DNA from: Eledone cirrhosa
Lineage: Eukaryota
NCBI GenBank assembly: GCA_964016885.1
Contig: OZ024740.1
Span: 67,270,001-67,334,000, forward strand
Direction of reading: 5' to 3'
DNA: 64,000 nucleotides
Shown: positions 1 through 64,000 of the stretch, piece after piece
Layout of the letters: the number at the start of each line of letters is the position of its first letter
How positions within the stretch are numbered: position 1 is the stretch's first letter
Position numbers and translations under genes: made by a program
The notes under the pieces: generated by a model
What the model was told of the DNA's origin: nothing
What the model saw: the letters and a program-made list of their open reading frames with translations, nothing else
Databases searched by the model: none

Positions 1-67
1 TACTCAAACATAGATGAGTTACCTCCCTTTGCGTGACGTACAAAAAACACAAGAGCGTTATATATTA

Positions 68-227
68 GTATATATATATATATATATATAGATAGGTAAA
101 TATACACGGGTGTGTATGATTGTTTATAGAAGATTATATTAATAAGAGGAATTCCAACTTTGTCTGATTTACTCGTTTTATTTACATATATATATATATA
201 TACACACACACGCACACACACACACAT

Positions 228-324
<97 letters not shown>

Positions 325-362
325 CATATATATATACATATATGTATGCACATTTATATATA
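68..362. repeat. (TA)n/(CA)n compound microsatellite, representative of dozens of tracts across the window
   Basis: Pure TA and CA runs. Similar tracts at e.g. 1926-2005, 2610-2700, 21580-21695, 32783-33000, 39585-39717, 57364-57510, 63236-63400. Confidence 0.99.
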
Positions 363-1049
363 GTTTCGTTGACAAATATATCAATATGCCCAGACACGCA
401 GATATATTGCCCTTGGTATGACAGTGTGGCTTTAGCTCAAAGTAGGATATTGAACTCCCGCCAACCCAGGAGGGTCCACACCCGACTGTGAATGGATTGC
501 AACCTCCAGAGTCAATAATCTAAACGAAAACCACGTGGCGGACATATAAATAACATAGCTGTCATTGACAGGTTTGGCTGTGTGTTCTCTCTTCTATATA
601 CATTCTATCTACAGAAATTTGCACTCACTCTAATAAACCCGACTATTATTATAACAATACTTGCTCACTCTGCCATATGTGATTCTGGAAGCGGAGTTTC
701 CTATATACACTGTCTATCTATGTAACGGGATAGCCATCACAATTTGTGTTTACTGTGGTATAGTTGTATACGGTACGACACATTGGTTGGATGCCTACTT
801 GGACATACACTGAATTTCACCTGGTACGTTGGGTTGACCGACCGAACGTGAGGACTTTGGGGAATGCCAGTTATTGCCGACCTGGCGTGTTTTCAATTTC
901 CTCACATCTATGCCGGCTGTACATGTAGCATACATTTCTTTAACTCGTCGTACTTTCTTTTATTTTTTATTTTAGATTTTAGGTGTATATCCCAGACCGC
1001 CTATGGTGATAAATCCCCTGGGTATAGGTTTTTGAAAAATAATTGTTTC

Positions 1050-1175
1050 TACTATTGGCACAAGGCCAGCAATCACCCAGTACATTACTGGTACTTTATT
1101 TTATCGACCCCTTAAGGATGAAAGGCAAAGTTAACCTCGGCAGGATTTGAACTCAGAATGACAAGGGCCGTAATA
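1050..1175 (-). mobile_element. tRNA-derived SINE (octopus-type), 5'-truncated
   Basis: Reverse complement reads ttctgaGTTCAAATCctgccgaggttaactttgcctttcatcc...ggggtcgataaaataaagtaccag (B box plus body). Matches copies at 39.8 and 54.2 kb. Confidence 0.85.
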
Positions 1176-1349
1176 ATGTTATCTCACTTAACGTTCGGAA
1201 CTGGAACATATCGATGTGGTTCGTAGGGTGCTGATATGATAAGGAGAATGGACCTGTTACAAGGTGATATAATTGTAGTAAACCATCCCTCATATGGGCT
1301 ATCATACATGTGAGGCTGCACCACTGCTAACCAACTATACTTCTCACAG

Positions 1350-1921
1350 ACTCATGCTTGCAAACTCTCTTAATCTGCCTGTACATCTTGTTTTTGCACT
1401 GCTTGGGCTTTGATGTATCTATGCTTTGCTTTTTTTATATTTTGGGGGGTTTTCGGGCTTTTTGTTCCTTTATTGTTTGTATTTTTATATTTATCTCTTT
1501 TGTAATCCCTGTATTTTTGTACTTTTTTATTACTTTTTATTGTTTCTGATCATGCTGAGTAATACCTTCACCTATCCCTTGCTACCCTCTCCCAACCTCT
1601 TTATCATCTATTGCACCATTTAAGTGATAAAGCTTTGTGTAATTTTAAATTTTTATTTTTTACTTTTTGGTGTAATTTTTTAAAAACATTTTATGACATT
1701 ATGTGCTTCATGTATTCTGTCTATTACAATATAGCGCTGGCCTCGGAATTCCCCTGCTGGTCCTTTAACCTTGTTCTGGTGACGCAGCTCGATGGAGCAT
1801 GCAACTATTGATATACTCTTGTTTATAGGCTCTGATGATTCCTGCTGTGGGGTATGGACGAAACACTGTTAGCTAATAAAACATTGTATTTCTAAGCACC
1901 GTTTGGTTATTCTTATTCTTA

Positions 1922-1925
<4 letters not shown>
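1350..1925 (+). mobile_element. PLE 3' UTR / pseudo-LTR remnant ending at (TA)n
   Basis: T-rich UTR, then an HHR motif and AATAAA (1875-1880), ending at a long TA tract. 5' boundary approximate. Confidence 0.55.
1824..1878 (+). ncRNA. Type I hammerhead ribozyme motif
   Basis: tataggct CTGATGA ttcc..gga c GAAA c act g TT agctaata. Stem I tataggct/agctaata, stem II tcc/gga, short stem III. Confidence 0.65.
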
Positions 1926-2009
<84 letters not shown>

Positions 2010-2604
2010 TAGGAATATATATGTGTCAGTGTTGAACAAATATGTGACGTGGTTGCCTAAACACTGTACGGCATAATTCGGGCTGTTTGTTTGTTTACAA
2101 ACAAACCGAGCATTATAATAAATGTTCGGTAAACAGATACGTGCATATATATATATGTGTGCATGTATGTATATATATATACATACTACTGTACATATGT
2201 ATACGTATATGTATGTACGTATACATACATGCATACTTACATTTAAGTAACTGCCGTACTAAGAGTGAGAAATTAAACTTCGTTTCATTCTATTCCATTT
2301 ATATATATATACATATATATATATATGTACATAATATAAGATCAAAAGATGGTTAAAGGAGTTCAATATATTTTATTATGCGCATTTCAAAAACAAACAT
2401 CATCAAACAATAATATTTGTGTTTTCATCAGATAAAACAGGAGAACATGATATGAAGGCTAAAAAAACACTTGTTGATAGTGCAGTTTTAAATCAACATA
2501 TATTATGCGTACTCCAGTCCCACAAACTGTAGAGTGCTTCTCATCCGATATCTGCATTGCTTTATTGTACTACAATAAAACTCACCTCCTACATTTATAT
2601 GTAC

Positions 2605-2703
<99 letters not shown>

Positions 2704-3402
2704 TGTACATATATATATATTATCTATATATGTATTTCACAATATGTCAAGAAATGCAATTGCTTGAAGAAGTCTACAAGAATGCTTAGTAAGTTATTTT
2801 TATTACCTAAAGCATATATTAAATCAAACCTATTTCATATTTTATTACCGAAACCCGACGTTAACGTAATAATACAAAGTGAATCCATGAGATTCAGCAG
2901 CTGGAATTACTTGAAAGTCCATTCTAATTTCACCAGAAATATACTCTCAATGCTGAACACACAAGATTTCAAAATACATTGAAACTTCATAGAAGTTCAC
3001 GCCTTTCATATTTAACCGCACTAGTATATTGCTTTGACTTCAGTAAACGTAATCACAGCCGTATTTAGAGCTATGTTGCTATATGTATTGAGCAGTCTGC
3101 AGTGAAATCCTATGGCTAAATATGGAAAACGTGAAATTCTATGAATAACCTCGAATACCCACTCGTAATTCGTCGCAACAATACATCCCTTTGGGCTGGA
3201 TCAGTTATATTTTAGACGACTTGTTGCTCGTAGTTTATGACAAACTAATTTCAATTTTATGTATCAATATTTAGGCTTACCTTGCAGCCTTTTGCTTCTA
3301 AGTTGTTTATTTATTGAGTTTTCTTGTGGTAATAGATATTAATTCAGTTGCGAATTTGTGATATACACTGCAATTGTGATTACAGCCCACACACAACACA
3401 CA

Positions 3403-3438
<36 letters not shown>

Positions 3439-3477
3439 CACGCGCGCGTGTGTGTGTGTACACACACATATATAAAC

Positions 3478-3570
<93 letters not shown>

Positions 3571-4299
3571 CATATACATACATATATACATAGAGGCAGC
3601 ATGTTAAGAAGACAACATGAAAGGCAGAAATAGAAGGAGCAGCGAGAGGCTGAAAGCAATTTAGGGGAGAGAATGTAAGAATGAAAAAGCTGTGAAGAAA
3701 AACAATTTGTGTATATAAAATATACGAAAATATATAAATTTTGTGAGAACATTAGTTAACACTGATGCGAAAATAAACTGGAACATCTTTTACTTAAGTT
3801 TACAGTACTCACAAACGTACTCATACATACATATAATGCAGACATGCACATACACACACAGAGAAACTTTCGGATACGTTGATACATAAGCACTTGTAAA
3901 TGTACTCTGATATCTCGTACACATACTTCATAATATTCAAACACATGCACAAACTTAAACACATGCACTCATATATATCGCATTTCTTCAAATCTTAGAC
4001 CCCATTGAATTGCCTCAGTATTTGTCCTAGTTCTGTTTTCTTTTTATTTTTTCGTTCTTTTACTAGCTCCTTTCTTTTCAGTTTACATTCCTTATTTCAT
4101 TAATGCAAGGGACACAAATCCTTGAGATATGTAATTACAACCCTTTACGTTCTCAGTTCAAATCCCAATTTTACATTATATACTCCGTATGGTTAATAAA
4201 ATGAAATACTAGATAAGTATGACTAAAAACGTTTTCTCGAGCCTAGAAGCTTCTCATGCCGAATGTTTTCTTGGTTTCATGCTGCTTTGAGAATAAGCC

Positions 4300-4470
4300 T
4301 ATCTTATGGAGGAGATGCCAGTCAGACGCCAATGTAAACTATAACTGATGTAGCTGGTATTTTTCATTTAGCTAGCTGGACTACAACAACGTGATATGAT
4401 ATATATTACTGAAGGCTGCAATGCGCCACTGGGTTTGTGAATTGAACACACAATCCTTAGGTCACACACT
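4300..4470 (-). mobile_element. Degenerate tRNA-derived SINE
   Basis: gctggactacaacaacgtgatatga...ctgaaggctgcaatgcg...gaattgaacacacaatc resembles the reverse complement of a molluscan SINE head and core. Confidence 0.45.
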
Positions 4471-4767
4471 TCCAAGTACATAATGATGCTGATTAAAAAT
4501 AATTACTGACATCCACTAAATTGTAGGCGCTATGCTCATATTCAGAAATGAATATTTTATGTTAAACTACTGACAACTGGAATTTAAGTGGTTGTCTTTG
4601 GGTTTGTGGAGAAAGTGATACAATTTCAATTCTTAGTTGAAGTCAATTGATTTCTTTTGATAATATTTAGAGTACATATGACAAACTCGAATTATTTAGA
4701 TATTTTAATAAATATATACGATATTTACTTAAACCAGATGGCAATTTTACCAACTTGATCAAGACAT

Positions 4768-5163
4768 CTAAAGAGATGTACGTGTTCTTTTAACATCTGC
4801 TAAATAAGCCATTAATCTACAGGCATCGATCAAAACTACCTCCTTACACTCACACAAAAAACAAAAGCTACATACACATTCACAGAGAACGCAACAAAAC
4901 ACTCCACGGAGATATTCAAAATGACAAGAAGCTTTTCCGACTTTCCCAAACCCTGTGAAAGCATGGTTTTTCAAAATTTGAAGAGTAACGCCACCGGTGG
5001 CTGGCGGTATTTTTTCCAAACTTAAGAATAATTCGACATGCAATTGAGCCATTTCTTCTTCAAATGCCTTGCGTTGTTCGAAGTGTTCAACGGTTGATGG
5101 ATAATATGAAAGAGTGAGAACTAAATGAAAGAATGAGAGTTCACCAAGCCTGAAGCATTTCAT
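4768..5163 (-). pseudogene. Possible decayed DNA transposase (hAT-like C-terminus)
   Basis: Non-repetitive 131-aa frame. ECVCSF...KEVVLIDACRL only weakly resembles the hAT dimerisation motif (ECERSFS). Confidence 0.2.
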
Positions 5164-5824
5164 TTGTGAAAAGGCTGGATAAGATCTGTGATATTTCCAA
5201 TTTTAATGAGGAGGCCTTGACTGTTTTACACCAGGACAGTGTTGACAACTTTCTTTCAACTACTTGTGAATACTGTAATGCAATGCATATTGCTGGAAGT
5301 ATTAACTCAAATCAATTTGCTGCTATGATGTAAAAGTTAATCTTCTTCCTCTATATTATCTACATCGCCAAATAATATAGTATAGGAAGGTAAAGAAGAT
5401 GGTATATAGAAAATATCTACCACAATAAGGTGAATATTTCTTTATGGTCTTTTGTCATATTTGAAATAACATAAAAAATCACACAAAAAAACAAAGGGCG
5501 AATAAAATATTATAAATAAAATTAAAAGACAGGATTGCATGATTAGAACGTCTTTTATCATATGTTTGCCCTCCGTCAACAACAACAAAGTATTAAATGC
5601 CAACGAGGCACCCTGCATGCAGTGTTTCACTCCTCTAGAAATGATAGCTAACTCTTCCACATACGATACTCTACCATTTTAATGAATGGTGGTAGGAAGT
5701 AAAAAAGGAAGGGGAGGTAAAAAGAGAAATATATTCCATATGTTTCTATTACACTGTCTGGAAACCAAAAATAAAAACTAAATAGTGACGGCTAAAATAT
5801 ATTTGGTTATAGACCCGCTTCATG

Positions 5825-5985
5825 GGGATTATCCTGGGCATGACACTAAACTGTATCCGATGATAAGGATCGGATTTGAGAGTTCTGGGGAGTATGGTGT
5901 TCCCCCTTAGTCCCCTTACTCCAAGGCCCACTCTGGCCAGCGGCGGTAGTACCTGTCTAGGTCACATCTATGAGCTAAATAGTTT
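5825..5985 (+). mobile_element. SINE-like interspersed repeat body
   Basis: tcctgggcatgacactaaactgtatccgatg...ttactccaaggcccactctggcc...ggtagtacctgtctaggtcacatctatg, recalled as a common cephalopod repeat. Confidence 0.5.
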
Positions 5986-6014
5986 TAGTGGCAAGGCTCG
6001 ACGTGTCAAGACCC

Positions 6015-6787
6015 TGACGAAGCTGAACTGAAAACAATCCATCGGTGGACATACCTAGGGTGCACCATCATATCACATGCCAAGATGGACAGGGAGTGGC
6101 AAAGGCGAACTGTGCATTTGGCAGACAGTACAAACGCGTGTGGAATAACAAACACCTGAAGAAGGGCACCAAGATCAGAGTGTAACGTGCCATAGTCATT
6201 ACCACCCGCCTATTTGGTTCAGATTTGTGGGTCACTTATCACCACCACATTTGACTCTTTGAGCGCTTCCCCCATCGCTGCCTTCGCACCATCCTCAACA
6301 TCTACTGGGATGACTTTGTCAACAATATTGAAGTCCTTAAAAGGGTAAGGTCACCAATATCGAGGGCATTCTGCTGCAGTTCCAAATACGCTGAGCAGGA
6401 CACGACTCCAGAATGAAGTATCATAGCCAACCCAGGATCACATTGTACGGTGAACTTTCCTCTGGCCATCGTCACAGGGCCACCAAGGAGGAGATACAAG
6501 GAATGTTTGAACAAATCACTAGGTACATGTCACATCGATCATTACTAGGTGTCCACCCTAGCTGAGAATCCTGACACCCGGCATCTCACCACCAACTATG
6601 CAGTCTCTGTTTTGAAAAACACCCGTTTGATTACCACCGAGGATAGAAGGCACAGGAGAAAGATCCACAACACCAGCCGTGTATGGCTGTCTTGCATTCG
6701 CCTGAATAGCCATGAGTGTGATTGTAATCAACGTGGACAACCCCCTTAATAATCCTCGTTCGCTAAGCCAAGCCATGATGATGATCA
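6015..6787 (+). mobile_element. RTE-clade LINE 3' fragment (RT C-terminus, disrupted), AviRTE-like end
   Basis: Translates across stops and frameshifts to WTYLGCTI...AFGRQYKRVWNNKHLKKGTKIRV*RAIVITT...LFERFPHRCLRTILNIYWDDFVNNIEVL...AGHDSRM. Ends gccaagccatgatgatgat. Confidence 0.88.
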
Positions 6788-7084
6788 GGATTGACTTTAT
6801 GTTAAGTTGTAACAACCACTAATACTGAAATAATTACTTTTTGGGGGAACCTAAAAAATATTGTCTTCTTAGAGATTTCAGTCGATAGACAAACCAGATT
6901 TTTATAAAAATAAATGGGTCAGATTTTATTTTGCATATTTTAGCTTATGGAATGCGGCTTCATAAATATAGAAATGAATAAATAAATAATAAATAATAAA
7001 AGTATGTCAAAATATAGAAATGGCATTTCTTTCATATTTTTCCAGTACATTTTTCACACCAGACATCGTTTCTGTCAATTTGTG

Positions 7085-7138
<54 letters not shown>

Positions 7139-7489
7139 AGTAAATGTATTTATATGCATGAACATATGCATTATTCTATGGAAATGTGAGTATATGATAA
7201 TATCTACGCGCCTGCATGTAAATAACTATAAAGTTTCACATAGACGCAGTGAAAATTATATTGTCACAGTTAATAAATTAATTTTTATTTGTGCACGACG
7301 AAAGAAAAAACCCTGAAATTGGATAGGGGGTAAAACGATTGAGGCATCAATAGTGTGTGTAAGATTTATCATTTATCTGTGGAGGTCATAAAAAGAAGAG
7401 TAAAAACTACAACAGTAGATTTTTTACATAAAGTTGGAAAAAATGTGTTTCTTTTACTAAAGAATTTTTGGCGGTGAATTGCGTGAGTC

Positions 7490-7620
7490 ATTGTGGAATT
7501 GGATTAAATACTCCGATATTTATTCCGGCACACTACGGTATCAGTTCAAATCCCATCGAGGTCACCTTTGCGTTTCATACCTTCAGGCTAGATAAAGTAA
7601 AGTACATGTACATGGGCGAT
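7490..7620 (+). mobile_element. Degenerate octopus-type SINE
   Basis: caGTTCAAATCccatcgaggtcacctttgcgtttcatacc...gataaagtaaagtac. A more decayed copy lies near 4150-4220. Confidence 0.65.
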
Positions 7621-8737
7621 GAATAGGCATGGTTGTTACAGAATGAGACAGGATCTTTTTTTATATTTGCCCTGTCTGTGATCCTTCTGAGACCAAATCC
7701 CCAGTACATAGTATCAGTATTGGAAATGCCGTGCTTCTCTTCTTTCCTTTTTTTTTAAATTTTGCTCGACTGTGTAACAGAATTTCAGGAGTGGAATATT
7801 ATATGCGCCTCCATGTTGCAAATAGTCAAAATTATATCTTTTCGTTCAATATTGTAAATATTTCTTTCATTATTTTTGATTTTTAAAACTTAGAACTTTT
7901 TTAAAAATGTATTTTGATGAAATAAATTAGCTTCATTTACTTACAGCTAATATACTAAATACTGTCTAAATACGTAATAAATGCATATATTCTAAATTAA
8001 TTCATTCCGTTCAGTGATGTCAATGTACTTAAAATTGGTAATATACTGGAAATAGCCAATACAGACTAAATAGGCAATATAACTATTACATTCACATTTT
8101 TCATTATTATTACAAATGTAGTCATTATTTGAAGTTGTGATAAATTTATATGCAAACTAACACATTTATATACGTAAAGAAACATTTATATTTGTAAACA
8201 CATATACATGTCTTATATGTGAATGTGTCTGATATTAGTATTTATAATCATAACTAATTCAGTTGTGTATTCAATTCTACATTAAGCAGCTGGAGTATAT
8301 TATAAATTATTCTCTGCTAAAAAAAAATACTAAATCCCCAAACAATACAGTATTTAACAGTAGCTGCGGGAAATGTCTATTTCCTTCCTCTCAGGAAATC
8401 CACATTGAACAATATAGATAATTACACACAAATCAAATCCTAATATCAGCTATTTATCAATGCAGATAGTATCCCTAATATCTTTAATATAGATAACGTT
8501 ATTGAAATAACTAATATAGGAACAAATCATACCTCGTATTCTTTAAGTATTGAATTTTTAAATGTGACTTTCATCCTTACGAGATTATCAGTAGCCCTCA
8601 CATACTCAGGTTAATTTATTCAAAATCTATATCCTGTCCAAAAAATGTGTGGCATTTTACCTACGTAAGAAATATACATACATTCATATATATAAATGCA
8701 TACACACATTCACACACACCCACCCACACACACCCAC

Positions 8738-8807
<70 letters not shown>

Positions 8808-8999
8808 TATATATATATATAGATATATATATGAGTTTCAGAAGATCCCGTTAAAGGTGAAAGCAGCAGTTATTTGCTTAAACGTTAAACTGTTATTTTA
8901 ATATATATATTAAAAATACATATTTTAAATATATATATATGAAAAAAATGTTTCCATAGCTGGTACTGGTCATAGGTTTTGCAGTAAACTTTATACGGG

Positions 9000-9115
9000 C
9001 ACCGGTAATTATATCCCTTAGCAAACTATACTCCTTTTCACCCTATTTATACCCATAACATTTAAAATGACTATGTATGGCGATATGAAATTATTATCAT
9101 GCACACGCACACACA

Positions 9116-9153
<38 letters not shown>

Positions 9154-9534
9154 CATATACATACAGACACACATACATACACACATGCATACGTACTCAC
9201 ATATAAAAGGATACATATGCACACACAAATAAGGATAAATAATCATAGTAGGCCGTCACGTACAAATAAGCAAATAAAAAAATAAGGATTAAGAAAATAA
9301 AAAATAAAAAAATGTTATTAAGTGGAGAGCGATACAAGACGGCAAAATTAAAAATTAAAATAAAAATAATAAAAATAATAATAATAAATGACCAAACGCA
9401 CGTGGTAAGCAAATGCACAAAAAAAACCTAAATATATATATATATATAAAAAATATATATATACACACTCATATTTATATATATATATATGTAAATACAT
9501 ATACATATATATACACACATATACACTCATACAA

Positions 9535-9575
<41 letters not shown>

Positions 9576-9684
9576 AATATATACACGCACACATATACAT
9601 ATATATACATATACACACATACATACATACACATATACATATATATATATAAAAGAAATACATAAAAATGTATTTTCAATTTTA

Positions 9685-9700
<16 letters not shown>
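9000..9700 (-). mobile_element. PLE-associated low-complexity 3' UTR copy
   Basis: 9165-9320 is the reverse complement of about 13810-13985 (tacgtactcacatataaaaggatacatatgcac...gtaggccgtcac). Confidence 0.6.
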
Positions 9701-9724
<24 letters not shown>

Positions 9725-9743
9725 CATATATACACATATAAAC

Positions 9744-9789
<46 letters not shown>

Positions 9790-9791
<2 letters not shown>

Positions 9792-10378
9792 TGGCTGCCA
9801 ACTCGTTTTCGAGTACGGCCACTACTTTATATCGATGCGCTGAAGGAGTGTGACTTTTTAGTCCAGCCAGCGACTTGAAAACTCTGGTACAAACACTTCA
9901 CTTGTGACAATTATTGACACAGTGCTGGGCCCATGGTACCATGCGACAACAAGGGCAGAGAGATCGCCAGATATAAAGCAATGCCTGTGCCGTGAAGCTT
10001 TTATAGTGAGCAAAGGCACTGCACAAAGCCAGTCCCACTCTCTTAACCAAGATGATATTTAACAAAAAGAAGAACAAGTCAACATCATTGGATACCATCG
10101 GGGTTGCAGGTGTTATATCAGAGTTTTCCGTCTCCTAGAATTTTGCCTTGACAAAGGCTAAGGAGTCATCTCTCCCTGTGATTTTGCATGGCCATTGACT
10201 CTTAAGAGCTCCTTAGCCCTTTGACAGGTTTTGTTTTTAGTCCTGCAGGATTTCCAAAGTCACCCTCCTCACCAAAGAAGCCTTGGTGGGGTTGCCAGTT
10301 TAGTCGCCAACGACCCGACCATGGGACAGGTTGTACTGGAATACATGTTACCAGTAGCACCAAATGGTGACCTGACAT
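9790..10378 (+). mobile_element. Unclassified ~590-bp interspersed repeat (family C), copy 1
   Basis: Reverse-complement match to 22873-23482 and 23498-23883. Starts ggtggctgcc after (TA)n and ends cctgac(atac)n. Confidence 0.85.
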
Positions 10379-10616
10379 ACATACATGCATATATATGTGT
10401 ATATATACACATATATATACATACATACACAAAATAAAAATGAACGGACGGAAGAGGTATTCAAATAGCAGGGCATATGACTAATAAAAAATAAAGGTAT
10501 AAATGTTTATAGCTGATTAAGAGCACTCAACAGTTCCTCGAGCAAATAATCAATATAAGTAAGCATTAACAATCTCTGTATGTAATTATGTATATACATA
10601 CAAAACCACACACACA

Positions 10617-10713
<97 letters not shown>

Positions 10714-10868
10714 CCAACTACACACAAATATATATTTGATTTGTCGGACTTAAACCTACAGGATTCATTGACTTGTCTCTATTTTCCTCTCTTTACGTTG
10801 CATACTACCATGTGTTTATTTCCTTCCCTCTGTTTTCCCACTGTGCCGATAACTTAATTGTGTTATCG

Positions 10869-10945
10869 CTCGCACTGACTTTAGGTATCTAGTCTTTAAT
10901 GCGTCGAAATATCAACGATAACCAGCAGACTACTGATGAGGACAT
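10869..10945 (+). ncRNA. Candidate permuted (pseudoknotted) hammerhead, copy A1
   Basis: ggtat-C-tagtct (10884-10895) ... c-GAA-atatc (10905-10913) ... agacta-CTGATGA-g (10927-10940). Confidence 0.7.
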
Positions 10946-11373
10946 TTTATCTCTTGGTCTATTTTTATTCATATGTTCATGTTCGCAACAACGCAGCACG
11001 CCATTCTTCATTCACATATTTTTTCCCTTCGCTGTGGTTCGTATTTTTCTGTCACTTTACTGCTATCACCTTTTCTCTCTCCTTCACCTCTTGCCTTCCT
11101 CAACTCCCGCTGCTGGTCACTCAATCTCGGCTGGCCCCATCCTCACACTTTCACTCACTTCCTCCCGTCTGACCTGCTTGAATTTCTTTCCTCTCTCAAT
11201 CTTCTCGCGGCTCGGACGTGTCTATATTCTCCTCGTCAATTTGATTTGTCGGACTTAAGCCCACACGATTCATTGACTGGTCTCTATTTTCCTCTCTTTA
11301 CGTTGCATGCTACAATGTGTTTGTTTCCTTCCCACTGTTTTCCCACTGTCCCGATAACTTAATTGAGTTATCG

Positions 11374-11450
11374 CTCGCACTGATTTTAGGTATCTAGTCT
11401 TTAATGCGTCGAAATACCAACGATAATCAGCAGACTACTGATGAGGACAT
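11374..11450 (+). ncRNA. Candidate permuted (pseudoknotted) hammerhead, copy A2, all helices intact
   Basis: cgca ctgatt tta ggtat C tagtct ttaa tgcgt c GAA atacc aacgat aatcag c agacta CTGATGA g. Stem III ggtat/atacc, stem I tagtct/agacta, G10.1-C11.1. Confidence 0.78.
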
Positions 11451-11472
11451 TTTATCTCTCGGTCTATTTTTA

Positions 11473-11514
<42 letters not shown>

Positions 11515-11516
<2 letters not shown>

Positions 11517-11894
11517 TAAACGGAATAGAAAATGGTGACAAATTGTTCACAGTTGAAAAATAGTTTAATTAGGATAAAAGAGTATTAGTGATTGTATGGG
11601 TTAGTATTCAGTTGTGGTTTTAAGTTTTTAAGTTTTTACCGGTTGCGCATTTCTAAATGCTTTTCAAAAATAATTTTCAGATAGAGTGTCCGTGCTGTTT
11701 GCTCTGATATATATATATATATATATATATGTGTATATATATACACACACACTAATATACACACACACATAAGTACAAAGGGTTACAACACCACATAAAT
11801 AAAAATACACACACACATATAAACACACACACACACATATATATACACATACATACACATACACATATATATATATAAATGTGTATATACATAT

Positions 11895-11930
<36 letters not shown>

Positions 11931-13290
11931 ACACTTAATTACACATATACACGACAACACACATACACGTAAAATTAATAACTAAAAATCAAAAGGGGTG
12001 GGTATGTAAAGGGTAAGGTAGAGAGTAGGTGGGAATAAGGAAAATAACTAACATAAGAAAAAGTAAAAAAGTAAGAGGAAATAAGGGAGAAAGAGAAAAT
12101 AAGGGTACAGAAAGTGAGTTCAGAGAGTAATAAAAGTCGTAGTAGATGTAAGGCGTAAAGAGCAAAGAAGAAGTTCAAGGTGGTTAAGTCATCGTAGCAA
12201 AGAAGAGGTTCAAGGTGGTTGAGTCATCGTAGGAATGTCAATCCAGTTACAGAACAGATGTGATTTCAGGTGAGGACAACATCTGAAGATCTCGGTCTTG
12301 GAGTTAAGGCAAGTTGAAGTGGCTTTAAAATTTTGTAGAATTCTAAATTTTTCAGTGGTACACAAAGAACAATTCTTTGTGCCCCTTTGGTATTCCCTCG
12401 AATGGTCTAAAATAGACCAATCAATAGAGTACGGGATGTTATTATCTTTGAATTCCCATACCTCTATTAGTGAGGGCCGTTGCTGTTCTTTTATCAGAGT
12501 GTTTAAAAGAAGCGATATGTGCATAAAACATGGTTTTGAACCTGTCTTGAGTCATACCAACATATCGTTCACTCCTGGCTGGCTGGTTGTTAATCAAATG
12601 TGTTACTTTGGCCTCATATACAACGGATTTGGTGTTACATTTGCCCTGTAATGGGCATTCACCCGGCTTTCTGCAACTGCATCCTGGATTTATTTTCGTA
12701 CGATTAGAGTTGGTGATTTTAGACTTCATAGATGGGCAGCAAGAGTAACTAATTTTAACTACATTTCTATTAAATATCTTATAATATCTATGATTAGGGG
12801 GAAAATGCTTATCTAGGAGGTCAATGAATTTGCTTCCTACATTAGTTTTGACAGTTAGAGAGAAGGGGGGCGGGGTGTAAACCAAATAATTTTCCTTTTC
12901 CTATTATTTTGATCAGTTTTAGAGGGAGGGGGAGGTAAATATGTAATATGTTCGGTAAAGCCACTGTTATTGAGGGCTTTGTTATAATAAGGGGCAGCTT
13001 TATTAAAAATCTCTAGAGAAGAAGATAAAGTAGAAATCCTACGACTAATATTGGGAATAAGATTTTTAAAAACTATAGGAGGGTGGCAAGAATCTTTATG
13101 TATATATCTTAGATTCTCGTTAGCTTTATGATAAGGTGTAAAAGAAGCAGTAAGTAGATCAATATTAATGTCAAGAAAGTTAACGTTGGCGTTGGTAAGG
13201 TTCGTATCTATATTAATTTTAAGGTTAAGATTAGAAAAAGTATTGATTAAATCTTTACGGATTTATCAAGATTATGGCAGTTGGTGGTAT
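11515..13290 (-). mobile_element. 5'-truncated PLE (RT thumb + CxC linker + GIY-YIG; probably Hydra clade), frameshifted
   Basis: Minus frames give VNFLDINIDL..PYHKAN..YIHKDSCHPP, LLDKHFPPNHRYYKIFNRN, CSCRKPGECPLQGKC, VVYEAKV..RYVGMT, CSLCTTEK..LNSKTE..CPH. A decayed U3-A8 HHR lies at 11633-11670. Confidence 0.9.
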
Positions 13291-13299
13291 GAGAAACTG

Positions 13300-14465
13300 C
13301 AATTTAGAATTCTACAGAACTTCAAAGCCACTTCAACTTGCCTTAACTCCAAGACCGAGATCTTCAGATGTTGTCCTCACCTGAAATCACATCTGCTCTG
13401 TAACTGGATTGACATTCCTACGATGACTCAACCACCTTGAACTTCTTCTTTGCTACGATGCCTTAACCACCTTGAACTTCTTCTTTGCTCTTTACGCCTT
13501 ACATCTACTACGACTTTTATTACTATCTGAACTCACTTTCTGTACCCTTATTTTCTCTTTCTCCCTTATCTCCTCTTATTTTTAAACTTTTTCTTATGTT
13601 ATTATTTTCCTTATTCCCATCTACTCTCTACCTTACCCTTTACATACCCAGCACTTTTGATATTTAGATATTAATTTTACGTGTATGTATGTTGTCGTGT
13701 GTATGTGTAATTTAGTGAATGTATATATATATATATATATGTGAGTGTATATGTATGTATAAACTTTATATATATGTGTGTATGTGTATGTATGTGTATC
13801 GCTGTCAACTTAATAATATTTTTTATTTTTTTATTTTCTTATTCCTTATTTTTTATTTGCTTATTTGTATGTGACGGCCTACTATGATTATTTATCCTTA
13901 TTTGTGTGTGTGCATATGTATCCTTTTATATGTGAGTACGTATGCATGTGTGTGTGTATGTGTGTATGTATGTGTGTGTGTATGTATATAGGTATGTGTA
14001 TGTGTATGTATATGAATATATATATATGTATGTGCATGTATATATATATATATATGTATATATGTATATATATATCTTTATATATATATATATATATGTG
14101 TTGGTGTGTTTATGTATGGATATATATATATCTATATCTATATGTGTGTGTATATGTGTCTCTGTGTATATATATGTGTATATATGCGTGTATGTATGTA
14201 TATATATACGTATATATGTGTGTATATGTTAGTGTGTGTGCGGGGTGCGTGTGTGTGTGTACGTGTGTGTTGTTATATATTCTTATTTATTATCCCCCCT
14301 TTTGCTCCAGCCTCACTTTCATATCTGTTATATTTTTGTTTTTCAAATCCACTGTCAATAAGGACACCAGGATTTTTTCATTCTGATGAATGAAAGCAAT
14401 TTTGGTTGCTTTCAAGAAACCTCTGGTAAATGAAATAATTATCTTATGTTGTTTATTACATAACT
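13300..14465 (+). mobile_element. Inverted second arm of the same PLE (EN C-terminus + 3' UTR) with terminal pLTR
   Basis: 13302-13700 is the reverse complement of about 11950-12350. It ends in an HHR followed by (TA)n. Confidence 0.85.
14376..14435 (+). ncRNA. Type I hammerhead ribozyme
   Basis: tttcatt CTGATGA a tgaaagcaa ttttgg ttgctttca a GAAA cc tct gg TA aatgaaa. 7-bp stem I, 9-bp stem II, GUA cleavage triplet. Confidence 0.85.
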
Positions 14466-14513
14466 ATATATATATATATATATATATATAATGTATATAT
14501 ATATATATATATA

Positions 14514-14550
<37 letters not shown>

Positions 14551-14763
14551 CGTTTCTGTATTTGTTTAGCAAGATTCTTTATCTGAAATCGTGTGTTGAA
14601 ACCGATATTGTTATACTTTGGGAGGGTCATGTTGCCAATAAGAAACACACGCACCAGTTGCTTTCACTTCAATTTAATTTATTAAATATTTATAAGTTTA
14701 TAAATTTATAAATTTCTGGTTGGTTGGTTGGTTCCACAACCAGATAGTTGTTTATATATATAT

Positions 14764-14808
14764 AGTCATAGTTCTTTCGTCACACATTCTGTGACCTCTT
14801 CAGTGACT
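14764..14808 (-). ncRNA. Type I hammerhead (family D pLTR)
   Basis: Reverse complement: agtca CTGAAGA g gtcac agaatgt gtgac GAAA gaac TA tgact. Confidence 0.75.
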
Positions 14809-15601
14809 GGGGATTTCTTTCTTCGTTTCTGTGCCTTTCCTTTCTTCTATCCTACGCCATTTTGTTTGTGTGTGGGTTGCGTGCTCAGTTTGCGCATGCG
14901 CCACATCCGGGTGTCTGTGTGTGTGTTTGTGTTCATTTTTCTATTTTTCTATTTATATTTTTCTATTTGTTTGTTTATTTATTTATTTATTGTTGGTTGG
15001 TTGTTTGTTCTATGTGTGTGTGTGTTTTCATTTTGTCTTGTGTGTGTTTTCAATTGTAAGTTGTTTGTTCTATGTGTGTGTGTGTTTTCATTTTGTCCTT
15101 AATTGTAAGTTGTGATGTTGCTGTTCCACTCATATTTTCTATTTAATTTTGGTTTTAATTCTTTTATGCTTACTGCCTCTGTAATTTGCCTAAACATTGC
15201 GTCTTTCTTGTGTGTGGATTCTATTTTTATTTCTATGCTCTCTAATTTACCCCTGTGTTCTATCTTAGCATGTTGGTAGAGCACAGATGATTCTTTACTA
15301 TCTTGGAGGTCTCGCCAGTGTTCATTTATTCGTTCCCCTATACTACGAGCTGTCTCACCTATGTACACTACATTTTTGTTTCTACATTGTCCTTCAGTAC
15401 ATCTTATGCTATATACTACATTTCTAGTTTTACAGTTAATATGGGGGCTTATTTTACAGGTTATGCATTTCTTATCTATACATGAGGGTCTTTGGAACGG
15501 GTATGTCTTGCTAATAAGTGTTTTTACGGAGGTACCACACACAAACAAAATGGCGTAGGATAGAAGAAAGGAAAGGCACAGAAACGAAGAAAGAAATCCC
15601 C

Positions 15602-15646
15602 AGTCACTGAAGAGGTCACAGAGTGTGTGACGAAAGAACTATGACT
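15602..15646 (+). ncRNA. Type I hammerhead (family D pLTR, inverted copy)
   Basis: agtca CTGAAGA g gtcac agagtgt gtgac GAAA gaac TA tgact. Confidence 0.75.
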
Positions 15647-15797
15647 ATATATATATAAACAACTATCTGGTTGTGGAACCAACCAACCAACCAGAAATTT
15701 ATAAATTTATAAACTTATAAATATTTAATAAATTAAATTGAAGTGAAAGCAACTGGTGCGTGTGTTTCTTATTGGCAACATGACCCTCCCAAAGTAT

Positions 15798-15837
<40 letters not shown>

Positions 15838-15841
15838 CCAT

Positions 15842-15907
<66 letters not shown>

Positions 15908-15942
15908 CATAAACTATATATATATATATAAATATATATATA

Positions 15943-16300
15943 TAGTTTATGCTTGTGATGTTGTAACGGCAACCTCCACCAAAACATATGTGGGATCTAT
16001 TTCTACCCCCTTTAAGACTAGATACATCTCCCACAAATACACTTTTAAATACGAAAGGCTCAGGAATACCACCTCCCTGGCTAAATATATTTGCTTCTTA
16101 AAAAACGCTAATATCAATTATACCCTTAACTGGAGATTGGTAACTAAATATACACCCTACTGCCCCCCGAGCAAAACTTGTAACCTCTGGAGTCTCACGC
16201 CATAATATACTCTAGATGTAATCTGCTCAATAGGAAATCAGAAATATTCTCTTCTTCCATACATAGGAATCTTTGTTCCTTTTACCACTTTAAGCCAACT
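15943..16300 (+). mobile_element. PLE GIY-YIG endonuclease fragment (Hydra-like); element probably continues to ~17765
   Basis: [52 protein letters not shown], then LLNRKSE in another frame. Confidence 0.85.
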
Positions 16301-17764
16301 ATCTAGATCCACCGGTTATCACTCCTCCCTATTCGGCAGCTCTGTAACATTCCTTAACCTATATCTTTAACCAAATAACTTCTCCGCCCGTTGACCCTCC
16401 TCGGTATGTAATATTGTATGCCTGTGGCCCATTTGTTCCATTGCACTTGTGTATTACTTGACAAGCGGATGTGTCTGGCTGGCCCGGCCCACTACACGGA
16501 TGTCTGAGTTCCCAGGGGTGACCGCCACGTGACCTACACTTCATGAGTTCCCTACTGCCACTAAGGCTGGCTAGTACCCCAAATCATATACTCTCGACTC
16601 GAGGGTTGCTGGTGTTTATGGATACGCCTGGCCCCGGTGTGGGGCGGGGATTCAAACTTTAAATGGTTCCGTGGTTGGTCCCTGATGGATAGCATAACGT
16701 CCCAATAAATATCTCTCCTGGGTAATGGACGGAAATCTATCGGGTATAACAGCCCGTAGTTAATACGCGGGAGGTAATTTACCTGATCGCTCTACTTGGT
16801 GTGGCTCCACAGACTCCTATGGTAGTATCTAGTTCCATATATAGACCCGTCTTGCTGCAGGACATACGTACACTGCCTACTCCTCCTACATAGTATTGGC
16901 TATAACTCCTACCTATTGTGGGGATAGACGCCGTACCTACACCTATGTATTGAATTAGGGTTCTCTTTGGCGTAATACCTATATATATATAATACCATCT
17001 GTTTGAACTAGACTCAGTATAAAAACTTCCCCATAGTAGCATTAGTATAGTAAACTTTGGTCTTATGGACATATCTTACGTTAAACTGGGATTTAATAGT
17101 ATATGGTATGGTCCACTTGGCGGCCCTGGGTGTCTAACAATAATATAACTCATTATTGATACGAATCTTATTGACACAGCGTGGTAACTCACATGGTGGA
17201 TGAATTTTCTGTGGCTGTTGAAAATAAATAGTCTCATAGTTGACGTGATAGAGTTGTCCCCCTTCTCTGCCATTGAGGCGCCATTAATTAGTCACTGAAA
17301 AGGGTAATACCTGTATGTGCCTTTTACGTCATGAATTGGTCTGTATAAACCTATCGCCATTGGGACGAACTATGAAGCGGCGGTGTTTATTTTTTGCGGA
17401 GCCGGGTTCTTGGATTGTTGCGGAGAACGGGAGGTGTCATGTATTACTAGTGTATACCTGCATGAGTATGACCTCAATTGACAGACATGTTGTTGCGTCT
17501 GTTGGAATTAGGGTTCTGATCTGAGAAATTTTATGTGATTTTCTGTGTTGCTTGTTGATCCACGTGCTGCACGCGAGGGGTCAACAAGAATTTACTGCTG
17601 CATGTAATCAGGCAATATTTGGACGCGGTTGCAATTGGAATGCGGAGTGTGTTACATGTAATCTTAGGAGGATCTGGAGTTATAACTTAGTTATAACTTG
17701 GACAAGTAACACACCTCAATCTGGAGTTTCGAGTGTATGAGGATTCCTTACCCCACCTCCTTCG

Positions 17765-17808
<44 letters not shown>

Positions 17809-17969
17809 CACAAGGGTACTCGATACGATGGATAGTCGCGTGGGTAATATATATATATATTACCCACTTTACTATCCATAGTATCGAGTACCCTGGTGCG
17901 TTATGGTCCACCTGGTTTCTTACCACACTTCCTTCGTTATACATATATGGGGAATTTTACCCACCCTAG

Positions 17970-18018
<49 letters not shown>

Positions 18019-18599
18019 GTATATATATATATGTATATATATATATATGTGTGTGTGTGTGTATCTATGTGTGTATCTATGTATTATCTATGTGAAAGCG
18101 CATGACTTACTTATCAGAGCATTGTCTTCTTAGTATATTCTATCAATATTTTTGGTAAATTAATTTTCTTAGTCACTAAACCTGCAATATAATTATAGAT
18201 ATATATATTACTGTTCTATGCATCCATGATTTTTATTGACCACTTAGTATAATCTACGAATATGTTTTGTAACGTCATTTATTAAATTTAATAGACCTTA
18301 TAATTCCTAGCTATATTTTCGTGCAGAGTACATAGTGTATCAATATATTTCTGTTCGAAAAATATCTATAGTTACTGTACGGTATTTAATTTTATCCATT
18401 TTAAATATTTAATTTTGTCTTAAGAAATCCATAAATCTTAATATTTTCCCTACAATATTTGAAAGCTATTTTTTAAATTCTCTTTTTAAATTCTCTTTAT
18501 TTTTATACTCACTCTGACTTTAAAACATGTAAGATATTTTATTTGTGTGTGATTGATTCTGAGGAGTTATTCTTGCAGGGATGGAAAATATAATTGTGT

Positions 18600-19530
18600 T
18601 AGACCAACGAAAGGTTCGTATATCCATTAAATACTTTGACCAAATCAAAGCCATAATTGAATCTAATTGTCATAAACTGCGCGAGAGATTGCAGAGAGGT
18701 TAAATGTATCACATACAACAATTGAAAATCACTTAACACGTCCTGGACTGGTTAAAAAGCTCGATATTTGGGATCCCGATAAATTGAAAGAGATTCACTT
18801 AACACAACGAATCAATATTTGCGATATGCATCTCAAACGCAATGAAATCGACCTTTTCTGAAACGAATCATCACTAGTGATGAAAAATGGATTGTCTACA
18901 ATAACATCAATCGAAAACGATCATGGTCCAAGTGTAATGAAACAGCACAAATCACATCGAATGCTGAATAGCATAAAAAAAGGTCATGCTGTCAATTTGG
19001 TGGGATTATAAGGGTGTTGTGTATTTTGAGCTGCTTCCAAGGAATCAAACGATCAAATCAGATGTTTACTGTCAATAACTAATGGAACTGGAGGAAGTAA
19101 TCAAAGAAAAATGGCCAGAATTGTCAAATCGTAAAAGAATCGTCTTCCACCATGACAAATTTAGATCACACACGTCTTTGTTACCTCCTAAAATATTATT
19201 AGAGCTTTGGTTGGGAAGTGATGTCACATCCATCATATAGCCCTGATCTTGCACCATCAGGTTACCCTTTATTTAGAAGTTTGCAAATTTCTTTGAATGA
19301 TAAAACCCTCAATAATGTTAATAACCTGAAATCGCATTTGCTTCAGTTTTAGACTGATAAATACCAGAAGTTCTATGAGCGCGGAATCATGAAGTTGCCA
19401 GAAAGATAACAAAAGGTCATCGAACAAAATGAAAAATATATAAATGATTAAAGTTCATTTTCTGTATGAAAAAAAAAGTACTTTTATTTCACACTAAAAA
19501 AAACAAAATTACTTTCTTGCCAAACCAATA
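18600..19530 (+). mobile_element. mariner (Tc1/mariner) transposase pseudogene with 3' TIR
   Basis: AREIAERLNVSHTTI..KKLDIW.P..LKRIITSDEKWIVYNN..HPSYSPDLAPSGY.LF..GIMKLPER*QKVIEQN, with stops and frameshifts. Ends aattactttcttgccaaaccaa followed by TA. Confidence 0.95.
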
Positions 19531-19549
19531 TATATATATATATATATAA

Positions 19550-19753
19550 TAGAAAACGAAAAATCAGTGATGCATCTGAACTCAATTTATTGTGTGTTAC
19601 AATTGTTTCGTCGGCGGACAGTTCGAGACGTGATCATTGTCCAGAATCAGACAGATCCACACAATGATCACGTCTCGAACTGTCCGCCGGCGAAACAATT
19701 GTAACACACAATAAATTGAGTTCAGATGCATCACTGATTTTTCGTTTTCTATT
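19550..19753. repeat. Near-perfect ~90-bp-arm inverted repeat of a PLE pLTR 3' end
   Basis: agaaaacgaaaaatcagtgatgc...gatcattgt / acaatgatc...gcatcactgatttttcgttttct with ~20-bp spacer. Contains GAAAcaattgTA (HHR 3' half). Related to 41455-41595 and 49185-49460. Confidence 0.9.
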
Positions 19754-19805
19754 ATATCATACTCTGCTTTGTAAGCATCTCACCTACCATTACACACACA
19801 CACAC

Positions 19806-19990
19806 GAGAACTGTTTCATTCGGGTGAGATCATCAAGGCTTTCTGATGATTTCTCCCGAATGAATCAGTTCTAGTCCTGTAGAAGCCTTTTCTATATTAA
19901 ATATTTATGCTCTGTTTTATATTGAGTACCTTACTTACTGTGATTACCCCCGTGATTACCCCTTGTGATTACCCCCTGTGATTATCTATA
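19806..19990 (+). mobile_element. pLTR fragment (family F) with fold-back HHR
   Basis: ggcttt CTGATGA tttc tccc gaat GAAT cag..ctg TA gaagcc, preceded by its partial inverse. Homologous to 21695 and 47196. Confidence 0.75.
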
Positions 19991-20054
19991 TATATAGACG
20001 TGGGGATATATATATATATATATACACGACTGTGTGTGGGTGTGAGGTGTGAGA

Positions 20055-20295
20055 AGAGGCATGGCTTAGTTTTTAGTGCGTTCGGCTGGCAATCGTGAGG
20101 TTGGGAGTTTGATTCTCGGATCGGGTGTTGCCTTGCGTAATTGATCGAGCAAAACCCGTTAGTGATGCTAAGCTGTATCGGTCATTGCCTTTCCTGTTGA
20201 CGGCATCTGTGACGTATAGAGATGAGAGTGGAATGTGTGGGCGTGTGCTTGGCATCCAGAAACACCCTTGCCCAGACTTATGCTTCAGAATGGAA
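20055..20295 (+). mobile_element. tRNA-derived SINE (second family)
   Basis: ggcaTGGCTTAGT..(A box)..gaGTTTGATTCtc (B box), followed by body ending ggcatccagaaacacccttgcc. Confidence 0.6.
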
Positions 20296-21574
20296 TTACT
20301 TGGGGCAAATTCCATTTTACCATTTATGTATATATATATTTATACATAATTTTATACAAACGTACATACACTTGTATACATGTATTAGTATGTTTGCTTG
20401 TTATTTCATATTCAAATTTCCCATAATACTATTCAGTACGGGCTGGCAGCGAAATGTTATTGAATCTGACCAACTGATTCATTTGATCATTAGTAATTAA
20501 TTTCCATACTTACATGGGCCTTACAAACATTCTCTCTACATTCAAGATTCTGGCATTCATTGACAAATACAACTCTTTTATTACGAAGCACTAAATAATA
20601 GTTGTTTAAATCAGTTGATGCGTCACATGTCCTCTCCTGAAGGTGTAAACGTGAATGAATCCATTTGTGAATGAGTGTGTGTGTCTGTCTATGAGTGAGT
20701 GTATGTATTTGACTCTATGTGTGGATTCTGAGTGTACAATTACGTGTTAACAATATTGTTAATTAGATTAAAATAACATTTAAACAAATTTGAAAGCATG
20801 AGTCGATGTACAGTATTTCGATTCCCTTTCATGAGGCAACTTACAAATAAACATGCATACATACATATATACATATATACATACATATATGCGCACATAC
20901 ATGTGTATGTGTGTGTGTTTGTGTGTGCGTGTGTGCGGGTGCAATTTGTATTCCATTATTTTAAGCAATATCATTTCTTTAATTATCGCGTATTTATTTA
21001 ATCATATATTTATAGGTCTTCTATTAAATATATAATAATTGTAATTCTTCGTATTAACAGTAGAAAAGGCGAATGAGAAAACAACACAGCGATGTGTCCC
21101 TGGACACTGAAATAATGTAGTACAAACGTTTGTAAGAATCAAACCATGTATGCCAGGTAAACGCGTTTAATCATTACACAAAAGTGCATTTGGTCGCCAA
21201 ACTTTGCAGGCTTTAAGTGTTAAACTAAAAGTGTAAATAATATTATATATTAATTATATTTATCTGCATTGAGAATAATATGTTTTCAAATTTCAAAATT
21301 CCCTCGTTCTTCTAACCAAATATTATTTACACTTAGAGCATAATAATTAAAGATTCTAGGATCATGGCTGTAATTGTTTGTCAGATTGTCGTTATTGTAA
21401 AGCGTAAACGAGTTCGCACGCATTGAGACAGATGCGTGTTTCCATTCTGGCATATGCTTTTGCCCATTTTTTCACGTCTCCATGGGTACTTTACCCTACT
21501 TATTCATATATTATTTATAGATACTTGCACGAAGGTTAACACATTTTCAAACACACACACCCACACACACACAA

Positions 21575-21910
<336 letters not shown>

Positions 21911-21948
21911 ACATGCATATATATATATATATGTATATATATACATGC

Positions 21949-22049
<101 letters not shown>

Positions 22050-22452
22050 AATGTGTGTCTATGTGAGCGAATATTTGAATATTTGTTTGTAATGGTTATA
22101 TATATAACCGATGTGTCCGTGAGTGTTTTTAGTCACACTCATAGAAGTAACACCAAAGACAAAAGAATAGAGATATAGCAAAAAATTCCAGAGAGGGGCT
22201 TTACAGTATGACAAAGCGGATAGATGACGTAATCAGAAGTTTAACCAGGTGGAAATGCACAATAACATAATATGTTTTCCTATACAGCATACGTTTGCTG
22301 TTTTTAATGGAACACAATATATTTTGACATCTTTATCACTCAGTAACCCTCCCACTTTCAATGTGTCTTGTCAACTCTTTACTACTATATCAGTGTGCAG
22401 GCTTGTATGTGTATACTTGTAATACATACATACTTGTATATATATATATATT

Positions 22453-22542
<90 letters not shown>

Positions 22543-22544
22543 TA

Positions 22545-22751
22545 GAAAAAAAGATGGAATCGAAAATGCAACTGGAGTCTTATTTTAAAAAAAATATATA
22601 TAACTGCGAAACCGGTAAAGGAACCGAATAAATATATATATTTTAAACAAAATAAGACTCCAGTTACATTTTCGATTTCATCTTTTTTTCTTTATACTTT
22701 CACTCGTGTAGGACACCTCGGTTACTTTTCATTTTGTAAATAAAACCTCAC

Positions 22752-22760
<9 letters not shown>
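22545..22760 (+). repeat. Imperfect inverted repeat, probable pLTR remnant
   Basis: gaaaatgcaactggagtcttatttt / aaaataagactccagttacattttc, with GAAAccggTA in the spacer. Confidence 0.6.
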
Positions 22761-22834
<74 letters not shown>

Positions 22835-22872
22835 TTATATATAATATGTATGTATGTACATATGTATATCTT

Positions 22873-23883
22873 ATGTCAGGTCACCAGTTGGTGCTACTGG
22901 TAACATGTATTCCAGTACAACCTGTCTCATGGTCGGGTCGTTGGCGACTAAACTGGCAACCCCACCAAGGTCTCTTGGTGAGAAGGGTCACTTTGGACAT
23001 CCTGCAGGACTAAAAACAAAACCTGTCAAAGGGCAAAGAGCTCTTAAGAGTCAATGGCCATCCAAAATCACCGGGAGAGATGACCCCTTAGCCTTTGTCA
23101 AGGCAGAATTCTAGCAGAAGGAAAACTCTGATATAACACCTGCAACTCTGATGGTATCCAATGATGTTGACTTGTTCTTCTTTTTGGTAAATATCATCTT
23201 GGTTAAGAGAGTTGGACTGGCTTTGTGCAGTGCCTTTGCTCACTATAAAAGCTTCACGGCACAGACATTGCTTTATATCTGGAGATCTCTCTGCACGTGT
23301 TGTCACATGGTACCATGGGCCCAGCACTATGTGTCAATAATTGTCACAGGTGTAGTGTTTGTACCAGAGTTTCCAAGTCGCTGGCTTTACTAAAAAGTCA
23401 CACTCGTTCAGCGCATCGGTAGGGGTTCTCCTACATGGGTATAGGGTGGTGGCCGTACTCGAAAACGAGTTGGCAGCCGCCGTATATGTATGTATGATGA
23501 GAGATGACCCCTTAGCCTTTGTCAAGGCAGAATTCTAGGAGAAGGAAAACTCTGATATAGCACCTGCAACCCTGATGGTATCCAATGATGTTGACTTGTT
23601 CTTTTTGGTAAATATCATCTTGGTTAAGAGAGTGGGACTGGCTTTGTGCAGTGCCTTTGCTCACTATAAAAGTATTGCTTTATATCTGGAGATATATCTG
23701 CACTTGTCGTCACATGGTACCATGGGCCCAGCACTATGTGTCAATAATTGTCACAAGTGTAGTGTTTGTACCAGAGTTTTCAAGTCGGGACTAAAAAGTC
23801 ACACTCGTTCAGCGCATCGGTAGGGGTTCTCCTACATGGATATAAAGTAGTGGCCGTACTTGAAAACGAGTTGGCAGCCACCA
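22873..23883 (-). mobile_element. Family C repeat: one full and one partial copy in tandem
   Basis: 22873-23482 and 23498-23883 are reverse complements of 9790-10378. Confidence 0.85.
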
Positions 23884-24189
23884 TATGTATATAAGTAGAA
23901 GCTAAGAGCAAAGAAAAAGAAATAACTGAAGAACAAAAACGCTGGGGATGCGGAAAGTCCTAAGGTTAGACTCTACCAAAGAATATGTCTCAAGAAATTG
24001 ATAGTCGTAAAGGGATATAGAATATGCTGAGAAATATATAACAATTTATAATTGTTATATATATCTTAGCATATTCTATATCTCTGTACAACTATCAATT
24101 GTGTGAGGCGCATGTGTGGGCAGAGTCTAATCTTTGGAGTTCCCGCCCGCACACTCCACATTTTTATTATTCATGTTTACATATATATA

Positions 24190-24280
<91 letters not shown>

Positions 24281-24429
24281 CCTAACTAACTGTTGTGTTA
24301 CGACATATATATATATAGAAGTTGTTACACAACAGTGAGTTCTCCATACCGAGACCAATTGTTTCACTTTATGCGTATCTTCAGCTCGGTTGCATATATA
24401 TATATCTTCAAATACTTATTCCTTGGAGT

Positions 24430-24800
24430 ATCATGGGGACAGATTTTCCAAGCACGCGTTCCAGCAGGTCATGTTAGAATCAACCGTCCCTAATGTATCT
24501 GGCTGGATCCCCAAACGAGACCAGTCGAGCTCATGGATGTTATCCAACCATTTTGTCGGTCTCTACTCCGATTGGTTTTCTCATAAACTATTTTAGGCTT
24601 TGAAACGCACCCCTTTCTTCTGATGACGGACATTCTGATGACCGCCATGTGGCAGCATGCTACTACGTCCGTCTCTGGATCAAATGCATAGCACACATTA
24701 TTTTCTCTCTGTTTTTCTTTGCTTGTTTCCTTAAACCATACCATCATTCCGTTGATATACATCTATTACGCAATTTACACCAGATGGCGTCACCGGGTTC
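24430..24800 (-). mobile_element. Highly decayed RTE-like LINE 3' fragment
   Basis: Mixed frames give VIRMS..KIVYE..NRSR.RPTKWLDNI, the RTE C-terminal motif pattern. Confidence 0.35.
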
Positions 24801-24856
24801 TTAGGCCACCTAGCCACTAAAATGTGCATAGTGTTCCCAGTAACAAGAAATTAAGG

Positions 24857-25182
24857 AAATTCAACACATTTGGCCTCCTGTCATTTCACATTATAATACA
24901 TTTACTCCGTTCCCACACCATCAACATAATTCAACATTGAAGATGCATGAGCTGCATAACGTTGAGGTTTTTTCTCATAATATTTCATGAGTAAATCTGC
25001 AGAATGACCAATTCCACCCAGTGGTAAACCACCAAATTTAAACGTATATATATATATGTAATATGAGAAAAGCACTCAACGTTTTGCAGCTTATCCATCG
25101 TCAATGTTGAATCATGTTTGTGGTGCGGGAACGGAGTAAATGTATTATAATGTGAAATGACAGGAGGCCAAATGTGTTGAAT

Positions 25183-25185
<3 letters not shown>
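24857..25185. repeat. Inverted repeat, ~120-bp arms, with decayed HHR-like motif
   Basis: aattcaacacatttggcctcctgtcatttcac... / ...gtgaaatgacaggaggccaaatgtgttgaatt. Confidence 0.8.
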
Positions 25186-25261
<76 letters not shown>

Positions 25262-25361
25262 TTGAGGTTGGTAATGGCACATGGAATATATAAGAGACAG
25301 AATACTTTTTTGTGAAAAAACATATAATTTTATAGGGGTAAGGAAAGAATAAAGGGTATAA

Positions 25362-25409
25362 AACATGACCGGTTTCGATGGGTCTGCAAAAGCCATCTTT
25401 TCAAATGTT
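25362..25409 (-). ncRNA. Type I hammerhead, U3-A8 core variant, palindromic stem III
   Basis: Reverse complement: aacat TTGAAAA gatgg cttttgcagac ccatc GAAA ccgg TC atgtt. Confidence 0.8.
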
Positions 25410-26593
25410 GATTAATATTAAGAAAAATTAATAATAAGAAGAGTTAAAATTTGAGATTTGAAAATTCAAGTATAAAATTCAGTGTGGGATTTCATAGTAG
25501 TTTTCATCTTGGTAGCAGCAAGTTGACTGCTGTGTGTCCCTTTCTGGTAGTGAATGAGGAGTTATTTGTGGGGAGTGGTTTTTTTTAAGGTCAGATTTAG
25601 CAATGGCCAGATGGCCAGCTGCTGGTCAGTGAGGAGGTGGAAGCAATATACATACATATATCTCCATGTGGTCGGTAGGAGAGGGGAGAGTGATAGAAAT
25701 GGAGTTAGTGCACTTACACCTATATATACACATACCCTCATCCACACACACATACATATACATATACATACATATATATATATATATATACACACACATA
25801 CATACACACACACACATACATATACATACACACATACACACATATACACATACACACACATACATATACACACACACACATATATATACACATACACATA
25901 CATCCAGATACACACATACATACAGACACACACACACACACACGTACATACACACACATATATATATATATATATATATGTACATACATATATATATATA
26001 TATATACACACACACATACATACACACACATATACATACACACATACAAACACACACACACACACATATATATGTATACACACACACACATACATACACA
26101 CACACATACACATACATACATACATCCACATGCACACACATACACACACACACATACACATACATACATCCACATGCACACACATACACACACACACACA
26201 CACACATACATACACCCACACACATAGAGAAATGGCCTCCAAATATATATATATACATACATACAGATATATTTTTTCCATAATATAAGAAGTTAGAACA
26301 GTGAAATTAAAATACAAGTCATTATGATCACATTGAGTTCTTCATGTAGATTGGGCCCCGCAACCGACAGTGGTGAATTCTGTGTGCGCATATATATATA
26401 GATATATGTGTGTGCAGGTGCAGGGTTTAACATGGATGTGTTGGTCACACAAAGGCATGGTCTGTCAACGAATAAACCTGATTCTACAGAATTGGTCTCT
26501 GGTCTTTAATAGTAGTGATAATTATATACATGCGCACATACACGCACATATCTGTCACTCCGTGCGTATGTGTGTTTATATTTTATGACAATT

Positions 26594-27394
26594 CTATTGG
26601 GGTGATAACCCGTTTAGTTTTGGTTTAAATTTGTTAAGGAATAGATTTTCTTTGTTTATTCTTTGTTGCTGTGTGAACGAATCTAAGCACTTGTAGCAGG
26701 GGAAGATTTTAAAGTTGGGTAGTGTCATTCCTGCGCAGTTCGCAATATGGCTGCTCAAGGGGATTTTTCTTGTGTTAGCGTCCCGGATTCGTTGGCGGTG
26801 GATGGTCATTCTTTTGCGTAATGAGGTGCCCGTCTGTCCTATGTAGTTGTGTTTGCACCCACCGCAAGTTATTGCGTAAATCAAGTTCTCCGAGTTGCAG
26901 GTGAAATTGTTTTTTACTGTAAATGTTTGGCCATCTTTAAATGTAAATGTTTCTCCTTCAGTGAGGTAGAGGCACATTCCACAGTTTGTTCTACTACATT
27001 TGGTAACTGTAGGGTTGAGGATTGGTTTGGGTATATTTGGTCCAGTGAGAATGCGTTTTAGTGATTTGGGTTGTCTTTTACTTTTAAGGATCTTGTGTGT
27101 TTCAAGAATAGACTTCATTTTTACATCTTTAAGTAGGATGGGGAGGTTTTTGTGTAGGTGATCAAACATTTCGGTACTTCTGGGGTTGAAAGTGGATATA
27201 TATGGCAGGGTGTTGAGTGTGGTTTTCTGTTTTGGATTGTTAAGTTGATGGGGATTTAGGTGTTTTGCCCTGTCTATTCCATTGTTGATTATTTCAAGTG
27301 GAAAGGCTCTTAAGATAAGGGTGTCTTTTAGTTCCTTTAGTCTTTGCTCCCGTTTAGGTGGATCTGATACTATGGTACATATACGTTTGGCCAA
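26594..27394 (-). CDS. PLE RT thumb / Cys linker / GIY-YIG endonuclease, split from the RT by a duplication
   Basis: KCSRTNCGMC linker; FTCNSENLIYAITCGGCKHNYIGQT..RMTIHR..H..ENLFLNKFKPKLN. Confidence 0.9.
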   Translation of the reverse strand: MAKRICTIVSDPPKREQRLKELKDTLILRAFPLEIINNGIDRAKHLNPHQLNNPKQKTTLNTLPYISTFNPRSTEMFDHLHKNLPILLKDVKMKSILETHKILKSKRQPKSLKRILTGPNIPKPILNPTVTKCSRTNCGMCLYLTEGETFTFKDGQTFTVKNNFTCNSENLIYAITCGGCKHNYIGQTGTSLRKRMTIHRQRIRDANTRKIPLSSHIANCAGMTLPNFKIFPCYKCLDSFTQQQRINKENLFLNKFKPKLNGLSPQ

Positions 27395-28052
27395 ATTGTA
27401 AGGAATGTTAAGTTTTGTATGTTTTGGGTGACTTGATGTGAAAAAGAGGTATTGCTTGGAATCTGTGGGTTTATAGAATATATCTGTATCTAATCTTTAA
27501 ATGTAAATGTTTCTCCTTCAGTGAGGTAGAGGCACATTCCACAGTTTGTTCTACTACATTTGGTAACTGTAGGGTTGAGGATTGGTTTGGGTATATTTGG
27601 TCCAGTGAGAATGCGTTTTAGTGATTTGGGTTGTCTTTTACTTTTAAGGATCTTGTGTGTTTCAAGAATAGACTTCATTTTTACATCTTTAAGTAGGATG
27701 GGGAGGTTTTTGTGTAGGTGATCAAACATTTCGGTACTTCTGGGGTTGAAAGTGGATATATATGGCAGGGTGTTGAGTGTGGTTTTCTGTTTTGGATTGT
27801 TAAGTTGATGGGGATTTAGGTGTTTTGCCCTGTCTATTCCATTGTTGATTATTTCAAGTGGAAAGGCTCTTAAGATAAGGGTGTCTTTTAGTTCCTTTAG
27901 TCTTTGCTCCCGTTTAGGTGGATCTGATACTATGGTACATATACGTTTGGCCAAATTGTAAGGAATGTTAAGTTTTGTATGTTTTGGGTGACTTGATGTG
28001 AAAAAGAGGTATTGCTTGGAATCTGTGGGTTTATAGAATATATCTGTATCTA
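26933..28052. repeat. 560-bp tandem duplication inside the PLE ORF
   Basis: 26933-27492 matches 27493-28052 with no differences seen. 560 is not a multiple of 3, which produces the stop at 27490. Confidence 0.95.
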
Positions 28053-29592
28053 ATTTCCCGTCTATTACAGAGATGAGAATATCCAAGAAGGCTAATTCCT
28101 TGGGATTGGATTCCATTGTGAATTGCATGTTATTATCTATGTTGTTTATCATGTTTTTAAACATAGTAAGTGAGTTCATGTCTTCTTGCCATAGGATAAA
28201 GCAGTCGTCTAGATATCTTTTCCAATTGGCTTTGAGGTGTGTGTGGAAAGAGTCTCCAAATAAGAGAAGGGACTGACTATATATTTGATGTTCCTGGAAT
28301 CCCATGACTAGGTTGGCATATGTGGGTGCTACTTTCGTGCCCATTGCAGTACCTGATACTTGTCTGTATGTTGAACCATTGAATGTGAAGTAGTTATTTT
28401 GTAGGATAAAGCGGAGTCCGTCATTGATAAAATCTTTATTGATGCGTGTCGGTATTTCTGATGGGTGTGTGTTAAGCCAGTATTGGACTGCTGTTATTCC
28501 ATAGTTGTGGGGTATGTTTGTATAGAGGTTTATTACGTCAAAGGAGACAAGAATTGTATTTGCACTTACTGTTTTAGGGAGGTGTTTCAGCATGTCAAGG
28601 TCATCTCGTATGTAGCTCTGTATATGTTGTAGAAAGGGTTTCAGTAGGATGTCCAGAAAGTTGCTAAGTCTGTGGGTTTCACATGTAGGGCCTGCTATAA
28701 TTGGCCTGAGTTTTAGGTCTTCTGGTGTTGTTAGTTCAATGTAATTGTTGGTTGAGGTGTCACATGCATCGTTTAGGGGTTTACATTTGTGGAGTTTCGG
28801 TAAGCCGTAAAAGGCGCTTGTATTGCATTTGAAGTGGCTTATATAGTTAAACTCGTTTGTGGTTAAGCTGTTGCGGTATTTATTCAGTAAGGTCAAAAGG
28901 TTCCCCATTGTTTTGGTGTGTTTGTAGTTTTCTGTTTTTTCATAGTATGTGTTTTTTTCTAAAATGTTAAGTGCGAGGGTCCTATAGTAGTCCGTATTCA
29001 TAATGACAACAGTACTGCCTTTATCGGCTTCTTTGATGGTTATCTCAGGGTTGTTTCTAAGTATGAATAATTCTTCCCATTCGTGTGTAGATAGGTTTGA
29101 TTTCGTGTGTTTATTTGTAATTTTTTCATACGGAAAGTTGGTGATGTGTTCGCAGTACGTGTCCAGTGCTTTATTTCTTCCCTTTTGTGGGCAGAAATTG
29201 CTTTTTTTTCTACCCAGTGATTCGTCTTCAGTGTTGGTGTCGTTGTGGAAGAATTCCGTTAGTCGCAGCTTTCGGCAGAATTCTATGATGTCATCCTTCA
29301 TTTCGGGGAAGTTTGGTTTACGTGGTGTAGGTGTAAATTTCAGGCCCTTACTTAAAATGTTGATTTGTGTGTTGGTTAGAGGTGTCTTTGAGAGGTTGAT
29401 TATTTTTGGTTTCTCCTGAGAGGGGGGGGGGGGCATCGAGTATCCTGGTATTTCAGGCTTTTCCCTAAAAAAGGAATGTAGTTTTGTGTGATTATATTTT
29501 GTTGGTATGTTGCGTGTGGGTCTGTAGCTTGTTGTTTCATGAGGGTGAATGTGATGGTGGGGGTAGTATGTGCTGTGGTTGTTAATGAGCAA
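27490..29592 (-). CDS. Penelope-like reverse transcriptase (700 aa)
   Basis: KGLKFTPTP, IKEADKGSTVVIM, FYGLPKLHK, LRPIIAG, SFDVINLYTNIP, GTAMGTKVAPTYANL, WKRYLDDCF, FLDI, YKPTD..HP. Confidence 0.97.
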   Translation of the reverse strand: MLINNHSTYYPHHHIHPHETTSYRPTRNIPTKYNHTKLHSFFREKPEIPGYSMPPPPSQEKPKIINLSKTPLTNTQINILSKGLKFTPTPRKPNFPEMKDDIIEFCRKLRLTEFFHNDTNTEDESLGRKKSNFCPQKGRNKALDTYCEHITNFPYEKITNKHTKSNLSTHEWEELFILRNNPEITIKEADKGSTVVIMNTDYYRTLALNILEKNTYYEKTENYKHTKTMGNLLTLLNKYRNSLTTNEFNYISHFKCNTSAFYGLPKLHKCKPLNDACDTSTNNYIELTTPEDLKLRPIIAGPTCETHRLSNFLDILLKPFLQHIQSYIRDDLDMLKHLPKTVSANTILVSFDVINLYTNIPHNYGITAVQYWLNTHPSEIPTRINKDFINDGLRFILQNNYFTFNGSTYRQVSGTAMGTKVAPTYANLVMGFQEHQIYSQSLLLFGDSFHTHLKANWKRYLDDCFILWQEDMNSLTMFKNMINNIDNNMQFTMESNPKELAFLDILISVIDGKLDTDIFYKPTDSKQYLFFTSSHPKHTKLNIPYNLAKRICTIVSDPPKREQRLKELKDTLILRAFPLEIINNGIDRAKHLNPHQLNNPKQKTTLNTLPYISTFNPRSTEMFDHLHKNLPILLKDVKMKSILETHKILKSKRQPKSLKRILTGPNIPKPILNPTVTKCSRTNCGMCLYLTEGETFTFKD

Positions 29593-30162
29593 GGGTTCTG
29601 TTGTTGTTTCATGTGGTCTGGGTGCGTTATTTCTGTGGTACAGAGTGTTGAGGTTGGGGGTTTGTCTTTTGTTGGATTGAGGGTGATGTCTAGTGTGGTT
29701 GTGGGTAAGTTATGTTTTGATTTCAAGTGGTCTGGGTGGATTTCTTCTGAGGAATGTGGTGTGTGTGTTGTGAGTTGGATCTATGTTATTTCGTCGTTGG
29801 TTTATGTAGGTGTTATTTCTACGGAAACCTGTGTTGTGGTGGTTGGGTGTGTTTCTTTTGGTGTAGTTGGCCGTATTTGGTTTGTGTTGGTGGGGGATGT
29901 GCCTGTGGTTAGTGTGGAGTTTTCTTTCTGGTTCAGGTTCGTTTGTAATATGCTTTGTTTGGAATTTACGTGGTAAAACTATCGGTGTTGAGTTAATCCA
30001 TTTCTGGTAAATTCCAGCTTTGTTGAGGTTATTTATCATATTCCAGAAAGTGAATTTTCTGGTTTTTAGATGTTTTTTCCAGAGGTGTCCCATTTGTTTT
30101 TTGATATGGAGCAATGTTTTCTGTTCTGTTTTGGTATTCATAAGTTTTTCGATGGAGTTGCA

Positions 30163-30231
<69 letters not shown>

Positions 30232-30233
<2 letters not shown>

Positions 30234-30893
30234 CTGTTGCTCGCACCAACCGGAGGTATATGATTTTTAAAGCGATGAAATACCAATGAAGGTTGGAATA
30301 TCACTGACGAAGGACTATTTTTATCATTTGTAACCCATGTGCAGCCACGCAGTATTCTTTCTTCTCATGTTTTTTTATATATATTTTCCTCGGCTGCGTT
30401 TGTCTGTTTCTCTCTTACTGCTTCCCCGCTCTCTATGTTTCTTTCACATTCTTTCGCCCCCTCTGTCAGTTACACTTTCTCTCGAATGGCCTCTTCCTCG
30501 CACTTCCACTCACTCACTCTCTGTTTCTCCCCTTCTCACTTCCTCCCGTTTGGCCTGTAGTGGGTTCTCTTTTTGCTCCCATCTCACTCACGTCAGATGG
30601 TCTGTAACTCGCTCGCTCATGAAATCCAGCCAGTTTAAGCTGACTGGATTCCCATGCTGCTTGTTTTTTCCTATCTTGGCGTTGCTATCATCCTTCTATG
30701 TTTGTTTACTTGTCTCGCTCGCTTTACGCGATTTACTTGTCCCAATAGCTTTATTTAGCTATTGCTCGCACCAACCGGAGGTATATGACTTTTAAAGCGA
30801 TGAAATACCAATGAACGTTGGAAAATCACTGACGAAGGACTATTTTTATCATATGTAACCCATGTGCAACCACGCAGTATTCTTTCTTCTCAT

Positions 30894-30895
<2 letters not shown>
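30232..30895 (+). mobile_element. Non-coding 525-bp partial tandem repeat, subfamily B, with two reversed-order HHR cores (30241-30311, 30766-30836)
   Basis: tcgca ccaacc gga ggtat A tgattt ttaa agcga t GAA atacc aatgaa ggttgg a atatca CTGACGA a. (TA)n on both sides. Confidence 0.88.
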
Positions 30896-30954
<59 letters not shown>

Positions 30955-30978
30955 TATGTATATGTATATATATGTATG

Positions 30979-32992
<2,014 letters not shown>

Positions 32993-33812
32993 TATATATA
33001 TATGTGTGTCTGTGTTTGTGACCAGTGTATATACGTATACGCACGCAGCTATATATATGGGCCTTCCAATTTCATTTTACATTTTTATACATGTCTGTGT
33101 ATATTTTAACTATTCGAAAATTATTTTTAAGTGAACATGATTTATAAAAAAAATATTTTTTATAGGAACGTGACTCAATGGGACACGGCTGGTCTAGTAT
33201 ATATATATAGCACCCATAAAGAAACATATATATAGTGCCCGTAAATAAACCCATAAATAGCGCTTATGCACAGACGACCACATCTATGCACAAACTTCTC
33301 AAGCAGATCCCAGAAGAAACCAGAAACGCACACAGAAATAGCTCTTATTGATGCAATTGAGCTGACAGTTTCATGCCAAATCCACACATGGCACCATTTG
33401 ACAAAACAAAATAAATATCACATGTAACTATTACATTAGCAGCTCATATTGCACCTACCCAAGCTGCACACCCAAACCTTCAGCTACATACATCTACTAT
33501 TAAATAGGTATGTACCACAAAATCTTTTGCGATACCAGCATTAAAACGACAACACCAATCCTAGCACTCCATTACAGAAATATATCTTAATGCACGCGAA
33601 GAGCCCTTACGACTCCCTTGGTACACATATACGTGACCAAGACAAACATAGGGCCATTACATTGTATAATGAATAGTAATCTCCCACTCAACCTATTCCA
33701 CTATAAATACATAAAATATTATCACCACCACTATCGCCGTATTACTAAGAAATGTGGATATTTAAAATAAATCAAATCAATGTTAAGGTAATTTAAGTGT
33801 TAGCTTAGTTAA

Positions 33813-34727
33813 TCTATATATATAAAACTGAGGATGTCTGTGTGTGTGTGAGTTTGAATCCCTAAAACTCGAGAACCACCAAACCGACTCTTTTCAAACT
33901 TTACACATGTAATACTTATGTTTCAGGGAGTGTTTTGTGCAAAAAGAATTTCAATTTTTCAATGCCCTAGGGACCGCATTAGGCGATTTAGCAATCTCTC
34001 TCTATAATTCTTAGTCTTTCTCTTTTTAGATAGATACATACATATAACATCGTGCCCTTATAATATCTGTCTGTATGTCTGACTGTCTGCACTACGTCAC
34101 TTCCCTGAGGATGTCTGTATGTGTGTGTGTGTGTGCCTGTTGGTTTCAATCCCTAACACTCGAGAAGTACCCAGCCGACTTTTTTCAAACTTGACATGTG
34201 AATTACTTATGTTTCAGGGACTGTTATGCAGATAAAAAATCAACTTTTTGATCCATTAGTTTAAAAACGGCGTTTTTTCAGCTTTTTGGGGGCTTTTTGA
34301 GTCGTTAAGTCAGACTGATTTCCTTGAAATTGTAACTATGTATTAGTCAGTCTCTTCTTCATACCGTGAGCAAAGAAAATCCAACTTTTTTATTGCCTAG
34401 GGCCCGCATTAGGTGAAAAACTTCATTTTTTTCAGCTTTTTAGGGCTTCTTTGAGGTGTTAGGTCTAGTCGATTTTTCCCGAAATTTCAAGGCATGATAT
34501 GCACATAAAAAAAATTCATTTTCTTGATTCCCGAGGGCACGCATTAGGTGAAAGCTTGCATTTTTCCTGCTTCATCGAGGAAAATCTTAAAGATTATCCA
34601 GCCATCAGTGTATTCAGTTTATTTTCTTTACATATTGTCCACGCATGCAGTTTTTCCACGATTAGGTCAGCTGGCGGGCCGCGTTCCAAAATAGTTTATC
34701 CCGTGCAACGCCGGATACCACAGCTAG
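33813..34727 (+). mobile_element. Non-autonomous Helitron
   Basis: Starts TC after A (a|TCtatatatataaaa), has an internal sub-repeat (33829/34106), subterminal hairpin tatcc..ggata, and ends CTAG|t. Confidence 0.8.
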
Positions 34728-35245
34728 TAGTAAATAAAGTTGAACGAAAAAAATACACTATATTTTACTTTAATACCACCGGCTGGTTGGTCTTTGTTTT
34801 TTAAGATAACTAATTAATAAGTCGTGATTTCGTTGACAGATACATTTAATTCGCCAATATGTGAATTTAGACAATTCTTTAATTTGGGTGATCGGCTCAT
34901 AAGTCTGACGCCAATTATATAGTCCTGCTGTCTGAAGGAATAGATAAACATGCGTGAAGGCACATCATAATGTATTTTCGATAAATATAAATCCACCCCC
35001 TTCCCCACGATTATTCTATTTCAATTGACCAGGGAGATACACTCGAATGCGCAAATTTACAATTTGGACAATATAGCTAGTAAACCACCAAGTCCTTCGG
35101 CAAGCAGTCTCGAACTAGCTATTTAAATGACAACAGGTCAGCTGTAGGGTCCTGAGTCTTTATAATATAACCATACTATAATACCCCAAATATCTAGTAC
35201 TCTGTTGTGCAATTGTCTAACCACTTTCAAACTGATCCCATCCTG

Positions 35246-35384
<139 letters not shown>

Positions 35385-35503
35385 AACCAGTAAGACCCCG
35401 ACAGCTGAGCTCAAGCCGTTTCGACAGCTAATTCTGGACTACCTCAAGTATTGAGTACTTTGGTGCGTTATGGTCCACCCGGTTCCTTACCACATTTCCT
35501 TCG

Positions 35504-35562
<59 letters not shown>

Positions 35563-35566
35563 ATAC

Positions 35567-38500
35567 AAATTGGAATAAATGCTCTGAAATAGCGATATAT
35601 ATGTGAATATAGACATAGAATATTCGAAAATATTCTGTATGTTTATAATAAACATTTTGAAGACCTAATCGCTATAGAATAGAATACGTCACGTATTACA
35701 ATTAGATTCTCGATAAAAGCAAGGGAAGTAATCTACGCGTTTCATTCTTGTTAGAAATCATCAGGACTACATATCCAGTGCTTTTATCGAGAATGACACA
35801 GCTAGAGACTTATAGAATACTTAGCTGTGTACAGGAACTGGTTTGAAAGAGCGGTTGCCGGTCCGGCAGAAATTAGAAATTGGAATAAATGCTCTGAAAT
35901 AGCGATATATATGTGAATATAGACATAGAATATTCGAAAATATTCTGTATGTTTATAATAAACATTTTGAAGACCTAATCGCTATAGAATAGAATACGTC
36001 ACGTATTACAATTAGATTCTCGATAAAAGCAAGGGAAGTAATCTACGCGTTTCATTCTTGTTAGAAATCATCAGGACTACATATCCAGTGCTTTTATCGA
36101 GAATGACACAGCTAGAGACTTATAGAATACTTAGCTGTGTACAGGAACTGGTTTGAAAGAGCGGTTGCCGGTCCGGCAGAAATTAGAAATTGGAATAAAT
36201 GCTCTGAAATAGCGATATATATGTGAATATAGACATAGAATATTCGAAAATATTCTGTATGTTTATAATAAACATTTTGAAGACCTAATCGCTATAGAAT
36301 AGAATACGTCACGTATTACAATTAGATTCTCGATAAAAGCAAGGGAAGTAATCTACGCGTTTCATTCTTGTTAGAAATCATCAGGACTACATATCCAGTG
36401 CTTTTATCGAGAATGACACAGCTAGAGACTTATAGAATACTTAGCTGTGTACAGGAACTGGTTTGAAAGAGCGGTTGCCGGTCCGGCAGAAATTAAAATT
36501 GGAATAAATGCTCTGAAATAGCGATATATATGTGAATATAGACATAGAATATTCGAAAATATTCTGTATGTTTATAATAAACATTTTGAAGACCTAATCG
36601 CTATAGAATAGAATACGTCACGTATTACAATTAGATTCTCGATAAAAGCAAGCGAAGTAATCTACGCGTTTCATTCTTGTTAGAAATCATCAGGACTACA
36701 TATCCAGTGCTTTTATCGAGAATGACACAGCTAGAGACTTATAGAATACTTAGCTGTGTACAGGAACTGGTTTGAAAGAGCGGTTGCCGGTCCGGCAGAA
36801 ATTAGAAATTGGAATAAATGCTCTGAAATAGCGATATATATGTGAATATAGACATAGAATATTCGAAAATATTCTGTAGTTTATAATAAACATTTTGAAG
36901 ACCTAATCGCTATAGAATAGAATACGTCACGTATTACAATTAGATTCTCGATAAAAGCAAGGGAAGTAATCTACGCGTTTCATTCTTGTTAGAAATCATC
37001 AGGACTACATATCCAGTGCTTTTATCGAGAATGACACAGCTAGATATGACACAGCTAGGATATGTATTCCTGATGATTTCTAACAAGAATGAAACGCGTA
37101 GATTACTTCCCTTGCTTTTATCGAGAATCTAATTGTAATACGTGACGTATTCTATTCTATAGCGATTAGGTCTTCAAAATGTTTATTATAAACATACAGA
37201 ATATTTTCGAATATTCTATGTCTATATTCACATATATATCGCTATTTCAGAGCATTTATTCCAATTTCTAATTTCTGCCGGACCGGCAACCGCTCTTTCA
37301 AACCAGTTCCTGTACACAGCTAAGTATTCTATAAGTCTCTAGCTGTGTCATTCTCGATAAAAGCACTGGATATGTAGTCCTGATGATTTCTAACAAGAAT
37401 GAAACGCGTAGATTACTTCCCTTGCTTTTATCGAGAATCTAATTGTAATACGTGACGTATTCTATTCTATAGCGATTAGGTCTTCAAAATGTTTATTATA
37501 AACATACAGAATATTTTCGAATATTCTATGTCTATATTCACATATATATCGCTATTTCAGAGCATTTATTCCAATTTCTAATTTCTGCCGGACCGGCAAC
37601 CGCTCTTTCAAACCAGTTCCTGTACACAGCTAAGTATTCTATAAGTCTCTAGCTGTGTCATTCTCGATAAAAGCACTGGATATGTAGTCCTGATGATTTC
37701 TAACAAGAATGAAACGCGTAGATTACTTCCCTTGCTTTTATCGAGAATCTAATTGTAATACGTGACGTATTCTATTCTATAGCGATTAGGTCTTCAAAAT
37801 GTTTATTATAAACATACAGAATATTTTCGAATATTCTATGTCTATATTCACATATATATCGCTATTTCAGAGCATTTATTCCAATTTCTAATTTCTGCCG
37901 GACCGGCAACCGCTCTTTCAAACCAGTTCCTGTACACAGCTAAGTATTCTATAAGTCTCTAGCTGTGTCATTCTCGATAAAAGCACTGGATATGTAGTCC
38001 TGATGATTTCTAACAAGAATGAAACGCGTAGATTACTTCCCTTGCTTTTATCGAGAATCTAATTGTAATACGTGACGTATTCTATTCTATAGCGATTAGG
38101 TCTTCAAAATGTTTATTATAAACATACAGAATATTTTCGAATATTCTATGTCTATATTCACATATATATCGCTATTTCAGAGCATTTATTCCAATTTCTA
38201 ATTTCTGCCGGACCGGCAACCGCTCTTTCAAACCAGTTCCTGTACACAGCTAAGTATTCTATAAGTCTCTAGCTGTGTCATTCTCGATAAAAGCACTGGA
38301 TATGTAGTCCTGATGATTTCTAACAAGAATGAAACGCGTAGATTACTTCCCTTGCTTTTATCGAGAATCTAATTGTAATACGTGACGTATTCTATTCTAT
38401 AGCGATTAGGTCTTCAAAATGTTTATTATAAACATACAGAATATTTTCGAATATTCTATGTCTATATTCACATATATATCGCTATTTCAGAGCATTTATT

Positions 38501-39400
38501 CCAATTTCTAATTTCTGCCGGACCGGCAACCGCTCTTTCAAACCAGTTCCTGTACACAGCTAAGTATTCTATAAGTCTCTAGCTGTGTCATTCTCGATAA
38601 AAGCACTGGATATGTAGTCCTGATGATTTCTAACAAGAATGAAACGCGTAGATTACTTCCCTTGCTTTTATCGAGAATCTAATTGTAATACGTGACGTAT
38701 TCTATTCTATAGCGATTAGGTCTTCAAAATGTTTATTATAAACATACAGAATATTTTCGAATATTCTATGTCTATATTCACATATATATCGCTATTTCAG
38801 AGCATTTATTCCAATTTCTAATTTCTGCCGGACCGGCAACCGCTCTTTCAAACCAGTTCCTGTACACAGCTAAGTATTCTATAAGTCTCTAGCTGTGTCA
38901 TTCTCGATAAAAGCACTGGATATGTAGTCCTGATGATTTCTAACAAGAATGAAACGCGTAGATTACTTCCCTTGCTTTTATCGAGAATCTAATTGTAATA
39001 CGTGACGTATTCTATTCTATAGCGATTAGGTCTTCAAAATGTTTATTATAAACATACAGAATATTTTCGAATATTCTATGTCTATATTCACATATATATC
39101 GCTATTTCAGAGCATTTATTCCAATTTCTAATTTCTGCCGGACCGGCAACCGCTCTTTCAAACCAGTTCCTGTACACAGCTAAGTATTCTATAAGTCTCT
39201 AGCTGTGTCATTCTCGATAAAAGCACTGGATATGTAGTCCTGATGATTTCTAACAAGAATGAAACGCGTAGATTACTTCCCTTGCTTTTATCGAGAATCT
39301 AATTGTAATACGTGACGTATTCTATTCTATAGCGATTAGGTCTTCAAAATGTTTATTATAAACATACAGAATATTTTCGAATATTCTATGTCTATATTCA
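35567..39400. repeat. 310-bp tandem array, one type I HHR per unit (non-LTR retrozyme-like), orientation switch near 37050
   Basis: Unit starts at 35571, 35881, 36191, 36500, 36810 (HHR on -). CTGATGA on + at 37070, 37380, 37690, 38000, 38310, 38620, 38930, 39240. Units are almost identical. Confidence 0.95.
37374..37416 (+). ncRNA. Minimal type I hammerhead of the 310-bp unit (representative copy)
   Basis: gtagtc CTGATGA t ttct aaca agaa t GAAA cgcg TA gattac. Palindromic stem III ACGCGT; stem I extended by attctcgataaaagca/tgcttttatcgagaat. Confidence 0.88.
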
Positions 39401-39434
39401 TATATATATACATATATATAAAATATATATATAT

Positions 39435-39568
39435 TTCGTTTCTGAATTTGTTTAGCAAGATTCTTTATCTGAAAACGTGTGTTGAAACCGATATTGTTAT
39501 ACTTTGGCAGGGTCATGTTGCCAATAAGAAAAAAACGCACCAGTTGCTTTCACTCCAATTTATTATAG

Positions 39569-39570
<2 letters not shown>
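39435..39570 (-). mobile_element. Family D pLTR 3'-end fragment
   Basis: Matches 14548-14675 and 43768-43905. Confidence 0.85.
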
Positions 39571-39614
<44 letters not shown>

Positions 39615-39615
39615 C

Positions 39616-39717
<102 letters not shown>

Positions 39718-39758
39718 CATATACATATATAACGTAACGTTATTATGTAATGAAGCTG

Positions 39759-39945
39759 CGGTGGATTGGGAGTATCGGTAGAGGGTCGGACGCCATGCTT
39801 TGACGCATAGAGTTAAGGCCCTTGCCATTCTGAGTTCAAATCCCGCCGCGGTTAACTTTGCCTTTCATCCTTACGGGGTCGATAAAATAAAGTACCAGTA
39901 ATACACTGGTTAATTGCTGGCATTGTGCCAAAAGTAGAAACAATT
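39759..39945 (+). mobile_element. Full-length octopus-type tRNA SINE with target-site duplication
   Basis: B box gaGTTCAAATCcc. Flanked by the 17-bp direct repeat attatgtaatgaagctg (39742-39758, 39943-39959). Confidence 0.9.
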
Positions 39946-40084
39946 ATGTAATGAAGCTGGCTGATGGGATCACGTCACAGGTTGCGCGAAATCGCGTGGC
40001 CATTGACATAATTGAAATATATATCATGGCCTTAAGAATAAAGGACTTTAACATCTTCAACTACTTCGCATTTTTCTTATTATA

Positions 40085-40790
40085 TGTACTGATAGGAAAT
40101 GCATAGTCTGCAAGCTAAGGCCGCAAACTAACTGCAAAACTAGGAAAGTAGTATATAGCATAAGATGTACTGAGGGACAGTTTAGGAATAAGAACATAAC
40201 ATGTATTGGTGAAACATCCCGTAGCATAGGAGAAAGGATAAGTGATCACTAGCAAGGATTCCAGGATTGAAAACACTCATCAGTACTCCACCAACATGCC
40301 AAAGTAGAGCCTAGGGGCACATTAGAGAACATAGAGATATCAAAGTATATCCACACACAGAAAAAATGCAATGCTCAGACAAATCACAGAGGCGGCAAAC
40401 ATAAACGAACTCGAACCAAACTTAAGCAGAGCACATGAGTGGAATAGCAACATTACAACTAGTAATTAAGGACAAAATGAAGACATACAGAGCCACACAA
40501 AATCCACACTAACAAAGCAAATAAGACACACAAAGATAGAACAAACAACCAAATAGTGACAAGTAAATAAACACATCAATAAATATATAAAACACACGCA
40601 TATACCCGGATACAACATATTCGCAAACTAAGCACACAACACACAACACACGAAAACAATATGGTATAGGACAGAATAAAGGAGCGACACAAAATAAAAA
40701 ACTAGTCACTGAAATAGTCATAGAATGTGTAACGAAAGAGCTTTGACAAAATTTAAACCTTCCGGTTGTCGAACCAACCATCAACATATA
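40085..40790 (+). mobile_element. Decayed family D PLE (GIY-YIG + pLTR)
   Basis: CTEGQFRNKNITCIGETSRSIGERISDH..VLHQHAKVE..MLRQITEA matches the 15099-15530 ORF. Decayed HHR at 40704-40746. Confidence 0.85.
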
Positions 40791-40815
40791 TATATATACA
40801 TACATATATATATAT

Positions 40816-40860
<45 letters not shown>

Positions 40861-41589
40861 TTACAAGGTTTTTGATATGAAATCGTGTGTTGAAACAAAT
40901 ATTGTTATATTTGGGGAGGGTCATATCTAAACTATAATAAAGTAAGGAGCGCGGGACTGCGTACGGTTAATAATGTGTTATCCCATTAGTAAAATAAGTT
41001 GGATTACTTTGAATAAATAATGAATGAATATTAAATAATTTATCTACTAAATTTCGTGGCTGTTGATTAAATATATTTTTTTTATTTAAAGATTCACTTC
41101 TTTAAAATTTCTGAAATGTCAACACTTCCGGTTGGCCATCGCTTAATGTATCATATCTACATGCATATATACATTAATGTATCATATATACATGTATATA
41201 TACCTGTGTATAATATCAATATACACACAACACATGCTAGTAGACGACCACCCGAAGGGTGGTTTTTCTGCTCGTTGTTATACTATTGCCATAAATAGTA
41301 ATAAAACACACTCACTGTTTGGTTTGGATTGGTTTTCGCTCCTGTATCTTTTAAATCTAAACCAATCTAAACCAAACAGTGAGTGTATTTTATTATTTCT
41401 GGCAATATTATAACAATATGACCCTCCCCAAATATAACAATATATATATATATATCACATCAGAAACGGAGAATCAGTGGTGCGACGAATTAACTGATTC
41501 TCCGTTTCTTATGTGATATACTCTGCTCTGTAGGAGCATCGAGTGCTCAAACGGCCTACCGCACACGGAAGCTTTAAGCATCCCACACC

Positions 41590-41664
<75 letters not shown>

Positions 41665-41670
<6 letters not shown>

Positions 41671-43687
41671 GAACAATGTCAGTATTCCGTGTGTCATAAT
41701 TCTCGATTATCATTGGTTCATAGGTTTCAAACGACTCCGCTCACCTCAACGACGCCAAACCTAAATTAATATGCATAATGCCAATGAGGGAGTGAGAGGG
41801 GAGAGAGAGGCAAAGTGAACGCTATGTTTGGATACACTATGTATATGTGTCAATGTAGAGACATGTGTGTGTGTGTGTGGAAATAAGAGGGGAAGAAAAG
41901 CAATAACTATTAACATGTGTGCGTGTGCATGTACGTGCGCGTATGTCTATGTGTGTGTGCGTGCGTGCAGCGTTCCACAGAAAGTAAAAACCATCAACAT
42001 GTGTGAGTGTGTTCGAGTGTGTAAGTTTGCGTGCGTGTGCGCGTTTCCATGCGTGTATGTGTGTGTACGTGCGGCATCCCACAATCGCCATGCAGTTTAT
42101 CTGTCTGTGTGCCTGTTTGTCAGTCTAACATAGACAGAGTTGTGAAGGGAGTAAATAGGGACCTTTTTTTACATTGACAAACATCTTTTATATTAATTAT
42201 CTATATCTATATTTACATATAATATAAAATATTGGAACTTCCATCATCCTTTTGAGAAACGTGGAACAACCACGTCTATGCAATGATACACCATTTACAG
42301 TCAGGCAGAAGATGAACCATCTCCTAGAGGTCACTATTCTACGTGGGAGCACCTAGAATTGTTCTTATACTATGCACAAACGGTACAACGAAGAATGTGG
42401 TATATCTGGAAGATTTGTTTTACTGTTTTGTGTATCACACAGGCACCATGGACTCGCCTCATACTGTAACCAGACAAACATCGAATACAGTCATTTTCTC
42501 TTTTACCTGACTTCTCTTATCATTTGTTTACCCGGGCGAAGCTGGGTACGTCAGCTAGTCTATATATTAATTTCAACAACGTCATTATTCCGTGTGTCAT
42601 AATTCTCGATTATCATTGCTTCATAGATTTCAAACGACTCCGCCCACCTCAACGACGCCAAACTTAAATTAATACGCATAATGCCAATGAGGAAGTGAGA
42701 GAGGAGAGTAAGAAACAGAGAGGCAAAGTGAACGCTGTAACTATTACTATGTGTGCGTGTGTATGTAGGTGCGCGTATGTTTATGTGTGTGCGTGCGTGC
42801 AACGTTCCACAGAAAGTAAAAACTATTAACATGTGTGAGTGTGTAAGTGTGTGTAAGTGCACAGGTGCGTGTGTAAGTTTGCTTGCGTGTGCGCGTTTCC
42901 ATGCGTGTATGTGTGTGTACGTGGGGCGTTCCACAATCGCCACGCGGTTTATCTGTCTGTGTGCCTGTCTGTGAGTCTAACATACACAGAGTTGTGAAGA
43001 GAGTATAGGGACCTTTTTTTACATTGACAGATATCTTTTATATTTATTATTGTGTAATTTTTTGACAATTGCTCGAAATGAATACTGATAATAAAAGCAA
43101 TTCGACTTTATGAAACAATGAACTACAGCGGCGACGGCGTGCAGCCAGGAATGATGAAAAACGGGGCGAACAGCGCCATCGGAACGCCGAACTTCAGAGG
43201 CGAAGACGTGCCGCCATGAATGAAGAGGAGCTGGCTGAACAACGCCAACGAAACACTAGAGCCAAGCAGCGACGGCGTGCTGCGATAGTTGAAGACGAAC
43301 TGGCTGAGCATCATCTTTTATATTAATTATCTATATCTATATCTACATATAATATAAAAGATTGGAACTCCCATCATTCTTTTGAGAAACGTGGAACAAC
43401 CATGTCTATGCAATGATACACATTTTACAGTCAGGCAGAAGATGAACCATCACCTAGAGGTCACTATTCTAGGTGGGAGCACCTAGAATTGTTCATATAC
43501 TATGCACAAACGGTACAACGAAGATCTGGAATATGTGGAAGATTTTTTTTTACTGTTTTCTGTATCACACAGACACCACGGACTCGTCTCATACTGTAAC
43601 CAGACAAACATCCAATACAGTCATTTTCTCTTTTACCTGTCTTCTCTTATCATCTGTTTACCCAGGCGAAGCTGGGTACGTTAGCTA

Positions 43688-43688
<1 letters not shown>
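41665..43688 (+). mobile_element. Tandemly duplicated Helitron-type composite (two units), each ending in hairpin + CTAG
   Basis: 41670-42558 is similar to 42560-43688. Sub-elements 42200-42558 and 43330-43688 start TC and end acccrggcgaagctgggtacgtyagCTAG|t. Confidence 0.75.
43117..43312 (+). pseudogene. Fragment encoding 23-aa Arg/Glu repeats (STPR-like, as in Helitron RepHel N-termini)
   Basis: NELQRRRRAARNDEKRGEQRHRNA-ELQRRRRAAMNEEELAEQRQRNT-RAKQRRRAAIVEDELAEH. Confidence 0.6.
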
Positions 43689-43767
<79 letters not shown>

Positions 43768-43769
<2 letters not shown>

Positions 43770-44410
43770 CGTTTCTGAATTTGTTTAGCAAGATTCTTTA
43801 CTTTATCTGAAAACGTGTTTTGAAACCGATATTGTTATGCTTTGGGAGGGTCATGTTGCCAATAAGAAACACACTCACCAGTTGCTTTCACTTCAATTTA
43901 TTATAAATTAAATTTATAAATTTAGGAATTTATAAATTTCCGGTTGGTTGGTTGGTTGGTTCCACAACGAGATGATTGTTCATATATTGTCAATGTTCTT
44001 TCGACACACATTATGTGACCTCTTCAGTGACTGGGGATTCTTTTCTTTGTTTTTGTGCCACTCCTTTGTTCTGTCCTATGCCATCTTGTTTTTGTGTGTG
44101 TTGTGTGCTTAGTTTGCGCATGTGTTACATCCGGGTCACATGCGCAAACTAAGCACACAACACAAACAAAAACAAGATGGCGTAGGACAGAACAAAGGAG
44201 AGGCACAAAAACAAAGAAACGAATCCCCAGTCACTGAAGACGTCACAGCATGTGTGACGAAAAAACTTTGACAATATATGAACAATTGTCTGGTTGTGGA
44301 ACCAACCAAATATATTCCTAAATTTATAAATTTAATTCATAATAAATTGAAGTGAAAGCAACTGGTGTGTGTGTTTCTTATTGGCCACATGACCCACCCA
44401 AAGCATAACC
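43768..44410. mobile_element. Fold-back palindrome of two family D pLTRs
   Basis: Centre near 44132, arms ~280 bp. HHR on - at 43989-44032 and on + at 44229-44272. Confidence 0.9.
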
Positions 44411-44441
<31 letters not shown>

Positions 44442-44911
44442 GAGAGAGAGAGAGGCGGGGAGATACCTCAACCATTGTTGCTGCCACCATAACTACCAAC
44501 GACAACTGCAGAGCCACCGCCGTTACAGTGAAGCGAAAGTTTTTAACACCTCCACATTTTACAATTAAATTTCTCCCTGATCTATTAGATATTAATTATT
44601 CTGTCATATCGGAGATTTTTTTGACAGGTTTATTGTGAACAATAAGACAGGGACAGTTTGTTCGTTTGTTTGTTTGTTTTTAAAAAATGAAAATATATTG
44701 TTGCAATTTTTGATATTTTAATTGGAAGTGTTATTGTTGTCGTGGTGAGAGGTGGCGTGATTAATGGTGATGATTCAGTTAGGGAGGGGTGATGGTCAGT
44801 CATTGGAAAAGTAGAGGAAATAATGATAGCTTTTCTCCATTTTGGAAGTTAAAATATGTTTGTCTACATCTTTAAATCTAATTGAATACTATATCTGTAT
44901 ATGTCAAAGTG

Positions 44912-44977
<66 letters not shown>

Positions 44978-45154
44978 GTATATATATATATATAATATAT
45001 ATATATATATAATATACATAAATATTCAGCGCACATACATGCGCACGTGCAAACACACATATATCCATGTATACATACATACATATATGGATGTGTGTGT
45101 ATGTATCTTGATGTGTATGTGTATGTATGTATATATATATATATATATATACAG

Positions 45155-46790
45155 ACATTCACCGCCCCTGCCTTGAACTCCCCATCTTTCTTTAGCCACC
45201 GACTACCACCTCTATACACCACCGACCATCACCCACCCCTACCTACCACTAACTTCACTAACCTAGCTACGCCACCTCCTCTTGCTTAACACCTTCCCAC
45301 CCCACCTCACACTACCACTCAACAATGTACATACACATAACCTTCCTCCCCATCATACCGGCTAACTACTGACCCCTCCCCGCCAGTAACGAACTAACCT
45401 CTTCTACCACAACTCGCACCTTCCTCTCTCCCTTCACCTTTCCTTCTATCAACACTAATCTCTACCCACACACATCCACACCTCACCACCCCTCTAACAC
45501 AACTAACACTCTACCCTTCCCCGCACCTCTTTCATCCTCTAACCTACTAATAGCCCCCTCCCACCCATATCCACCTCCTTTCCCCAACCGTCACCCTCTA
45601 ATCCACTAACTTCCCACCACACACCTCACACACCTAACCCTTACACCACAAATACACACATGCATTTCCACCCTAAACACACACCCGTATATACGCTCAA
45701 ATACGCATATGTACACATCAAAACAGCAATCGACAGAACCCTCCCACACACAACGACAATGCCTCCTCACATGTCCACTACGCTTTCTACACACACATAC
45801 ACATAAGTCCATACACACATACATATACCTCCACTATTCCCACCCACCTCCACCCATAGACACCTGCCGGTCTACACAGCTAACTGCCTCTCACGCACAC
45901 ATAGTAACTCAATCGTTCTCGCCCACCATGATCTCTTTTGTTGGCACCACCTCCTCCCCTCCCTCTCACATATTGTCCTGCCATCACCACCTCCTCCAAC
46001 TCTTTCTACCTGACCACATCTGGTTGCGCAGGCCATACTGCCATTTGACTTCCTCATCGCCATTTTTCTCTTGTTCGAAATCGGACTTCACCTCCCGTTG
46101 AAATCTACCCGCTGTACCCTTGGATTTTACCATCCAGACACATGCATCATTTCCGCACACACGCAACTACGCACCTTACACGAACCCACATCACCTACAG
46201 ACATCCCTTCTTTTAACTATACAGACACACGCGCGTCCGGATTTGACAGGTTTTCATCCTATCCGGCCCCTTCATCCACACACACATACACACCTATAAC
46301 CATACAGGGATTATCACGCACAGACATATACTCCACCAAACACACAAACAATGGTTTTTTTAAAAAAAACCTACATTCACATGCATTCGCTTCCTTCCAG
46401 ACTCTCATACTGACATCCACACAAACATGCATACACCTTACCCCTCGCCATCCGCAACCGCACTCTGATTTTCTTGCTTCCCCCATAACTTCTCTCCCCC
46501 TCTCCCCTTCCACCCACCACTATACACAATACCACACCCTTTCCATCCCGGACATGAACGCCTCTACCACCCCTTTATTTTTTAAAAATTCTGTTTCTCA
46601 TTTATTTCCGTGTTCTTCTTGTTAACATCCTACTTACTACCCTTCTGACTCGCTCTTGGAGTTCTTCTCAACTTTCCTTATGAAGGTCTTATATCCGAAA
46701 CGTCAAAACCTTCCCCCACTCTCACCAAGCGCGAACCTAATACAACTGTGTACGATTGACTGCTGCGTTTGTTTGTTTGTCGTGTTGAAC
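45155..46790 (+). mobile_element. C/A-rich PLE-type 3' region with decayed terminal HHR
   Basis: Strong C/A skew; ends ttc CTTATGA agg..tcc GAAA cg TC aaaa (about 46672-46710) before a TA tract. Confidence 0.45.
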
Positions 46791-47160
46791 TATATATATA
46801 TATACATGTGTTTGAGTGTACGCATACATGTATGTGTGAGCGTCTGCGTTAATGATTTGTGCAGAAAACTGTGCAAAAATAATGAAATGCTAGCTAGACG
46901 AGAGATAAAAATTGTCGTTCTTATCTTGGAACAATTATGTTGAAATGCTTGACTTAGAATAGAAAGACCCAAGATGCTAATCATCGAAGAATCGTTTAGA
47001 AGTAAAATGCATTGTTGATATCCCCTTTTATTCGACTTATTTTACTTCTCTATTCCTCACTTTCACTTTTCTATCCATCGATCTATCTATCTGTCTATAG
47101 TTGCTGCCCTTTCTTTCATTCTCTGCTCACATGTAAGTAAAGACACACACACACACACAC

Positions 47161-47195
<35 letters not shown>

Positions 47196-47197
<2 letters not shown>

Positions 47198-47383
47198 TGA
47201 GATTCTACAGGACTAGAACTGTTTCATTCATTAGAAATCATCAGGAATCAGATTCCTGATGATTTCTAATGAATGAAACAGTTCTAGTCCTGTAGAATCT
47301 CATCTATATTAAAACTTTTATACTCTGCTATGTATTGAGTACCTTACTTACTGTGGTTACCTCCGATTCAACCCGGAATAACG
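47196..47383 (+). mobile_element. Family F fragment: two intact HHRs back-to-back (47200-47249 on -, 47250-47300 on +)
   Basis: agattc CTGATGA tttc taat gaat GAAA cag ttctagtc ctg TA gaatct, with its inverse immediately upstream. Confidence 0.88.
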
Positions 47384-47436
47384 TATATATATATATATAT
47401 ATATATACATACACACACACATACACACACACCCAC

Positions 47437-47564
<128 letters not shown>

Positions 47565-48002
47565 GAAAGATTGGTAAAATCGAAGCTTCGGCTGTCTCAG
47601 AGTCTCAGAGTAATAACATTCGTTAGACGGCATGACAAATTGAAAGCTGTGGCAGGCAGACACAGACACGACAGCGAAGCAACGAGAAAACCAACTGGGT
47701 AATAAAAAGCAAACCTGGATCTTCTCAGAGGCAGATCTTCGTTTCTCCGATAGGTTTCTATGAAAACAAAATCAACAATTCTACTTACGCCTGTATGCAA
47801 GTTTTTCGTGTTTGAAGACCGAACTGGGGATTTATGTTAACTGGTTTTCGTTCTGCGCTGTGACCCGTTGTGGTATGAAGCAGTAAGCCGCTGTTTTAGC
47901 AGCGTCTAATGCCTCCACTATCACGTGCTTTTTCCCAACAAGTGAACTAACCCCGGGTATTTTTGGCGAACAAATTCAAAATGTGAACAAGGGAATTGTC
48001 AC

Positions 48003-48370
48003 TTGCCCCATCAAAATAATTGGTGGGAGCATGAACCACCTCTCGTATTTGAAAAAGGTTACATCTCAATTTTGTGGAAATTTAGCGTCCAAACACATCG
48101 AAAAATAGACCTGATAGTGAAGGACTTTAAAAAGAGGGTATGCCTGCTAATTGACATGACCGTTCCTATAAACAACAATGTATGAATAAAACATTTAAAA
48201 AATAAAGACCTGGAGAGAGTGGACAAATGTTGTAGGTGAGAACTAGAACAATACCAGTGGTTGTAGTCGCTCCGGAATGATACTCATCACAAATCACAGG
48301 AAACCCGCGTATAAACGAAATTCAAAAGATAGGACTACCAATATACTAGGGAAGATTCTATCAATATTAG
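48003..48370 (+). mobile_element. R4/Dong-type LINE restriction-like endonuclease fragment
   Basis: WWEHEP..ILWKFSVQTHRKI-DLIVKDFKKRVCLLIDMTVP..KDL..TIPVVV..EIQKI, a decayed PD..D nuclease pattern. Confidence 0.75.
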
Positions 48371-48626
48371 TACATTTCAAGCAGTGGAGGATTGGGTCTA
48401 AATATATTGGTTACCAGAGATGAAGGGGGTCCAACTACATATAGAATAGTATCATTTAATATTTATAATGAATAAATAACATCTTCAAAAATACACAATT
48501 GGAAACAAAACAATGCAATCAAATTTTTGCGGTTAAATATCTTATCTTACATTTTCCAATAAAAATAAATGTATTTTGCGAAATCCAGAGAATTTCAATA
48601 ATGACCTTTGGTCTTTCACACTCATT

Positions 48627-48668
<42 letters not shown>

Positions 48669-48764
48669 CCCACTCTACTACCCTAAGTATTGAGTACATT
48701 GGTGCGTTATGGTCCATCTGGTTCCTTACCACATTTCCTTCGTTATATATATATATATATATTC

Positions 48765-48836
<72 letters not shown>

Positions 48837-49042
48837 TGCACTTACCAATGAAACGGTCGTAAATACCTGGATTAAATCCTTCTCTTAATGCTTACCTGTG
48901 TTTTCTCTTTTATACTTTATACTCCAAGATTGAACGGAATTCTTACAAACTTGTGGAGTTACCCCATACGTACGTTGAAACCATCCATGAAACTGGCTTT
49001 CTTAACCAAAAACTGGATCACAATAAGCAATTTTTTGCTTCT

Positions 49043-49110
<68 letters not shown>

Positions 49111-49136
49111 GAGTGGGTGTATATGTGTGCATGGAC

Positions 49137-49184
<48 letters not shown>

Positions 49185-49188
<4 letters not shown>

Positions 49189-49460
49189 GGTGTGGGATGC
49201 TTAAAGCGTCCCCATGAGGTAGGCCGTTTGAGCACTCAATGCTCTTACAGACCAGAGTATAATAACACATAAGAAACGGAGAATCAGTGGTGCGACGAAT
49301 TACAATGTATATACATATTACAATCGTTTCTCTGGTGACTAGTTCGAGGCAGGATTGTTGCGATGATCGTACCTCACTCTGAAATCATAATATCCTCAGA
49401 TACGTCTCGATCTTTCGAAGCAGAGTTCCCAAATGTCCAGTTAATCCCGCCGCCTTCTCT
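49185..49460 (-). mobile_element. pLTR fragment with long-stem-II HHR (49313-49405)
   Basis: Reverse complement: acgtat CTGAGGA ... GAAA cgattg TA atatgt. 3' end matches 41455-41595. Confidence 0.6.
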
Positions 49461-49524
49461 CGCCAGCTTGTATACAACTTGTTGCATGTTAGATGCAAAA
49501 ACTTACAATGATTTGCCTTATATA

Positions 49525-51879
49525 GGAAAAAGTATGATCCCGACGGCAGAGCTCAAGCCGTTTCGACGGCCATTTCTGGACTAAATTAGAATTTTTCGCC
49601 TGGTGAATAAACAGCCGAACTTTTCAATGGGGTACTTACTTCCTTATATGGGAGGATTGTAGTTGTCAAGAGGATTGGTTAAAATTTGTTGTAAACACAA
49701 ATAAGTCTATCATGGCATTTGGTGGGAGGTAGGGGTGGCTGAACTTGCCTGTAGAACAATATGGGAGTGAATGGAGCGAACAAGCGTTGAAAGTGATATG
49801 TATACATCAGATTCTAAGGATAGTGTATGAAGTGGGGGAAGGAGGTTATAGAATAGGTAAATTGAAAGAGAGGAGGAGACAGTAGAAGATACTAGAAATA
49901 AAAAAATAAACAAATATATACATATATATAAAATTAGATAGTGAGAAATGAATAAAGAAATCACAATGCTATCTTACAATTACAGGTTAATAAGTTGAGA
50001 ATAGAAAAAACTTATAGAAATTACAAAACAGATACAAACTTAAAGAGGTTTTTAACACATCTGCTATAAGTAGTTAGTAAAACGTATTCGGCCAATTCTA
50101 TCTTAAAATAACAGGGGTGGGGGAACTGATGCTACAAGGCCCGATGGGCTGCATCGGGGTAAGCGAAAGGGGAAAGCAGACGAGGAGGAAAATAGGGAGT
50201 GGAAAGAAGTGATAGGATGAGACAGGGGGAAGAAGGAGACAAAGAGGAAAAGAAAAGAGATACATTTACCAATGTAATCTGGGGTTTCCCCTAACTTATT
50301 CGGCAAGTGTGTGTATGGGAGGGAGGGGGGGGGGGATCTGCCCTTGTCTAGCCACCCGGGTCGTTATAGGGTTTGAGGGCGAGGTAAGTCCTACGCAATC
50401 TCTGTTTGCATGCGGTTACCAGTTCATCTTTCTTGTTTAGGAGTAGATCCTTCGAAAACAGCATTTGTAATGTTTCCTCCGAACATAAGTTACACGGACG
50501 GCGTCCTCCCGTGTAAGAGTTAGCTCTGGACAGTAAGCTCCAAGTGAGATTGTAGGTTATATTGTTATCTTGGAGGTCCCAGATGTGACCCGAAAGTGTA
50601 GTGGTTTCGGAAAGTGTTTCGGAAAGTGTGTCGTGTTGGTAGAGCCGGGTCTTGAAATCACACGCGGTTAATCCTATATAAGCTTTGTTGGAGGTGTCCG
50701 TTCTCACGTTGCTCTGGTATTTGTTGTTGAGGGGGAACGTGGATCTATCAGGGCAGTTACACCTCCTGGTCGGCTCTCCACTGATGTCTAGGTTATTCTT
50801 CCATAGGGGTTGAGTTTTTTGTTGTTTGAGGAAACTATGTTTTGTGCGATGTTTTCTGCTGGTTCCGCTAAGGGAAGCTGGATAAAATGATATTTCCTCC
50901 CGGAAGCCACTCCGCTTGAGGGCCTGGTTGTAATGAGGCGCATGTTCGTCGAATATCTGCTCATTAGCGGTCAAACGAGATATGCGGAGGGAGATGTTTT
51001 TAAGCAGGTTATTGGTGATGTTTCTAGGATGGTTACAGCTGCGGTGGATGTAGTACAGGTTGTCGTTTGGTTTCATGTATGGGTAGTACAGATCATTTTC
51101 GAGGTTAAGAGTAACGTCCAGGAAACTGACTCGGGTTAGGGAGTTTGTAGGGTGATTTGAAATCCCCAGTCCCGGAAGAAGTTGTACTACTGGGGTTGTA
51201 CCCTTTGAGGGTGAGGAGCCCATCATCCCGGTACAATCCACCGCCGAATGCAGGAAACATTTCGGTGAGTTTAAATAGTAGGAATAATCCTATAAGATCT
51301 GTGACCTCGGCCGAATCGGTCGCGCCCACACTGACGTCGAAGAGGGAGTCGGGAGCTCTCTTTATCCACTTGGAGTTGTCGAAAAGTAGGACTGTCTTTC
51401 TGGCCTAGAGAATGATATTTCTTTCCTGGTCAGTGATGGGCGTGAGTGTTTCGGCAAAGTCCAAGGCGGCTGTAAGGAGCGGAAAGGTAATAGTTGCATA
51501 GTAACTCTCTATGTCAAACTGGATGAATTGTGTGTCTCGTTTGTCCTCCATATTCCTGAACCATGAGATTACTTCCTGGGTGCTGACCCATAAGGTAAGT
51601 CTCACGTTTTGCTTAACTTTTGGTATAACTCGGTCTACAACAAATGTTAATCAATCCTCTTGACAACTACAATCTTTCCATATATGGAAGTACCCTCTTG
51701 AAAAGTTCCCCTATTTATTCACCAGGCTAAAAATTATAATTTAGTCCAGAAATAGCCGTCGAAACGGCTTGAGCTCTGCCGTCGGGGTCATACTTTTCCC
51801 GATTTCCCACTCTACTACCCTAAGTATTGAGTACTCTGCTGCGTTATGGTCCATTTGGTTCCTTACCACAATTCCTTTG

Positions 51880-51882
<3 letters not shown>
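49525..51882 (-). mobile_element. 5'-truncated PLE (probably Hydra clade) with inverted pLTR at its 5' end
   Basis: FIQFDIESYYATI, MGATDSAEVTDLIG, GLYRDDGL, SFLDVTLNL, YIHRSCNHP, CNC, AYIGLT, CNLCSEE..LLNKKDE. 49525-49695 is inverted at 51640-51800. Confidence 0.93.
49535..49634 (-). ncRNA. Type I HHR, U3-A8 core, extended stem II (inverted copy at 51691-51788 +)
   Basis: Reverse complement: acccca TTGAAAA gtt cggctgttt..aaatggccg tc GAAA cggc ttgagctct gccg TC ggg. Confidence 0.65.
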
Positions 51883-51910
<28 letters not shown>

Positions 51911-51913
<3 letters not shown>

Positions 51914-52727
51914 TCATGAAATCCACCCAGCTTATGCTGACCAGGACTAACATGTTGCGTGTTTATTTCCTTTCTTTGGTTTGCTTTAATCCTTCTATGT
52001 TGTTCACTTGTCCCCCTTACTTTACGCGATTTACTGGTTCCAATAACCTTTTTTAGTTATTGCTCGCACCAACCTGAGGGGTCTGATTTTTAATGCGATG
52101 AAATACCAATGATGGTTGGAATATCACTGACGAAGGACTATTTTTATCATATGTAACCTATGTGCAACCACGCGGTATTCTTCTTTCTTCTCATGTTTTT
52201 TTAATATATATTCACCTCGGCTGCGTTTTTCTGTTTCTCTCTTACTGCTTCCCCGTTCTCTCTGTTTCTCTCACCTTCTTTCGCCCCCTCTGTCAGTTAC
52301 ACTTTCTCTCGACTGACCGCTTCCTCGCACTTCCACTCACTCACTCTCTGTTTCTCCCCTTCTCACTTCCTCCCGTTTGGCTAACAGTGGGTCTCTTCTT
52401 GCTTACATCCCACTCACGCTGGACGTGTCTGTACCTTACGCTCATGAAATCCACCAAGCTTATGCTGACCAGGACTACCATGTTGCTTGTTTATTTCCTT
52501 TTTTTGGTTTGCTTTTATCCTTCTATATTGTTCACTTGTCCCCCTCGCTTTACGCGATTTACTGGTCCCAATAACTTTTTTTAGTTATTGCTCGCACCAA
52601 CCTGAGGTATCTGATTTTTAATTCGATGAAATATCAATGATGGTTGGAAAATCACTGACGAAGGACTATTTTTATCATATGTAACCTATGTGCAACCACG
52701 CAATATTCTTCTTTCTTCTCATGTTTT
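51911..52727 (+). mobile_element. Non-coding 528-bp partial tandem repeat, subfamily B, with two reversed-order HHR cores (52064-52134, 52592-52662)
   Basis: tcgca ccaacc tga ggtat C tgattt ttaa ttcga t GAA atatc aatgat ggttgg a aaatca CTGACGA a. TA tracts on both sides. Confidence 0.88.
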
Positions 52728-53508
52728 TTATATATATATATAATTTCTTTGTTAAAAAATCAAATTAAATTAATTCACCAGTTAAACATATATAGGTATA
52801 ATAATGGTTGTTACCAAAGAACCAGAATATTGACAATTCGACACTAAATATGAGTAATAGCTCTAGGCAAGCCATGAGCGAAACGACATATTTTAAAATT
52901 AGATTTTGAAAGTAGGTTTATAATTATTTACTCTCATTATACTTTAGTAGCTGTCTCGGCGGCCTAGTTGGAGGAATCATAGACGGTGATGACCCTTGTC
53001 TGATGTTCGAACTGGTCGATAGTTGGGTCCGCGTTAAACCTTTTCAGTTTTTTTTTTGTATGGGATGTAAAATAAAACCTGAAAAATATTACATGTACCT
53101 CTCGTCCAGGATTGAACCCAAGGCCAGGATCCCTATTGTCACTAGTACCTACGACTAGTCCCCTGAGACAACTACGAAAATCTACTGAAAATTCATATTT
53201 ATAAACCTACTTTCAAAATTTTCAAAACAAAATCATGTGGTGTCCTTCTTAATGTTATTGTCTTTACTTACGGTCGCCTTCTCCATCTTCTGGGTGTTCC
53301 GTAAACTATATCCTCGTTTTGTATCTTATCTATCTAGGCTATATTTTAACCTGTAATCAATGTTTCGTTCCTGTTGCACTCCATCCTCCCCCTCTCTCTT
53401 TCTCTCTGTGATATTTGAATCTACTCTTAATTAGGCTTACATTATTCATATATATATATATATATATATATGCTTGTGCATGTCAGATTCAAACTTACAA
53501 TGATTGGC

Positions 53509-53575
<67 letters not shown>

Positions 53576-53819
53576 TGGGCCCCCTGTTGGATCAATTGCC
53601 ATTGGGCAACCTGGCCAGTCCACCACTGATCACAAGTGTAAGCACCGAAAGAGACATGAGTGTGTATGTGTTTTTCTTTAACATGGCGGACCTTGTTGTC
53701 TCTTGAGGTATGTGGATGTTATTTGGTGATAATTCCTATGAACATAAAGCAAGATGAATGAAAAATATAATAATAATAGTAATAGTAATACTTATTATTA
53801 TTATTAATATTAATTGCCA

Positions 53820-54340
53820 GTAATGGTGGTTGATTGGCAGTATCTGTATAGCGTCTGACATGATTTGCGGCCTAGAGTTACTGCCCTTTACATCATGAGT
53901 TCAAAACTTGCCTAAGTTTGCTTTGCCTTTTATCCTTACGGGGTCGATAAAATATAGTAACAGGGGTCGATTTACTCGCCGTTCCCCTTCGCTTCAATGT
54001 GTGGGCCTTGTAACTAAAGTAGAAACGATTATCATTAGTATTATCCTCATTATTATTATCATCCCTTACGGGGTCGATAAAATAAAGTACCAGTAATGCA
54101 TGGGATAATTGCTGGCCTTGTGCCAAAAGTAGAAACAATTATTATCATTATGATTATGATTATTATTATCATTATTATTATCATTACGACATGCTTTGTA
54201 GCAAAGAGTTACGACCCTTTATGGTCTGCGTTCAGATCCCGCCGAGGTTAACTTTGCCTTTCATCCCTACGGGGTCGATAAAATAAAGTACCTGTAATGT
54301 ACTGGGTAACAGCTGGCCCTGGCCAAAAGTAGAAACAATT
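53820..54340 (+). mobile_element. Cluster of 2-3 octopus-type SINE copies with (ATT)n tails
   Basis: Repeated tttgcctt..atccttacggggtcgataaaata..gtagaaac near 53920, 54060 and 54250. Another decayed copy near 55340-55450. Confidence 0.85.
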
Positions 54341-56040
54341 ATTATTATCAAGATTAACATTTCGAGGAAAACATTATTGTTTATTGCAAAAATTGTTGTT
54401 GAAAATGTTGATGTAAATGATAAAACGAATATAAGTAGTGACAAGAATATCAGGAGCAGCTATACTCCTTTGATGACGTTATGAGCTAGCTTCAGGAAAA
54501 CGAAAACGAATCGAAAAGTTTTGTCATAAAAAGGTGGTGCTCATTACTCGAAGAAAGGAGAAAATGAATGTCATACCTCAATTTTGCACATAACGGAGAG
54601 AGTCCCAATGTAATCACGAACTGGAAATTAGAATTAAGTCTGCACGTGTGGAAATGAGTCTGTTATTTACATCTGAAAGTGAAACGACGAAAGGGCAAGC
54701 AGAGCGTTGGTCCTCCAAGTTCGTCCCGAGGCTAAACAAAAGTATATGACCAAGATATATTGATGTCGCTATAGGAATTTGGTTGTTATTACGCACACGA
54801 CATCTTAATAGTGATTGCCGAATTGATTCACAATAACATGCAGTCTGCTGGTGTATGTATAGATCTCTATGATCAAATGACCTCAAAGATAAAACTGTCT
54901 TGAAAGTATCATCACGTATTCGATGAAAAATATTGTTATTAAGATAGAAGTCTTAGATGCTACATATATTTTTTACAATTTTCTTTTAGTATCATTTACA
55001 GAGAAATCGATACAATTGGAGGTGGCGACTGGCAGAAATACAAAAGCAAACATGCAACAGGTCATTTAAGTAAAGTCGATACGGATCATGGTTACTGGTA
55101 TTGCTGCCATCACACAACTGGTCATGTTCCTAAGATTTGGGATGAGCAAGACAGAAACAAAATACACGAAGCATTTTATTTCGATACGGTCTTAGATTGG
55201 TGGCTGTTGTAAACAAGCTTCAAATTATTTCACAACTAACAAGACGTATGTTTTCACAAATATTCAGTACAATATGGATGTTATTGTTGCGGGTTTTGGT
55301 AATCTATAGGAATTACAAGCATTTAAATATATTACAAAACGGTGAAGTAAAAGAATCATTAGAACGTCGGATATAATGCTTTGTGTTACTCGTTCCGTCG
55401 TTCTGCTCTCTGAGGTCCAATCACGTCGAGGTTAACTTTGCCTTTCACCATTTGCCTTTCCAATGATTTCGATCTCGTTTGCTCTGCAAATTCATTTCGA
55501 GCACATGCAAAGGGTCCATTGTAAGGTAACATTCCCAGCCAGAAGCCTCAACTATGAAACTAGTGTAATTATTGTATTGATAGATTAATATATACTAAAG
55601 TACTCATTATCTCATCAATTGAAACAGCCAATATCCTCTTAGTTTAGAACTCAAAAATAGGTCCGGAATACAAAATTCCCCATCTAAGCTGGTACATTAC
55701 TCTATAGAATTCCTTGGAGAATACACCGAACATTGATTAATAATACATGCTAATTCCGAACAACGAAATTTTTATCAGCGAGCAAGTCCTATGATGGGTT
55801 TCAAAAATCCCCTTTATTACTAAATGTTCAAGTCAATGCCGGTATCCCATGAGTAGTATTAAATGCTAGTTTGTCAGCAAATAAATGCAGCAGTGGTAGA
55901 CAGACCGGATATATCGTTATTGCTGAATATAGCAGCATGACTTCACCAATATGGAGCACTCGAAGATAATTAAAGAAAACATTTTTGGAGTTAATTATAA
56001 TAATTAGTATTTACATATCCAATGTTTTCGATCTCGTGCG

Positions 56041-56084
<44 letters not shown>

Positions 56085-57363
56085 CGTGTGTGTGCGTGCT
56101 ATACACATAAATATGTGTGTGTATATATATATTTATGTTTATTTTTATCTATGCGACACCAGAACAACAACGGTGACAACCTAATGAGGTACTAATAATA
56201 TATTTTTCTCAGCCGTCATGAAACTTTATTCTAGGTATTTTGGTTCTCTTTTAGAATTCGTTAGTTATAATACCAAACCACTTTAAATTCTGTCAACTAC
56301 ATCATCGTCCTCCATCACTTCTTCAACTTCAACTTCATCCTCCACATCTTCATCTGCACAAACTTCCTCCTCCTCTTCCTCCTCATCTTCTCCCTCCTCC
56401 CCATCATCATCATCATCATCATCACCGACCACCTTTGTTTTTTTTCTTTTCACAACCGCCACCATCGTCACCACAAGCATCACATTTATTCTTCAATTAA
56501 ACCCCATTCGTAAGCTCTTCGTCATCTATTCCCTTCTCGCATCATCATAGTCATTATCGTAATCAAACTATGCACCATCGTTATCAACAATATCTCTGTT
56601 GTCTTTACCGTACATTTAACAGCATCATAACAATAATACACTCATCCCAAACCATATTGATTGCCAAGATTTATTGTTTTTGGTATATCATCATCATTAT
56701 CATCATCATCATCATCATCATCATTATCTTCATCATTATCCTGAATGTTGTTTTTTCTTATGTTAGAAATTATTATTTATTATAATGTGACAATTCATTA
56801 TTGTTGTTGTTACTTTTGTCGTTGTATTCATTTTCTTGTCATTGACGTGTTTGATTTTATTGTTGATGCAGAGAGGGAAAATGATGTATAACTTTATAAC
56901 TCTTTCTATCTTTATAACGTATAAAGCAGAAAAATAATTCGTACTAATTAGCTCACGTTTCCTCCTCTCAAAACAAAAACATATACATAAAAAAAAAAAA
57001 AATAATAATAATAATAAAAAATAACAAGAGCAAATTTTAACAATTACAAACATCCTTAACGACAACAACAATAACAACGGCAACATACCAATAATAACAT
57101 TAACGTCTCATACAAATTAAAAAAAATACTACCTTTATTGGCTTATAAAATATCCAAAAACTTCTTGCTTTCTTCCGGCATTCTGAAGTAGAAATGAAGA
57201 TGTGGAGAATTATATTTTATTTTTTACACAGCACGAAGCCAATATGAATTGAAGTACGAAGTTGATTATAATCGATTGTACGATTCATACACTATCGATT
57301 TCTATAGACATGGTGTAGAAAAATGATTTAATCTTTGTTTTAGTTGTTTGGGGTTTGGTTTTG

Positions 57364-57467
<104 letters not shown>

Positions 57468-58561
57468 TGTGTGTGCGTGTGTGTGTGTGTGTGTGCGTGC
57501 GTGTGTGTATGGTTGTGATTTTCTTTTAAGACGAGAATGGCACAATGAAATGTAGCTGTAGTAATTTAAAAAAAAAATCATATGATATAATCAAATGAAG
57601 ATTAACGATCAGGGCCACTGCTAGATTGACTCTGGTCATAAGAGCTTCTCGATCATGTTTGACTGAACGTGAAACAACATCGTGCTTAGGGTGTTTATAA
57701 TGCTCTATATTCTATCGGAATTGACATCGCGGTTTTTCTTTCCTGAGTCCTTGAGTTGAGTTGAGTTGGTGTATTTTTTGTTAGTACACTAACATGTGCC
57801 ATCTTAAATCAATTTTATGATCATGATATGTGCTATCCAGTTAAAGAGGCAAAGTTTTACCCTTCTTGTTTTTCCCCTATTTCTCGATATTTTGTCTTTG
57901 TTTTGATTACTGAAATATAAGAATTATCTATAATTCATTTATTTGCCACATCACAAATAGGTACACAACACTTCAAGACGAAACATCAACCGAATTCATC
58001 TCCCCGGTTTTAATGGGCTCTAGCGAAAGCAAATACAACTATATGCGTGGCTGTAGATGTTAGGTGTCGATACTTCGGTAAGAAGAGCAAATTAAACTCC
58101 CTCAAATTACAACTATCGGCCTTTAAAGGAAAGTTAAACATTAGATAATATATCTCTAGTTGCAAGTTGACCGAACATCGATACATACTGCTTACTTTTC
58201 ATCGTAGGTCTTTGGAATATTAGTCATGCACGCAAAGTGATATATGGGCACAAGATTGGGTGTGTGATAAAGAACTCCCCTTCACAGATCCGGGTTTGCT
58301 CCGCACTATCTTCTAGCTCCCAGCAAACATTCTAAAGCGAATACCAACCTGTAACCCTGAATCCTTCCAAACAAGCCATACTCACTCTCAAAATACGGCG
58401 AATCAAACATGGACCCCCTCCCCCCACACACACACGCGCGCGCGCACACATATATATATATATATATTTAAAGGTTAAACAAGGTTCAATGAATAAATCA
58501 AAGAATGAGTTTTACAATAGGTTGGAAGCACTCAACAGTGTTGGTTTTCCGGAGTTATTAA

Positions 58562-60165
58562 TATTAATTCAAAATATTAACAAAATAAATATTCTTGTGA
58601 TCAAGTATATATTATTATACATATTTAAGAGGTACTGAGTTAACTTCAACAGTACGTCCTCATCAGATAAAATAAGATGATGCATGGCATACCCTGACAT
58701 AGTAGATGGTTAAGATTCAGTCATGGTAGTGAGAAATATATGACAAAACTCAATATTTATATACCTTAAGATTGAAACATGAAAACAACCTACATATAAT
58801 ACATACAATAGAGAGTGTGAGTGTGAGAAAGCTTAACAAATATATAGCAGCAATATAACTGTTAGAGATTCAAATAATTTAAATTACTGAAGAAAGAGAA
58901 AAGAAAAGAAAGGCTTAGAGAAAGAAACAGAAGAGGGGATAGTATATCTAGTAAGAGCATAGAAAACAAAAGTGAGTTGATTACAGAGAGAGAGAGAGAT
59001 AAAGAGGAATCATTTTTAAAGTGTAAAATATAGGGAGAAATTAATTGTATATTTTTCTATATAGAACAACGTTTGGGCTTAGCTTTAGGAAAAAGAAAAA
59101 AACTCAATTCATTGAATTATTGAATTATCTAAAAGTATTCATCAATCGAAATTTTAAATATAATTGGGTGTATTCATATGAAGGTTAATAACAAGTCTTT
59201 AGATAATTATCTATATATACAATATATATATCCAAGCACATCTGGTTGACCGTTAACATTCAAATCATTTAATTTAAGTTAGTTCAGAGTAATGAGTAAT
59301 ATTTTAGGTTATAAAAGTTAATAATATCTGTATTAATATTAAAGTATACTATCTTATTTAATTTATACAATCACATTTTATGAAATCAAATTTAAAGGAT
59401 TTACAAACACGAGAAAGAAAACAATGTTTTTACATCCTCACGAAGCTAAACTTTACTAAATTTATTATATAATATTAAATTATTTATATTATATTGAAAA
59501 TAGTTTACATTATATAATTTAGAAAATAATTACAGTCATTGTTAAAGAATTTTAAGATTAACAATTTGAATGCCTAAAGGATCAACAGGCCTTATAATTA
59601 AACTTAAAAAAGTTTGATTATTAAATTATATATATGCGTTTATCAAAAAATACACAAAGAATATGTTGTCTAAAGATTAAGATGATACCTCTCAATCAGA
59701 CATAAGATAATACAATACAATAAATAAGTTACAGCTATTATTGTTAAAATTAATGTTTTAGAACAATTATTATAATATGATCATTTAATAGATATATACT
59801 ATAAATATACAAGTCAAAACTTCATGAATCCTCATTCTTCAGTAATTTAAATTATTTGAATCTCTAACAGTTAGATTGTTGCTACATATTTTTTAAGTTT
59901 TCTCACACACACCCTCTCTATTATATGTATTATATGTAGTTTTTTTTCATGTTTCAATATTAAGGTATATACATATTGAGTTTTGTCATGTATTACTCAC
60001 TACCATGACTGAATCTTAACCATCTACTATGTCAAGGTATGTCATGCATCATCTTATTTTATCTGATGAGGACGTACTGTTGAAGTTAACTCAGTACCTC
60101 TGAAATATATATAATAAAATATACTAGATCACAATTATATCTATTTTGTTAATATTTTGAATTAA
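58562..60165. mobile_element. Inverted pLTR pair (~330-bp arms) around an AT-rich spacer; HHR at 60056-60120 (+)
   Basis: 58562-58890 is inverted at 59835-60165. attttat CTGATGA ggac gtactg..cagtac ctct GAAA tatata TA ataaaat. Confidence 0.8.
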
Positions 60166-60186
60166 TATATATAAATATATATATAA

Positions 60187-60264
<78 letters not shown>

Positions 60265-60267
<3 letters not shown>

Positions 60268-60743
60268 ATTGAGGTTGGTAATGGCACATGGAATACTTTT
60301 TTGTGAAAAAACATATAATTTTATAAGGTAAGGAAATAATAAAGGGTATAAAAAATGACCGGTTTCGATGGGTCTGCAAAAGCCATCTTTTCAAATGTTG
60401 ATTAATATTAAGAAAAATTAATAATCAGAAGAGTTAAAATTTGAGATTTGAAAATTCAAGTATAGAATTCATTGTGGGATTTCATAGTAGTTTTCATCTT
60501 GGTAGCAACTCGTTGACTGCTTCTGGTAGTGAATGAGAAGTTATTTGTGGTGTGGGTTATTTTATAAAGGTCAAATTTAGCAATGGCCAGAAGGCCAGCT
60601 GCTGGTCAGTGAGGGGGTGGAAGCAATATACATACATATATCTTCCTGTGCTCGGTAGGAGAGGGGAGATTGATAGAAAGGGATTTAGTGCACTTACACC
60701 TATATATACACACATACCTTCATCCACACATACATACACACAC

Positions 60744-60780
<37 letters not shown>

Positions 60781-61060
60781 CACACATACATACACACGCA
60801 CATACATATACATACACACACACACATATATATGCACATACACACACACATATATATATATATATACACGCACCACACACACACATATATACATACACAT
60901 ACATCCAGATACACACATACATACATACACACACACACACACATATATATATATGTGTACATACATATATATACACACATATACATACACATATATATAC
61001 ACACACACACCCACACATACATACACACACACATATATATACATAGACACATACACACAA

Positions 61061-61091
<31 letters not shown>

Positions 61092-61233
61092 CATATACAC
61101 ACACATATATATATATATATACTCACACACACACACATATATATATATATACACATACGCATACATCCAGATACACACATACATACACACACACACACAC
61201 ACACGCGCGCACACACAATACATACATCCACAT

Positions 61234-61272
<39 letters not shown>

Positions 61273-61580
61273 TACATATACACATACATACACCCACACA
61301 CAGAGAAATGGCCTCCAAATATATATATATACATACATACACATATATTGTTTCCATAATATAAGAAGTTAGGGCAGTGAAATTAAAATACAGGTCATTC
61401 TGATCACATTGAGTTCTTCATGTAGATTGGGCCCCGCAACCGACAGTGGTGAATTCTGTGTGCGCATATATATATAGATATATGTGTGTGCACGTGCAGG
61501 GTTTAACATGGATGTGTTGGTCACACAAAGGCATGGTCTGTCAACGAATAAACCTGATTCTACAGAATTGGTCTCTCTCT
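60265..61580 (-). mobile_element. Solo 3' UTR/pLTR of the 25.3-30.2 kb PLE family; U3-A8 HHR at 60352-60399
   Basis: Colinear with 25258-26500, including the internal CA/TA-rich tract. Confidence 0.92.
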
Positions 61581-61589
61581 ATATATATA

Positions 61590-62495
61590 TAAATACAATA
61601 TCGGAGAAAGCTTTTTAGCGATACTCCGGTCAAATTCCAACACACTCAACAAACATTAGGAAATAAGTGATTATATTCCCAATTATGCGTTCGGGGTGCT
61701 AACTAAAAGTATTGCGTGGAAAATTGGCTGTATTATTTCATGAGACATATCTAATATATCTCTTCCCAGACGGACGTCTCGTTTCATTATAGGATTCCTA
61801 CAATTTGGGTGAAATTATACCAATTTATGTAGGAGCTTATATACCATCAATAGATATATATTCAAGTGGGCTCCTATAATTAATGAGTGGGTGCCCCAAT
61901 AATACTAATATTGATAATCTAACCAACATCAGTATTTAGCGATAATCATCATCCTCTGTGCCTGAGGTATCTGTCAGGTTGCCAGTCCAGCAGTTCTAAA
62001 TAAGTGCTCAAACTGATTCATAAAATGAGGAAGTAAATTACCGCCAAAAAACAATACATGGGCATGACAATGAATTCTGAAAGGAATTCAGGCCACGTGC
62101 TAAGAACTCAATTGGAAATTGAAAAAATATCTATGTGTGTACAGCATTTGATGACACAGATATTTTCTCGGGCAAAATAACAGAATGAGATATAAGGAAC
62201 AATCAATATTCATATATAAAGAAATAAACAAAGAAATGCTAACCTCATACCGGGAATGTTTTCGAATCTGCTGCACCAAGAGTAAATAAATAAATACAAT
62301 ATCGGAGAAAGCTTTTTAGCGATACTCCTATAATTCATCAGTGGGTGCCCCAATAATACTAATATTGATAATCTAACCAACATCAGTATTTAGCGATAAT
62401 CATCATCCTCTGTGCCTGAGGTATCTGTCAGGTTGCCAGTCCAGCAGTTCTAAAGAAGTGCTCAAACTGATTCAAAAAATGAGGAAGTAAATTAT
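61590..62495. repeat. Local direct duplication (second copy internally deleted)
   Basis: aaatacaatatcggagaaagc.. at 61591 and 62292; 61871-62040 repeats at 62325-62494. Confidence 0.85.
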
Positions 62496-63252
62496 ATATT
62501 CTTATCGTTCTATTGAATGTTTTACTTTTCGTTTTATCTTCAGATGAAGGTCTAGTTTCTGAAACGATAAGAATCTTTTCTTACTATTTAGAGCGTTAAG
62601 AAAATACATATTTTAATTGTACTGCAATGTTTGCTTGGGTGTTTCCTTTTACTGTTCGCATAAACACACATTTTTTTCTCCATAGAATATCAATGTCTTT
62701 TACTATTCCCATAAACACACATATATATGAATATATTTTTGTTCATAGAATGTCTATGTCTGTGACAATGCATTGGGACTGGACTTTATTTGTCCCCACC
62801 TACCATATCCAGAGAGTGAAATACTATTTATGTGTATGCACATTTTACAGAGCGCTCCCCTGAAGCAATTATCCTTTGTTGATGAGCACATTATTGCTTC
62901 CCATTCCGTATATCTATTGACCAATCTACGACTAGCCCAACGTGCTAAGTGAATGTACTTCGCTGAACAGATAAAACCAAAGACCAAAACACGCCTATTG
63001 CTTTCATTTAGTTGACTTATAGAAAAGATTACTCACGCAGCCTTGTCTTAAGTTCTTCCAAAAGACATGAATCTGTAAATACTTTCCGAGTTTGATGCTT
63101 TGCTTAATCTCTCTCCCACTTAAATGTATTGGGCTTGAAATTTCAAGCATAGTCTCCGTTGATTGGTGTTTCATCTTTTCCCCATATTTCCCATATTCAG
63201 ATAGCGATTCCATCTGTGTATGTATACACGTTATAACACACACACACACACA

Positions 63253-63291
<39 letters not shown>

Positions 63292-63301
63292 GCACACACA
63301 C

Positions 63302-63873
<572 letters not shown>

Positions 63874-64000
63874 TAAAAAAATAATGAATAAAACAATGAA
63901 ACAGTTCCTTATATTAAACAAAAAAAGTTCATTATTTAACGATCGTTTCTAGGACATATATGTGTTAGAATTGGCATAATTACATTGAGTTCTTCATACG

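Follow-up and report, generated by a model that had tools for sequence, protein, structure and literature searches.

The genome of Eledone cirrhosa appears to carry a family of non-autonomous Penelope-like retroelements (PLEs), whose monomer of 0.5-0.65 kb contains a hammerhead fold of type SGC that is likely self-cleaving and likely derives from the 3' end of a Naiad element; judging from sequence, we give this reading a probability of about 0.7. Three of its insertions lie in the 64-kb stretch of DNA analysed here as a whole (hereafter the window). The element type and the SGC block order were known already and, as far as we found, novelty would lie in the host, the scale, the splitting of helix II and the link to Naiads.

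Three partial tandem insertions in the window

The insertions and the units derived from them have the following positions in the window:

10734..11479, + strand: insertion L1, 1.48 units of a 505-bp monomer, subfamily L1
30233..30897, + strand: insertion L2, approximately 1.3 units of a 525-bp monomer
51912..52728, + strand: insertion L3, 1.55 units of a 528-bp monomer, with (TA)n on both sides
11476..11513, no strand assigned: (TA)n target at the 3' end of L1
10890..11394, + strand: predicted cut-to-cut monomer of L1, 505 nt, C+T 0.68, self-pairing z +0.4
52084..52611, + strand: predicted cut-to-cut monomer of L3, 528 nt

Exact repeat alignment confirmed the three C+T-rich partial tandems with (TA)n ends that a sequence-only reading of this DNA had described. 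In L1, 10734-10974 recurs at 11239-11479 (period 505, 227/241 identical), in L2, 30227-30384 recurs at 30752-30909 (period 525, 148/158 identical) and in L3, 51909-52211 recurs at 52437-52739 (period 528, 283/303 identical), the repeated parts being approximately 94% identical. The 3' end of each insertion is (TA)n, and L2 is bracketed by (TA)n tracts at 30162-30232 and 30897-31004. The three monomers have a C+T content of 67-68% and a GC content of 43-44%, and their self-pairing is not unusual (z of +0.4, -1.7 and -0.2). Their description as ORF-less holds in that no Pfam match was obtained among the stop-free frames searched (0/4), but such frames of 121-160 codons are present on the + strand, which is the pyrimidine-rich one. 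The three insertions are not all of one subfamily: L2 and L3 are 87-89% identical to each other, and L1 belongs to a distinct subfamily with 73% identity to them over the ribozyme and approximately 61% elsewhere. The 1-kb flanks of the three insertions show no mutual similarity.

Three observations concern the surroundings of these insertions. A very high-copy repeat ending in (TA)n lies immediately upstream of L3 (51743-51880) and is also found beside the family copies L006, L008, L029 and L053, which points to nesting in common (TA)n targets. The downstream flank of L1 (from 11514 onward) is common, over at least 40 bp, to copy L043 on another contig, suggesting insertion into the same repeat or co-mobilisation. 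Finally, the (TA)n preceding L2 adjoins the 5' end of an element on the - strand (26594-30165), which has no hammerhead core in its 3' UTR.

A predicted pseudoknotted hammerhead with a split helix II

The blocks of the motif follow each other from 5' to 3' in the order cleavage site, GAAA and CUGANGA, which is the order of type SGC and not of types I-III. In helix III, GGUAU pairs with AUACC and the cleavage nucleotide comes next; the six bases after this nucleotide pair with the six bases preceding CUGANGA to form helix I. GAAA is located upstream of CUGANGA with no room between the two for a canonical helix I, and the wiring is that of type SGC. Helix II is discontinuous: the strand preceding GAAA pairs with a segment upstream of it (IIa), the strand following CUGANGA with a segment upstream of the IIa partner (IIb), and a hairpin (P1) stands between the two upstream segments, giving a four-way junction in place of helix II. 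A further helix, P5, is formed by the strand after IIa and the strand before helix I. Instead of the continuous helix II that is a criterion of type SGC, one pair (10.1-11.1) is found, in only 15/20 subfamily representatives, so activity is not guaranteed. The predicted motif is thus a variant, and not a plain member, of type SGC. RNAfold, which cannot model pseudoknots, recovered P1 and IIb together with competing folds. Reading the motif as type II, with helices III and I as hairpins, was considered and rejected, as L2 and L3 leave no space for helix I.

The six copies of the motif are as follows:

10843..10943, + strand: SGC hammerhead copy L1a, predicted cut after C10889 (AUC), P5 and IIb mismatched
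11348..11448, + strand: copy L1b, predicted cut after C11394 (AUC), helices I, III, P5, IIb and P1 completely paired and IIa 4/5
30233..30315, + strand: copy L2a, predicted cut after A30260 (AUA), 5'-truncated, the 5' extension being gone and with it the partner strands of IIb and P1
30739..30840, + strand: copy L2b, predicted cut after A30785 (AUA), one mismatch in helix I
52037..52138, + strand: copy L3a, predicted cut after C52083, helix III disrupted
52565..52666, + strand: copy L3b, predicted cut after C52611 (AUC), one mismatch in IIa

A covariance model, whose training set included three of the six copies, returned exactly these six in the 64 kb, all with E<=7e-16 (the next match having E=0.09), in agreement with the two ribozyme motifs per insertion reported before. 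A strict SGC descriptor matched three of them, and 30 windows shuffled locally gave nothing; mutations private to one copy, or a truncation, are present in the three copies that it missed. The five other block orders gave no match at these loci, and Rfam found no hammerhead in the whole window (where microsatellite matches dominate), in L1 alone or at four other loci. The catalytic blocks (CUGANGA, GAAA), the A15.1-U16.1 pair and the NUH triplet are intact in all six copies. Three of the six copies are not intact as motifs: L2a by its truncation, L1a by the mismatches in two peripheral helices, and L3a, which is likely inactive, by the disruption of helix III.

Covariation and the cleavage nucleotide

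Covariation was analysed in an alignment of 20 subfamily representatives, in which 93.1% of 699 cells pair and 18/35 pairs change on both sides. None of 500 shuffles equalled the observed pairing, and slid control structures gave 27-45%. As the structure was derived from the same 20 sequences and the shuffle ignores relatedness, two extra checks were added. A tree-based parsimony count yielded 14 compensatory changes against a null mean of 0.87 (maximum 5 in 2000), and four of the top five column pairs, among 6,328 ranked, belong to the proposed structure. Helices I and P5, both outside every search pattern, show double changes in 10/12 pairs (5/6 in helix I, which is 95% paired, and 5/6 in P5, which is 93% paired), and IIa and IIb are 87% and 95% paired in the 20 representatives. 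Helix III, which is part of the search pattern, is 98% paired with no double change within the main superfamily; its strands are different yet complementary in two other families of the genome, as seen by eye. The permuted hammerhead proposed earlier is supported, with strong covariation.

In the largest subfamily (n=46), whose defining sites are fixed by construction, the predicted cleavage nucleotide is C or A in a 50:50 ratio, corresponding to a minor frequency of 0.50, when the other 73 sites do not exceed 0.09. According to the NUH rule of hammerheads, the cleavage nucleotide is not G. In 92 copies unselected on this position (H17), C was found 57 times, A 31 times, T four times and G never, and U16.1 is present in 89/92. 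This distribution at the predicted cleavage nucleotide matches the NUH rule. Core conservation across subfamilies is partly circular, because most of these subfamilies were found by a core pattern; among the copies found via the upstream half alone, 4/5 have intact cores. A misreading of the cleavage nucleotide at the ligation junction was also considered and is not supported (4/42 tandem pairs differ, p=0.06).

A dispersed family with the architecture of Penelope-like insertions

The motif pattern has at least 9,273 exact matches in the genome (3.0 Gb, approximately 30 large contigs) versus 0 for the reversed control, and this number is a lower bound since only 3/6 window copies fit the pattern. 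DNA searches gave 1,817 first-look candidates of L3-type and approximately 1,468 of L1-type, of which 40 each were scored, and the architecture was described on 27 L3-type and 27 L1-type loci after removal of window loci and duplicates. A (TA)n follows the 3' end in 26/27 copies of either type. The 3' ends of the L3-type lie at one point (25/27 inside one 10-nt bin) and those of the L1-type at two points approximately 45 nt apart, and the 5' starts are scattered, indicating variable 5' truncation. Inverted 5' pieces were seen in 4/27 L1-type and 0/27 L3-type copies. The unit lengths cluster at 497-543 and 630-637 bp, and complete monomers recur head to tail, two to three times, uninterrupted by any ORF sequence. 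Taken together, these data support the view that the insertions are non-autonomous, PLE-like retroelements dispersed genome-wide: the partial tandems, the 5' truncation, the fixed 3' end with tail variants, the inverted 5' copies and the microsatellite targeting of PLEs are all found. Features of PLE and Naiad insertions, including truncation and (TA)n targeting, are listed in section 6 of PMC8557442, in the portion of that paper considered here.

Outside this genome, about half of a metagenome collection gave 117 pattern matches, which were treated as chance since only one of them has four helix I pairs; viral contigs gave 0 matches. Other SGC-type families occur in E. cirrhosa itself. One of them, unrelated to the main family (L027:2259-3210), has a GUC triplet, a unit of approximately 810 bp, a partial tandem and a (TA)n end, and the copy at this locus is inserted directly behind a main-family copy. 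An older family (L102-L130), with copies approximately 70-84% alike, has an SGC motif with a different helix III and apparently no P1 hairpin, and two or three more small families are present among 34 pattern matches.

Comparison with known ribozymes and retrozymes

Type SGC (HRIMA-1, SGC variants) was described by Eckert et al. 2023 (PMC10085705) from 583 sequences, all from metatranscriptomes; in the parts of that paper considered here, none is reported from the genome of a known organism except one GCS candidate, and octopus, Metazoa and Mollusca gave no match in the corresponding part of its supplement. The SGC ribozymes reported there cleave in vitro at 0.007-0.19 per min. As far as these parts allow a comparison, the fold in E. 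cirrhosa shares with them the block order site-GAAA-CUGANGA, the intact core, the crossing helices I and III, the short stretch that links helix I to the helix II strand, and an additional helix by which helix I is tied to the region of helix II. In contrast, it resides in an animal genome, in more than 9,000 retroelement copies, and its activity is predicted from sequence; its helix II strands pair with the 5' extension via the four-way junction and hairpin, and its tying helix (P5) uses the 5' strand, with a different connectivity.

With the animal non-LTR retrozymes, as presented in the parts considered of Cervera and de la Pena 2020 (PMC7229834) and of Li et al. 2026 (bioRxiv 10.64898/2026.07.22.740005), the elements have in common the non-coding tandem monomers with one hammerhead each, a GC content below 45%, the dispersed distribution, and the proposed PLE origin with mobilisation in trans. 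The kinship suggested by the sequence-only reading is partial: it holds for the tandem, non-coding monomers with one ribozyme each, but three features fail, as the described retrozymes are of type I, of approximately 170-400 nt and form highly self-paired circles, whereas the present elements are of type SGC, of 505-637 nt, C+T rich and not strongly self-paired. Only type I motifs are found in these portions of the 2026 preprint and of PMC7229834, and PMC13725137, in its considered part, only cites alternative permutations. In the literature searched, which covered few subscription papers, nothing was found on SGC hammerheads of animals, PLEs or retrozymes. If our reading is true, a non-circularly permuted hammerhead would here, as far as that literature goes, be linked for the first time to a cellular genome and a biological role, in thousands of copies. 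Since standard descriptors and Rfam miss the SGC wiring, the counts of animal ribozymes and retrozymes are probably too low. The four-way junction in place of helix II would also be a new architecture for structural study.

Probable relation to Naiad elements

The Naiads, which are dominant in many invertebrate genomes, pose a stated puzzle in seemingly lacking the hammerhead of other PLEs, and the fold bears on it. The parts considered of Craig et al. 2021 (PMC8557442) mention eight 'half cores' in Naiads, two of them from cephalopod families, but no canonical hammerhead, and describe cephalopod Naiads as old remnants. As far as these parts go, the present elements are like Naiads in their partial tandems, 5' truncation, inverted 5' copies, tail extension and (TA)n targeting, and unlike them in having neither an ORF nor BLAST-level similarity to the Naiad remnants of this genome.

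We parsed 13 of the 54 Naiad consensus 3' ends of File S5 of PMC8557442 by eye, with neither scores nor statistics and with names following the file order. Seven of the 13 fit the SGC fold with P5, helix II being partly or fully split: one from a ctenophore (with a short helix I), three from Acropora, two from Octopus and one from Euprymna. Also by eye, a UUAAU linker is common to the three Acropora (coral) Naiads and this element family, and a hairpin loop is common to the two Octopus Naiads and this family. Four passages in the nematode section of the file follow the canonical block order and two Naiad ends have no core; because of these four passages, the SGC fold is not universal in Naiads.

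In the E. cirrhosa genome, the pattern of the Naiad CxC region was found at three loci, all broken, with endonuclease-like residues upstream of the reverse transcriptase (RT) and a DKA motif. In 12/30 Naiad-remnant loci, the 3' UTR region could be made out; it shows S-G-C blocks with a U3-A8 core, a variant known among PLE hammerheads from the part considered of PMC4209133. Two helices pair in 85.6% of cells versus 16-47% for slid structures, shuffles not being beaten (106/500), and these data are suggestive only of a decayed SGC fold in the remnants. BLAST of the elements against the 30 Naiad-remnant loci gave no match. We consider a Naiad origin of the ribozyme quite probable, and the SGC-like fold of Naiad ends likely explains the apparent lack of a hammerhead in Naiads. 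The earlier suggestion that this could be the missing ribozyme of a supposedly hammerhead-less PLE clade gains from the same fold in 7/13 Naiad ends and from its decayed counterpart in the remnants, but it does not extend to all Naiads.

Proposed mechanism and alternative explanations

According to the mechanism that we propose, (i) a host transcript would read through a tandem insertion; (ii) each predicted ribozyme would cut after AUC or AUA and release a monomer of 505-637 nt; (iii) the ends of the monomer, held together by the peripheral helices (IIb, IIa, P5) and by helix III, could be re-ligated into a circle; (iv) the reverse transcriptase/GIY-YIG nuclease of a PLE, acting in trans, would nick a (TA)n target; (v) priming would occur on the U-rich/(AU)n tract that lies inside the monomer, 85-130 nt downstream of the cut; and (vi) one to three rounds of copying past the junction, whether ligated or uncleaved, would give partial tandems. 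The candidate priming sites, whose role is putative, are:

10970..10974, + strand: internal CAUAU of L1, homologous to the fixed 3' end
30370..30384, + strand: internal U7(AU)4 tract of L2, homologous to the fixed 3' end
52196..52211, + strand: internal U-rich/(AU)n tract of L3, homologous to the fixed 3' end

In the window copies, the 3' end of the insertion differs from the predicted cut site and corresponds to an internal AT-rich tract 85-117 nt downstream of it. Since this end lies inside the monomer, reverse transcription would start inside and cross the cut site, and the template would therefore be ligated or uncleaved. As IIb, IIa, P5 and III would hold the ends after cleavage, re-ligation would be favoured. 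The 1.3-3 units observed could be explained by a circle copied for more than one round, or also by an uncleaved tandem transcript.

Several other explanations could be issued. The tandem units provide each block twice, and PLE minimal hammerheads are thought to act as dimers (PMC4209133, part considered), so that the helices could form between units or between two molecules, as an ordinary type II/III hammerhead in a multimer. This is improbable in our opinion: the local fold spans 56 nt, when pairing between units would have to bridge more than 520 nt, covariation is found in the local helices P5, IIa, IIb and P1, the same wiring is seen at the 3' ends of full-length Naiad consensus sequences of approximately 3.5-4 kb (PMC8557442, part considered), and single SGC constructs cleave in cis in the part considered of PMC10085705. 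The fold could also be a hammerhead-derived structure that does not cleave and was retained as a recognition site for the PLE reverse transcriptase, in agreement with the split helix II, the first pair of which is missing in 5/20 representatives, and with the distance of approximately 100 nt between the fold and the candidate priming site. The catalytic blocks, intact in 6/6 window copies and in 4/5 copies selected on their upstream half, and the avoidance of G at the cleavage nucleotide in 92/92 unselected copies make such a loss of cleavage improbable.

The two remaining explanations bear on the insertions rather than on the fold. The copies might merely be 5'-truncated pseudo-LTRs of an autonomous PLE and not a self-standing family, given that truncation and (TA)n targeting are typical of autonomous PLEs and that the examination covered a minor part of the sites, of which there are more than 9,000; the head-to-tail repetition of whole monomers two to three times with no ORF between, the lack of an upstream RT ORF in the loci screened and the absence of the motif from the 3' UTRs of nine C-terminal-endonuclease (C-terminal-EN) families render this very doubtful. 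A duplication at the DNA level, or a satellite DNA containing hammerhead-like words by chance, would account for the tandem arrangement, but the copies are scattered over many chromosomes, their flanks are unrelated, their 3' end is fixed and their 5' end truncated, and the covariation and the control counts of 0 argue in the same direction. We regard it as extremely unlikely; segmental duplication in particular is rejected, as the flanks of the copies are unrelated, and the retroelement origin put forward at the outset stands.

Search for an autonomous partner and probable present mobiliser

The sequence-only reading had suggested that longer copies might join an RT ORF; in the loci screened, no RT ORF continuous with the motif was found upstream and no autonomous copy shares the monomer. 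The elements contain no ORF with N-terminal GIY-YIG, CxC and DKA motifs and RT, hence they are Naiad-derived at most. C-terminal-EN elements accounted for all of the top 30 GIY-YIG matches and of 20 long-ORF loci, and their 3' UTR lacked the motif. For the nine C-terminal-EN families, which end in (TA)n, the 3' UTRs gave no BLAST match.

Naiad remnants are a median 77% alike versus approximately 96% for the two element families, the three sets consisting all of top matches and being thus biased alike. Four C-terminal-EN families are 92-98.5% alike, some with open frames of 844-1,096 codons. The Naiad DKA region has 34 matches in the genome, in which every open frame is at most 182 codons; the Naiad searches scored the best candidates only, so that a divergent active Naiad could escape. 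Since the Naiads found are far older than the elements, the present mobiliser would be another PLE, and we hold it reasonably probable that the recent spread used a PLE other than Naiad. This mobiliser is probably a young C-terminal-EN PLE and not the dead Naiad family; an undetected Naiad family may also play this role. The idea of mobilisation in trans by a PLE is consistent with the non-autonomous, PLE-like architecture, but a Naiad as the present mobiliser is weakened, all its pieces being old and broken.

A broader scenario, to which we would give slightly less than an even chance, is that the pseudoknotted hammerhead with a split helix II was ancestral to marine Naiads, from ctenophores and corals to cephalopods, and survives here in active, circular 'SGC retrozymes' of 0.5-0.6 kb, which would have switched to the enzymes of another Penelope clade and outlived their parent Naiad.

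Hammerheads of other kinds were observed during these searches. In five young C-terminal-EN PLE families (L207, L346, L224, L365, L098), no hammerhead core was recognisable in the 3' UTR up to the first (TA)n, and these may use another ribozyme or none. The 3' UTRs of one C-terminal-EN family (L202-L223) contain a minimal type I hammerhead whose core is U3-A8 and whose helix III is palindromic. In the window, canonical-order hammerhead cores at 14803 (-), 15607 (+), 44027 (-) and 44234 (+) belong to the pseudo-LTR of another C-terminal-EN PLE family. Between 35567 and 39409, approximately 12 near-identical units of 310 bp form two inverted halves meeting near 37050, and every unit bears a canonical minimal type I hammerhead whose helix III is palindromic; by its predicted motifs, this array is an ordinary non-LTR retrozyme or pseudo-LTR array. 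A palindromic element is present at 21660-21800 and 47190-47290, where hammerhead-like words on both strands form a long inverted repeat.
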